Below are positions 1 through 64,000 of a stretch of 64,000 nt of DNA, piece by piece. Source of the stretch: Pristiophorus japonicus. Lineage: Eukaryota. The stretch's first letter is position 1; every line of letters starts with the position of its first letter. The notes under the pieces were generated by a model that saw nothing but the letters and a program-made list of their open reading frames with translations, searched no databases and was not told the DNA's origin. The DNA lies in NCBI RefSeq assembly GCF_044704955.1, contig NC_091998.1, forward strand, positions 11,842,001 to 11,906,000. The letters run 5' to 3'. The translations under genes and the position numbers were made by a program.

Positions 1-750
1 ATTAGGAAAAGGGGAGGTGCAAAGAGACCTGGGTGTCATGGTACATCAGTCATTGAAGGTTGGCATGCAGGTACAGCAGGCGGTTAAGAAAGCAAATGGC
101 ATGTTGGCCTTCATAGCGAGGGGATTTGAGTACAAGGGCAGGGAGGTGTTGCTACAATTGTACAGGGCCTTGGTGAGGCCACACCTGGAGTATTGTATAC
201 AGTTTTGGTCTCCTAACCTGAGGAAGGACATTCTTGCTATTGAGGGAGTGCAGCGAAGGTTCACCAGACTGATTCCCGGGATGGCGGGACTGACCTATCA
301 AGAAAGACTGGATCAACTGGGCTTGTATTCACTGGAGTTCAGAAGAATGAGAGGGGATCTCATAGAAACGTTTAAAATTCTGACGGGGTTAGACAGGTTA
401 GATGCAGGAAGAATGTTCCCAATGTTGGGGAAGTCCAGAACCAGGGGACACAGTCTAAGGATAAGGGGGAAGCCATTTAGGACCGAGATGAGGAGGAATT
501 TCTTCACCCAGAGAGTGGTGAACCTGTGGAATTCTCTACCACAGAAAGTTGTTGAGGCCAATTCACTAAATATATTCAAAAAGGAGTTAGATGAAGTCCT
601 TACTACTAGGGGAATCAAGGGGTATGGTGAGAAAGCAGGAATGGGGTACTGAAGTTGCATGTTCAGCCATGAACTCATTGAATGGCGGTGCAGGCTAGAA
701 GGGCCGAATGGCCTACTCCTGCACCTATTTTCTATGTTTCTATGTTTCTA
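1..750 (+). mobile_element. CR1 LINE 3' end (young subfamily): ORF2 C-terminus, 3' UTR and (TTCTATGT)n tail
   Basis: ORF 17..652 has the CR1 ORF2 C-terminal motifs ([34 protein letters not shown]). Nearly identical to 14710-15458. Octamer tail at about 730-750. Confidence 0.95.
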
Positions 751-1059
751 AGAACATTGGCATCACAGCCCAGCCCAATCCTGTTCTCGTATGACATCCG
801 TACATGCACACTTCCAGCGGGGGTCTCCGGATAGGGATTGAGGAGCAAGAGTAGCCTGTTCAATTGTCCCTCTTCTGCATCCAGGGTCAATGAGGCCCAT
901 TGCCCCATCTCCCGCCTATGGTCACCCTGGCTGAGAACGGTTGACCCAACATAGACCAAGGAACCTTTCTAGTCTGTAGGGCTGAATTACTCACTGGGTA
1001 AACCTACTTAGCCATCAGGGGTACATCCAGTGTCAGGTTTTTAACCCCATTCTCTGTGG

Positions 1060-1298
1060 NNNNNNNNNNNNNNNNNNNNNNNNNNNNNNNNNNNNNNNNN
1101 NNNNNNNNNNNNNNNNNNNNNNNNNNNNNNNNNNNNNNNNNNNNNNNNNNNNNNNNNNNNNNNNNNNNNNNNNNNNNNNNNNNNNNNNNNNNNNNNNNNN
1201 NNNNNNNNNNNNNNNNNNNNNNNNNNNNNNNNNNNNNNNNNNNNNNNNNNNNNNNNNNNNNNNNNNNNNNNNNNNNNNNNNNNNNNNNNNNNNNNNNN
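1060..1298. other. Assembly gap (239 N)
   Basis: Run of N. Confidence 1.
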
Positions 1299-2002
1299 TC
1301 TATCTCTAAATATATATATGACCTGAGTTTGGATAAGCTGAAGTTTGGATGCAACGATACAAAAAAGGGAATCAAATTTGATTTCATATACATAAATATA
1401 TATAGTTTTTTCCCTACGGATGCTTTCCACACACATGCCTCGATAAGTTTGTTGTTTAGGATCACATGCAGCAAAACACATTCTCGTCTAGATCAAGGCC
1501 AGTTGAAAATGAAACAAGCATTTTGAGAAGGGTTGAACTTTCCCCCCCTGTTTTGTTCTCCCCTAAACGTGCAGACTTGTGCCGGTGTAAAGTTCTGCAG
1601 GAACCGGCAGCATCTAGAACTTCACGCAAGTGACCGATCTTCGGGTTTGAACTCGGGCAGTGGGTAATGGAATGCTATTGGACTGTGGGGGTCTTCACAG
1701 CAGAGCCCGATCGAGCCCCAGGGCGACATTCGCCCACTTCTAGCGAAAATTACTGGATGGCAATCAGGACTCGGATACCTGGCTAGCCCAGGGAAGATTG
1801 TGATATCTTTGCTGCCAGCCCAATAAATCTAAACTGGGAGCTATCGGGTTTGTTTGGAAGAGTTATTAACCCAAGCATTGCTTCCAACATCTGGGCCATC
1901 GGAAAGGCTCGATAATGTAAATTAAAATTCCCGTACAGGCCTTTCATTCAGTGTCAGTCTCTCCAGTCCAGGTGACTTCTGTTTCATTACACCCACTATT
2001 AT

Positions 2003-2350
2003 AGGTACAGGAGGAGGCCGTTCAGCCCCTGCTGTGCCATTCAATTAGATCGTGGCTGATCTGTAGCTTAACGCCATCTACCCGCCTTGGTCCCGTAACC
2101 CTTAATACCCTTGCCTAACAAAAATCTATCAATCCCAGTTTTAACATGTTCAATTACCCCCCACCCGCCAGCCTGAACAGATTTCCATGACCCTTTGTGT
2201 GAAGAAGTGTTTCCTGACATCACCCCTGAACAGCCTAGCTTTTCATTTTAAGGTTATGCCCCCTTATTCTGGACTCTCCCACAAAAGCAAATATTTTCTC
2301 GCTATCTATCTACCCTATCAAACTCTTTAATCATTTTAAACACCTCGATC
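2003..2350 (-). mobile_element. Old CR1 3' fragment
   Basis: Reverse complement of a CR1 3' UTR (ggccgttcagcccc, tggctgatct) plus degenerate ORF2 end. Confidence 0.7.
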
Positions 2351-2654
2351 CAGGACCACTGAGCAGGAGTATGTGAAGGAATGTTTCAGGCGATTTATTT
2401 TTGGGGTGCGTGGCCCCTTTAAGAGACTGCGGGGCCCACTCAAACTACCGTGCATGCGCGGTTTATACCATCAGCAAGCCGGCTGCACGGGAGGTAGGGA
2501 GAGCTGCGCGGCCGTGCATTGACCCGGGATGCTGCAAATCAGAGGTATTTTGTTACCCCAACCCCCCCCCAACTACTCATTCCTGTATGGATATCATCCA
2601 ACAGGTTAGCCGAATAGAGGAACCTTTCAGAGATTTATTGTACTATAGCACCCA

Positions 2655-2832
2655 GCTGAGGGGATCTATCTTCAGGAGACAGATTAATAGATTTTTGGAT
2701 ACTAAGGGAGCCAAAGGATATAGAGATCGGGCGGGAAGGTGGAGTTGAGGTCGAAGATCAGCCATGATCTGATTGAATGGCGGAGCAGGCTCGAGGGGCC
2801 GAATGGCCTACTCCCGCTCCCATTTCTTATGC
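2655..2832 (+). mobile_element. CR1 3' end fragment
   Basis: atagatttttggatactaaggg...gatcagccatgatctgattgaatggcggagcaggctcg...ttcttatg tail. Confidence 0.8.
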
Positions 2833-3329
2833 CCATACAAAGGCCATTGATCTAGCACAGCATCGCATGCAGTTCCTGGAGGAAAACTCAAAAAGGCATG
2901 ACAGTAAAGCTTACCTCGAATTCTGAGCAAACCTAGGTGTAAAATGCCAAACAACATTTTAAATAGTAAAATTAGGATATTTCCCACCATCTTAAGCAAC
3001 CTGCTGTCCTGTGTCGGAGGCAGCCATTTTCTTAAGTAACACGAGTTACGTTTGAACTTGGAGCACTGCTCCCTCACACTCTCGAAGCTCGCTCATCCAC
3101 AACAATCCTGCGAAGCACGAGCGTGAAACAGAAGAGGTATGAACTACGACTGCACAAGGGTTTTCGTCCATCATCCCAGGATCATTGTAACAGGGGTTTG
3201 TGAATGAAATAAAATGTTGATTGGCTCCGATCTAAAAAGGCAGTAAATTCGACTCCTCCTGAAAGGCAGCAATGATACCCAGGCTACGGAGAACAGCCCA
3301 TTCAAATAATCAATCACACAGATAATAAT

Positions 3330-3781
3330 TGCACCAAGTCCCGCGCTCGCTGACCTACATCGGTTCCCGATTAAGCAATGCCTCGATTTTAAAATTCTCA
3401 TCCTCGTTTTCAAACCCCTCCATGGATACACCCCTCCCCATCTCTGTAATCTCCTCCAGCCCCACAACCCTCCGAGATGTCTGCGCTCCTGGCCTCTTGA
3501 GCATCCCTGATTATAATCGCTCCACTATTGGTGGCCGTGCCTTCAGCTGCCAAGGCCTCAAGCTCTGGAATTCTCTGCCTAACCCTTCTCCTTTAAGACG
3601 CTCCTTAAAACCTACCTCTGTGACCCAGCTTTTGGTCACTTGTCCCAATATCTCCTTATATGGCTCGGAGTCAAGTTTTGTTTTACAACCCTCCTGAAGT
3701 CGACCTGGATGGGTATCCTGCCATGGGACCTTGGGACGTTTTACTCAGTTAAAGGCACTATATAAATAAAAGTTGTTGTTG
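3330..3781 (+). mobile_element. L2-clade LINE 3' fragment
   Basis: Degenerate LHWLP..F KIL and GGRAFS..G.KLWNSLP motifs. Tail aaaggcactatataaataaaagttgttgtt. Confidence 0.8.
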
Positions 3782-4205
3782 CTTCCGTTGGCTGAATCAG
3801 GAAAATGTCTCCTGGACATTCTGCCACAGTGCTGCCTTACCAGTAAACCCAAGGGGAAACCCAAGGCTGGATGAGAGACTTGACACGAACAGTGACACGA
3901 CCCCCCTGACACTCCAGAGGAACACACATCCATGGCCCCCCACACACTACATTCAAAGCCTGCCTGCCGGCTCATCACCCAGCCCTTCCCCACTGCTGTG
4001 CTGCCCGCAGTTACTCTATACTTTTTGGTCCCGCTTTTGACTACTTCAGAATGTCTTTGCTTGTAAACTGCTTGGTGAATTACTTTAGTTTTAATTGTTC
4101 GGACACAAAGCCTAGAAATGAACAGCGGATAAATTTAGCAAACTTTAGCAGCGGAGAACTTAGAGCAAGTTTATTTCAATTCATGCACTGAACTGTTTTC
4201 CATAC

Positions 4206-4625
4206 CTTCATTGGTGCTGCGGAGGGCTTTACAGTTGAAGAGCTGTTGGATGAGTAACCTTGGGAAGGATTAGCTCCGTAACCTGGAGTCGAGCCGGATG
4301 GGTATCCTGCAGTGGGGCCTGATGGGTAACCTGCAGTCGGGCCTGATGGGTAACTCGGCGTGGGGCCTGATGGGTAACCCTGAGCAGGGGCTGACTGGTA
4401 TCCTGGAGTAGGGCCTGATGGGTAACCCTGAGGAGGGCCTGATGGGTAACCCTGAGGAGGGCCTGATGGGTAACCTGGAGCAGGGCCAGAGGGCGTGGGA
4501 TACCCTGGATTGTACGAGGGAGCACCGGGCTGACCTTGTGGGTACATTCCTTGAGGAAACGTCCCTGGGGCAATTTGGCATCCTCCAGAACCATATGCAC
4601 CCATTGCATGCGATATGTTTTGAGC
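4206..4625 (-). CDS. ANXA11: Annexin A11-like coding exon 3 (420 nt, phase 0-0), Gly/Tyr/Pro low-complexity tail AQNISHAMGAYG...GYPSGPPQ repeats...STVKPSAAPMK
   Basis: Acceptor ctgtttttgttgcag|GCT, donor AAG|gtatgg. The ends resemble the ANXA11 exon AANMSGTFGG...GTVTPAVPPTQ. Orthology versus a close paralogue is not proven. Confidence 0.88.
4255..4500 (-). repeat. Coding 24-bp tandem repeat (about 10 GYPSGPxx octapeptides)
   Basis: Plus-strand unit gggcctgatgggtaaccctgagga repeated with variants. Confidence 0.95.
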
Positions 4626-5361
4626 CTGCAACAAAAACAGGACAATACAGCAGGATTAAGATTTGAGGTTGGAAAACCACAATTAGATTCTTACTTCGTT
4701 TCAATTTTTCTCGTCAGCCTCTCATGGGGTCGCACACGGAGTTGGGGACGGAAGTCAAAAGTCAAGCACAGCAGTGTTGTCTTTCGGGGAATCAAGATTG
4801 GGGTGGCGGGGAGAGTGAATACTGGACTGAGGAGCACAGGGCAATTCAGTCCCCATTTTAAAGTCATACATTCTGCCCTTTTTTTTTAACATTACCATTA
4901 GAAATTCCTGTGTTCATATTTGTAATGGAAGCTGCCTTGGTAACCTTGCTGTGCTGTAATTGCACGCTCCCGCCAGTTGTGGCACTGTCATGGAGGCAGT
5001 TTCTGTTAGAAAATGTGGACTTGGGGATTAATAATGGAAAAAGTTAACAGGAAATGCTCACTGCTGAAAGATGGTTTAATAGGTTATTGATATATTACTT
5101 CTAGGTGACCAGAATTTTTTTTTTTTTTTAATATGCTTTATGAACATACTTATATGAGTTTAGATTGAGTATATCCTCCATATTTGAGTGCAATCTCATT
5201 GTAGATCTTTTCAAGATTTAAGGTTTAGTTACAGAAATAGAAGAAATATCGAGCTTCATAGCGCAGTTCTCTCTCAGATGACATCTTGCCAGCCGCTGTG
5301 GTCAGCCAAGGTCAAGTACAGGGAGACAATCATGTGAACGTTTTTACATGTGTATCATTAT

Positions 5362-5830
5362 CATGCTCAGTGGGCAGCACCCTCGCCTCTGGGTCAGAAG
5401 GTTGTGGGTTTGAGTCCCACTCCAGGGACTTGAGCACAAAAACCCAGGCTGACCCTCCCAGTGCAGTGCTGAGGGAGTGCTGCACTGTCGAAGATGCCGT
5501 CTTTCGGATGAGACGTTAAACCGAGGCCCCGTCTGCTCTCTCAGGCGGACGTAAAAGATCCCATGGCACTATTTTGAAGAAGAGCAGGGGAGTTATTCCC
5601 GGTGTCCTGGTCAATATTTATCCCTCAAGTAACATAACAAAAATACCCAGATTATCTGACCATTATCACATTGCTGTTTGTGGGAGCTTACTGTGCGCAG
5701 ATTGGCTGCTGCGTTTCCAACATTACAACAGTGACTACACTCCAAAAGTACTTCATTGGCTGTAAAGCGCTTTGAGACGGCCGGTGGTCGTGAAAGGTGC
5801 TATATAAATGCAAGTCTTTCTTTCATTCTT
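5362..5830 (+). mobile_element. tRNA-derived SINE (Deu-domain, SacSINE1-like) with L2-like tail
   Basis: A/B-box head gctcagtgggcagcac...gggtttgagtcccac, body repeated many times in the window, tail gtgaaaggtgctatataaatgcaagtctttc. Confidence 0.85.
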
Positions 5831-5897
5831 TCTATCTGATTAGCAAGGGACTATTAAAGTCCAACATTTGGGGGAGGGATTGCCCTTTGGAAGCCTG

Positions 5898-6240
5898 CTA
5901 AGGTGTTTAAAATCATGAAGGGTTTAAGAATAAATAGAGAGAAACTGTTTCCAATAGCTGAAGGGTCGATAACCAGAGGTCACAGTTTAAAGGTGAGAGG
6001 TGACATGAAGAAACAACCTTTTTACGCAATGAGTGTTTAGGATTTGGAACGCGCTGCCTGATCAGGCGGTGGATACAGATTCATTAGTCGCCTTCAAAAG
6101 GGAATTGGATAAATAGTTGAAGGAGAAAAAATTGTCGGGACATTGGAAAAGAGCGGGGGGAGTGGGACTAACTGGATTGCAGTTCGAAAGACTTGATGGG
6201 CTGAATGGCCTCTTTCTGTGCTGTACTATTCTATGATTCA
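5898..6240 (+). mobile_element. Old CR1 3' fragment
   Basis: Degenerate TRGH / FFTQ / WNAL motifs and ttctatgatt tail. Confidence 0.7.
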
Positions 6241-7702
6241 AAGTTCAGCTGTTGTATCAACCTCATTCAATAGACATGTACAGTAGAACTCAATCACTTT
6301 GGGGCCTTTGCTTATCCTAGGCGCTCGTCAGAGCTGAGGGTAAGAATACCTCTGGTTGCTCCATGCAGACAGTTCCTAAATGTGTCTGTGATGTGAAGAG
6401 GAGGCGGATCAGCTGTATTTCAGATCATGAATGTCTTATATTGTATATTTTAAATGCAATTCTAACTAGGGCAATGTCTTGGAATTCTTAAAAAGGCTTC
6501 CAACCAACAATCCTCTTGGGGATACTTTGGTTTCTGTAGCTTGGAGTGCAACATTGGGCCATCTGGTTTGATGCCCAGAAGCCCTTTGAATTCTGCTAAT
6601 CAAGTTAAGTATCTTTTTCAGTATAATGGATGTTTCATTTTGAGAATTCCTATCAAGCGTGTGAAAGAATGCAAGCTAGAAGATGTGAACGAATGATTTG
6701 TGAATGTTATCTCATTGAGGTTCTCCTGCGGGGATAGGCAGCTTTTTATTTCTGATGGCCCGCTCTGAGTCTTGGCAATAAATTTCGATTGACATTGTGC
6801 ATTAATTGCGAAGGATATCTTTTTATCTTCCTTTGTACCAGCTTAGAGGGCAAAAGGAGAGGCATATAACCAGGCTAGTGCTCCCTTTCATTTTTTGATG
6901 CACCACTATACGTGCTGGAGATGCAAAGAGGCTCTCCATGACATTCATTTCTCATACAAGGTCTTTAATTCTGGACCCATGATCCAAAGTTACTTTAAGA
7001 AACTGCTAAGACTTGGGAGCTTTTCCTGTTTTGGAACAGATGGTGCAAAGTTAAGCACGGCAAGATATCTAATCTATGGTTCCACTTTTGCTTCAGTATA
7101 CTTTTATCTCTGAATAAAACCGTTTGGTAGTTTAGCCCGAGAGACACGGTTTGTCAGTGTGATATTTTACGGCTGATACAAACAGATTTGAGTTGCATTG
7201 AATCATCTTGTACTATTTCCTATGCACACTCCAACGGTAAAAGTTTGCCCTGTGATGCCCCGATCCCAAATATTTGAGGCCATTTAAATAATGAATGGGC
7301 AGGTTTATAGAGCTGGATAGGCAGGGGCGAACTGGGGTGTGTGGGGGGGGGGGAAGAGTTATAAAAGCATAGAGTTAGTTTAGATTCCAGAAAGTACTTC
7401 TTTTCGCAGTGAGTCATCAACTTCTGTGATAGATTGCCATAAATCCAGTGCGTGTGGATTCACTACAGACCTTCGAGTTATAGAATGCAATTCAAACATT
7501 TTAAAACAGAAGAAATTATTATGGCTGCCTCCACTTAATCAGTGCTTTCCGTAAAGTTTGGTTTCCAGTGGCAAGCCCAAACATACTATGAATCAAAATG
7601 TAACATATGTAAATGTACAAAAGCATAGACCAACAAGGGGGGGTCGGGGTTAATCAAAATTAGTGATAACTGTCACTGCAGTCGCTTATGTCACGGTCTC
7701 CC

Positions 7703-8165
7703 AGTGTCAGCTGTGGCTCAGTGGGCAGCACACTCGCCTCCGAGTCAGAAGGTTGTGGGTTCAAGTCCCATTCCAGAGACTTGAGTACATAAATCCAAGC
7801 CGACACTCCAGTGCAGTGCTGAGGGAGTGCTGCACTGTCGGAGGTGCCATCTTTCAGATGAGACATTAAACAGAGGCCCCTCTACTCTCTCAGGTAGATG
7901 TAAAAGATCCCATGGCACTATTTCGAAGAAGAGCAGGGGAGTTCTGCCTGGTGTCCTGGCCAATATTTCTCCCTCAATCAACATAACAAAAACTAATTAT
8001 CTGGTCATTATCACATTGCTGTTGGTGGGAGCTTGCTGTGCGCAAATTGGTGTTTCCCACATTACAACAGTGACTACACTTCAAAAAGTATTTCATTGGC
8101 TGTAAAGTGCTTTGTGATGTCCGGTGGTCGTGAAAGGCGCTATAGAAATGCAAATCTTTATTTCT
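7703..8165 (+). mobile_element. tRNA-derived Deu-type SINE, full length
   Basis: Same head, body and tail as 5362-5830. Confidence 0.9.
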
Positions 8166-8176
8166 ATAGGCTGCAT

Positions 8177-9421
8177 CATAGAAACATAGAAACATAGAAA
8201 ATAGGTGCAGAAGTAGGCCATTCGGCCCTTCTAGCCTGCACCGCCATTCAATGAGTTCATGGCTGAACATACAACTTCAGTACCCCATTCCTGCTTTCTC
8301 ACCATACCCCTTGATCCCCCTAGTAGTAAGGACTTTATCTAACTCCTTTTTGAATATATTTAGTGAATTGGCCTCAACAACTTTCTGTGGTAGAGAATTC
8401 CACAGGTTCACCACTCTCTGGGTGAAGAAATTCCTCCTCATCTCGGTCCTAAATGGCTTCCCCCTTATCCTTAGACTGTGACCCCTGGTTCTGGACTTCC
8501 CCAACATTGGGAACATTCTTCCTGCATCTAACCTGTCTAAACCCGTCAGAATTTTAAACATTTCTATGAGGTCCCCTCTCATTCTTCTGAACTCCAGTGA
8601 ATACAAGCCCAGTTGATCCAGTCTTTCTTGATAGGTCAGTCCCGCCATCCCGGGAATCAGTCTGGTGAACCTTCGCTGCACTCCCTCAATAGCAAGAATG
8701 TCCTTCCTCAGGTTAGGAGACCAAAACTGTACACAATACTCCAGGTGTGGCCTCACCAAGGCCCTGTACAACTGTAGCAACACCTCCCTGCCCCTGTACT
8801 CAAATCCCCTCGCTATGAAGGCCAACATGCCATTTGCTTTCTTAACCGCCTGCTGTACCTGCATGCCAACCTTCAATGACTGATGTACCATGACACCCAG
8901 GTCTCTTTGCACCTCCCCTTTTCCTAATCTGTCACCATTCAGATAATAGTCTGTCTCTCTGTTTTTACCACCAAAGTGGATAACCTCACATTTATCCACA
9001 TTATACTTCATCTGCCATGCATTTGCCCACTCACCTAACCAAGTCGCTCTGCAGCCCCATAGCATCCTCCTCGCAGCTCACACTGCCACCCAACTTAGTG
9101 TCATACGCAAATTTGGAGATACTACATTTAATCCCCTCGTCTAAATCATTAATGTACAGTGTAAACAGCTGGGGCCCCAGCACAGAACCTTGCGGTACCC
9201 CACTAGTCACTGCCTGCCATTCTGAAAAGTCCCATTTACTCCTACTCTTTGCTTCCTGTCTGACAACCAGTTCTCAATCCATGTCAGCACACTACCCCCA
9301 ATCCCACGTGCTTTAACTTTGCACATTAATCTCTTGTGTGGGACCTTGTCGAAAGCCTTCTGAAAGTCCAAATATACCACATCAACTGGTTCTCCCGTGT
9401 CCACTCTACTGGAAACATCAT
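8177..9421 (-). mobile_element. 5'-truncated young CR1 LINE (RT C-terminal half to tail)
   Basis: ORFs 9207..9440 and 8277..9065 give VYLDFQKAFDKVPH and the ORF2 C-terminus. Tail at 8177-8200. catcat is present at both ends (possible TSD). Confidence 0.95.
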
Positions 9422-10034
9422 GTCTGGGTGAGTCAGGCATGATGGACCAGTTTACTTTCTGTACATACTTTTTGATTCATAGTACGATTGGACTTGTCCA
9501 TGGAAGCTAACCGTTACAGACAGCACGAATAAAGAGTATTGGGAGGCAGCCACATTCATTTTCTGCGTTTTAGAATGTTTCACTAGCACTAGAATTAATG
9601 AACAGAGGAAGGCTTCACAAACAAGTTTACAATGTCAGTATAGCTAGTGATCGAAATAATTCTAACCCACTGGTTCTTTTTGCGTTTCAAGGTCTTTGGG
9701 TTCGAACTGTTTGGAATGACTCGGACACTAAAAAATCATATAGAAGTGCCTTACACAGCTCGGATTTATTTTGAGCCTAGTTACAGTGGGATTTTTCCAT
9801 GTTACTGATTGAAATGGATTCTGTCGCATTACGCCTATGCTTGTTATGTATGGAATGCGCTTCCAACGTTCATTTTCAAACTTGCTTATTTTCTTGGAAA
9901 GCGAAAAGGTGCTCCTGATTGACAATAATTTGAAGCTATCGCCACAATTCAGGGGAGGCAGTGAGTGAAGCAAATCAGATGTGGGGATATAGTGAAAAAT
10001 GTGAAATAGCAAGGTCATCCCACCCCCATTATAA

Positions 10035-11012
10035 ATCGTTGGTGCAACCGCGCTTAGAATCCTGCCTACAGTTCTGGTGGTCACGATGTGAAAAGGATAT
10101 TGCAGCTATTGAAAGGCCATAGAAGAAAGCAAACATAATGATTGAGGGGATGGATTACGTGAAGTGATTATGCAAATTGGGCAGGCTCTCACTCGAAAGG
10201 AAAAGGTTGAGGGGTGATATGATTGCTGCTTTTAGTATTCGAAAAAAGGGACTAGATAATCTCGACCATGACAAGATAATGCACCTTGCCCACAATAGTG
10301 CACCCAGAGGTTGAACGGGGGGTAACTAATCCGTGGAAACATTATTTCAGAGAGCCAGTGGTGAATCTGTCTCCCTAAGGAGACAGGAGAAAGTAGCATA
10401 GCAAAGCAAATGGTATGTTAGCTTTTGTTACAAAAGGATTAGAATATAAGAGTAAAGAAGTCTTACTACAATTATACAGGGCATTGATGAGGCCACACCT
10501 GGAGCACTGTGTACAGTTCTGGTCCCTTTACCCAGGGAAAGACATACTTGCCTTAGAGGGAGTGCAACAAAGGTTCACTAGACTGGTTCCTGGGATGGGG
10601 GGATTGTCCTATGAGGAGAGATTGAGTGGAGTAGGCCTACATTCCCTAGGAGTTTAGAAGAATGAGAGGTGATCTCATTGAAACTTCAAATTCTTAAGGG
10701 GCTTGACAGGGTTAATGTTGAGAAAATGTTTCCCCCTGGCTAGGGAGTCTACAACACAAGGTCACAGTCTCAGGATAAGGGGTCGGCCATTTAGGATTGA
10801 GATGAGGAGAAATTTCTTCACTCCAAGGGTTGAGAGTCTTTGGAATTTCCTACCCCAGAGGGCTGTGGCGGCTCAGTCGTTGCGTATATTCAAGACAGAG
10901 GTCGATACATTTTTGGGAACGAAGGGAATTAAGGGATATGGGGATAGTGCGGGAAGGTGGAGTTGAGGTGGAAGATCAGCCATGATCTTATTGAATAGCG
11001 GAGCAGGCTCAT
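10035..11012 (+). mobile_element. Older CR1 ORF2 3' fragments (two tandem pieces)
   Basis: ORFs 10415..10657 and 10703..10966 are CR1-like. A more decayed piece lies at 10035-10375. Confidence 0.8.
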
Positions 11013-11116
11013 TAATCCAGGCCTTTGGATTATTAGTCCAGTAACAACCACTAAGCTACTGTAATTCACTGCATATAGAAATTGAAAAGTATTCCCAAAC
11101 TATTGAAGCAAAGAAA

Positions 11117-11267
11117 GGCAGTTGGTGAGAGGGGAGCGACCTGTCAAAAGCCCAGCGGGAGATCGAGAGCCAGCGGCAGTTGGTGAGAGGGGAGCGACCT
11201 GTCAAAAGCCCAGCGGGAGATCGAGAGCCAGCGGCAGTTGGTGAGAGGGGAGCGACCTATCAAAAGC
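11117..11267 (+). repeat. 58-bp tandem monomers (about 2.6 copies) at the CR1 5' end
   Basis: Unit ggcagttggtgagaggggagcgacctgtcaaaagcccagcgggagatcgagagccagc starts at 11117, 11175 and 11233. Confidence 0.95.
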
Positions 11268-11325
11268 ATACCGGTGCAGCTACAGCGGGAGAGAAAGCAA
11301 AATAGAAGTAGAAAGTAATCAAAAA

Positions 11326-11368
11326 GTGACGTCACAGCCAATGTGGTAAGTGATTGGCTGGTGATTGG
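11326..11368 (+). promoter_or_regulatory. Candidate CR1 internal promoter motifs: perfect CRE palindrome and three CCAAT boxes
   Basis: GTGACGTCAC at 11326-11335, gccaat at 11337, gattggc twice at about 11352 and 11363. Confidence 0.5.
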
Positions 11369-11429
11369 CGAGTAGCTTTTCTTTTCTTTTTATTGTTATT
11401 ACCAATTTAAGGGTATCTAAGATTAAGAC

Positions 11430-12377
11430 ATGGCAGGAGAGCTCGGCCATGTGATATGCTCCTCCTGTACCATGTGGGAACTCGGGGACACTTCCGGTGT
11501 CCCTGGGCGCTACGTGTGTGGGAAGTGTATCCGCCTCGAGCTCTTGACGATTCGCGTTGCGGAATTGGAGCTGAGGGTGGATTCACTCTGGAGCATCCAC
11601 GATGCTGAGAATGACGTGAGTATCACGTGTAGTGAGTTGGTCTTACCGCAGGAGAAGGGTCCACAGCCAGATAGGGAATGGAAGACCAGCAGGAAGAGCA
11701 GTGCAAGAAAGATAGTGCAGGGGTCCCCTGTGGTCATCCCCCTGCAAAACAGATACACTGCTTTGAGTACTGTTGGGGAGGATGACTCATCAGGGGAGGG
11801 CAGCAGCAGCCAAGTTCATGGCACCGTGGCTGGCTCTGCTGTAAAGGAGGGCAGGAAAAAGAGTGGGAGCGCGATAGTGATAGGGGATTCGATGGTGAGG
11901 GGAATAGATAGGCGTTTCTGCGGACGCAACCGAGACTCCAGGATGGTATGTTGCCTCCCTGGTGCAAGGGTCAAGGATGTCTCGGAGCGGGTGCAGGACA
12001 TTCTGAAATGGGAGGGAGAACAGCCAGTTGTCGTGGTGCACATTGGTACCAACGACATAGGTAAAAAAAGGAATGAGGTCCTACGAAAAGAATTTAAGGA
12101 GCTAGGAGCTAAATTAAAAAGTAGGACCTCAAAAGTAGTAATCTCGGGATTGCTACCAGTGCCACGTGCTAGTCAGAGTAGGAATCGCAGGATAGCGCAG
12201 ATGAATACATGGCTTGAGCAGTGGTGCAGCAGGGAGGGATTCAAATTCTTGGGGCATTGGAACCGGTTCTGGGGGAGGTGGGACCAGTACAAACCGGACG
12301 GTCTGCACCTGGGCAGGTCCGGAACCAATGTTCTAGGGGGAGTGTTTGCTAGTGCTGTTGGGGAGGAGTTAAACTAA
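11430..12377 (+). CDS. CR1 ORF1p: zinc finger, leucine zipper and SGNH esterase domain
   Basis: CSSC...CGKC, heptad leucines, IGDS, HIGTND and DGLH motifs. 315 aa, uninterrupted. Confidence 0.95.
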   Translation: MAGELGHVICSSCTMWELGDTSGVPGRYVCGKCIRLELLTIRVAELELRVDSLWSIHDAENDVSITCSELVLPQEKGPQPDREWKTSRKSSARKIVQGSPVVIPLQNRYTALSTVGEDDSSGEGSSSQVHGTVAGSAVKEGRKKSGSAIVIGDSMVRGIDRRFCGRNRDSRMVCCLPGARVKDVSERVQDILKWEGEQPVVVVHIGTNDIGKKRNEVLRKEFKELGAKLKSRTSKVVISGLLPVPRASQSRNRRIAQMNTWLEQWCSREGFKFLGHWNRFWGRWDQYKPDGLHLGRSGTNVLGGVFASAVGEELN

Positions 12378-15362
12378 TATTGCAGGGGGATGGGAACCTA
12401 TACAGGGAGACAGAGGGAGACAAAAATGAGGCAAAAGCAAAAGATAGAAAGGAGATGAGGAAAGGTGGAGGGCAGAGAAACCCAAGGCAAAGAACAAAAA
12501 GGGCCACTGTACAGCAAAATTCTAGAAGGACAAAGGGTGTTAAAAAAGCAAGCCTGAAGGCTTTGTGTCTTAATGCAAGGAGTATCCGCAATAAGGTGGA
12601 TGAATTAACTGTGCAAATAGATGTTAACAAATATGATGTGATTGGGATTACGGAGACGTGGCTCCAGGATGATCAGGGCTGGGAACTCAACATCCAGGGG
12701 TATTCAACATTCAGGAAGGATAGAATAAAAGGAAAAAGGAGGTGGGGTAGCATTGCTGGTTAAAGAGGAGATTAATGCAATAGTTAGGAAAGACATTAGC
12801 TTGGATGATGTGGAATCTATATGGGTAGAGCTGCAGAACACTAAAGGGCAAAAATCGTTAGTGGGAGTTGTGTACAGACCTCCAAACAGTAGTAGTGATG
12901 TTGGGGAGGGCATCAAACAGGAAATTAGGAGTGCATGCAATAAAGGTGCAGCAGTTATAATGGGTGACTTTAATATGCACATAGATTGGGCTAGCCAAAC
13001 TGGAAGCAATACGGTGGAGGAGGATTTCCTGGAATGCATAAGGGATGGTTTTCTAGACCAATATGTCGAGGAACCAACTAGGGGGGAGGCCATCTTAGAC
13101 TGGGTGTTGTGTAATGAGAGAGGATTAATTAGCAATCTCATTGTGCGAGGCCCCTTGGGGAAGAGTGACCATAATATGGTGGAATTCTGCATTAGGATGG
13201 AGAATGAAACAGTTAATTCAGAGACCATGGTCCAGAACTTAAAGAAGGGTAACTTTGAAGGTATGAGGCATGAATTGGCTAAGATAGATTGGCTAATGAT
13301 ACTTAAGGGGTTGACTGTGGATGGGCAATGGCAGACATTTAGAGACCGCATGGATGAATTACAACAATTGTACATTCCTGTCTGGCGTAAAAATAAAAAA
13401 GGGAAGGTGGCTCAACCGTGGCTATCTAGGGAAATCAGCGATAGTATTAAAGCCAAGGAAATGGCATACAAATTGGCCAGAAATAGCAGCGAACCTGGGG
13501 ACTGGGAGAAATTTAGAACTCAGCAGAGGAGTACAAAGGATTTGATTAGGGCAGGGAAAATGGAATACGAGAGGAAGCTTGCAGGGAACATTAAGGCGGA
13601 TTGCAAAAGTTTCTATAGGTATGTAAAGAGAAAAAGGTTAGTAAAGACAAACGTAGGTCCCCTGCAGTCAGAATCAGGGGAAGTCATAACGGGGAACAAA
13701 GAAATGGCAGACCAATTGAACAAGTACTTTGGTTCAGTATTCACTAAGGAGGACACAAACAACCTTCCGGATATAAAAGTGGTCAGAGGGTCTATTAAGG
13801 AGGAGGAACTGAGGGAAATCTTTATTAGTCGGGAAATTGTGTTGGGGAAATTGATGGGATTGAAGGCCGATAAATCCCCAGGGCCTGATGGACTGCATCC
13901 CAGAGTACTTAAGGAGGTGGCCTTGGAAATAGCGGATGCATTGACAGTCATTTTCCAACATTCCATTGACTCTGGATCAGTTCCTATCGAGTGGAGGGTA
14001 GCCAATGTAACCCCACTTTTTAAAAAAGGAGGGAGAGAGAAAGCAGGGAATTATAGACCGGTCAGCCTGACCTCAGTAGTGGGTAAAATGATGGAATCAA
14101 TTATTAAGGATGTCATAGCAGCGCATTTGGAAAATGGTGACATGATAGGTCCAAGTCAGCATGGATTTGTGAAAGGGAGATCATGCTTGACAAATCTTCT
14201 GGAATTTTTTGAGGATGTTTCCAATAAAGTGGACAAAGGAGTACCAGTTGATGTGGTATATTTGGACTTTCAGAAGGCTTTCGACAAGGTCCCACAAAGG
14301 AGATTAATGTGCAAAGTTAAAGCACATGGGATTGGGGGTAGTGTGCTGACGTGGATTGAGAACTGGTTGTCAGACAGGAAGCAAAGAGTAGGAGTAAATG
14401 GGTACTTTTCGGAATGGCAGGCAGTGACTAGTGGGGTACCGCAGGGTTCTGTGCTGGGGCCCCAGCTGTTTACATTGTACATTAATGATTTAGACGAGGG
14501 GATTAAATGTAGTATCTCCAAATTTGCGGATGACACTAAGTTGGGTGGCAGTGTGAGCTGCGAGGAGGATGCTATGAGGCTACAGAGTGACTTGGATAGG
14601 TTAGATGAGTGGGCAAATGCGTGGCAGATGAAGTATAATGTGGATAAATGTGAGGTTATCCACTTTGGTGGTAAAAACAGAGAGACAGACTATTATCTGA
14701 ATGGTGACAGATTAGGAAAAGGGAAGGTGCAACGAGACCTGGGTGTCATGGTACATCAGTCATTGAAGGTTGGCATGCAGGTACAGCAGGCGGTTAAGAA
14801 AGCAAATGGCATGTTGGCCTTCATAGCGAGGGGATTTGAGTACAGGGGCAGGGAGGTGTTGCTACAGTTGTACAGGGCCTTGGTGAGGCCACACCTGGAG
14901 TATTGTGTACAGTTTTGGTCTCCTAACTTGAGGAAGGACATTCTTGCTATTGAGGGAGTGCAGCGAAGGTTCACCAGACTGATTCCCGGGATGGCGGGAC
15001 TGACATATCAAGAAAGACTGGATCAACTGGGCTTGTATTCACTGGAGTTCAGAAGAGTGAGAGGGGACCTCATAGAAACGTTTAAAATTCTGACGGGTTT
15101 GGACAGGTTAGATGCAGGAAGAATGTTCCCAATGTTGGGGAAGTCCAGAACCAGGGGTCACAGTCTAAGGATAAGGGGTAAGCCATTTAGGACCGAGATA
15201 AGGAGAAACTTCTTCACCCAGAGAGTGGTGAACCTGTGGAATTCTCTACCACAGAAAGTAGTTGAGGCCAATTCACTAAATATATTCAAAAGGGAGTTAG
15301 ATGAAGTCCTTACTACTCGGGGGATCAAGGGGTATGGCGTGAAAGCAGGAAGTGGGTACTGA
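12374..15362 (+). CDS. CR1 ORF2p: APE endonuclease and reverse transcriptase, one +1 A frameshift at about 12735
   Basis: NARSI, GITETW, GGGVA (after correction), [38 protein letters not shown]. Split into ORFs 12380..12763 and 12753..15362. Confidence 0.95.
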
Positions 15363-15755
15363 AGTTTCATGTTCAGCCATGAACTCATTGAATGGCGGTG
15401 CAGGCTAGAAGGGCTGAATGGCCTGCTCCTGCACCTATTTTCTATGTTTCTATGTTTCACTGACAATGAACTCCATAAAACAACAGGAAATTGGTATGGA
15501 TGATGCTTCAAAAGAGTTCGGAGCAGGAGTCGGCCATTCGGCCCATCGCGCCTGCTCCATCATTCAATGAGATCATGGCTGATCTTCCACCTCAACTCCA
15601 CTTTCCTGCACTATCCCCATATCCCTTAATATCCAAAAATGTAACATTCATGGATGTATTGTATAGAAGGATCAATAGCTTTGGCCCGTCTGTTCTGGGT
15701 CTGTATCACAATACCAAAGACACATTCAAAAGATAGGTTTACAAGTGGCACTTAC

Positions 15756-15832
15756 CATTCCTCCGAAATTCATATTTGAAAATGCATCCAATCCGATAGG
15801 TGGAATTGGATTTGCACCCCATGGATTACTAC
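15756..15832 (-). CDS. ANXA11: Annexin A11-like coding exon 2 (77 nt, phase 1-0): (G)SNPWGANPIPPIGLDAFSNMNFGGM
   Basis: Acceptor cttctttctccgtttcag|GT, donor ATG|gtaagt. PWG...PPIGLD...GM matches the ANXA11 exon GPWGG...PPIGLDNVA...SGM. Its phases bridge the flanking exons exactly. Confidence 0.92.
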
Positions 15833-16247
15833 CTGAAACGGAGAAAGAAGCAACAAGAACAGTTATGGAACAGAACAGAAAACACGGAGCAGTACTGTGA
15901 CCAACATTTCACACATTGTTTCTACCAACTTGCCCACACTGACTACATCAAAGTCTGTATGATACTATGGATTGAAAACAGTCCGACTTTGGGATAAAAG
16001 CGTCAGGTAGTTGGATACAAGTTAACCAATAACAGTTAGCGAATAAGTAACTCTTTCCCACGGCAGCGGTTGATGATTCTGCCATTTACACCCTATCTAG
16101 ACTCATCTTTTGTTCCTTAGCTTGTTCCATTACCATCTCCTTTCGCCCTGCACCATCATCCCTTTTGTCTCTTCTGCCTTCCACCCGATCACAGACCTTC
16201 CCTTTCGTTCTTTCCTCCCCTCCCCCCTTCCCTGCCTCTCATAATCA

Positions 16248-16866
16248 TCCTGCATGGCTCAGAGACATGGACCATGTACAGTAGACACCTCAAGTCGCTG
16301 GAGAAATACCACCAACGATGTCTCCGCAAGATCCTACAAATCCCCTGGGAGGACAGACGCACCAACACTAGTGTCCTTGACCAGGCCAACATCCCCAGCA
16401 TTGAAGCACTGACCACACTTGATGAGCTCCGCTGGGCAGGCCACACTGTTCGCATGCCAGACATGAGACTCCCAAAGCAAACGCTCTACTCGGAATTCCT
16501 TCACGGCAAACGAGCCAAAGGTGGGCAGAGGAAGCATTACAAGGACACCCTCAAAGCCTCCCAGCAACATCCCCACTGAAACCTGGGAGTCCCTGGCCAA
16601 AGATCGCCCTAAGTGGAGAAGTGCATCCGGGCAGGCGCTGAGCACCTCGAGTCTCGTCGCCGAGAGCGTGCAGAAATCAAGCGCAGGCAGCGGAAAGAGC
16701 ATGCGGCAAACTTGTCCCATCCTCCCTTACCCTCAACGATTATCAGTCCCACCTGTGACAGGAACTGTGGCTCTTGTATTAGACTGTTCAGCCACCTAAG
16801 AACTCATTTTAAGGGTGGAAGCAAGTCTTCCTCGATTCAGAGTGACTGCCTATGATGATGATGATG
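16248..16866 (+). mobile_element. RTE-clade LINE 3' fragment
   Basis: SETWTMYSRHLKSLEKYHQRCLRKIL...LRWAGH..RMPD.RLPKQ, C-terminal CCHH-like finger, (TGA)n tail. Confidence 0.9.
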
Positions 16867-16869
16867 GAT

Positions 16870-17362
16870 ATGCAGTCCCTCGAAATCAACTTGCTTCCAC
16901 TCCGAAAGTGAGTTCTCAGGTGACTGAACAGTCCAATTCAGGAATTACAGTCCCTGTCGCAGGTGGGGCAGACAGTCGTTGGAGAAAAGGGTGGATAGGG
17001 AGTCTGGTTTGCCGCACGCACTTGTTTTCTGCATCAGCGCCCTCCTGGATGCTCTTCCTCCACTTAGGGCGGTCTTAGGCCAGGGACTCCCAGGTTTCAC
17101 CTGGGGCTCACTTGCCGTGCAGGAGTTCAGAGTAGAGCGCTTGCTTTGAGAGTCTTGTGTCGGGCATGCGGACCATGTGGCCCGCCCAACGGAGCTGGTC
17201 GAGCGTGGTCAGTGCTTCAATGCTGGGGACGTGGGCCTGATCAAGAACACTCATGTTGGTGCGTCTGTCCTCCCAGGGGATTTGCAGGATCTTGTGGCGG
17301 CATCGTTGGTGGTATTTCTCCAGCGACTGGAGGTGTCTACTGCACATGGTCCATATCTCTGC
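16870..17362 (-). mobile_element. RTE-clade LINE 3' fragment with internal deletions, inverted relative to its neighbour
   Basis: ORF 17108..17347 has the same RTE motifs. Confidence 0.88.
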
Positions 17363-17405
17363 CCCTACACTTGCTTAAAAACCTGTTACATCTCTAACTT
17401 TATCC

Positions 17406-17442
17406 AGTTCTGACGAAGGGTCATTGACCTGAAACATTAACT
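17406..17442 (+). ncRNA. Minimal type-I hammerhead ribozyme remnant (Penelope-associated)
   Basis: AGTT-CTGACGA-AGGGTC ATT GACCT-GAAA-CATT-AACT. Stems I and II pair, but the stem III palindrome ACGT is mutated to ACAT. Confidence 0.55.
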
Positions 17443-17824
17443 CTGTTTCTCTCTCCACAGATGCTGCCTGACCAGTTGAGTATTTGCAGCATTTTCTGTT
17501 TTTATTTCAGATTTCAGCATCCGCAGTATTTTGCTTTTGTAACCGTTAGCAAGTCCATGACTGCACTTGCCTCACGTCTCCCCAATGGCTGCGCAACTCG
17601 TTGGGTAGCACTACATCAACAGCCTGACAAAATGAAAGGGAAAACTCCATGCTGGTCATTTATTCCAATCATCACCAACTTCAAAAGTTCAAATAAAGAA
17701 GTGGGAGCTTTTACACAAGAATAATGACTTTAGATCATTTACACTATGGAGGTTAATGCTGAAACTTGCAGCAGCCACAAGAAAAGGGGAGAGAAAAGGA
17801 AGGAACAAAAAAAAAAAGAGAACA

Positions 17825-18215
17825 GGATTTATATGGCGCCTTTCACGACCACCGGACGTCTCAAAGCACGTTACAGTCAATGAATTACTTCTGGAGTGTA
17901 GTCACTGTTGTAATGTGGGAAACGCGGCAGGCAATCTGCGCACAGCAAGCTCCCACAAACAGCAATGTGATAATGTCCAGATGGAGGGATATATATTGGT
18001 GCAACCAACTTGGTTCATTTGGTAGCATTCTCACTTGAGTCAGAAGGCTGTGGATTCAAGCCCCACTACAGGACCTGGACACATAATGGAATACTGACAG
18101 AGTGCTGCACTGTTGCAGTGCAATACTGATACACAGCTACACTGTTGGCGGTGCCGTCCTTTAGACAAGACCGGGGCTCCTTGCTGCCTGTTCCAGCAAA
18201 TGTTAAAGGTCCCTG
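17825..18215. mobile_element. Deu-type SINE fragments (3' part on minus 17825-17980; degenerate head on plus 18010-18215)
   Basis: Match to the other SINE copies. Confidence 0.7.
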
Positions 18216-18297
18216 TGTATTAACTGAATGACATTTTGCATTGTAACAATCTGCATTTATGTAGCATCTTTAATGTCAGAAATCATGCTAAATTGCT

Positions 18298-18895
18298 TCA
18301 TCATCATCATAGGCAGTCCCTCGGAATCGAGGAAGACTTGCTTCCACTGTAAAAGTGAGTTCTCAGGTGGCTGAACAGTCCAATACAAGAACCACAGTCC
18401 CTGCCACAGGTGGGACAGATAGTCTTTGAGGGGTAGGGTAGGTGGGACAGGTTTGCTGCACGCTCTTTCTGCTGCCTGCGCTTGATTTCCGCATGCTCTC
18501 GGCGACGAGGCTCGAGGAGCTCAGCGCCCTCCCGGATGCACTTCCTCCACTGAGGGCGGTCTATGGCCAGGGACTCCTAGGTGTCAATGGGGATGTTGCA
18601 CTTTTTCAGGGAGGTTTTGAGGGTGTCCCTGTAACGTTTCCCCTGCCCACCTTTGGCTCGCTTGCCGTGAAGGGGTTTCCGAGTAAAGCGCTTGCTTTGG
18701 GAATCTTGTGTTTGGCATGCGGACAATGTGCCCAGCGGAGCTGATCAAGTGTGGTCAGTGCTTCAATGCTGGGGATGTTGGCCGGGTCGAGGACGCTAGT
18801 GTTGGTGCGTCTGTCCTCCAGGGGATTTGTAAGATCTTGAGGGGGCATCATTGGTGGTATTTCTTCAGCAACTTGAGGGGTCTACTGTACATGGC
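18298..18895 (-). mobile_element. RTE-clade LINE 3' fragment
   Basis: (TCA)n tail at 18298 and IPSIEALTTLDQLRWA motif. Confidence 0.88.
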
Positions 18896-19996
18896 TTCAC
18901 AGAGCCAATGAGGGATGATGAGCTGTGGTGCTAGGAAAGCTGACCCAATGCATGATCAAAGAGGGAGGGTTTGAGGCAGAAGGGTTAGAGAGAGGGATTT
19001 AAAGTTCCGTGTCAAGACGAGCAAGGCTGTATCTCCATATGTGGTACTGGGAGGGGGCAAATGTAAAGGTGGAGATTAGAATACAAATGAAGGGCATTGT
19101 GTTGGGATGTATGGCTGGAGACGATGCAAAGATAGGTATATTCAGGGCTCTGGAATTCAACTATAGAAAAAAATAATGAAGCAGAATGAGATGGCCAATG
19201 AAAACCATGAAGAGGTCAAGTAGGATAAGGAGGGGTCGCGCACTGCACAGTCACAAATGAGGTCCTTGCTGATGTTGACCAGGGCAGTCTTAATGTTGGC
19301 AGGGCAGAATCCATCCTGAAGGGATTTGCACAGGGAGAGATGGAACAGAGCTGAAATCCTTGAATTCTGATCATTTAAAATGATAGCCAAATGATACGAG
19401 CAAGCTAAATTGGCAGAAAAACTCCACTCATTAATCCCCGGGTCCTTTTGCGAGCGTGGTATTTCATAAGAACATAAGAAATAAGAGCAGGAGTCGGCCA
19501 TTCGGCCCCTCGAGCCTGCTCATGGCTGATCTACCTCAACTCCACTTTCCTGAACTATCCCCGTATCCCTCGATTCCCTTCATATTTCAATCGTGTAAGC
19601 ACAGCAGACTCAGCCACACATCCAAACTATGGCCTCATGTCTCAGGGACGTCACCAGTGCTCATTGATTTTTAAAGAGCCAAGAGGAATAAATTAGTCCA
19701 CTGTACTGTTGCAGAAAGAAAATGTGCTTTCAGCATTCGATCCAAGCTGCGGGCCAAAGAAAAAAATGCTTCAGGGATGCAAGTCAGGAGGAACTGACTA
19801 CACGCCACCCAGCTTCTTTTTTAGGGTTTACAGCTGTTTCAGTAAAAGGATTAAGAGAAAACCAACCGATGATTTAATTGAGAGTTGTAATTTGAATGAA
19901 TGAGGGCAAAACTAAGTCAGAGGTGAAAAATCACAGTCCCCGCTTGGGGGAGGGGGGGGGTCTCTTGTGTTCCGTGGGGGCTGGCTGAAGGTATTA

Positions 19997-20678
19997 ACAT
20001 AAGAATTAGGAGAAGGATTAGGCCATTCAGCCCCTCGAGCCTGCTCCGCCATTCAATAAGATCATGGCTGATCTTCGGCCTCAACTCCACTTTCCTGCCC
20101 GATTCCCATATCCCTTGATCTTTAATATTCAAAAATCTATCGCTCTCTGTCTTGAATATACTCAACGACTGAGCATCCACTGCCCTCTGGGGTAGAGAAT
20201 TCCGAAGATTCATCACCCTCTGAGTGAAGAAGTTTCTCCTCATCTCAGTCCTAAATGGCCAACCCTTTATTCTGAGACTGTGACCCCTGGTTCTAGACTC
20301 CTCAGCCCGGGGAAACATCCTCCCTGCATCGACCCTGTCAAGCCCCGTAAGTACGTTGTATGTTTCAATGAGATCATTCTCATTTTTCTAAACTCTAGGG
20401 AATATAGGCCCAGTCTACTCAATCTCTCCTCATAGGACAATCCCCCATCCCAGGAATCAGTCTGGTGAACCTTTGTTGCACTCCCTCGATGGCCAGTATA
20501 TCCTTCCTCAGGTAAGGAGACCAAAACTGTGCACAATACTCCAGGTGCGATCTCCTCAGGGCCCTATATAATTGCAGTAAGACGTCTTTACTTGCAATAA
20601 AGTCAACATACCATTTGCTTTGTTAATTGCTTGTATATACCTACCGGTATATGTTAACTTTCAGCGATTCGTGTAACA
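19997..20678 (-). mobile_element. CR1 3' fragment
   Basis: ORFs 20267..20536 and 19917..20318 carry CR1 C-terminal motifs. Confidence 0.9.
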
Positions 20679-20949
20679 GTGATTTGTGTATTGCAGAGAC
20701 TTTCAAATCTGCACCCTGGATAAGTTTTTTTTTTAAATGGTGCACGATTGCAAGGACCGGCCAAAACCCCAACCTATTAGGGCCTTGAGTATCTGAAGCT
20801 GGGAAAGAAGCTAAATTGAACAATTGGTCGAGAAAGCAGCAATCACCAAGACAACAGCAGAGGTGGACCCTCTCAACCCGGCATTCTTGCTATCTAACAG
20901 AGCCCGCAGGAAACCATGAAATACGTGAGCCATGCCAAGCCAACCGTAC

Positions 20950-21064
20950 CTGGTGCTGGTGGATATCCCCCCTGTGCTGGTGGGTATGCTGCTTGTGCTG
21001 GTGGGTACCCTCCCGGGGCTTGTGGGTACCCTCCTGGGGCTTGTGGGTAACCCGGATAGCTCAT
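20950..21064 (-). CDS. ANXA11: Annexin A11-like first coding exon (exon 21073-20950, ATG at 21064): MSYPGYPQAPGGYPQAPGGYPPAQAAYPPAQGGYPPAP(G)
   Basis: Acceptor ttttcttttcag|ATTTAGAAAATG, donor CCAG|gtacgg, phase 1. The MSYPGYP start is diagnostic of ANXA7/ANXA11, and the phase and the next exon favour A11. Confidence 0.93.
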
Positions 21065-21144
21065 TTTCTAAATCTGAAAAGAAAATTAAATTCAAGTGTT
21101 TAAAAATCAACTTGGCGACTCCGGAGTCTACAGTAACTATACGA

Positions 21145-21565
21145 AATAAAACTTGCATTTATATAGCGCCTTTCGGGACGTCCCAAAGTGCTTTACAGCC
21201 AATGAAGTACATTTCCTGTTGCAATGCAAGAAACTCAGCAGCCAATTTGCGCATGGCAAGCTCCCACAAACAGAAATCACCCGGTAATCTATTTTATTCA
21301 TGTTGGTTGAAGGAGGAATATTGGCCAGGACACCAGGGAGAACTCCCGTTCTTCTTTGAAATAGTGCCATGCGGTCTCTTACCTCCACCCGAGGGGGCAG
21401 ACAGGAACTCGGTTTAACTCCTCATCCGAAAGACGGCACCTCCGACAGTGCTGCACTCCCTCAGCCCTGCTCTGGAGCTTGTGCTCAAGCCTCTGCAGTG
21501 GGGTTTGAACAACCTTCTGACTCGGGAGGCGCGAGTGCCACCCACTGAGCCACGGCTGACACTGG
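21145..21565 (-). mobile_element. Deu-type tRNA SINE
   Basis: Reverse complement of the SINE consensus. Confidence 0.85.
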
Positions 21566-21759
21566 GAGACAGAAGCGGGACTGGTGAGGGACACCGCTGG
21601 ATGCAGTAGGAGGATAGACTACCCGAGCTGCAAATCAGCACCAAGAAAACCCAAGTGTGGCTGTCGACGTGTGGGAGAGTCCGTCAGCATTAGCTTCTTC
21701 ACCAGGAGGCTTTTATGCCGTACTAGATGTCGGGCAGGCAAGTGTCGCACCAGATCCAA

Positions 21760-22940
21760 GATCACCTATTCCCACCTCCATAACATCGCCCGTCTCTGTC
21801 CTTGCCTCTGCTTATCTGCTGCTGAAACCCTCATCCATGCCTTTGTTACCTCTAGACTTGACTATTCTAATGCTCTCCTAGCTGGCCACCCACTTTAAAC
21901 TCATCCAAAACTCTGCTGCCATTACCCTAACTCGCACCAAGTCCCGCTCACCCATCCCCGCTGTGCTTGCTGACCTACATTGACTCCTGGTCCAGCAATT
22001 CCTCGAAATTAAAATTCTCATCCTGGTTTTCAAATCCCTTGATGGCCTCGCTCCTCCCTGTCTCTGTAACCCCCTCCCGTCCTGAACATCCCCACCGACA
22101 CCTGGGAATCCCTGACCCAAGATCGCTCAAAGTGGAAGAGAATAATCTGGCAAGGCGCCAAACACCTCGAGTTTCTTCGCCGGGAGCACGCGGAAGGAGC
22201 GCACGACAACCCAAGCACCCCACCCAACCGGCCCTTCAACCAATGTCCCTTCAACCATCGTCTGCCCCACCTGTGACGGAGACTGTCGTTCCCGCATCGG
22301 ACTCATCAGTCACCCGAGAACTCATTTTTAGTGTGGAAGCAAGTCATCCTCGACTCCGAGGGACTGCCTAAAAAGAACCTCCTCCAGCCCCACAACCCAC
22401 CTCGGGATCTATGTGCTCCTCTAATTCTGGCTTCTTGAGCATCCCCGATTATAATCACTCAACCATTGCCGGCCATGCCTTTGGCTGCCTTGGGGCCCTA
22501 AACTCTGGAATTCCCACCCTAAAACTCTCCGTCCCTCGATCTTTCTCTCCTCCTTTAAGACCCTCCTTAAAACCTACCTCTTTGACCAGACTTTTGGGCA
22601 CCTGCCTGTTATGTATTTAACCCCTTGTAACCTGCATTACACTACCACCAGAGGGCCTACCTGTTGGGAGTCCCAAGGGATCCCAGCATCTCTTGGGAGC
22701 ACGGTATATAAGCAGGCCACCCACGAGGTACCTGACCTCTGGAGTCTTATTAAAGGAGCTAAGGTCACACTTGTTCATTGTACACAGTACTCAGTTACAT
22801 CTTTTATTATGAATATACCTCTACCCAAATATCTCGTGATGTGGTTCAGTGTCAAATTTTGTTTGAGAACGTTCCCGTGAAGCTCCTTGGGAGGTTTTAC
22901 TGTTTAAAAAGGCGCTATATTTTTGCAAGTTGTTGTTGTC
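21760..22940 (+). mobile_element. L2 3' fragment with nested RTE piece (about 22085-22372) and solo LTR
   Basis: NIARL...AETLIHAFVTSRLDYSNALLAG motif. L2 tail at about 22910-22940. Confidence 0.8.
22607..22820 (+). mobile_element. Gypsy solo LTR
   Basis: TGTTATGT start, TATATAA, ATTAAA. Related to the LTR at 46343. Flanks ctgcc/ctacc resemble a 5-bp TSD. Confidence 0.7.
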
Positions 22941-23529
22941 TAACTGGTCACAATGTACTCCAATCAAATTCCTCTGTATGCTATTTTAACAGAGGCGTTG
23001 GGACCTATAAATAGCACTCAACGCCATTCCCAGGCTTAGCCCGACAAGATGCAGTAACATAATGGAAGTCACACAGAATCAAGGATTATGCCCATTTTGT
23101 GAAGTTGACTGGCCATTCAATTTGATCCACTTCAGCAACGACTGGGATTGAGCTACGGTATGGGCCCAAGTTGGAGGCATTCAAGTTGAAGTGGAGCAGA
23201 GGCCAACCTGTGGCCTATAAAAATCCATCTCGTGTGCTCGCATTACAGCCTGCATTTTATTTTACCAATAGCGCTGGAGATGGAAACTTGGTTAAGAGCC
23301 AAACCGCAAGGCTTTCCCACAGAGCTGGAGGGGGGGGCGACTGGAGAAATCTTGATTAAATGCAGGAAAAATATGCCAAGGCAATTGTTTTGTTGATGCA
23401 AAGAACACTTCTTCAGTGTGGACCTCTCAAACAGCCTAACCAAATAACAGGCAGTAACTACAAGATTATAACGCGTACATACAATAACCTAAAGATAACC
23501 TCGAGATCGAGATGCTGAGATTTAAAAAA

Positions 23530-23990
23530 AAAATATTTGTTCCTGGGATGTGGGTGTCGCTGGTGAAGCCGGCATTTGTTGCCCATCCCGGATTACCCTC
23601 GAGAAGGTGGTGGTGAGCCGCATTTTTGAACGCTGAAGTCCATCTTCTCTGTAGTGGTTTGGTGGCCATTTCAGAGGGGCAGTTAAGAGCCAACCACATT
23701 GTGGGTCTGGAGTCACATACGGGCCAGACCGAGGTAAGGGAGACAGATTTTCTTCCCTAAAGGGCATTAGTGAACCATGAGGGGTTTTTACGACAATCCG
23801 ATAGTCTCATGGCCACCATTACGGACACTGTAGCTTTTAAATTCCAGATTTTTTTAATCAACTGAATTTAAATTCCCCAGCTGCCGCGGTGGGATTTGAA
23901 CTCATGTCTCTGGATAATTAGTCCAGGCCTCTGGATCACTAGTCTAGTAACATAACCACGATACTCCCGTACCCCTTACAGCCTTAACCA
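23530..23990 (-). mobile_element. Second tRNA-headed SINE family
   Basis: B-box gagttcaaatccc on the minus strand. A homologous copy lies at 43870-44250 and a fragment at 11012-11060. Confidence 0.7.
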
Positions 23991-24429
23991 TGGAACAAAG
24001 AGCATAAAATGAGGGGAACACATGCCAAGGCACCCGCCCACCTCCCCAAATTCTTTTTGACCTAGGTTGGCCTTCCTTGTGTGCTCTCCAAATCCCAAAG
24101 TGCCCCAGATGCCAGCCCCTAAAAGCTACACAAGTGACTTCTGTTCTGGTTAACGCACATCCATGGTGATGCTCTTTACACATGAAGCCAATCTTCCCTC
24201 GGATATCTTTGTTGGTGCGCGATCCATTCAAATTTCAGCGCATACGTGGTTTTTCCATCGTAAAGCCATTGAGCGGCCTGCGCGGAACCTCTAAACCGCT
24301 ATGCGGCTGCACGGGAACATTGCTTGAAGCCTCCTTTAATCTGCCCAATGACGGTTCTTAAACGGCAGATTATTTTAGTGTCATTTAGAATCAAGAGGAT
24401 TTGGTCCTGTACCTTGGGCTTGTACTGAC

Positions 24430-25072
24430 ACACAAAAACAGATTATCCGGTGATTATCACGTTGCTGTTTGTGGGAGCTTGCTGTGCACAAATCGGCTGC
24501 CGCGTTTCCTACATTACAACAGTGACTGCACTCCAAAAGTATTTCATTGGCTGTAAAGCTCTTTGGGGAGTCCTGAGATTGTGAAAGGTGCTATATAAAA
24601 CAAAGAAGAGGAAGAAGAAAGAAGAGAAGAAAGAAGAGAGTAAGAAAGAAAAAGAAGAAAGAAAAAGAAGTACTTTTGGAGTGTAGTCACTGTTGTAATG
24701 TGGGAAATGCAGCAGCCAATTTGCGCACTGCAAGCTCCCACAAACAGCAATGAGATAATGACCAGATAATCTGTTTTTTTGTTATGTTGATTGAGGGATA
24801 AATATTGGCCCCAGGACACCGGGGATAACTCCCCTGCTCGTCTTCGAAATAGTGCCATGGGATCTTTAACGTCCACTTGAGAGAGCAGACGGGGCCTCGC
24901 TTTAACGTCTCATTAGAAAGACGGCATCTCCGACAGTGCAGCACTCCCTCAGCACTGCACTGGGAGTGTCAGCCGAGATTTATTTTGTGCTCAAGTCCCG
25001 AGAGTGGGACTTGAACCCACAACCTTCTGACTCAGAGGCGAGGGTGCAGCCCACTGAGCCACAGCTGACACT
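24430..25072. mobile_element. Two Deu-type SINEs tail-to-tail (plus 24430-24600; minus 24667-25072) separated by a GAA-rich tract
   Basis: Direct match to the SINE consensus in both orientations. Confidence 0.85.
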
Positions 25073-25654
25073 AAATGCAAGTTTTTTCTTTACGTGGGCC
25101 CGGATGGAGCCTAGCTAAAGCCACCTCAAGCAGAACTCTTGAACAGTCAGCAGGGAGCTTGGCCTGGGTTCAACCAACAAGTCGCAGTATCGGTGAACGG
25201 GCAGCGTGTGTCCTGAGCAGACGTTACCGAGCTACGAATCAGAAGTGCGGTAATCCACATGTGCCATCTAACAAAACACAAGCGGAAGTTCCAAAGGCAG
25301 CTTGTTGCCATGGCAAACCAAGTGTAAAGGTCAGGAAAATAAAAGGAGGAATTCAAGTTAATAAAATGCAAATGGGAGCACTGCATTGATGTAAACATTA
25401 GTGGATGACGGAGCAATCGAATGCAGCAACTCCATAACCGGTTTAACTGGTCACAATGCACTAATTGTTTAACTATTTACCAATAGTTTTTATACCAACC
25501 CAACGTTTCAAGTGAAGATTTACCAGCTGTTTCAATATTACATACAGCAAGTAACTGCGTTGCAGAACAGTCAAATTAGTTTCAATTACTTTTGTCAATC
25601 ATTTTTTTTCTCAATTTAACATGGTTACGTGTCAGCTGTGGCTCAGTGGGCAGA

Positions 25655-26862
25655 TCCTTACCAACGGATCCATTACAGACCCAATCCACATCCGGACCAG
25701 GGTCGAACAGGGCTGCGTCATCACTCCAACCCTCTTCTCAATATTCCCTCCTGCCATGCTCCACCTCACATTCAACAAGCTCCCCGCTGGAATGGAACGA
25801 AACTACCGAACCAGAGGGAACCTGTTTAACCTTCGCCGTTTCCAGGCCAGGTCCAAGACCACCTCAACCTCTGTCGTCGAGCTACAGTACACGCACGATG
25901 CCTGAGTCTGCGCACATACAGAGGCTGAACTCCAGGATATAGTCGATGTATTTACTGAGGCGTACGAAGCATGGGCCTTACGCTAAACATCCTCCACCAG
26001 CCTGTCCTCACCGCACAGCACTGCTCCCAAGTCATCAAGATCCACGGCGCGGCCCTGGGCAACGTGGACCATTTCCCATGTCTCGGGAGCCTCTTATCAT
26101 CAAGAGCAGACATTGATGACGAGATTCAACACCGCCTCCAGTGCACCAGTGCATCCTTCAGCCGCCTGAGGAAAAGAGTGTTCGAAGACCAGGCCTTCAA
26201 ATCTGCCACCAAGCTCATGATCTACAGGGCTGTAGTAATACCCGCCCTCCTGTATGGCTCAGAGACATGGACCATGTACAGTGGACACCAAGTCGCTGGA
26301 GAAATACCACCAATGATGTCTCGGCAAGATCCTACAAAACCCAGTGGAAGGACAGGCTCACCAACATTAGGCCAACCAGGCTAACATCCCCAGCATTGAA
26401 GCACTGATCACACTTGATCAGCTCGGCTGGGCAGGCCACATTGTCTGCATGCCAGACACGAGACTCCCAAAGCAAGCACTCTACTCGGAACTCCTTCACG
26501 GCAAACGGGCCAAAGGTGGGCAGAGGAAACGATACAGGATAACCCTCAGAAAAAGTGCAACATCCCCACTGACACCTGGGAGTCCCTGGCCAAAGACCGC
26601 CCTAAGTGGAGGAAGTGCATCTGGGAGGGCGCCGAGCACCTCGAGTCTCGTCGCCGAGAGCATGCAGAAACCAAGCGCAGGCAGCGGAAAGAGCGTGCAA
26701 CAAACCAGTCCCACCCTCCCTTACCCTCAACGACTATCTGCCCCACCTGTGACAGGGACTGTGGCTCTCGTATTGGACTGTCCAGCCACCCGAAGACTCA
26801 TTTTAAGAGTGGAAGAAAGTCTTCCTCGACTCCGCGGGACTGCGTATGGTGATAATGATGAA
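25655..26862 (+). mobile_element. RTE-clade LINE 3' portion (RT C-terminus), decayed
   Basis: V(K/E)QGCVITPTLFSIF, ELQY.., VDHFPCLGS, PALLYGSETW, RMPDTRLPKQ. Confidence 0.92.
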
Positions 26863-27269
26863 AGTAATTAACGAGGTCGTACTTATCACTAAAAACTCAC
26901 AGCCTCACGAACAGCACTGCAATCCTCTTGGATCTAGAGTATTATGGAGGTCAGAGAAATAAGTCATGTGATTTAATTCCCCTGGAGACCTGTTTAATAC
27001 ATCACATACCCACAAACAAAGAGGCTATTTTATTACAACTGTGTTTGAAAAGGAGTGATCATTTCGGTCAGCGGGGAAAGTAATCTGAATCACCCAAGCT
27101 GGTAATTGGAACACCCAAAGGAACAAACCCCGACTGTGGGTTGAGTCACAACCTGATGGACCACCTTGACCCTGGAATATCTAAACAACAATAATGTACA
27201 TTGATGCAATGTTCTTCGCGATAAATAAACTTTCCAGGGCACTTTACGATGGCGAGAGTTGGGCACTTG

Positions 27270-27722
27270 GAAAAGACTTGCATTCATATAGCGCCTTTCA
27301 TGAACACCGGATGGCTCAAAGCGCTTTACAGCCAATGAAGCACTGTTGTAATGTGGGAAACGCAGCAGCCAATTTGCACACAGCAAGCTCCCACAAACAA
27401 CAATGTGATAATGACCAGATAATCTGTTTTTTTGGTTATGTTGTTTGAGGGATAAATATTGGCCAAGACACCAGGGATAACTCCCCTGCTCTTCTTCGAA
27501 ATAGTGCCATGGGATCTTTTACATCCACTTGAGGGGGCAGATGGGGCCTCAGTTTAACATCTCATCTGAAAGACGGCACCTCCGACAGTGAGGCGCTCCC
27601 TGAGCACAGCACTGGAGTGTCAGCCTAGAATTTGTGTGCTCCAGTCCCTGGAGTGAGATTTAAACCCACAACCTTCTGACTCAGAGGCGAGTGTGCTGCC
27701 CACTGAGCCACAGGTGACACTC
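27270..27722 (-). mobile_element. Deu-type tRNA SINE
   Basis: Reverse complement of the consensus. Confidence 0.88.
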
Positions 27723-27779
27723 CAGTACAGTGTTGAGGGATTTGGGTGAAAGAACAGGGCATGGGTGGGTAGGGAAGAG

Positions 27780-28021
27780 ACTCAGGGCGCTGAGCACCTC
27801 GAGTCTCGTCACTGAGAGCATTACAGAAACCAAGCGCGGGCAGTGGAAGGAGCGTGCGGCAAACCAGACTCCCCACCCACTCTTTCCTCCAACCACTATC
27901 TGTCCCACCTGTGACAGAGTCTGTAATTCCCATATTGCACTGTTCAGTCACCTGAGAACTCACTTTTAGAGTGGAAGCAAGTCTTCCTCGATTTCGAGGG
28001 ACTGCCTATGATGATGATGAG
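27780..28021 (+). mobile_element. RTE 3' end
   Basis: TICPTCDRVC..HIALFSHLRTHF and (TGA)n tail. Confidence 0.85.
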
Positions 28022-28425
28022 TTTTTATAATTAAGTCACACAGGACCTGTACCCTTCCTGCTCACTCTTTTTTTGAAAGTTTGTCAACACATCTATGTCC
28101 TTTTGGAGGTAGGGGTTTAAAACTGAAGAGAATACGGCAGAATTCTCTCTCTCTCTCTCTCTCTCTCTTTTTCCTTCACCCCCCCCTCCCCTCTCCTCTC
28201 CCCCACCCCCCCTCCTCTATCTTCCCCCCTCCCCCCCTCTCAGCCCTCTCTCCCCCCTACCCCCTCCTCCCCCCCCCACCATTGAGCTGTGTAACCTGTT
28301 CAATGGAGTGCCTCACTCTTACTGGATGTGAAAGGCGCTATATAAATGCAAGTCTTTCTTTTTTTTCTTCCTTCATCCTGAATCTACACGCTTCAAAAAC
28401 TGAGATTTCAATTTCACCGAATTAT

Positions 28426-28671
28426 GGGCCCAACATTATGGGCCCAACCACTTTTTTTGGGCACACTACCGGCCCGCTGAGTTCCCAGGCGAGGTAGGAC
28501 TCCGCTTTTATTTTTTATTTAGTGGACACGTGTGCTTGAGAGTTTTGATTGGTGTTGGGGGAGGGGGTGGGGGGGGAAGAGGAGGAGAGTTTTGGCGTGG
28601 GGGGGGGGAAAAGAGAGAAAGAGTGTATTGGGGGGGGGGGGGGGAGAGAAAGAGTGCTTTGTATACCAGCA

Positions 28672-28706
<35 letters not shown>

Positions 28707-29179
28707 CTACACCCCCCTCCCCCAACCCCGTGACGTCGCGGCAACTCGCATTTCTCCGGTAGGATTTACTTCATTTTTTATTAATATTTTAATTGTTTGA
28801 GCTTTTCCTTGCAATGTTTGGTGCTTGGTTGTTGAGGTCCTCTCCAGTTCCCTTCCCTCCCCTATCCCTGCCCTAATGTCTGCCGAATGTGCGCTGCTTT
28901 TTCTTCACTGCCCGCAAGGTTTTTCAGAGCTGGCCACATATGCTGACCTAAGTGGATTTGGAGTAAGTTTTTGCTGGCCAAAGTGGCATAAATGGCCCAA
29001 ACTGGCGTAAGTGTCTGGGAACGCCCCCTTTTGAAAAAAAAAATTGACCTAAAAAAAATCCTAACTGACTTACTCCGGAGCAAATTTTTGGGGAAAAAAA
29101 TTGTATTTTTTTTTTAAACTTCGGCCAGAAAAAACTTACTCCAAAAAAATTGATGCAAGTCATGGCCAAAGTCGGGCCC
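28426..29179. mobile_element. Putative non-autonomous DNA transposon (MITE) with GGGCCC(A/G)AC termini and internal simple repeats
   Basis: atgggcccaac on the left (duplicated 14-mer) and gtcgggcccat on the right. TSD unclear. Confidence 0.45.
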
Positions 29180-29519
29180 ATTGTTCAAACATTGTCCAGT
29201 ATTGAGAGTGTCCGGTATTGAACAACAACCTGCTGTGGAACAGATCAGCTGAGTACAGCAAGGCGAAAGGCTCAGAGTTGAGGGGGGGTCAGGTGATGTT
29301 GAGGTAGTCCTACTTGTGGCAAAAAACAAACCACAAAAGGGTTTCATATTCCCTTTCACTTTAATCTGGTAACCAAAAGAAACCCCAAGCAAGGTCAGAA
29401 GGACTCCATTCCAACTGGAAGTCGAGTTCAGGCCAATTGGTAGCAGAGAAAGCAGACTTGCTTCTCGCTGAAACACATATCGACAACATGCATGAGTTGG
29501 CTTTGCACAAGGGGAATAA

Positions 29520-29990
29520 AGAAGAAAGACTTGCATTTATATAGCACCTTTCCCAACCACCAGACGTTTCAAAGTGCTTTACAGCCAATGAAGTACTTTT
29601 GGAGCGTAGTCATTGTTGTAATGTGGGAAACGCAGCAGCCAATTTGCGCACAGTAAGCTCCTACACACAGCAATGTGACAATGACCAGATAATCTGTATG
29701 TTGTGATATTGATTGAGGGATAAATATTAGGCCAGGACATCAGGGATTACTCCCCCTGCTCTTCTTCGAAATAGTGCCATGGGATCTTTTACATCCACCT
29801 GAGAGAGCAGACGGGGCCTCGGTTTAACGTCTCATCCGAAAGACGGCACCTCCGACAGTGCAGTGCTCCCTCAGCACTGCAGTGGGAGGGTCAACCTAGA
29901 TTTATGTGCTCAGGTCCCTGGAACGGGACTTGAACCCACAACCTTCTGACTCAGAGGCGAGGGTGCTATCTGCTGAGCCACTGCTGACAA
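29520..29990 (-). mobile_element. Deu-type tRNA SINE, full length
   Basis: Reverse complement of the consensus. A 3' half copy follows on the plus strand at 30093-30280. Confidence 0.9.
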
Positions 29991-31217
29991 TACATGGAAT
30001 TTTCTGCAACCCCCAACTTCAAAAGATTCCTGAACCGACCTGTAACTCACCCAACATAAATATATTTATTTTTATTCCGCAAACAAACACGTAAAAACAG
30101 ATTATCTGGTCATTATCACATCGCTGCTTGTGGGAGCTTGCTGTGCGCAAATTGGCCGTCATGATTCTCACATTACAACAGTGACTACATTTGAAAAAGT
30201 ACTTCGTTGGCTGTAAAACGCTTTGGGAAGTCCCGAAGTCATGAAAGGCGCTATATAAATGCAAGTCTTTCTTTTTCTTTCCATGGGGTGTCAATTATTG
30301 CTCTACCCTGACCTGCGTGACTTATTTTTCCTTCCCCCCCCCCCACCCCCCGACCCTTGTACAAATTGACTAATTTCTCCACGTCCCCAAACCCCAGGGA
30401 GAAGAAGAAGTGGATGGGAAGCCGAGTCTTGGGGTTTGAGCCCACATCTCCCGGCAACAGTGACTAGACTTCAAAAGTGTTTCATTGGCTGTGAAGCGCT
30501 TTGGGACGTCCGGTGGTTGTGAAAGGCGCTCGCTACAGAAATGCAAGCCTTTCTATATTTCCCTCCAATACAAGCATTAGCCATTTTGTCCGTCCGAATT
30601 AACCAGACAGGAAACGGGCGATACTCTTAGTCATAAACTGGAGCAAGTGATACATACACCTGCATCAAGGATATAATGATCCATATGTATTGCTGTGCGC
30701 AAAATGACAGACCTGCTTATCCGAAAAGGGAAGGGAAAGGGAAGGTGGAGTTCAATAATATTAAGTTAAATTTAGATGCAAAAGTAGCAACTACCAATTG
30801 CATAGACACAGCCGTATTATGCTGATGGTTTGTTGCCAAAATGTTTAGAATAGCAATGCAAGCACTCGGAGACCAATTTGTGCAGGAATGCTCCTCTGAA
30901 AGGTGTGGTCCTGCCAATAGAGGACAGGTAAATTGAACACATTGCTTACACTGAGAAACCATACACCACAAGGGCAGGCATCCAGGAAATGTTGTCAAAA
31001 TATCGCCAGGGCATTTTGCAGGAGATGCGAGTTCTGGCTTTGTGAGACCAGGCGCGCTCAAGGTAAATCTCGCAGCACCGTGCAAGGTTTGATAACAAAC
31101 ACTTACTTTTAGTTACATCTCAGGTCCTCCACACAATGAATGACTTTGAAATGGGGCCAATACGGCAGCCATTCTGGACAAGAAAGTAAAAACTCTGAAC
31201 TTGCAGCACTCCATTCT

Positions 31218-31918
31218 CCCTTGTACACCAGTCATTGAAAGCAAACCTGCAGGTGCAGCAAGCAGTTCGGAAGGCAAATGGTATGTTGGCCTTCATTGCA
31301 AGAGGATTTGAGTATAGGAGCAAGGATGTCTTACTACAGTTCGACGGGGCCTTGGTGAGACCGCACCTGGAGTATTGTGTGCAGTTTTGGTCTCCTTACC
31401 CAAGAAAGGATATACTTGCCATAGAGGGAGTGCAGCGAAGGTTCACCAGACTGATTTCTCATACGACAGTCCTGCCATCCCAGGAGAGATTGGGTCGACT
31501 AGGCCTGTAGTCATTAGAGTTTAGAAGAATGAGAGGGAATCTCATGGAAACATATAAAATTGGAGAGACTGGATGCAGGGAGGATGTTTCCCCGGGCTGG
31601 GAAGTCGAGAACAAGGGGTCACAGTCTCAGGATACGGGGTAGGAAATTTAGGACCGAGATGAGGAGAAATTTTTTCACTCAGAGGGTGGTGAACCTGTGG
31701 AACTCTCTACCACAGAAGGCTGTGGAAGCCAAGTCACTGAATATATTTAAGAGGGAGATAGATAGATTTCTAGAAACAAAAGACATCAAGGGGTTTGGGG
31801 AAAAAGCGGGAATGTGGTGTGGAGATAGATGATCAGCCATGATCATAGTGAACGGCGGTGCAGACTCCAAGGGCCGAATGGTCTACTACTGCTCCTAGTT
31901 TCTATGTTTCTATGTTTC
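31218..31918 (+). mobile_element. CR1 3' fragment
   Basis: ORFs 31235..31510 and 31560..31832, octamer tail. Confidence 0.9.
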
Positions 31919-34525
31919 TCAGGTCCAACCCTGATATTATCACTAAACCTGCTGATAAGAGAGGCACTGTTGTTATCTGTCGAACCTTGCGGAAGCTGAA
32001 CACCAACTCTCCAACACTTCCTCAGACCTCCTCATGGACCTTGACCCCACCACCGAACATCAAGCCATCATTTCTAATACTGTTACAGACCTCATCTCCT
32101 CTGGTGATCTTCCCCCCCACGGCCTCCAACCTCAGTCCCCCAACCCCGCACAGCCCGTTTCTACCTCCGTCCCAAGATCCACAAACAGGACTGCCCCAGT
32201 AGACCCATTATTTCAGCCCGTTCTTGCCCCACGGAACTTATTTCTTCCCATCTCGAGTCCATTTTGCCTCCACTTGTCCAGTCTCTTCTGACATACACCC
32301 TCCACCACTTTAACAGTTTCCTGGCCCTAACCATCTCCTTTTCACCATGGAGGTCCAATCCCTCTACGTCCAATCCACCCCCGCCAGTCAGCCTGAGGGC
32401 GATTCGCTTCATCCGTAAAGAGAGGCCCAACCAGTCCCCATCCACCACCCTCACCGCCTGGCTGAACTTGATCTCACATTGAACAACTTCTCCTCTGACA
32501 CCTCTCACTTCCTCCAAATAAAAAGCTGTTGCTATGAGAAGCTGTATGGGCCCTAGCTATGCCTGCCTTTACGTGGGATATGTAGAACATTCTTTGTTTC
32601 AGTCTTACTCACGTCCCCTCTCTCTCCTCTTTTTCCAGTACATTGATGACTGTATTGGTGCTGTTTCCTGCTCTCGCCCTGAACCGGAAAATTTCATCAA
32701 CTTTGCTTCATCAACTAAGCAGGGAGGTCTTACTGCAGTTGTACAGGGCCTTGGTGAGGCCTCACCTGGAGTATTGTGTTCAGTTTTGGTCTCCTGATTT
32801 GAGGAAGGACGTTCTTGCTATTGAGGGAGTGCAGCGAAGGTTCACCAGACTGATTCCCGGGATGGCTGGACTGACATATGAGGAGAGACTGGAGCAACTA
32901 GGCCTGTGAGAGGGGATCTTATAGAAACATATAAAATTCTGACGGGTCTGGACAGGTTAGATGCAGGAAGAATGTTCCCGATGTTGGAGAAGTCCAGAAC
33001 CAGAAGAGGATAAGGGGTAAGCCATTTAGGACCGAGATGAGGAGAAACTTCTTCACTCAGAGAGTTGTTAACCTGTGGAATTCTCTACCGCAGAGAGTTG
33101 TTGATGCCAGTTCGTTAGATATATTCAAGAGGGAGTTAGATATGGCCCTTATGGCTAAAGGGATAAAGGGGTATGGAGAGAAAGCAGGAAAGGGTACTGA
33201 GGTGAATGATCAACCATGATTTATGAATGGTGGTGCAGGCTCGAAGGGCCCCGAATGACCTGCTCCTGCACCTATTTTCTATATTTCTATGTTTCTAATT
33301 TCCACCCTTCCCTCACATTCACATGGTCCATCTCCAACTCTTCCCTACCCTTCCTTGACTTCTCTATCTCCACTTCTGAGGCTAGGTTATCGACCAATAT
33401 CTATTATAAGCCAACGGACTCCCACAGCTACCTAGACTACACTTCCTCCCACCCAGCTACCTGTAGGGACTCTATTCCATTCTCCCGGTTTCTTCGTCGC
33501 ATCTGTTCTGACGATGCCACTTTCCATTCTAGTGCTTCCAGTATGCCTTTCTTTTCCCTCAACCGAGGATTCCCCTCCAGCATGGTTGACATGGCCCTCG
33601 ACCGTGTCCATTCTATTTCACGCACCTCTGTTTTCACCCCTTCCCTCCCTCCCAGAACCACGGTAGAGTTCCCCATGATCCTCACCGTTCACCCCACCAG
33701 CCTCCACATTCAACGGATCGTCCTCTGCCATTTCAGCCACCTCCAGCGTGATCCCACCACCAATCACATCATCCCCTCCCCTCCTCTCCCAAAGGGACCG
33801 CTCCCTCTGCGGCACCCTGGTCCAATTCCGCAGTCACCCCCAGCATCCCCTCCTCTTCCCACGGCACCTTCCCGTGCAAGCGCAGGAGATGCATCACCTG
33901 CCCTTTTACCTCCTCCCTTCCCACTATCCAGGACCCCAAACACTCCTTCCAGATGTGAAAGCGATTTACTTGTACTTGTTTCAATGTAGTATACTGAATT
34001 CGCTGCTCACGATGTGGTCTCCTCTACATTAGGGAGACCAAGCGTAGATTGGGTGACCGCTTTGCCGAACACCTCCATTCAGACCGTAAGTGTGACCCCG
34101 AGCTTCCGGTTGCCTGTCACTTAAATCCTCCGTACCTCTCGCCCTCTGACCTCTCCGTCCTCGGCCTCTTACACTGTTCCAATGAAGTTCAACGCAAGCT
34201 CGAGGAACACTTTATCTTTCGATGAGGCACTTTACAGACTCGTCATCGAGTTCAGCAATTTCAGATCAAAGCCACTGCTCCCAATGTTTCAAGCAGTAGC
34301 TGCTGTAATGATTCCGCTGTTCATTAAATCACTCCTGCCTTCCAGCCTATCGCGGACCTTCTCGTTTGTTCTTTCCGCCCCGCCGCCCTTTCCCTGCACC
34401 CGTGCTGGCTAAAAAACCTGTTACCTGTGTGACGTATTCCTCACAGACCTGAAACGTTAACTCGGTTTCACTCTCCATAGATGCTGCCTGGCCTGCTGAG
34501 TGTTTCCAGCATTTTCTATTTAAAT
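31919..34525 (+). mobile_element. Decayed Penelope-like element (RT and GIY-YIG endonuclease), split by a CR1 insertion
   Basis: KPADK(R)G, MGPSYACLYVG, FQYIDD, LPFLD, YYKPTDSHSYLDYTSSHP, IPFS..RICS, and NVVY*IRCSRCGLLYI.ET.RRL..RF.EH. Confidence 0.88.
32717..33297 (+). mobile_element. CR1 3' fragment nested in the PLE
   Basis: [20 protein letters not shown] through to the ttctatgtttcta tail. The PLE frame resumes after it. Confidence 0.9.
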
Positions 34526-34580
34526 AAAACATTTATTTAGCACCTTTCACAACTCCAGGACGTCTTGAAGCACTTTTGAG

Positions 34581-35218
34581 TGCGAGAGGATTTGAGTATA
34601 GGAGCAGGGAGGTCTTACTGCAGTTGTACAGGGCCTTGGTGAGGCCACACCTTGAATATTGTGTACAGTTTTGGTCTCCTAATCTGAGGAAGGACATTCT
34701 TGCTATTGAGGGAGTGCAGCAAAAGTTCACCAGACTGATTCCCGGGATGGCAGGGCTGACATAAGAAAGAAAGACTGGGTCGACTATGTTTATATTCTCT
34801 GGAATTTAGACGAATGAGAGGGGATCTCATAGAAACGTATAAAATTCTGACGGTATTGGACAGTTTAGAGGCAGGAAGAATGTTCCCAATGTTGGGGAAG
34901 TCCAGAACCAGGGGTCACAGTCTAAGGATAATGGGTAAGCCATTTAGGACTGAGATGAGGAGAAACGTCTTCACTCAGAGAATTGTGAATCTGTGGAATT
35001 CTCTACCGCAGAGAGTTGTTGAGGCCAGTTCGTTAGGTATATTCAAAAGGGAGTTAGATGTGGCCCTTACGGCTAAAGGGATCAAGGGGGATGGAGAGAA
35101 AGCAGGAATGGGATACTGAAGTGCATGATCAGCCATGATCATATTGAATGGTGGTGCAGGCTCGAAGGGACAAATGGCCTACTCCTACACCTATTTTCTA
35201 TGTTTCTATGTTTCTATG
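34581..35218 (+). mobile_element. CR1 3' fragment
   Basis: ORFs 34576..34764 and 34814..35119, octamer tail. Confidence 0.9.
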
Positions 35219-35224
35219 CAACAG

Positions 35225-35980
35225 TGAAGTACCTCTGAAGTGTAGTCAATGTTGTAATGTAAGGAAACAGCAGCTAATTTGCGCACAGCAAGCTCCCACC
35301 AACAAGAATAAAATAATCTGTTTTTGTTATGTTGATTGAAGGATCAACCTCCGACAGTGCAGCACTCCCTCAGCTCTGCACGAGAGTGTCAGCCTGGATT
35401 TTGTTCTCAAGTCCTTGGAGTGGGTCTCAAACCCACAAACTTCTGACTCAGAGGCGAGAGTGCTGCCTACTGAGCCACGGCTGAAACCTTGCTAACCCTT
35501 CTGCCTCGTCTGGGAGTTTAGGCAGTCCAGATCACAGATCCAGATCAGATCACAGATCTCATGGCACTACTTTGGAATTCTCCCAGTGTCCTAGACAATC
35601 TTCCTCTATCAACCAATACAAACAACACAACAGATGAACTGGTCATTCGGAGGGGATGTTAAACCGAGGCCCCGCCTGCTCTCTCAGGTGGACGTAAAAG
35701 ATCCCACGGCACTATTTGGAAGAAGAGCAGGGGAGTTATCCCCGATGTCCTGGTCAGTATTTATTCCTCAACCAACATCATTGAAACAGATTATCTGATC
35801 ATTGTTGTTTGTGGGACTTTGCTGTGCGCAAATTGTCTGCTGCATTTCTTACATTGCTTCAGTGAGTTCACTTAAAAAATGTACAGTACTTCATTGGCTG
35901 TAAAGTGCTTTGGGATGTCCTGAGGTCATGAACGGTGCTATATAAATGCAAGTCTCTCCTTTTCTTTCTTTCTTTTTCCC
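35225..35980. mobile_element. Deu-type SINE copies (minus 35225-35485; plus 35650-35980)
   Basis: Consensus match. Confidence 0.8.
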
Positions 35981-36727
35981 TTTGGGGAGTTGACACTGTC
36001 CTTCAGAGGTTGGGATGGGAGGCTCAGTATTTCTAGGCGATCCCCAGCACAGAAACATTTGTAAACCACCGGCCTCGATCAACTGTTGAAGACCTGGTGT
36101 GGAGGTCAAACCCAAATACCTCGGACCCAGAGGCAAAAAACTGTGTCAAACTCAAGGGTAGGTAAAATGGAGTAACTCCTGTACACTGCTCACGACTTTG
36201 GGAGGGCGCTTGAATATCTATTTTCAGGGTTTAAATCATGCAGAAACCAGAATCATTTTTAGAATTTGGAACGTGATATTGGCCAGGTGTCACACCAGCA
36301 ACGTAAAAGTAAGCATACATCGATTACTCCAGTAATCGTTGGTTAGTTGACTGAATGTGCAATTGTCCGACAACTACAGCTCCTTCAATGCCTCAATCTG
36401 TTCAAGTTTCCACTTGCCTATGTAAGCTTGTGGTAAGGGTTGGAAAATTGCGTGCATATTTTGGCAGGTTGACAGTGGTTCATTTTTTGGGTATGTTTAA
36501 AAAAAAAACTTAATTAAATTGAGCTCCTCACTAACATACCGTTCTCCGTCAATGCAAGGCACCTGCATACAATACCTGAATTAGGACTTGGCAGAAAAAT
36601 TCCACACTGCACATGCTCAATTAAAATAAGGATCACTTTATTTAAAAAAATATAGTTCACTATAATACAATAAAAATCCTGTGGCACACACTTCCTGTAC
36701 ACATTAACCTCACTTCCTGTATTACAC

Positions 36728-37575
36728 ACAGGAATATAGGAACAGGAGGAGACCGTTCAGTCTCTCAAGCCTGTTCCGCTATTCAATTAACTTACAAACA
36801 TAAGAAATAGGAGCTGGAGTAGTCCATTTGGCCCTTTGAGCCTGCTCCACCATTCAACAAGATCATGGCTAATCTTCGATCTCAATTCCATCTTGTTCAT
36901 TGGTTTATATGTATATATGTAACCTCAGGGTTGCTGGCCAAGGGCCGTGTAGCTCTTTGTCGGCTGGCGCGAACAAAATGGGCTGAAATGGCCTCCTTCT
37001 CCGTTGTAAATTTCTATGTTTCTATCTTTCTGCACTATCCCCATAATCCCTTAATTCCCTTCGTTCCCAAAAATGTGTCGACCTGTCTTGAATATACTCA
37101 ATGATTGGGCATCCACAGTCCTCTGGGGTAGAGAATTCCAAAGATTCACCACCCACTAAGTGAAGAAATCTCTCCTCATCTCAGTCCTAAATAGCTGACC
37201 CCTTATTTTGAGACGGTTTGTCCCTGGGGAACATCTTCTCAGCATTAACCCCGTCAAGCCCCTTAGGAATTTTATATGTTTCAATGAGAGTAACTCTCAT
37301 TCTTCTAAGGTCTAGGGAATATAGGCCTAGTCTACGCAATTAGATCATGGCTGTTCTGTATCTTAACTACCTGCCTTGGTTCCATATCCCTCAACACCCT
37401 TTCCCAACAAAAATCTATCTTATCTCAGATTTGACATTTTCAACTGTCCCCCACCGCCCCCCCCCCCCCCCCCGCATCCCCCATCCTCCCCACCCCCCCA
37501 GCTTTTTGGGGGCGGTATTTCCAGATTTCCACTACGCGGTGTATGAATAAGCGCTTCCTGACATCACCCCTGGCT
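36728..37575 (-). mobile_element. Nested CR1 3' fragments
   Basis: Several reverse-complement CR1 3' UTR and ORF2 ends. Confidence 0.75.
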
Positions 37576-37620
37576 AAACTCAATGTTATTGTGTCAACAT
37601 TTTATAATGCAAAAAGCAAT

Positions 37621-37652
37621 TGCAGGCCGGTAGTCACTAGGGGGTGCTGCTG
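37621..37652 (+). promoter_or_regulatory. Candidate CTCF site with upstream module
   Basis: TGCAG-gccggtag-TCACTAGGGGGTGCTG, close to the CCACYAGRGGGCRC core. Confidence 0.5.
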
Positions 37653-39635
37653 CAGTCCATCCAACTCCCTGGACAACTTGTGGCTAGACAACAGGTCCTT
37701 CAGTCAACGGATGAAACATTAAGAGGGATGATCAAAAGCTCATTCAAAGAGGATCTTAAAAGGATGAAAGGGAGGTGGGAAGGCAGAAGGGTTTAGGGAG
37801 GGGATTCCAGAGTGTGGGGCCCAGATGGCCAAAGGCAGGATAGGTTGAAAGGGGGAGGTGTGTACAAGAGGCCGGAGTCAGAGGAACGGAGCATGCAACA
37901 CATTCTGCTCCTCCATGAACCTCACACAACACAAGAACGACTCTCATAGCATGCAGCAAAAATAACTTAAAGTTCACATTGAGTACAGGCCCATGGAGGA
38001 GCCGTGGCTGATCTTTTTGCCCTTCTCCTGCCCAGAGGCACCAAGGTCAACTGAGGTACATCCAGTTCCATTCCCAGCCGAGACCAGCGCTGGCCAGGTC
38101 AAACCTGGAACTTTCCCGATCTTTGTGTTGCATTAAAACATTGCTCAGTCCAAAAAAATAAACCGACTAAATGATTTTAATCAGGCATCGGCATAATGGA
38201 AACAAGCAGGACTGATGAATCGGTAGAGATGCTATTTTGGAATAGAGGACAGATTTTGGGACTAAACCCAACATTCTGCCATGATTTGTCTCATGCCCCC
38301 AAAGCATATTTGAAATGGTGGCAGTTTTCTGTCTAATAATGTTCATGCTGCGAGGAGGAATGACAAATTGAAAGAAATTAAAATTGGGCGGGTTCTATTC
38401 TAGGCGGGTAATCTGCTCTGCCCGAGCAATGGAACTGAAAATGAACCACCCGTGAGCCACATAGAATATCTCTCCTGAGCTTCTAAAGCAGGATACTCCG
38501 ATTTACCCTGAACACCGAAAGAAATGCACAAGTATTATGAGGAAAATTAGCTGCACCAGCTGGTTGGTTGGCTCCGATGGCCTTTTTAGAAAATTTATTG
38601 GCTCCTCCAGTGCACGTCACTTTCCAGCAGCTTCATTGGCCATTGGTAAGCACATGAATTTTTTTTCATTTAAAATTAAAAATAAGCGTCTCAACCTTCC
38701 TAGTTCTGCCAGAAGCCATTACCACAGCCCAAACTGTTAGTCATCTAGCTAGCCCTCAAAGGCATCTATGTTATTCTAACCACTCTCTGGGTAAAGAAGT
38801 TTCTTCTGAATTCACCATTGGATTAATTCGTGAACATCTTATATTTATGGCCCCTCATTTCTGTCCGCCCTCCCCCCACCCCCCAGTGGAAACATCTTCC
38901 CTGCATCTACCCCATCAAAACCCCTCCATAATTTTAAAGACCTCGATCAAGTTACCCCCTCGGCCTTCTCTTTTTCTCATGAAAAGTGCCCAGCCTGTTC
39001 AGTCTTTCGCAATAGTTATAACCTCTGTTTTATTAAACAGTATAGTGTTGAAGGTTTTCTAGTCTGTGGTTCAAAGTCAATCATTAAGTTAAAAAAAAAA
39101 TCAGTCCTTTCAGCATCAGTGATATCTTTTTATGGGTTTTATTTAAGTGATTTAAATATTTTTATTCTTAATTAATTTTTCGTGAGGAAAGATTTTCATG
39201 ATTTTGTTAAATGGCTACTCCTACAGACCCAAAACACCTCCAAATCACAATACAATGACACATGCCATTTAACTTGCGTGTCTCACTTTTAATGATATTT
39301 TAAACACAAACACAGATCACTCCTTATCCTGAGGCACTCCTGCCACTGAGGGGGCTTCACACACAGATTTGATTTAGCTACAAACAAAAATCACGTGACT
39401 CACGAGATGCATTTTCAAAATAGTTTAAACACAAGCAAGGATCACCTGGTCATTCAATTTAAAAGGGACCCGTTGCACTGAGGCAACTTTCCATCAAACT
39501 GGACAGTCCAAGGAACCAGAAATGTTGGACAAAGATACATCCCAACATCATATAAAGAATGACCTGCATACTCTTTCCTCACCGCCAATGTACAAGATTC
39601 ACATTCTTCTCCACACTTGCTCAAATTAGGGGGAA

Positions 39636-40965
39636 TGGGAGCGACAAGGGGGGGGGGGGGAAGAGAAAGGGGAGCGACGGGGGGGGCAAGAAAGGGGAGC
39701 GACGGGGGGGGGGGAGAGAAAGGGGAGCGACGGGGGGGGGAGAAGAGAAAGGGGAGCGACAGGGGGGGGATAGAAAGGGGAGCGACAGGGGGGGGATAGA
39801 AAGGGGAGCGACAGGGGGGGGATAGAAAGGGGAGCGACAGGGGGGGGATAGAAAGGGGAGCGACAGGGGGGGGATAGAAAGGGGAGCGACAGGGGGGGGA
39901 GAGAAAGGGGAGCGACGGGGGGGGAGAGAAAGGGGAGCGACAGGGGGGGGAGAGAAAGGGGAGCGACGGGGGGGGAGAGAAAGGGGAGCGACAGGGGGGG
40001 GATAGAAAGGGGAGCGACAGGGGGGGGATAGAAAGGGGAGCGACAGGGGGGGGAGAGAAAGGGGAGCGATGGGGGGAGAGAGAAAGGGGAGCGACGGGGG
40101 GGGGGAGAGAGAAAGGGGAGCGATGGGGGGAGAGAGAAAGGGGAGCGACGGGGGGGAGAGAAAGGGGAGCGACGGGGGGGAGAAGAGAAAGTGGAGCGAC
40201 GGGGGGGGGGGAAGAGAGAAAGTGGAGCGACGGGGGGGGGAGAGAGAAAGGGGAGCGACGGGGGGGGGGGGAGAAAGGGGAGCGACGGGGGGGGGGAGAA
40301 AGGGGAGCGACGGGGGGGGAGAGAGAGAAAGGGGAGCGACGGGGGGGGAAGAGAGAAAGGGGAGCGATGGGGGGAGAGAGAAAGGGGAGCGATGGGGGGG
40401 GGGGGAGAAAGGGGAGCGACGAGGGGGGGGGGGGAAGAGAGAAAGTGGAGCGACGGGGGGGGGAGAAGAGAAAGGGGAGCGATGGGGGGGAGAGAGAAAG
40501 GGGAGCGATGGGGGGGGAGAGAGAAAGGGGAGCGATGGGGGGAGAGAGAAAGGGGAGCGATGGGGGGAGAGAGAAAGGGGAGCGATGGGGGGGGGGGAGA
40601 GAGAAAGGGGAGCGATGGGGGGAGAGAGAAAGGGGAGCGACCAGGGGGGAGAGAAAGGGGAGCGACAGGGGGGGGAGAGAAAGGGGAGCGACGGGGGGGG
40701 AGAGAAAGGGGAGCGACGGGGGGGGGGGAAGAGAAAGGGGAGTGACTGGGGGGGGATAGAAAGGGGAGCGACAGGGGGGGGATAGAAAGGGGAGCGACAG
40801 GGGGGGGGGGAGAGAAAGGGGAGCGACAGGGGGGGGGGGAGAGAAAGGGGAGCGACAGGGGGGGGAGAGAGAAAGGGGAGCGACAGGGGGGGGAGAGAGA
40901 AAGGGGAGCGACAGGGGGGGAGAGAAAGGGGAGCGACGGGGTGGGGGGGGGGGAAAGAGAGAAAA
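39636..40965 (+). repeat. G-rich minisatellite, unit about 21-26 bp: G(6-13)-(AG/AT)n-AAAGGGGAGCGA(C/T)
   Basis: About 1.3 kb of tandem units, extreme purine strand bias. Confidence 0.98.
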
Positions 40966-41341
40966 ATGAATATCTCGGGACAAACAGACACATATAGGCA
41001 GACAGAAATAAAATGCATCATCAGAGTCAGTGGGAGACACACACAGCAGAGAGAATACAATTGGAAGCAACTACTTATGTACAGACAGCGGAGAAATATC
41101 TATATACACACAAGAAAAAGCATTCAAGAGTCATCCGAAGTAAAGCAAGAGAGAGTCACACACACAGATAGTGTTAGAGAGCAACTATGACATGCACAGA
41201 GAGACAAAAAGAGTCGAGTACAAATGGACAGATCAGGAGACAGAAAAATTAGATAATGGAGGCAAACAGACAAATACAGGAACAAAGAGACACAAATATA
41301 TCTTATACATATTTCACTCATACCCCCCCGGAGAGCATCAT

Positions 41342-41599
41342 TAGGTTGCCAACTCTGGATGGACGTATTCCTGGAGGTTTCATCACATGACCTCCCACCA
41401 TCCCGCCCAGTCAAACATTCGTTTTTTCCTTCCAATAGTTATTTTATAACTAATAACCAAAAGTGTTTAAAGAGAATGGTAAACACACAAGTCTTTTTTA
41501 AATGTCCCTCTGATTTTTCTCCTGAGTTTTCTAGTGACCAGGCGATTAATCTTTAATTCCTGGAGACTCCAGGACAATCCTGGAGGATTGGCAACCCCA
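41342..41599. mobile_element. MITE with (G)GGTTGCCAA terminal inverted repeats (hAT-like)
   Basis: taggttgccaac...tcctggag on the left and ctccagga...ttggcaacccc on the right. Degenerate flanks gagcatca/gaatatct. Confidence 0.6.
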
Positions 41600-41954
41600 G
41601 AATATCTCATATACGAGGTCGCCTAATTATTGGCTCAGAGAGTCTATCCAGTTAATAGCCGACCAGGAAGGCCCTACGAGAATAAGCACCCCATATTTCT
41701 GCACACAGCAAGTTTCAGGAGAGTTGTGGAAAGAAGAAAAAATGAAACAGCTAGCAGTCATTTGAGAATGCACATTACAAGTTGTACGGCATTCATCATC
41801 ACTCAGAGTCCTTTCTGAGCAGCTTATTTTTATCTAACAACAATACTATCATCATCAAGAACTGGCAGGACTCCCAGTAACATCACCGGAACCAATAGTT
41901 TGCATTTAAAATTAATATTTACATTCAATTACTTAATCAAAAACTGCCATAAAA

Positions 41955-42402
41955 GAAAAAAGACTTGCATTTATATAGCGCCTTTCACGACCACCGGACG
42001 TCACAAAGCACTTTTCAGCCAATTAAGTACTTTTTGAAGTGTAATCGCTGTTGTCATGTGGGAAATGCGGCAGCCAATTTGCACACAGCAAGCTTCTACA
42101 AACAGCAATGTGATAATGACCAGATAATCTGCTTTTGTTATGTTGATTGAGGGATAAATATTGGCCAGGACACCGGGGATAACTCCCCTGCTCTTCTTCA
42201 AAATAGTTCCGCGGGATCTTTTACGTCCACCTGAGAGGGCAGACGGGGCCTCGGTTTAACGTCTCAACCGAAAGAAGGCACCTCCGACAGTGCAGCGCTC
42301 CCTCAGTACTGCATTGGAGTGTCGGCCTAGAATTTTGTGCTCAAGAGTCTGGAGTAGGACTTGAACTCACAACCTTCTGACTCAGAGGCAAGCGTGTCAC
42401 CT
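41955..42402 (-). mobile_element. Deu-type tRNA SINE
   Basis: Reverse complement of the consensus. Confidence 0.88.
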
Positions 42403-43869
42403 TGGAGGAGCAATGACAAAACTTACAATTAATGAGTAATGCTGACCATAATTTAGTCACAATTATGATGGGACATGAGTTACTATCAGTCCACTCTCAT
42501 TACATAGCCTATACTTCCTCCTTGGATATATAATCAGGCATTAACAAATTAGCAATCTGCCCCTCTCCTACATACATCGACTATATGCCATGTGGCATAC
42601 ACCAGGAACCTTTTGGTACCTTGCACAAGCAGCTGTACCATTAGACAGTGAGTGTTGGCAGGCTGTTCAACCATGGAAGGCGTCACAGCTGAGGCAGATA
42701 CCGTCCTCATTCCAATATTCATACACTCCCAGTTCTGAGAGATAGATTTTTGGGCTCTTAGGGAATCAAGGGATATGGGGATCGGGCAAGAATGTGGAGT
42801 TGTAGTCGAAGATCCGTGATTTTCTTATTGAATGGTGGAGCAGGCTAGAAGGGCCGAATGGCTTACTCCTGCTCCTATTTTCTTATGGTAACTGGATAGC
42901 AATCACAAAGCAGGAAATCTGACTGATTTTCCCATTCCAAAAGAATGTGGAGGCCAAGGAATAGTAACGTCCCTGTTGTCACTTTGGCCGAGATCAGGGA
43001 ATTCCACAGAGACTGGGAACTGAACTGGGAATGTGTACAGTCCAGCTACTCCCAACTTTGCCAACTGAAGATGGAGGGGGGTGTGGTGGGGAGAGGCCAT
43101 AGCAGCAATATTCAACCCCCGGGGCCTAGTATGAAAGAGGCCCTCGTAACTTAGCAAGGACCACGGCAGTTTGAATAGCTACTGTGTTTCTTTAACAAAT
43201 CAGGACAACAGCCGAGCTGTTCTAGTTCACATACTTTTTTCCCCCAACCTATTAAGAAAACAAAAATTATAGTCAAAATGGAAAATCTGACCCCATGGAG
43301 CAGACACACTCACAGTTTGTGCTGTGAATCATGAGATTGGGAGAAGGCAATAACCCGCCTTCGCTGCTCACATGGTCTAATATCTATAATTTGTGGGGAG
43401 TCAGAGTAAATTGTAATGACCGGTTCCTCACGAGGGATTGAAGTCTCACACTTGCTGCTACACAGCTTCACACCAGCACTCTGCGAATATAACAGCTTCT
43501 AAAAAAGGGACCTTTAATGGCAGAGCTCATGTTGGAGTTCAGCTGTGCATTTTAAGAGGGACCCAACCGAGTACTAACGGTTGTCGTAACTCGTTCTAAA
43601 AACATGCTGACATGACTGCCAGGCACCTGGTTCTTCGGTCATTAAAGTAATGATTGTAGTTTGGCTTTGAACTAGTTTACACCTGTTCTGAACGGAGCCA
43701 AGAGCGAGCTTTACTAGTTCCAACCAGTCTTTCGAACAGAAAGCGAGAAACAATCTAATCCCTAACCCAGACCCAAGAGTTATGGAAACTGTTTTTAAAA
43801 AATTACAAACTTAGCCCACCTGCCCGTAAAAAAAATGCAATATCCTACATGAGATGGAGTTTTTTAAAA

Positions 43870-44250
43870 AATCATTTGTTCGTAGGATGTGGGCATCAGT
43901 GGCAAGCATTTTTTGCCCATCACCAATTGCCCTCAAGAAGGTGGTGGCGAGCTCCCTTGTACAACTGAGTGTCTCACTGGGCCATTTCAGAGGGCAATTA
44001 AGAGTCAACCACATTGCTGTGGGTCTGGAGTCACATATAGGCCCAGACCAGGGTAAGGACGGCAGATTTCCGGCAGTGAACCAGATGGGGTTTTACGAAA
44101 ATCCAGCAGTTTAATTACTGATACTAGCTTTTTATTCCAGATTTATTATAATTGAACTTAAATTCCCCAGCTGCCATGGTGGGATTTGAACTCATGTCTT
44201 TGGATCATTAATTTAGGCCTCTGGATTTACTAGTCCAGTAACATATGCTC
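43870..44250 (-). mobile_element. Second tRNA-headed SINE family copy
   Basis: Homologous to 23530-23990. Confidence 0.7.
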
Positions 44251-44833
44251 CGGTCCCAGAGTATAATTGATAATTCAAGCCAGCATTTAATGAAATCCCA
44301 GAAGGAAAGTCGAAGCAAGTCCAATCCTTAATAACCTGGAGGTGCAATGTGTGTTGAAGCAGGCTGACCGAGCTCTCCCCATCCGGCTCTTCCCTCAAAT
44401 ATTTCAAGAACTAATGAATGCAATTGTCTAAAACGTGCTTGCGACCTTCCCCCTCCCGCCCGGCAGGTTTAATGCACCACACCACCTTTATATTTTGTAA
44501 GATAGGGTCAGACGAGGACCACATGAAATGTTCAGAGACTTCTGCGTGAAGCTACACTCACTTGCAATGGATTACTCATGCACACTGCACTGTTCTCAAC
44601 TGAAGTGATTCTGTGCTGGAGGGGTGGGTTGAACTGTCTCTCGGTTGTCCAGGCGCAACCAGAATTCAGTTCAAGGCACCCACTCCTCAAACCAGAGCAA
44701 AGGGCAGCAACGCCAGATATTTAAAGAATACCCTTCATAGGATTAATGGGTCAAAGACCAACAACAAGGAGGCTGAACAGAACTGGTAAGTTGCCCACCC
44801 CTTCCTCCTGTGAGTTTCGTGTATGTTTCACTC

Positions 44834-45178
44834 GCGGGGATACAGTGTAACCAGAAGCGATACACTAACTAGTGGCGATACAGTGCAACCAGCAGGGATA
44901 CAGTGCAATCAGAGGCAATACAGTGCAACCAGCGGCGATACACTGTAACCAACAGGGATACACTGTAACCAGCGGCGATACAGTGTAGCCAGAGGCGATA
45001 CACAGTAACCAGCGGGGGATACAGCGCAGCCAGAGGCGACACACTGTAACCAGCGGGGGATACAGTGCAGCCAGAGGCGACACACTGTAACCAGCGTGGA
45101 TACAGTGTAACCAGAGGCGATACACTGTGACCAGCGGGGGATACAGTGCAACCAGAGGCGATACAGTGTAGCCAGCGG
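44834..45178 (+). repeat. Minisatellite, unit about 20 bp GATACA(G/C)TG(T/C)AACCAG(C/A)GGC
   Basis: About 17 tandem imperfect units. Confidence 0.95.
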
Positions 45179-45398
45179 CCCAGGCTATTGCTGAGGAGCA
45201 GAGACCTAATCCCAGCGCTCAGGAAACACGATCTATTTCAGACACTTCCACAAGGGGTTGGCGGACCGTGCGTGCCCTTCCTTGCGGGAAGGCAGATATA
45301 ATTCCGAGCTGAGATCTGCAATTAACTCACGGTGCAGGAGAGACACGCCGTTGCTTAAAAAACGACCAGACTTTGATCCGAGGAACGCATTCACCTAC

Positions 45399-45720
45399 CT
45401 GCCAACTGCTCCTGCAAAAGGTCTCCACCGATTAAAAATAAACCTGAGCAAACCTCCTTCTTCCTTTGGCTGAATCCGCCCTGTTGTTGCTCTGCTCTTG
45501 CTCAATGTGTCCCGCCCACACACCAACGTCAAAGCAAACACACAAGATTAGAAAATGGAATTGGGTCGTTCGTAGTTGCTCAAATACATCCTTTTTTTTA
45601 AAAAAAACATTCGTTTCATTGAAAAAGGAAGCTCCGGGATCTTGTTGCGAAAGGTCGAATTATCTCAGGGAAATTGTATAATTATTGGGGGGAGGAAAAA
45701 AAATAGCAATCCAATTGGCA
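45399..45720 (-). promoter_or_regulatory. Candidate non-coding first exon and promoter of the annexin gene
   Basis: Strong donor CAG|gtaggt at 45399, GC boxes at 45475 and 45510, CCAATTGG at 45711, repeat-free CpG-containing island. The ATG exon has an acceptor, so an upstream exon must exist. Confidence 0.45.
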
Positions 45721-45924
45721 GCATTGCTCATTTTGCCTTGAGGGCGTTTCCATGCTTTTCTTAAAATTAAAAAATTTAAGGGACACACATAAATACAAAA
45801 GATAATGTATTATACATGATACAACTTAGCCCTTTTGCTTTGTACTAGCATACCGTTTGCCATTTAATCAGCTGCCTTACACACTATCAGACCTTCCTTC
45901 TACTTTCCTCTCCTGCACTTGCAT

Positions 45925-48722
45925 AAGAATATAGAAAGTTAAGAGGCAAAATTAAAAAGGATATTAGGAATGCTAAGAGAGAGCACGAGAAATTCTTGGC
46001 CAGTAAGATTAAGGAAAACCCTATTCTATAAATATATTAAGAGTAAGAGGGTAACCAAAGAAAGGGTTGGGCCTATTAGAGGCCATGAGGGTAATCTTTG
46101 TGCGGAGGCGGAAGATGTTGGTAGGGTTCTTAACGAATACTTTGCATCTGTTTTCACAAAGGAAAGGGGTAATGCAAGGCCAGCTGCGCAGCAGCCCAGC
46201 GAGGGCCCAACAAATGACTCACCAAAATCAGCATTTGAGCATTTGCACCGAGACGATCAACCAGGGAAAGGAAGGCCCAGATCTACTCATCTTGTAAATA
46301 GTTACATGATTTACTTTTTGGGGGGGGGGGAGGGGGGAGTGTTGTTATATATGTAAACCTGTAAATACCTTGTTTAACCACCAGAGGGCTCATCCTCTGG
46401 AGTCCCAAGGGATCCCACAATCCTTTGGGAGAACTATACATAACAAGGCCTCACAGGTTGGAGAGGCACTCTGGAGACCTGAATAAAAGACTATGGTCAC
46501 ATGTTACTTTGAGCTCACAGTATCTGGTCAGATTCTTTATGCAAGACACAACACAGAGGGTGGTGAATCTCTGGAATTATCTACCCCAGATGGCTGTGGA
46601 GGCTCAGTCATTGAGTATATTCAAAACAGAGATCGATAGATTTTTGGATATTAAGGGAATCAAGGGATATGGGGTTATTGCAGGAAAGTGGAGTTGAGAT
46701 CGAAGATCAGCCATGATCTCATTGAATGGCAGAGCAGGCTCAAGGGGCCGAATGGCCTACCCCTGCTCCTAATTCTTATGTTCTCATTCTTATACTGCTA
46801 TCAAGAAGGAGTGTGATATTCTGGATGAAATAAATATAGTGAGAGAGGAAGTATTAAGGGGTTAAGCAGCTATGAAAGTAGATTAGTCCCCAGGCACGAA
46901 TGAAATGAATCCCAGGCTGTTGAGCGAAGTAAAAGAGGAAATAGCAGAGGCCTTGACCATCATTTTCCAGTCCTCTTTGGATCTGGGCATGGTGCTGGAG
47001 GATTGGAGGACTGCTAATGTTGTACCCTTGTTTAAGAAGGAAGAAAGGGATAGACCGAGTAATTACAGGCCTGTCAGCCTAACCTCAGTGGTGGGAAAAT
47101 TATTGGAAAAAATCCTGAAAGACACGATAAATCTGCATTTGGAAAGGCAAGGATTAATTAGGGACAGTCAGCACAGCTTTGTTAAGGGAAGATCGTGTTT
47201 GACTAACCTGATTGAATTTTTTGAGAAGGTAACCAAGAGGGACAATGAGGGTAGTGCATATGATGTAGTATATATGGACTTTAGCAAGGCTTTTGATAAG
47301 GGTTCCACATGGTAGACTGGTCATGTAGATTAAAGCTCTTGGGATACAGGGCAAAGTGGCAAGTTGGATCCAAAATTGGCTTGGAGGTAGGAAGCAAAGG
47401 GTTATGATTGATGGATGTTTTTGTGATTGGAAGGATGTTTCCAGTGGGGTTCCACGGGGCTCAGTACTGGGTCCTTTGCTTTTTGTGGTATATATCAATG
47501 ATTTAGATTTGAATATAGGAAGTATGATTAAGAAGTTTGCAGACAACAATAAAATTGACTGTGTGGTTGATAATGAAGAGGAAAGTCATGGGCTGCAGGA
47601 GGATATCAATCTACTGGTCAGGTGGGCAGAGCAGTGGCAAATGGAATTTAATTCAGAGAAGTGTGAGGTGATGCACTTTGGGAGGGCTAATAAGGAAAGG
47701 GTATACACATTAAGCAGTAGGCCACTTAATAGTGTAGATGAACAAAGGGACCTTGGAGTGCTTCACCACAGATCCCTGAAAGTAGCAGGCCAGGTGGATA
47801 AGGTAGTTAAGAAGGCATACAGAATGCTTGCCTTTATTGGCCAAGGCATAACATATAAGAGCAGGGAGATTATGCTTAATTTGTATAATACTTTGGTTAA
47901 GCCACAGCTGGAGTACTGCGTGCAGTTCTGGCCGCCGTATTATAGGAAGGATGTGATTGCACTAGAGAGGGTGCAGAGGAGATTTACTAGGATGTTGCCT
48001 GGAATGGAGAGTCTTAGTTATGAGGACAGATTGGATTGGTTGGGTTTGCTCTCATTGGAACAGAGGAGGTTGAGAGGAGACCTCATTGAAGTGTACAAAA
48101 TATTGAGGGACCTGGACATAGTGGATAGTAAGGGTCTATTTCCATTGGTGGAGGGGTCTATTACGAGGGGGCATAGTTTTAAGGTGGTTGGTGGAAGGTT
48201 TAGAGGGGATTTGAGTGGGGGGACTTCTTTACGCAGAGGGTTGTGGGGATCTGGAGCTCGTTGCCTGGAAGAATGGTGGATGCAGAAACCCTCATCACTT
48301 TTAAGAGATAGTTGGATGGGCACTTAAAGTGCAGTAACCTTGTTGGATGGCGCAGATATAATGGTAAGTACTGTAGGGAATAGAATACAGCCAGGGTGAT
48401 CTCCTGGACTAGTTTTGATTTCCTGGATGGGTCGGAGAGGAATTTTCCCAGATTTTTTCTCCCTATATTGGCCTGGGTTTTTATCTGTTTTTTACCTCTC
48501 ACATGGCTCCGGTTGGGGTGGAGTGTAGAATGTTTCAGTATAAGGGGTGTCGAAGTTGTGTGAGGTGGACTGGTTGGGCTGGGTGCTCTTTGCCTTTCCG
48601 TCATTGGTCATAGGTTTATATGTAACCTTTAGGGCTGCTCACTAAGTGCCTTGCAGCTCTTTGTCGGCCGGTGCAGACAGGATGGGCCGAAATAGCCTAC
48701 TTCTGTGCTGTAAATCTCTATG
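45925..48722 (+). mobile_element. 5'-truncated CR1 LINE (different family), decayed RT; interrupted at 46176-46783
   Basis: ORFs 45970.., 46905..47315 and 47356..48327: NYRPVSL, MDFSKAFDK, GVPRGSVLGP, FADN. Distinct long 3' UTR. Confidence 0.9.
46176..46553 (+). mobile_element. Gypsy 3' remnant: end of pol, PPT and 3' LTR (about 46343-46553)
   Basis: RRSTRERK-like pol terminus, G-rich PPT at 46320-46339, TGTTAT...ACAACA LTR with AATAAA. Confidence 0.75.
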
Positions 48723-48729
48723 TTGCTAT

Positions 48730-51700
48730 TGTCATGTATGTGACCATCATGCACCGGTAATCTTCATGTAACTGTAACCTTCATGCAACTCCTGTACACT
48801 GTACTTATACCCTAGAAATGCACACCCTGACCACAGGGGATGAATTTGCAGGAGACACTCCTCACCTGGCTTTCCAGGTATAAAAGGGGAGGCCTCACCC
48901 AGGTTCAGCATTCTTTGGTCCTGGGAATAAAGGTTAAGGTCACAGAGCGACTGTGTCTGCAATCCATGTCTTGTGAGAATTTGTAGTACGGTGCAGGGGC
49001 ACCACATTTGGCGACGAGAAACGGGAATCACCGAACCACAAAAATAACCACTGGTAGCACAGAAGAACATTACTGTGTGGGTGAGAACTGGGACGACTTC
49101 ATGGAAAGACTCCAGCAGAGCTTTGTCACGAAGGACTGGCTGGGAGCGACAGCGGCTGACAAGCGGAGGGCGCATCTACTGACCAGCTGCGGACCACAGA
49201 CATATGCACTGATGAAAGACCCGCTCACACCCCAAAAGCCAGCGGACAAGTCCTTTGAAGAGCTCAGCCAGCTGATTAGTGAGCATCTCAAGCCGGCGAG
49301 TAGCGTACGCTTGGCCCGGCACCGGTTCTACACACACCGGCGTCGGGAGGGACAAAACATCTCGACTCTGTAGGTTCACAGACGCCTGCAGGAGGGAGAT
49401 GTTAAGAGATTTCTTCATTGAGGGCATTAATCAGGAAGCTCATAAAGACCAAGGACTTGACTTTAGAAGGGGCGGCGTTGATCGCTCAGACCTTCATGGC
49501 AGGGAAAGAGGAGACCAAGATAATTTACACGAGCAGCCCTGGTCCCAACGTGGCGATGGACCAGGGAGCTAACATGGTGAATGCGGCTCGGGACCCCGCA
49601 GGCAGGCAAGGGCATTTCAAAACCGCCCAGGCAGCAACAGACTTTAGGGTGGGCCTGCAGCAGGGACAATGGAAAGGGGATCGGTAATTCACGCCATCAC
49701 GAGGAACAATGTGTCCTGCAATGGGACCATTAACACCCACCATCAGAGTGCTTAGAAACAACCAATGGGCAATCAGAGAGGAATGCCTGGCAACAGTCCC
49801 TTTGTTAACAACAATCTCAGCTCATGCTGGAGGTGCGGGGGTAGACATACTGTGAAAAGCTGCAGGTTTCAGCAATATACCAGTAGGATTTGTAACGTCA
49901 GTGGACACTTGGCCAGGATGTGCAAAAAGGCTGTCGCGAGGCTAATCTGGGAGACAGAGGAACCAGAGGAAGGGTCTGCAATGCAGAATGATGCCTGGGG
50001 AAAAGCCATGGATGCTGAAGTTCAGCGGGTTCATGTGGCTGACGTCCACAGTTCATACACTAAAACGCCTCCCATGATGATGAAAGTTTTATTGAATGGC
50101 ATCCCGGTGCACATGGAGCTGGATACGGGAGCTAGCCAGTCACTTATGAGTGCCCAACAATTTGAGAGACTATAGCCACACAGAGCTAGCAGGCCCAAAT
50201 TGGAACGCATTGAGACGCAGCTACAGACGTACACCAAAGAGATCATCCCAGTGCTGGGCAGTGCAAACTTGGTGGTAATACATAATGGATTACAGAACCG
50301 GCTGCCACTCTGGATCGTCCCGGGAAATGGTCCCGCGCTCTTGGGGAGGAGTTGGCTAGCTGAGATGAATTGGAAATGGGGGGATGTGCACGCCATTTCA
50401 TCTGTGGAGCGGAGTTCATGCTCACAGGTCCTACAGAAATTCGGTGTCGGAACGTTCAAGGGCACGAAAGTAGTGATACGCATCACTCCGGACGCCAGAC
50501 CAGTGCACCACAAAGCCAGAGCGGTGCCGTATGTGATGCGTGAGAAAATTGAAAGTGAATTGGACAGGCTGCTCAGAGAGGGCATCATTTCGGCCGTTGA
50601 ATTCAGCGACTGGGCAAGTCCCATCATTCCTGTCCTTAAAGCGGATGGCTCGGTCAGGATTTGTGGCGACTACAAAGCCACCATCAGCCGAGTGTCGATG
50701 CAAGACCAATACCTGCTCCCGAGAACGGAGAACCTTTTTGCCACACTGGCAGGTGGCAAGCTGTTCACGAAGTTGGACCTCACTTCGGCCTACATGACTC
50801 AGGAACTGGCTGAAGAATCCAAGCTTCTGATCACCATCACAACGCACAAGAGATTATTTATCTACAACAGGTGTCCGTTTGGCATTCGTTCGGCGGCAGC
50901 CATCTTTCAGAGAAACATGGAAAGCTTGCTCAAATCCATTCCTGGAACAATCGTATTCCAAGACAACATCTTTATAACAGGTCGAGACACCGAGCAACAC
51001 CTCCACAACCTGGAGGAGATGCTACGCCGACTGGACCGAGTAGGCTTGCGGTTGAAAAAGCCCAAGTGTGTGTTTTTGGTCACAGAGGTCGAGTTTTTGG
51101 GCAGGAAGGTTGCTGCAGACGGGATCCGACCCACTGAATCAAAAACGGAGGCGATCCGCCGGGAGCCCAGGCCTGGCAACACGTCGGAGTTGCGATCATT
51201 CCTGGGACTTTTGAACTATTTCGGGAACTTTCTGCCGAACTTAAGCACATTGTTGGAGCCGTTACACATGCTCCTTCGTAAAGGTTGTGAATGGCTTTGG
51301 GGGACTGCCAAGAATGGACTTTCAATAAGGTGAGGAACCTGCTGTGTTCTAACAAACTGTTGACTTTGTATGATCCCTGTAAAAAAACTGGTTTTAACAT
51401 GCGATGCATTATCCTACGGGGTTGGGTGTGTGTTGCAGCAGGGTAATGATGACGGCCAACTCCAACCGGTGGCTTATGCCTCCAGGTCGCTCTCCCAGGC
51501 AGAGCGTGGATATGACATGGTCGAAAAGGAAGCACTCGCTTGTGTTTACGGTGTGAAAAAGATGCACCATTATCTTTTCGGTGGACAGTTCGAGCTAGAA
51601 ACAGACCACAAGCCGTTAACATCCCTGTTGTCCGACAGCAAGGCTGTCAATGCCAATGCGTCAGCTCGCATACAGCGATGGGCCCTCACGCTGGCTGCAT

Positions 51701-53453
51701 ATGACTACACCATACGGCACCGGCCAGGCACCGAAAATTGTGCTGACGCGCTCAGCAGGCTCCCACTGGCCACCACCGAGGGGCCAGCGGAGCAAAACGC
51801 TGAGATGGTCATGGCCATTGAGGCTTTTGACACCGCAGGCTCCCCCATCATAGACTGCCAGATCAAACTCTGGACCAACAGAGACCCCCTCCTATCCATG
51901 GTAAAGAAATGTGTCCTGACTGGGGATTAGGCGCCCGCACACATGCGTGTCCCGAGGAGGTCAGACCGTTTCAGAGACGGATAGATGAGCTCTCCATCCA
52001 AGCCTGCTATGGGGCAGCCAGGTTGTCATACCCCAGAAAGGAAGGGAAACATTCATCAGGGAACTCCACAGCGAGCACCCTGGCATCGTGTTAATGGAGG
52101 CCATTGCCCGGTCACATGTATGGTGGCCGGGGATTGACTCAGACCTGGAACACTGGGTTCGCAGGTGCACGATGTGTGCCCAGCTGGGCAATGCCCCCAG
52201 GGCGGCCCCACTCAGCCCGTGGCCCTGGCTCACCAGGCCATGGTCACGTATTCACGTAGACTATGCGGGCCCGTTCATGGGGAAAATGTTCCTGATCATT
52301 GCCGATGCATACTCGAAATGGATCGAGTGCATCATATTAAACTCGTGCATGGCATCCATCACCGTGGAGAGTCTGCATACGGTTTTCGCGACTCAAGGCT
52401 TGCCGGACATCCTGGTCAGCAACAATGGCCTGTGTTTCACCAACTATGAATTCCAGGAGTTTATTTCGGGCAATGGTATCAAACACGTACGGACAGCACC
52501 ATTCAAGCCGTCTTCCAATGGTCAGGCGGAACGTGCGGTCCAAGTCATAAAGCAGGGCATGCTACGCATCCAAGGACCCTCCCTTCAGTACCGCCTATCA
52601 CGCCTCCTGCTGGCCTACAGGTCCCGCCCGGACTCGCTCATGGGAGTCCCGCCAGCGGAACTCCTCATGAAGCGCACGCTTAAAATGCGGCTGTCCCTCA
52701 TCCACCCAGCCCTGGCAGACATTGTTGAGGGCAAGCGCCAGTCCCAAACCGAGTTCCATGATCGAAACTCAAGGGGGAGGTGTATAGAAATGGATGACCC
52801 GGTATTTGTTCTTAACCATGCTTTGGGACCCAAGTGGCTTGAGGGCACAGGAATTGGCAAAGAAGGAAATAGAGTCATAGTGGTCAGACTAAACAATGGG
52901 CAGATATGCCGCAAACACTTGGACCAAGCAAAGCAAAGGTTCAGCATAGACACGGAGGAACCTGAAGAAGAACATGAGATGTCACCCACACCACTGCCAG
53001 TGGATGAGCAACAAGGACAGCCCTCAGCATGCACAGTCCCTGCGGCCAGCCCGGACAGGCCGGAATCACCTCAATGACAGAGACGCGTGCCAAGGCTCAG
53101 TCACCAGGGCCACAACTGTGGCGCTCCACGAGAGAGCGTCAACCACCTGAAAGACTTAACCTTTGACACAAAAAAACGTAAGGGGGGAGGTGATGTCATG
53201 TATGTAACCATCATGCAATGGTAATCTTCATGCAACTCCCGTACACTGTATTTATAGCCTAGAAATGCACACCCTGACCACAGGGGGTGAACTTGCGGGA
53301 GACACCCCTCACCTGGGTTTCCAGGTATAAAAGGGGAGGTCACACCCAGGGTCAGCACTCCTTGGTCCTGGGAATAAAGGTTAAGGTCACAGAGTGACTG
53401 TGTCTGCAGTACATGCCTCGTGTGAATTTGTAGTAAGATGCAGGGACACCACA
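48730..53453 (+). mobile_element. Full-length decayed Gypsy (Mag-like) LTR retrotransposon
   Basis: LTRs 48730-49006 and 53194-53453 (TG...CA), PBS TGGCGACGAG at 49009-49018, PPT at 53180-53190. Gag knuckles CWRCGGRH..C / C..SGHLARMC, protease LDTGAS, RT, RNase H, integrase HVDYAGP. Multiple stops and frameshifts. Confidence 0.96.
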
Positions 53454-53456
53454 TCG

Positions 53457-53798
53457 AAAAACAACAACTTTTACTTATATAGCGCCTTTAAAGTAGTGAA
53501 ACATCCCAAGGCGCATTACAGGAGTATTATGAGACAAGAAATTTGACACTGAGCCACATAAGGTGAAATTAGCGCAGGTGACTAAAAGCTTGGTCAAAGA
53601 GGTAGGTTTTAAGAAGCGTCTTGAAGGAGGAAAGTAAGGTAGAGAGGCGGAGAGGTTTAGGCAGGGAGTTCCAGAGCTTGGGGCCCAGGCAACAGAAGGC
53701 ACGGCCACCAATGGTTGAGTGATTAAAATCGTGGATGTTCAAGAGGCCAGAATTGGAGAAGCACAGATATCTCGGCGAGTTATGGGGCTGGAGGAGAT
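53457..53798 (-). mobile_element. L2 3' fragment
   Basis: GGRAFCCLGPKLWNSLPKPLR...FKTLLKTYLF on the minus strand. Confidence 0.85.
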
Positions 53799-54520
53799 TC
53801 AATCAATCAATCAATCATAGGTGGTCCCTTGAACGAGGATGACTTGCTTCCATGAATTCACAGGAGTTTCGACAAAGGATCTGATGTTCCAGTCCTGAAC
53901 TCCAATTGAGGGGGTGGAAGATGCCTATGCGTGAATTTTTTTAACGTGTGGTGACCGTTGCACACCAGCCACCACACGGGCTTGACAGAACTAGGCCTTC
54001 ATCCAGTGGCAAGGGTTAACCGGGATGACTGGAGATCTGCTCTGCTGCACAGACCTAGTGCGCACACATATCGCAGTGTGGGCTGGGCCCGTGCTGCCCC
54101 TGGGCCCTCGGCTCTTCTGGGCCCCGTGCCGTCATCTGTCGCACCTCCGCCACGATCTCTCGCCGCTCCTCCGCCATAAACATTCACCGCACCTCCGCCA
54201 CAATATCTCACTGTTCCTCCGCCACAATCTCTCACCGAACCTCTGCCACGATCTCTCGCCGCTCCTCCACCATAAACATTCACTGCATCTTGCCACAAAC
54301 ACTCGACGCTCATCCGCCCCGAACTTCCCACTCCTCTGTACTTGGGCCCCGCCAATGTTTCTGCCCACGCTCCAAAACGGCGACGAGGGTTTTGCTGACG
54401 TCACCCAGTCGCCCGTCTCAAAATCGTCGCACACTTGGAGCAGCTCGCGCTGGAGGTTGAAGTGGTATGCCGCTCCAGTTCTTTTATGGCCCGACCTGTG
54501 GAGTTGTTCTCTCGCCTTCT
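53799..54520 (-). mobile_element. Short non-autonomous retroelement with RTE-like 3' end, (GATT)n tail and internal 18-bp tandem repeats
   Basis: gaggatgacttgcttcc matches the RTE 3' ends in this window. (aatc)n at 53799-53816, ctccgccac repeats at 54140-54300. Confidence 0.55.
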
Positions 54521-54810
54521 AATACCCTGCAAATAAATGGTGGTTACAAACATTGTTATAGAATAGAAATTCAGACCAGACAGTTCTAGATTCTATAGAA
54601 CATTCTGTCCCTCCTAAGCTTGGGGCAAACTCCAGAGCTGCAGGTTGCTGTTCGGGGCTTGAGGCCCACACCAGGTGTATGTGAAGCGGATAATGCGGAG
54701 TGTTGTCTCGCGGGCCGGCGAGCGGGGCCTGGGCCCGCACTGGGTGTGTGTGAAGCCTGCGTCCTCCCCCCCCGGGGTTTATTAACTCTCTCCCTCTGCC
54801 CATCTCTCAC

Positions 54811-54898
54811 CCGCTGCCTCCAGGAGGAGATTACAGAGATAGCATAACTTCAGAGCTGGATCTAGATTTGACTCCAGAATGGAGCAGTTTGAAACCCG
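54811..54898 (-). CDS. Candidate exon of unidentified gene (88 nt, phase 0-1): RVSNCSILESNLDPALKLCYLCNLLLEAA
   Basis: Acceptor cttcctccctcag|CGG, donor GCGG|gtgaga. In frame with the upstream candidate exon across a 97-nt intron. Confidence 0.55.
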
Positions 54899-54995
54899 CT
54901 GAGGGAGGAAGTCTCACATTGTGGTCCACAACTCCTGGTGTCAAACCAGGTTTCAAACGAGTATCAGGTATCGTCTGGGTACTTTATAAACTTAC

Positions 54996-55135
54996 ATAGA
55001 GTCTTTGTAATATTTTGAGGGTGTGGCTCTCCCTCGAACTGTACTGCCGAGGAATAAGCTCGGTGTATGTGTAGATGCTCTCTGCATGGGTCCGAGAATT
55101 CGATTGGGAGCCACATAGTATATCCAGTCTGATGC
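54996..55135 (-). CDS. Candidate exon of unidentified gene (140 nt, phase 1-0): xIRLDILCGSQSNSRTHAESIYTYTELIPRQYSSRESHTLKILQRLY
   Basis: Acceptor gtttattacttcag|GC, donor TAT|gtaagt. Non-repetitive sequence, open frame. Confidence 0.55.
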
Positions 55136-55579
55136 CTGAAGTAATAAACACAACGGGAGAAAGATGTGTTCACGGGTCTTGTGAATGAAAAGCTTTGTAG
55201 GGGGTTGATATCACTGAAAGGCACATAAACTATAACAGTTTCCAACACCCATTCCAAAAATATCTCCTATAAATAACTCTAAGGTTCAACAAATCCGTGC
55301 CATAAGAGTGGTTAAAAAAAGTTAACTAAGTCAAGCACTGACAACTGCAACTAAAAATAAACTCATATTCTGCCAAGGAGAAATCCCTTCTCCCTCCCAC
55401 CCCCTCTCCTACCCAGGGGAGTGATTAACCACGGGACGGATGGGGCTGCAGCCCCAGGCCCACCAAACAACATAGACCCATCAAATAAATGTAGGAAAAA
55501 AATATAAGGCCTCCAAAATAGGCTGTATAGAATAGACAATAAGAGAAGAAAAACAAGACTAAGGACAATAGATTCACTT

Positions 55580-55718
55580 GTTTATACCTATATACACGAA
55601 TGTACCTATATACAGAAGTGCCTATATACACTAATGTACCTATATACAGAAGTACCTATATATACTAATGTACCTATGTACAGAAGTACCTATATACACT
55701 AATGTACCTATATACAGG
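55580..55718 (+). repeat. Tandem repeat GTACCTATATAC(AGAA/ACTAAT), 16+18-bp dimer
   Basis: About 8 subunits visible. Confidence 0.9.
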
Positions 55719-55992
55719 ACAGAATATGTACTAGCCTGTATCATTTCACATGTTATTGAGAGAAATTTGCATATATGTATAGAAATCTAATATTGCAATG
55801 TTGCCAGAACCAGAATATATACCTACTTGATACAGAATTTTTGCTTCCATTATTGAATATACTGGTCTATGTTTTTAGACTCGGAATCATATATGTAATG
55901 TAATGAACATGAACAAACATAACTATAGTCATTTTGCCCCCGGCCCATCAGGCCCTGCTCCTACCCTACCTCTCCTAAAGAGAAAGAAGCAG

Positions 55993-56405
55993 AATGGGCC
56001 TATACGCTCTGGAGTTTAGAAGAATGAGAGGTGATCTAGTTGAAACATACAAGATTCTGAGGGGGATTGACAGGGTAGATGCAGAGAGGTTGTTTCCCCT
56101 GACTGGAGAGTCTAGAACGAGGGGGCACAGTCTCGGGATAAGGGACTGAAATGATGAGGAATTTCTTCACTCAGAGGGTTGTGTATCTTTGGAATTCTCT
56201 ACCCCAGAGGGCTGTGGATGCTCAGTCGTTGAGTATATTCAAGGCTGAGAGCAACAGATTTTTGAACTCTAAGGGAATCAAGGGAAATGGAGATTGGGCT
56301 GGAAAGTGGAGTTGAGGTAGAAGATCAGCCGTGATCGTACCGAATGGTGGAGCAAGCTCGAGGGGCCGTGTGGCCTTCTCCTGCTGCTAATTCTTATGTC
56401 CTTAG
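55993..56405 (+). mobile_element. CR1 3' fragment
   Basis: LEFRRMRGDL, RTRGH, FFTQRVV motifs and 3' UTR. Confidence 0.88.
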
Positions 56406-57285
56406 AACATCTTCAATTGTTTGGTTTATGGGCTGTTTCTCAAATTCTGCCCTGTTGAGCATCCCTGATTATAACTGCTCATCCTTTGGTGGTCGTGCCT
56501 TCAGCTGCCTGGGCTCCAAGCTCTGGAACTCCCTCCCTAAACCTCTCCGCCTCTCTACCTCTCTCTCCTCCTTTAAGATGCTCCTTAAAACCTAACTCTT
56601 AGACTAAGCTTTTTGTTATCTGCCATAATTTCTTCTCATGTGGCTCAGTGTCAAATGTATTTGTTTTGTCTTATAATACTCCTATGAAGCGCCTGGGACG
56701 TTTTACTGCATTAAAGGTGCTATATAAGTGTTGTGTATGCAATAACTGTTAAACTGAGTACTGTTTAACTCCAAGAGGTATGACCTTGGCTCTGCTTTAT
56801 TAAGGCCCAAAGTGACTAATATACAAAATGGCTGGCCTTTTATACTTGGGCTGCACACATGTGCGTGGCCTCCAATAGTGACGCCATCTAGTGGCTAGTG
56901 ATCCCAAAAGTTCATACATGACATAAGAACATAAGAAATAGGAGCCGGAGTAGGCCATACGGCCCCTCGAGCCTGCTCCGCCATTTAATATGACCATGGC
57001 TGATCTGATCATGGACTCAGGTCCACTTCCCCGCCCAGTCCCCATAACCCCTTATTCCCTTATCGGTTGAGAAACTGTCTATCTCTGTCTTAAACTTATT
57101 TAATGTCCCAGCTTCCACAGCTCTCTGAGGCAGTGAATTCCACAGATTTACAACCCTCTGAGAGAAGAAATTCCTCCTCATCTCAGTTTTAAGTGGGCGG
57201 CCCCTTATCCTAAGATCATGCCCTCTAGTTCTATTCTCCCTTATCAATGGAAACATTCTCTCTGCATCCAGCTTGTCAAGCTCCC
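56247..57285 (+). repeat. Direct duplication copy 1 (1039 bp; copy 2 at 61699-62734)
   Basis: Collinear CR1 end, L2 end, solo LTR and inverted CR1 end. Roughly a dozen substitutions and one 3-nt indel. Confidence 0.97.
56729..56923 (-). mobile_element. Gypsy solo LTR (195 bp); duplicate at 62181-62375
   Basis: TGTCATGTATG...CATACACAACA inverted termini, TATAAAA and AATAAA on the minus strand, TAAG on both flanks. Confidence 0.75.
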
Positions 57286-60200
57286 CATTGTCTTTATAGG
57301 TTCAGTCTCTCAGTCGGTCTATGCTCTCATGTGGAGCATCTGAGTTGTGGTTCAGTTGTTTGCCTTGGTGTCTGTTTTACTTTGGGTGTGGTTGCTGGTA
57401 TCTTGCCTGGGCTGTCTGTTTCGATTGGTGTGATTGTTGTTGACTCGCCTGGGCTGTCTGTTGGGATTGCCCTTTCCTCAGGTTGTTACCTCTGTCTGTC
57501 CACCAGGTGAGGTGCGAGTTCCACATTGTAGTCTGCCTCTGGTTCCGCAGTGTTGTTGGTAAATCTGCTTTTGACTTGATCTACCTGCCTCCGGCAGGTT
57601 TTGCCATTGTCCATTTGTACTACCAGTAGCCTGTTTCCTTCCTTGCCCGTTACTGTCCCTGCAAGCCATTTGTGACCCCTGCCATCATTTAGTACAAACA
57701 CTTTGTCCCCTATCTCATTCCATCTCCCCCCTCGAATTTCTGTCATGGTACTCAGTCAGCTTACGGCGCTTTGCCTCAACGATTTTGTGCATGTCTGGGA
57801 GGATTAATGAGAGCCTTGTTTTTAAAGTCCTTTTCATCAACAGTTGCGTGGGGGGGATCCCAGTCAGTGAGTGCGGACGAGATCTGTATGCCAGCAGCAG
57901 TCGTGACAGGTGACCCTGCAGCGTGGGACCTTGGATGTTAAGCATGCCTTGTTTAATGATTTGCACTGCTCTCTCCGCCTGGCCGTTGGAGGTCGGCTTG
58001 AACGGTGCCGTCTTGACGTGATTTATGCCGTGGTCAATCATAAAGTCTTGGAATTCTGTGCTGGTGAAGCACGGACGAATGTCACTGACCAATATGTCAG
58101 GGATTCCGTGTGTTGCAAACATGGTTGCGAGGCTCTCCACAGTGGTGGAGGTTGTGCTCGAGTTTAAAATGGTGCATTTGATCCACTTTGAAAATGCATC
58201 CACAACTACGAGGAACATTTTGCCCATGATTGGGCCCGCATAGTCTACGTGCACCCGCGACCACGGTTTGGTTGGCCAGGACCAGGGGCTCAGTGGAGCC
58301 TCCCTGGGGGCATTGCTGAGTTGGGCACAAATGGTGCACCTTCGGACGCAGAGCTCCAGCTCTGCGTCAATACCAGGCCATCAGACGTGGGATCTGGCTA
58401 TGGCCTTCATGAGAAGGATCCCCGGGTGCTCGCGGTGGAGCTCCCGGACAAATGCCTCTCTGCCTCGCAGAGGCATGACTACTCGGCTGCCCCACATCAG
58501 GCAGTCTGCTTGTAGTGATGCTCATGCATGCACCTGTGAAAGGGTTTTAATTCCTCGGGGCAGGCATCGTGAGCCTCTGCCCAGTCACCGGTTAGGACAC
58601 ATCTTTTCACTAAGGATAACGTGGGGTTGCTGGCCGTCCAGGCTCTGATTTGGCGAGCTGTCATGGGCGAACCTGTGGATTCAAAGTCATTGATTACCAT
58701 GACTATCTCACAGTCCTGTTCATCAGACCCTTCCGTGGTCGCCAGGGGTAGCCTGCTGAGCGCGTCGACACAGTTGTCTGTACCTTATGGTATAGTCGTA
58801 GGACGCCAGCATGAGTGCCCACCGTTGAATTCGCGCCGAGGCGTTGGCGTTTATTGCCTTGCTCTCGGATAGGAGGGATGTGAAGGGCTTGTGGTCAGTT
58901 TCTAACGCGAACTTGGCCCCGAAAAGGTATTGGTGCATCTTTTTGACAACGTACACGCACGTGAGCGCCTCCTTCTCGAACATTCCGTACCCGCGCTCTG
59001 CCCGCGAAAGTGACCTGGAAGCATAAGCTATGGGTTGTAATTTGCCCGCACTATTGACATGTTGCAAAACGTACCCGACCCCATACGCTGATGCATCGCA
59101 TGTGAGAACTAGCTTTTTACCTGGGTCAAAGAAAGTCAAAATACTGTTGGAACACAGAAGGTTGCGTGCCTTATTGAAGGCGCGTTCCTGGGCGTCCCCC
59201 CAAAACCAATCGCACCCCTTCCTGAATAGCACGTGGAGAGGCTCCAGCAGCGTGCTTAAGTTCTGCATAAAGTTCCTAAAGTAATTGAGTAGCCTGAGAA
59301 AGGCGCGCAGTTCTGAGACATTCCGGGTCCTGGGTGCCAGGCGAATTGCTTCTGTTTTGGACTCTGTTGGGCGGATTCCATCAGATGCAATCCTTCTGCC
59401 CAAAAATTCAACCTCGGGAAACAGGCACTTGGATTTCTTGACTCGTAGGCCTACCAATCCAACCGCTTTAGTACTTCCTCCAAATTACGGAGATGGGAGT
59501 CGGTGTCCCTGCCGTGATAAGTATGTCGTCTTGAAATACAACCGTCCCCGGGATGGACTTGAGCAGACTCTCCATGTTGCTGGAATATGGCAGCTGCCGA
59601 CCTGATGCCGAATGGGCATCGATTGTACATGAAAAGGCCTCGATGTGTGTTGATGGTGGTGAGTAGCTTGGATTCCTCGGTCAATTCTTGCATCATATAC
59701 GCAGATGTGAGGTCTAATTTTGAGAAAAGTGTACCTCCAGCCAAAATGGCAAATAAGTCCTCCGCTCTGGGCAGCGCGTACTGGTCCTGTAGGGATACTC
59801 TGTTTATAGTCCCCACAGATTCGTACGGATCTATCAGGCTTCATGACTGGGACAATGGGACTTGCCCAGTCGCTAAATTCCACAGGTGATATAATGCCTT
59901 CCCGCAGAAGCCTGTCTAGTTCGTGTTCAATCTTTTCCCTCATCACATAGGGTACAGCTCTGGCCTTGTGATAGACTGGTCTAGCATCCTGTGTGATGTA
60001 GATTTTGACTTTGGTCCCTTTGAAAGTGCCAACACCTGGCTGAAAGAGATGTTCAAATCGCTTTATAACTGTTGAGCAGGAGGTCCGTTCCTCTAATGAC
60101 ATGGCATGGACATCATCCCATTTCCAGTTTAGTTTTGCCAGCCAGCTTCTCCCCAGCAGTGCTGGGGGGGTCTCCAGGGACAATCCACAGGGGAAGTCGG

Positions 60201-61698
60201 TTCACTGTCCCTTTGTGTGTGACAGAGAGCATGGCGCTGCCAAGGACTGGTACGATTTCTTTGGTATAGTTCCTTAGTGTGGTGTCGACCCTTGTGAGTT
60301 TTGGTCTGTCTCTTTTATGCGGCCACAGTTGTTCAAATTGTTGAGCGCCCATGAGAGATTGACTCGCTCCCGTATCCAGCTCCATGTTGACAGATATCCC
60401 GTTGAGTAGGACCCTCATCATTATAGGAGAGGTCCTGTTGTAGGAGCAGCGGCCATTGATCGTGTTGACCCGCTGTACACCAGTGTCCCGGATACTGTCC
60501 CCACCATCTTCTGGTCCGCTTTCCGACCCATCCGATTCGTATACCAGCCGAGCTGCCGTTTTTTTTGCACATGCGGGCCAAATGCCCTGTATATTCACAG
60601 TTTCTGCAAACAGCCTGCTGAAATCGACATCCCCTTGCCGAGTGTTCCATTGTTCAAAGAGTTTCCAAAGAATGAGCTGCGTCTGGCTGATCTCTCTTGA
60701 GCTTCTCTCAGTTTGTAGTTGATTGCTCACATTGTGGGTTGATGAGGTGTGAACGGCCGTTCCTGTGGCCCTTGATGGCTTCTGCTTGCTGTCGAGAGCC
60801 TGTTCTCCCGGTTTTGTCTGTGTGTGGGGGCAGCAGCTTGTTTAGTGCTGTGAACTTCTTATTCCAATATTTCGTTAGTTGTCGTACCTGCATTGTAAAT
60901 CAACCTCGTTTCTTCTTCCCCTACCAAGAATGTCTGTGCTGCTGCCTCTAAGGTCAGGTTCTTGGTCTCTATGAGCTTTCAGAATATGCCTGCATGGCCT
61001 ATTTCTTCAATGAAAAAGTCTCTCAGCATTTCTCTCCTCAGTTCATCGGAGAACTTACATAAACTATCCAACCTCTGAAGTTCCGCCACGAAGTCGGGTA
61101 TGCTCTGGCCCACACAGCGTCTCTAGTTGTAGAACCTGTGCCTGGCCATGTGTAGGCTGCTCGCTGGCTTCAGGTGGTCTCTTACCAGTGTGCTCAATTC
61201 TTCAAACGACTTGCTTGCTGGTTTCTCGGGTGCCAACAGATCCTTCATTAAAGCATATGTTTTCGAGCCACAGCTGGTCAAGAGTTGGGCTCTTCTCTTG
61301 TCTGCCTTATCGTCGCCTAACCAGTCTTTGGTTACAAAACTTTGCTGGAGCCTTTCTATAAAGTCCTCCCAATTGTCTCCCGCATTGTACTTTTCATCTG
61401 ATCCGTTGTTCGCCATTCTGTGGATTCTGTAATCCCATCCTTGTCGCCACTGTAAAGTCCTGTCCCCTCAGTACAGATTCACACGAGGCATATAGTGAAG
61501 TCAAGGTCACTCTGGACCTGCACCTTTATTTCACAGCTCTGGAATGCTGCACTTGCCTGAGACCTGTCCTTATATACCTGTCTCTTGCAAGTGCACCCCT
61601 GGTGGTAAGGTATGCTGGTGGTTACAGGTCATATCTTATTACAGTCATGTATAGCATGTTAGGATACAGTTATATATAATAATGTAAGATACATGACA
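57281..61698 (-). mobile_element. Decayed Gypsy (Mag-like) element with 5' LTR (61698-61451), tRNA-Ser PBS, gag-pol and PPT, but no 3' LTR
   Basis: PBS TGGCGACAAGGATGGGATT at 61449-61431, gag MANNGSDEKY, LDTGAS, RT, LTCDASAYGVG, HVDYAGP. Ends TAA-AGACAAT-GGGGAG fused to CR1 sequence. Confidence 0.95.
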
Positions 61699-62734
61699 GA
61701 GATCAACAGATTTTTGAACTCTAAGGGAATCAAGGGAAATGGAGATTGGGCTGGAAAGTGGAGTTGAGGTAGAAGATCAGCCGTGATCGTACCGAATGGT
61801 GGAGCAAGCTCGAGGGGCCGTGTGGCCTTCTCCTGCTGCTAATTCTTATGTCCTTAGAACATCTTCAATTGTTTGGTTTATGGGCTGTTTCTCAAATTCT
61901 GCCCTGTTGAGCATCCCTGATTATAACTGCTCATCCATTGGTGGTCGTGCCTTCAGCTGCCTGGGCCCCAAGCTCTGGAACTCCCTCCCTAAACCTCTCC
62001 GCCTCTCTACCTCTCTCTCCTCCTTTAAGATGCTCCTTAAAACCTAACTCTTAGACTAAGCTTTTTGTTATCTGCCATAATTTCTTCTTATGTGGCTCAG
62101 TGTCAAATGTATTTGTTTTGTCTTATAATACTCCTATGAAGCGCCTGGGACGTTTTACTGTATTAAAGGTGCTATATAAGTGTTGTGTATGCAATAACTG
62201 TTAAACTGAGTACTGTTTAACTCCAAGAGGTATGACCTTGGCTCTGCTTTATTAAGGCCCAAAGTGACTAATATACAAAATGGCTGGCCTTTTATACTTG
62301 GGCTGCACACATGTGCGTGGCCTCCAATAGTGACGCCATCTAGTGGCTAGTGATCCCAAAAGTACATACATGACATAAGAACATAAGAAATAGGAGCCGG
62401 AGTAGGCTATACGGCCCCTCGAGCCTGCTCCGCCATTTAATATGACCATGGCTGATCTGATCATGGACTCAGGTCCACTTCCCCGCCCAGTCCCCATAAC
62501 CCCTTATTCCCTTATCGGTTGAGAAACTGTCTATCTCTGTCTTAAACTTATTTAATGTCCCAGCTTCCACAGCTCTCTGAGGCAGTGAATTCCACAGATT
62601 TACAACCCTCTGAGAGAAGAAATTCCTCCTCATCTCAGTTTTAAGTGGGCGGTCCCTTATCCTAAGATCATGCCCTCTAGTTCTAGTCTCCATCAGTGGA
62701 AACATCCTCTCTGCATCCACCTGGTCAAGCTCCC
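61699..62734 (+). repeat. Direct duplication copy 2
   Basis: Begins immediately after the LTR terminus (catgaca|gagatc). Confidence 0.97.
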
Positions 62735-63170
62735 TCATAATCTTATACGTTTCGATAAGATCACCTCTCATTCTTCTGAATTCCAATGAGTAGAGGCCCA
62801 ACCTCCTCAACCTTTCCTCATAAGTCAACCCCCTCATCTCTGGAATCAACCTAGTGAACCTTCTCTGAACTGCCTCCAAAACAAGTGTATCCTTTCGTAA
62901 ATATGGAAACCAAAACTGCACCAATACCCTGTGTAACTGTAGCAAGACATCGCTGCTTTTATACTCCATTCCCTTTGTAATAAAGGCCAAGATTCCAATG
63001 GCCTTGCTGATCACTTGCTGTACCTGCATACTAACCTTTTGTGCTTCATGCACCAGGACCCCAGGTCCCGCTGTACTGAGGCACTTTGCAATCTTTCTCC
63101 ATTTAAATAATAACTTGCTCTTCGATTTTTCTTCTGCCAAAGTGCATCACCTCACATTTTCTAACATTAT
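62376..63170 (-). mobile_element. CR1 3' fragment
   Basis: ORF 62469..63140 carries CR1 C-terminal motifs. Confidence 0.9.
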
Positions 63171-63764
63171 GAATACAAGTTGTTGTATATCTGTGGAACA
63201 ATTTGAAAATAGAAGAGAGATTCTACCAAAGGTCAATAAAGATCTGCTGCCAGTTTAATCATTTACCTGTGAACTGTTTCCGTCATTAGCGGGAAGCACA
63301 TTTTCTGTTTTCATTTGTATAACGCACAATGGATCAGTGTGATTGCCTTTAAACCCGTCTGTTCCATTTGCTTCACACACCCATGCTAATTCGAATTTAT
63401 TACTATCACACGGAGCTAGCAGCATAATTAAATGTATGGGCTTCTATCCTCCAGGACGCAGTTTGCTTAAACCAACATGTACCATAAACGTTGAGATCAG
63501 ATGCCCAATTTCTCTCACATTCTCTATTTAAATACCACCAGGGTAGGCGAAAATGAAAAATCCATGACTGTCGTCTTTTTAAAGTGCTGAGCTTTCCTGG
63601 AAATATTTAATTCATCCCACCCTCACCACTAAGGTTGTGCTCAGTTAGTCAATTAACTTCAGATTTGTTTTTTTATGTACTGCAAATATCCTCTGGTTAT
63701 TGATACACTCGCCAGAGGGAATATTTTCTCTCTATCTACTCTATCAAAACTTCTCATCACCTTG

Positions 63765-64000
63765 AGAGGATGATATCCACAGCATAACTAAGACCGCCTA
63801 TTTCCACCTTTGTATCATCGCCCGTCTCCGCCCCTGCCTCAGCTCATCCGCTGCTGAAGCCCTCATCCATGCCGTTGTTAGCTCTAGACTTGACTATTGC
63901 AACACACTCCTGGCTGGCCTCCCACATTCTACCCTACGTAAACTAGGAGTGATCCAAAACTCAGCTTCCCGTGTCCTAGCTCACAGCAAGTCCCGTTCAC
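63765..64000 (+). mobile_element. L2 ORF2 fragment
   Basis: IARLRPCLSSSAAEALIHAVVSSRLDYCNTLLAGLP. Confidence 0.85.

Follow-up and report, generated by a model that had tools for sequence, protein, structure and literature searches.

A conserved, putative -1 ribosomal frameshift site at the ORF1/ORF2 junction of esterase-encoding CR1 LINEs of Pristiophorus japonicus

The closest described counterparts of the junction reported here are the ORF1a/1b sites of arteriviruses and coronaviruses, which carry the same slippery heptamers (GUUAAAC in EAV; UUUAAAC in PRRSV and LDV) in the same register and place the polymerase in the -1 frame (PMC3835772, PMC5009743; here and below, statements from cited papers refer to the sections available to us). 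Viral -1 sites usually need a 3' hairpin or pseudoknot (PMC3835772), and that of the arteri- and coronaviruses is a strong pseudoknot. Retroviral sites such as those of SRV-1, FIV and MMTV use G_GGA_AAC and A_AAA_AAC (PMC3835772), and U_UUA_AAC, G_GGA_AAC and A_AAA_AAC are among the shiftiest heptamers (PMC5009743). Other aids to shifting are a short motif without structure some 10 nt past the PRRSV nsp2TF site, an adjacent stop codon, reported as a helper at an umbravirus site, and synthetic quadruplexes, which stimulate -1 shifting (all PMC5009743). Among APE-type non-LTR retrotransposons, ORF2 of Dictyostelium TRE5-A and TRE3-A is stated to depend on a -1 frameshift (PMC5911963), and +1 frameshifting has been suggested for Paramecium elements. 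L1, SART1 and Zorro3 likewise carry two ORFs per RNA and make ORF2 at a low level, through an AUG-independent start in human L1 (PMC5009743), a UAAUG stop-start in SART1 (PMC3894237) and a required ATG in Zorro3 (PMC1965478), in each case with no fusion. Reviews call LINE ORF2 translation an open question (PMC3894237, PMC3708506). Frameshifting in CR1 elements is not stated in the available sections of PMC5009743, PMC3835772, PMC5911963, PMC5006619, PMC3905857, PMC3708506, PMC5405496, PMC7175516, PMC1965478 and PMC3894237. No report of it was found in a literature search whose scope did not extend to the oldest CR1 descriptions and Repbase notes, so that an earlier mention is possible.

The 64,000-nt window of Pristiophorus japonicus, that is the whole stretch of DNA analysed, contains a full-length LINE at approximately 11117-15458 on the plus strand, where all features described below also lie. 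The 5' end region (11117-11267) contains 2.6 copies of a 58-bp repeat unit within the 5' UTR (TRF), and 11117 is where the alignment starts in 8 of the 28 sibling alignments that extend to the junction side. ORF1 (11430-12377, 315 aa, PF13472) is organised as a CX2C-X16-CX2C finger followed by a linker with an NRY motif, an SGNH esterase and a terminal GEELN before the stop, and its profile matches the ZfL2-1 ORF1 esterase structure 4c1b with an E value of 4e-47. The APE endonuclease and reverse transcriptase (RT) occupy the rest of ORF2 (12729-15362, 877 aa; PF03372, PF14529, PF00078). The window copy displays five A at 12733-12737, one more than a sibling copy, and this one-base insertion breaks its ORF2, the -1 frame thus ending at a stop at 12761-12763; all 625 codons examined are open in 16 of 29 sibling loci. 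The 3' end (15435-15458), preceded by 3' UTR hairpins, consists of an 8-bp unit repeated 3.1 times (TRF) without poly(A). CR1-clade LINEs carry short 8-bp repeats at the 3' end in place of poly(A), and the CR1-clade features found here are these repeats, the APE and RT domains of ORF2 and the Cys finger and SGNH esterase of ORF1. Bird LINEs are mostly CR1, and the swallow RT protein P0212 shares 50% identity over 352 aa with the RT part, in a comparison made without a named CR1 reference set. The nearest named ORF1 relatives are those of sharks and rays, and a single ORF1 query returned approximately 180,000 first-look candidates in the genome. The esterase is known in CR1-like elements and is not exclusive to them, since RTEX and Penelope carry one too (PMC3905857).

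ORF1 of the window copy ends in GAG TTA AAC TAA. The slippery heptamer G_TTA_AAC (12368-12374) is thereby positioned in the X_XXY_YYZ register directly ahead of the ORF1 stop (12375-12377), and the endonuclease frame is -1 relative to ORF1. The earlier note had located these two features, an ORF2 in the -1 frame with its first ATG at 12455, and G-tracts at 12385-89, 12392-94, 12405-07 and 12415-17, and every one of these positions was confirmed exactly. Within ORF1 of the window copy this is the only in-frame heptamer of slippery type, and in the window element TTA accounts for 15 of the 107 Leu codons and AAC for 20 of the 50 Asn codons. The heptamer becomes T_TTA_AAC in sister subfamilies and in two further families, B and C, while the stop is TAG in family C and in the metagenome locus L091.

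These families were obtained by similarity searches and comprise A (the window's own, with several subfamilies), B and C; their loci were similarity-picked, with the junction included in two of the queries. The family-B ORF1 relatives P0068 and P0049 share 49-57% identity with the window ORF1. Family A displays G_TTA_AAC in 60 copies, T_TTA_AAC in 38 and another sequence in one (n = 99), family B T_TTA_AAC in 26, G_TTA_AAC in one and degenerate or misregistered heptamers in six (n = 33), and family C T_TTA_AAC in 30 of 32, counts that are not independent because the families are of common ancestry. The codon preceding TTA specifies Glu, Asp, Cys, Gly, Ala or Ser and its third base is G or T. 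A control sample of 800 kb picked by position (80 evenly spaced stretches, each of 10 kb) yielded 15 ORF1 ends, two of which had been dropped by the filter and were included after direct reading. Fourteen of the 15 carry G/T_TTA_AAC followed by TAA or TAG, and the fifteenth belongs to an old copy with a single change. In all three diverged families the endonuclease lies in the -1 frame; copy by copy its motif is found there in 78/99 (A), 11/33 (B, 13 being unreadable) and 20/32 (C), the remaining copies having copy-specific indels. The majority sequences of all five groups are open in -1 and have stops in the other two frames. Thus the comparison of ORF1/ORF2 junctions across families, which the earlier note had proposed as a check, reveals conservation of both the heptamer and the -1 phase.

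Four other organisms were compared through contigs pre-selected at 80% likeness, which have no bearing on expression. Within 12335-12415, variants of at least 3% in these organisms fall only at 12366-12368, 12378, 12379 and 12381; the heptamer changes in its first base alone, from G to T, and neither its core nor 12382-12398 holds a listed variant. In three of the four organisms contig cover reaches both the end of ORF1 and the beginning of the endonuclease but is missing at 12438-12471, the segment that holds the AUG at 12455. At the protein level, 131 of 206 matches are esterase ORF1 relatives with a readable tail, and 95 of these end in LN (82), GN (11) or KN (2), the products of U_UUA_AAC, G_GGA_AAC and A_AAA_AAC, respectively, against a mean of 3.7 and a maximum of 10 in shuffled tails. 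In ten more relatives one of these pairs occurs further inside the tail, in five cases as KN at the corresponding place, and 26 of the 131 tails lack it altogether. In 81 of 82 cases the residue preceding LN has codons that allow a final T; residues that do not allow it account for 1/82 at this place and for 35/82 and 23/82 one and two places upstream. Gln precedes GN in 9 of 11 tails. ORF1 relatives from snakes and birds terminate in ALN. The bird, snake, KN, FF and YLN classes are known from proteins alone, and the likeness of the KN class to A_AAA_AAC sites is likewise a reading of protein.

In DNA the GN class comprises two loci only, one of them without ORF2, from a metagenome scan that gave three loci, one without an ORF1 end. 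L091 reads CAG GGA AAC TAG and is followed at -1 by a 928-aa endonuclease-RT frame with 42% identity to the window ORF2, while L093 reads CAG GGA AAC TAC TAG at a contig end. Viral, genome-contig and plasmid collections yielded no DNA of other lineages, and a query with a YLN-type protein retrieved families A and B alone. In a FastTree tree built from 95 esterase domains (terminal residues left out, midpoint root, supports not inspected), GN, KN, EN, FLN and FF ends are mixed within one branch, and a ZfL2-1-like branch is without such ends. A natural in-frame esterase-endonuclease-RT fusion was not found in a weak search, which returned one unrelated gene model.

A basic, low-complexity linker in the -1 frame (12374-12574) runs from the shift site up to the first Asn of the endonuclease (12572-12574). 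Linkers measure 51-68 codons depending on the family, align poorly among families and are open only in -1. By shuffling, the chance of an open frame up to the first Met is 0.011 in family C, 0.004 in L091 and 0.076 in family B, and in family A the open stretch ahead of the AUG is not significant (0.22-0.37). The first in-frame ORF2 AUG of the window subfamily, at 12455-12457, had been raised in the earlier note as a caveat, which is weakened in that this AUG is family-specific. The AUG lies at linker codon 28 in young family-A copies, at codon 18 in older ones and at codon 42 in family B, where 12 of the 19 readable copies have ATG. Family C is without Met ahead of the endonuclease in 12 of 13 open copies, and the first Met of its majority sequence is codon 184, past the conserved endonuclease motifs NA (53) and TETW (79). 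L091 has two Met immediately ahead of the endonuclease. The imperfect heptamer G_UUA_AAC is the majority in young family A (60/99), which also has the AUG. The absence of an AUG is by itself no proof of slippage, since human L1 ORF2 starts AUG-independently (PMC5009743).

Taken together, these sequences suggest that ORF2 is probably produced by programmed -1 frameshifting, as a covalent ORF1-ORF2 protein joining esterase, endonuclease and RT. Slipping back by one base is the likely route to the copying enzyme because distant relatives either keep the heptamer or swap it for other slippery ones. In a minority of ribosomes, tRNA-Leu and tRNA-Asn would move back by one base and pair anew with (G/U)_UUA_AAC, giving a trans-frame product of the form E-L-N-L-I-(L/W)-Q-G-D-G-N, and the remaining ribosomes would stop and release ORF1p, which would accumulate in excess. 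The pause would come from the adjacent stop codon together with a G-rich element of 19 nt that begins 5 nt past the heptamer, a less supported part of the scheme. Counting in favour are the three families, the four other organisms, the metagenome element with G_GGA_AAC and the family without a usable AUG; counting against are the AUG of family A, the 26 of 131 unmatched tails and the 3' region, where no local hairpin or pseudoknot is found in the first 100 nt past the stop (z +0.74 and -0.23) and Rfam gives no match above gathering, with two matches at chance level. The proposal of a -1 shift to an ORF1-ORF2 fusion, made in the earlier note, is supported on comparative grounds by the heptamer, the stop, the phase and the open linker, all of which are conserved; the four-tract quadruplex invoked as its stimulator is not supported.

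That structure, a three-quartet RNA G-quadruplex formed by the four G-tracts, would drive real frameshifting in a manner that we consider distinctly unlikely. The four-G3 pattern (loops of up to 12 nt) is found a single time in the 3.9-kb coding part of the window copy, and its G4Hunter value of 1.36 ranks among the highest 1% of 25-nt windows, so that the G-richness is genuine. The pattern is present in 80/99 family-A copies and ViennaRNA predicts the quadruplex in the window copy. The predicted stability is only -6.5 kcal/mol, however, and the loops, at 10 and 7 nt, are long; with loops of at most 7 nt the pattern is found in 0/99, 5/33 and 0/32 copies of A, B and C. It is lost in the ECLN subfamily of A, and the third and fourth tracts (12405-12417) are specific to family A, the contigs of other organisms diverging after 12396-12401, ahead of both. 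With these tracts absent from family C (0/32) and the four-G3 pattern rare in family B (8/33), the four-tract quadruplex was rejected as a conserved signal. What is conserved is a 19-nt G-rich element (12380-12398), a candidate stimulator that begins 5 nt after the heptamer and so weakens the earlier caveat of a slightly long, 10-nt spacer. The same sequence is the majority in older family-A copies (55/69) and in family C (18/32). Subfamily A1 and family C agree at 18 of the 19 nt, the sameness of A and C including all -1-frame third positions, and the following 120 nt drop to 0.0-0.5 identity. In family B and L091 another G-rich stretch lies about as far from the heptamer. A two-quartet pattern lies within the conserved element in 63/99 (A), 26/33 (B) and 23/32 (C) copies against a background of 4.5%, and is absent from the window subfamily, where the first GG is missing, and from L091. 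A 13-nt perfect complement of 12380-12392 occurs inside ORF1 at 11735-11747. This partner ranks best in 2.4 kb, at the same place, for A1, A2, A3 and B, and sixth for C and L091. Against synonymous recoding the helix reaches P 0.001-0.002 in family A, the site having been picked post hoc in A1, with 0.06 in C, 0.24 in B and 0.43 in L091, and is thus significant only in A. Cross-pairing of the two strands displays no family specificity, and long-range helices of this kind arise by chance, as another 12-bp helix exists elsewhere in the element; the 11735-11747/12380-12392 helix is therefore possible, as a lead only. Because no local fold is present, the 19-nt element would depend on a bound protein, on a compact structure of two quartets or on pairing with a distant partner.

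Frameshifting of either kind has to be weighed against termination at the ORF1 stop with reinitiation in the -1 frame, at the AUG at 12455 or at a non-AUG codon, which would yield a separate ORF2p and leave the heptamer as a by-product or as part of the reinitiation signal. This mode has been proposed for L1 and demonstrated for SART1, and precedents exist in the AUG-independent ORF2 start of L1 (PMC5009743) and the UAAUG of SART1 (PMC3894237). Of the 74 open family-A copies, 73 have an AUG ahead of the endonuclease; in 81/99 family-A copies the AUG lies within an ATGA overlap 80 nt past the heptamer, and in 93/99 a TGGGA word stands within 30 nt of this ATGA. We take TGGGA to be a motif resembling the calicivirus TURBS. 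The stop of the ATGA differs from the ORF1 stop, however, and TGGGA lies 3' of the ORF1 stop instead of 5' and occurs in 2 of 33 family-B copies; a TURBS-like mode, its geometry suiting family A alone, was rejected. An AUG overlapping or adjoining the ORF1 stop was not found, the nearest in-frame AUG being 80 nt off in A and none being present in C, which has no AUG until codon 184, and in sister subfamilies the ATG directly after the ORF1 stop is in the +1 frame. Reinitiation predicts neither the XXX-YYZ codon choice, nor the swap of TTA, GGA and AAA before AAC, nor a fixed -1 phase, nor a frame open from the heptamer itself, and it is rather unlikely. Frameshifting does predict a swap among known slippery heptamers, and neither reinitiation nor a protein motif does. 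The last of these would make the terminal LN a motif of the esterase, its codons kept by descent, with ORF2 made from a spliced or separate RNA or by internal entry. All genome copies are related, and the 30 nt before the stop are 0.93 identical between A and C. Between A and B, though, the third positions of ORF1 are 0.51 identical and TTA AAC is nevertheless fixed, the LN, GN and KN ends switch within one branch of the esterase tree, and no such end is present in the alignment of the solved ZfL2-1 esterase. The contig joints are few, each from a single contig, and have no splice ends, although contigs cannot exclude splicing. We regard this last account as highly improbable, and the -1 frameshift remains the preferred reading.

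On the sequence evidence, the recoding signature is real and conserved, and it resembles a nidovirus or retrovirus shift site without the usual 3' structure. The 3' element begins 5 nt downstream both here and in EAV (PMC3835772); in contrast to the arteri- and coronaviral pseudoknot, the 3' region of the CR1 LINE is purine-rich and unstructured, and its host is a non-LTR retrotransposon. The heptamers of the CR1 GN and KN ends are those of the retroviral sites named above, and as in gag-pol expression the structural protein would exceed the fused polymerase. Unlike retroviruses the element is without protease or integrase, so the fusion would not be processed by a protease of its own. TRE5-A and TRE3-A differ in clade, in their unrelated ORF1 and in their overlapping ORFs, and heptamer conservation across phyla is not described for them in the sections available. 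The G5 run of the CR1 element starts 10 nt past the heptamer, similar to the placing of the PRRSV nsp2TF motif; that motif is C-rich and has known binding proteins, whereas the CR1 element is G-rich and a binding protein is a candidate mode. By analogy with the umbravirus site, the stop adjoining the CR1 heptamer may help shifting.

In its widest form the proposal is tentative, and we hold it to be possible though somewhat short of probable: Gag-Pol-style -1 frameshifting would be ancestral in esterase CR1 LINEs, from the distant GN class to sharks, snakes and birds, and free of a pseudoknot. The stop and the short G-rich element would form a new natural stimulator, bound by protein, folded into two quartets or paired with a partner some 640 nt back in ORF1, behind the ribosome, and the enzyme would be an esterase-endonuclease-RT fusion. 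CR1-type elements are hugely abundant in this genome and have relatives in snakes and birds. The frameshift reading would change the predicted N-terminus of ORF2p, which would be fused to the esterase, and would explain ORF2 annotations that lack a start. It also points to a vertebrate -1 shift without a visible pseudoknot, and the conserved seven-base site makes it directly testable.

The longest perfect inverted repeat of the CR1 element spans 13 bp and pairs positions 11735–11747 with 12380–12392, its arms lying in the ORF1 codons that precede the conserved NR[YF] motif and in the G-rich element located 3' of the ORF1 stop. This repeat is strongest in the youngest subfamily. A second perfect inverted repeat, of 12 bp, is observed in the endonuclease region (12601–12612 with about 13210–13221, separated by ~600 nt) and probably arose by chance. 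The conserved G-rich element also contains the start of a 22-codon ORF in the 0 frame (12390–12458), whose end overlaps the 12455 AUG, the first in-frame AUG of ORF2, through an ATGA. This small ORF is limited to family A, the window's own family.

The window holds many further CR1 copies, 5'-truncated and displaying 65–96% identity, at 1–748, 8181–9419, 10403–11009, 19996–20586, 31223–35214, 46551–48118, 55995–57277 and 62373–63170, none of which reaches the ORF1/ORF2 junction. Fragments of another LINE type, presumably RTE-like from C-terminal wording, adjoin the CR1 element on both strands (16121–17400).

Among the esterase ORF1 protein relatives, P0006 is a shark-type LINE ORF1, 60% identical to that of the window, and its bacterial record (labelled SGNH hydrolase at NCBI) likely reflects host contamination. 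P0113, P0133 and P0152 terminate in FF followed by a single further residue, while P0157 carries GFL; these sequences, known from the proteins alone, possibly correspond to U-rich sites. In one branch (P0147, P0150, P0176, P0181 and P0195) the residues KN occupy the matching place and the stop lies 8–12 codons further on; these tails, likewise known only as protein, have the form that A_AAA_AAC with a short overlap would be expected to give.

Follow-up and report, generated by a model that had tools for sequence, protein, structure and literature searches.

The window analysed is a stretch of 64,000 nucleotides from Pristiophorus japonicus (NC_091998.1, positions 11,842,001 to 11,906,000 of the forward strand), and coordinates are given relative to its first letter. 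Towards its right-hand end, one Gypsy element is flanked by a pair of direct duplicates located at 56247-57285 (1,039 bp) and 61699-62734 (1,036 bp). The features of the locus are as follows.

55988-56404, plus strand: CR1-a, the 3' end of a CR1 and the host target (self-BLAST to the CR1 copies of the window, 68-82%)
56247-57285, no strand: left copy of the duplicate, 1,039 bp (self-alignment)
56434-56728, also 61886-62180, no strand: 3' piece of another repeat within the duplicate, probably of LINE/SINE type (82% to 53473-53763)
56729-56923, also 62181-62375, minus strand: solo LTR of a different family within the duplicate (TG...CA, with TAAG either side)
56924-57285, minus strand: 3' end of CR1-b, left copy, ending at the joint (sequence comparison)
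57234-57285, no strand: terminal 52 bp of the left copy, holding 6 of the 14 differences, some of them derived in the left copy and some in the right
57281-57302, no strand: the joint, a perfect 5-nt CTCCC followed by an imperfect likeness to the continuation of CR1-b at 62730-62751
57286-61450, minus strand: decayed internal region of the Gypsy element, with PBS, gag, protease, RT, RNase H, integrase, 3' region and a remnant of the PPT
61451-61698, minus strand: sole LTR (5'), 248 bp, TG...CA, with its U3 end flush with the host
61699-62734, no strand: right copy of the duplicate, 1,036 bp (self-alignment)
62376-63170, minus strand: right copy of CR1-b, extending beyond 62734 into unduplicated DNA

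A direct duplication of approximately 1.04 kb had been proposed in an earlier note on this DNA and was borne out by alignment of the two copies. The duplicate is composed of repeats only, namely the 3' end of a CR1, the LINE/SINE-type tail, a solo LTR that carries its own 4-bp duplication and the opposed 3' end of CR1-b; we take these repeats to resemble those of cartilaginous fish. Both copies had been described as continuing outward into host CR1, and alignment to other CR1 copies confirmed that CR1 is unbroken across both outer edges, at 55988-56399 over 56247 and at 62373-63170 over 62734. Since CR1 is unbroken to the left of 56247 and to the right of 62734, the left flank together with the left copy represents the pre-insertion state. 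The first 987 bp of the duplicate align without gaps and exhibit eight substitutions (56251, 56485, 56515, 56637, 56709, 56912, 56956 and 57201). The last 52 bp contain five substitutions and one 3-bp indel, so that 5% of the length accounts for 6 of the 14 events, in agreement with the claim that about half of the differences lie in the last ~55 bp. This clustering at the end of the duplicate yielded a scan-corrected P of 0.003, allowing for a cluster anywhere in the duplicate.

Elements of the Ty3/Gypsy type possess two LTRs, a PPT abutting the 3' LTR and a target duplication of 4-6 bp. The focal element has neither two LTRs nor a 3' LTR abutting its PPT, and its flanks are duplicated over 1.04 kb rather than over a short target site. 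Pfam matches (four of seven frames scanned) placed pol on the minus strand in the order protease-RT-RNase H-integrase, with RNase H and rve above the curated cut-off and protease and RT below it, and the reading frames are broken along the internal region. The boundaries of the LTR, corrected from those first given, were set at 61451-61698 (248 bp); it has TG...CA ends, and a PBS starting TGG is read from 61450. One copy of the duplicate was said to adjoin a clean LTR terminus, and the right copy indeed meets a flush U3 end, CA at 61697-61698 being joined to CR1-a, which is uninterrupted in the left copy. Sequence comparison within the window found no second copy of the LTR near the Gypsy element and none at the left junction, so that the reported complete loss of the 3' LTR stands. 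Formation of a solo LTR by recombination between LTRs was rejected, as the internal region is retained and the left junction is without an LTR.

In organism A the Gypsy family reaches a very high abundance; its depth there adds up to hundreds of thousands, a figure that does not give the copy number. Family contigs from 4 of 17 runs (X2, X4, X5 and X6) were compared with 55760-61698. A PPT abutting the LTR is present in the family contigs, and the neighbouring element, a related two-LTR copy at 48730-53453, has the usual Ty3/Gypsy arrangement and marks the expected position of the PPT. In the family contigs, 20 letters, including the purine run, are situated between 57287 and the start of the LTR; this stretch was seen directly in X5 record 18, via coordinates in X6 record 24 and, in 14 contigs of X4, as a loose end. 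Of those 20 letters, the focal copy retains 6 and is without the 5 nt adjoining the LTR and the 9 nt on the inner side. Judged from these contigs, the element is cut inside the PPT region, at a distance from the LTR of 5 to 20 nt according to the side to which CTCCC is assigned. The element had been described as cut exactly at its PPT, which holds for the region but not for the PPT-LTR edge, of which the end falls short by that distance.

The CTCCC microhomology reported at the PPT-side joint was found to be a perfect 5-nt match accompanied by an extended imperfect likeness. The PPT-side family 15-mer matched the sequence at 62730 in 11 of 15 positions with the first five perfect, the sole such site among 5,066 host positions on both sides of the element, where one other site reached 11 of 15 with a 4-nt lead. 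The register of the 15-mer was picked after the joint was known, which weakens the best-of-5,066 argument approximately tenfold. When the element side was used alone (57286-57302, without the pentamer), the top score among 5,028 positions was at 62735-62736, by one point. As the best local look-alike of the PPT is the observed partner at 62730, the free end appears to have annealed to CR1 sequence.

An equally good partner within 2.3 kb was available to 241 of 4,399 positions of the element and to 14 of 234 in the LTR. The likeness is therefore not specific to the PPT, and the PPT end points to a cause within the element. If cuts were evenly spread, the chance of one falling no more than 20 nt from the PPT would be approximately 0.5%, a value that becomes several-fold higher if only ends resected past the LTR need host homology. 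Given this higher chance under resection and the selection of the locus for its PPT feature, the argument from the position of the end is a moderate one.

The internal region differed from contigs of organism B at 74 of 2,822 bp (X5, 2.6%) and 45 of 1,946 bp (X6, 2.3%). In the first contig piece, 14 of 16 differences were also majority differences in X2 and X4 (from 40 of 274 rows of differences, 38 of them within the element), which indicates that the differences are mostly private to the focal copy. Changes against X5 were strand-symmetric, with 23 A>G and 23 T>C against 5 G>A and 8 C>T, and among those listed there was a mild CpG excess (8 of 21 transitions, P 0.02) and at least 10 indel places in 4.2 kb of the element. 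Such a spectrum of changes is what decay within a genome would give. In the body of the duplicate there were 8 differences in 987 bp, where 26-52 would be expected, or 17 at the most cautious (P 0.01 or less), and no indels against 4.7 expected (P 0.009). On these counts the two copies resemble each other too closely in the body for a duplication as old as the Gypsy insertion. The conflict that had been remarked upon between the decay of gag-pol and the ~1% divergence of the duplicates is thus upheld, with ~2.5% in the internal region against 8 of 987 bp in the body. Of the 248 positions of the LTR, 1 differed from the X5 and X6 family contigs, whereas the internal region had 98 differences in 3,760 positions (Fisher P 0.013; Poisson 0.01-0.04); the count of 98 is slightly high, since length was the sole basis on which contig overlaps were trimmed. 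The age signals are accordingly split: the terminal 52 bp fit an old age and the LTR fits a young one.

The polarity of the differences was taken from CR1 and other paralogues within the window, with 1 to 15 matches per body site. The eight body differences comprised four that are left-derived, three that are right-derived and one that is unpolarised. In the terminal 52 bp, 57234 and 57241 are left-derived, 9 of 9 and 8 of 9 paralogue matches respectively agreeing with the right copy; 57242 and 57271 are probably left-derived also, and 57247 and 57257 received no polarity from the window paralogues. The 3-bp deletion is right-derived, the extra codon being present in 11 of 12 protein paralogue matches, and so is the change at 62723, where 8 of 8 paralogue matches agree with the left copy. 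By paralogue polarity, then, the clustered differences at the PPT end are not confined to the PPT-side copy. The right-derived changes in the cluster imply either an old edge in both copies or an origin of the left 52 bp from another CR1. Error-prone synthesis acting alone was rejected as the origin of the cluster, as two of the changes are right-derived and P is 0.02 at the young rate. A templated insertion as the source of the left cluster was not supported, the best match being only 9 nt.

Bases common to both copies and rare in the window paralogues occur at 57273/62722 and 57282/62731; they would favour CR1-b as the source, and may be subfamily traits. The base at 62731 completes the 5-nt match. 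Its residue occurs in 0 of 12 window paralogue matches and the base itself in 2 of 12 DNA matches, which suggests that CR1-b itself was the annealing partner, unless this base is a trait of the subfamily. Searches for close relatives of the CR1-b subfamily gave no DNA matches in metagenome, viral and genome contigs. A protein search with CR1-b returned 50 loci, 19 of which cover the examined site; none belonged to the subfamily, most having 30-63% identity and higher values only over 14-23 residues.

Our tentative reading, held at a little under even probability, is that of an old one-ended integration that was finished by host repair and later homogenised by gene conversion. Integrase would have joined the U3 end of the 5' LTR alone to the host at 61699, where the flush end is observed. 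The opposite end, observed to be without a 3' LTR and to end in the PPT, may have arisen because plus-strand synthesis stalled before displacement of the LTR, or by resection past the LTR. The 3' end would then have annealed to the best nearby PPT look-alike, the observed likeness in CR1-b, 1.04 kb away, and on the HIV/ASLV model would have primed repair synthesis back over the target site, duplicating the kilobase and leaving an unbroken empty site at the left. The polarity would be as expected, since the strand joined at 61698 would free a Gypsy-sense 3' end, which would copy leftwards from 62730. The element would subsequently have decayed in place by ~2.5%, while conversion between direct repeats 5.4 kb apart would have held the body at 0.8% and the edges would have kept older differences; alternatively, the conversion partner may have been an empty allele regenerated by pop-out. 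Conversion between the direct repeats, a process absent from the earlier note, is invoked because the body is young and the element old, and it would explain the young-looking body, the old-looking edges and the derived changes on both copies.

In favour of this old integration, the 6 events in 52 bp are near the 2.3-2.6% per lineage (expected 2.4-2.7, P 0.04-0.06), a difference is present at the fifth base of the opposite edge (P 0.04), and the four anatomical marks of aberrant proviruses are all present. Against it, the LTR is nearly unchanged (1 of 248 against 98 of 3,760 internally), and the derived changes of the left copy in the cluster exceed the expectation from age only. The one-ended integration put forward in the earlier note fits the anatomy, the annealed PPT joint and the mechanism published in PMC5041404. 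The same note had held that the contrast between decay and ~1% divergence favours a crossover between alleles or trans-mobilisation; the conflict is real, but neither remedy removes it. A crossover fails since an insertion 2.5% old must face an empty haplotype only 0.8% away in the adjoining kilobase, and plain trans-mobilisation of an old copy is disfavoured because an old LTR would be expected and the LTR here is nearly unchanged.

Reverse transcription that halts before strand displacement, a step described in PMC13332604, would leave a PPT-ended sense strand, and a stalled strand of this kind may have been the starting point for the Gypsy element here. That the locus is a germ-line fossil of such an intermediate, in which the plus strand halted at the PPT before strand displacement, integrase inserted the completed U3 end and the PPT-ended strand primed repair on CR1, is possible, but on the unlikely side.

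One-ended integration, as set out in PMC5041404, involves a free and often truncated 3' end that primes host synthesis nearby via short homology, and recombination to one side of the first joint yields a duplication of hundreds or thousands of bp; the claim that one-ended integration with host repair gives large host duplications matches this account. In common with the aberrant HIV-1/ASLV proviruses of that study, the present locus has one normal and one truncated end, short homology at the bad end and a long direct host duplication starting at the normal junction. Those proviruses are cell-culture products of drugs, integrase mutants or mutated ends, whereas the focal element is a natural and presumably germ-line Gypsy retrotransposon, cut in its PPT.

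The human element HML-2 6p25.2 is likewise an old element with one LTR between near-identical long direct flanks (PMC5488345). It possesses a truncated internal region and no 3' LTR, its 111-bp flanks are 99.1-100% identical to the empty site, and the element, which is shared with the orangutan, is older than the split of that lineage from the human one; recombination of one flank with the other was proposed to cause pop-out. HML-2 is a betaretrovirus with flanks of at most 450 bp in a search limited to 500 bp, compared with the 1,039 bp of the present duplicate, and 6p25.2 is cut inside ORFs rather than in the PPT. Its authors favour models of rearrangement, which in the portion available are presented without a homology test at the joint.

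Annealing of a PPT to a host look-alike is also a feature of integrase-independent insertion of Tf1 with PBS/PPT overhangs (PMC11042837). In Tf1 the PPT overhang is outside an intact 5' LTR, whereas here the PPT-side LTR is absent and the end of the 5' LTR is flush. The focal locus thus lacks the geometry of Tf1-type annealing, in which PPT homology is situated upstream of an intact 5' LTR or PBS homology downstream of an intact 3' LTR. As regards homogenisation, conversion between duplicated blocks, which spares their edges, has been described together with raised divergence there (PMC2588116), and the focal duplicate shares the low divergence of the body and the high divergence of the edges. 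Conversion was demonstrated in that study via orthologues in sister species, whereas here it is deduced from polarity based on paralogues.

The foremost alternative, which we nevertheless consider improbable, is a young one-ended integration of a mosaic donor, in which a fresh LTR end was combined with an internal part from an old family copy, either because the two recombined while being reverse-transcribed or because an old genomic element served as template for the free end. In that case the terminal 52 bp would derive from another CR1 copy, the event being closed by homology with CR1-b. The LTR (1/248) and each copy of the duplicate (~0.4%) give the same young age, the body differences are divided between four left, three right and one unpolarised, and a paralogous template would explain the two-sided differences; a free end can gain several templates according to PMC5041404. 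On the LTR and the edges, the mosaic donor has a crude likelihood advantage of ~27-fold before priors. It requires two extra rare steps, a recombinant donor and a captured template, and the base at 62731 suggests CR1-b as the partner. The old integration with later conversion is preferred because these two steps together are judged rarer than conversion by more than 27-fold, such priors being a matter of judgement. A plain young event without a foreign template is ~1,000-fold less likely than the old integration and was rejected.

An ordinary two-LTR insertion may instead have suffered an early break near its 3' LTR that was repaired on the empty allele via PPT/CR1-b annealing, with conversion later; this corresponds to the second model of the earlier note. 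The final structure would be identical and the annealed joint fits, but such repair offers no reason for the PPT end, as good a partner being available to 241 of 4,399 element positions and 14 of 234 in the LTR, and an end bearing LTR sequence would have had perfect homology available. Conversion would still be required, the unchanged LTR would be unexplained and, as a weak point, no joint from ~56250 to 61451 was present among the 15 of 508 joints listed. We regard this repair as distinctly unlikely.

Equally doubtful is an artefact of assembly, in which CR1/LTR repeats led to the fusion of an empty haplotype with a filled one or with another locus, the 0.8% representing heterozygosity. The window does contain a 239-N gap (1060-1298), both joints are within abundant repeats, and a family-like LTR would be expected from a collapsed repeat. 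The extended imperfect likeness at 57285 is, on the other hand, a mark of annealing and not of graph collapse, and no other near-identical tandem duplicate was present among 16 repeat pairs of the window (at least 100 bp, 88%). The run contigs were listed for 15 of 508 joints, 17 of 3,230 loose ends and for 32 pieces; among these, none crosses or contradicts 57285, and none shows an empty or a two-LTR allele. The X2 and X4 contigs are ~100 bp in length and belong to a very abundant family, and the comparison stretch 55760-61698 held the left copy only; the near-zero depth of X2 and X4 for the focal letters is uninformative as to absence, since contigs lose rare variants. The locus has the appearance of a real-looking, well-defined rearranged insertion, located in repeat DNA with no evident function.

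Insertion of a CR1 at the PPT of the filled allele, followed by an unequal crossover with CR1-b of the empty allele in which the 3' LTR was lost and the kilobase duplicated, would explain the in-register, two-sided 52-bp cluster, and a joint of short homology is typical of LINE 5' ends. An insertion 2.5% old must then still face an empty allele 0.8% away, the PPT position is coincidental and the LTR is unexplained; this crossover is accordingly given a very low probability, and all other explanations together a slighter one still. LINE-mediated copying of a Gypsy-CR1 transcript was rejected, the U3 being complete and the duplicate reaching far past the CR1 tail, as was LTR-primed copying in cis, which would leave an LTR at 56247.

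In cultured cells one-ended integration is well documented, but there are few natural cases, and their origin is disputed, as with the long duplications of HML-2. Relative to the precedents of HIV/ASLV and HML-2 6p25.2, the Gypsy element, the duplicate of 1.04 kb and the end in the PPT are new. A literature search by title and start of abstract, with subscription journals outside its range, gave no Gypsy element combining a PPT cut with a long duplication, which is a weak negative. Here the lost end stops in the PPT and anneals to the most PPT-like site in the vicinity, which links a long duplication of natural origin with a definite intermediate. If the reading as a stalled intermediate is true, this very abundant family should contain further copies with one LTR, a PPT end and long duplications; they would form a class open to counting, a record of failed integrations in a vertebrate germ line and a source of kilobase host duplications. 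With its PPT end, the length of its duplicate and its mixed ages, this single decayed locus, known from assembly alone, makes a good test case. It also gives a caution for dating, in that flanking duplicates may appear several times younger than the element that they enclose.

Polarisation by paralogues in the window revealed an ordered arrangement of the differences within the body of the host duplicate (its first 987 bp), in which, of those polarised along 56251-57201, the first four are derived in the left copy and the next three in the right copy. An ordering of this kind has a probability of approximately 6% by chance (2/35 orders, counted by hand) and would be expected if conversion or crossover had left a boundary near 56640-56710. 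Each copy of the duplicate also contains a solo LTR:

56729-56923 and 62181-62375, 195-bp solo LTR of another family, inside both duplicate copies

This LTR has a normal 4-bp target duplication, and its site is the meeting point of two repeat tails within the duplicate.

Comparison of 57287-61698 with sequencing runs X5 and X6 of organism B yielded long contigs of the focal Gypsy family at a depth of ~4-18. Tail pieces of CR1-b, the CR1 at the right-hand end of the duplicate, were also present in these runs, and no contigs matching the flank at 55760-56749 were found in either. Either a horizontally shared element or DNA that a related animal contributed at a low level, assembling into family-typical contigs, would account for these organism B sequences.

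A second Gypsy, ~70% alike to the focal element, was identified:

48730-53453, + strand, related two-LTR Gypsy with LTRs, PBS and PPT all present

Its LTRs share 88.8% identity across 251 bp, with one 17-bp indel. No target duplication was visible around the element, and a repeat tail, presumably of LINE/SINE type, starts immediately 3' of its 3' LTR. The element is either an old copy or a two-element recombinant.

Other features of the window were:

1-753, 8176-9419 and 14214-15458, three CR1 copies, 96-98% mutual identity
54140-54290 and 55585-55717, short tandem arrays
1060-1298, gap of 239 N

The three CR1 copies are a young subfamily, separate from CR1-b and from CR1-a, the host target CR1. 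The array units are 24 bp, and 16 and 18 bp alternating. The unusual size of the gap suggests estimated-gap scaffolding.
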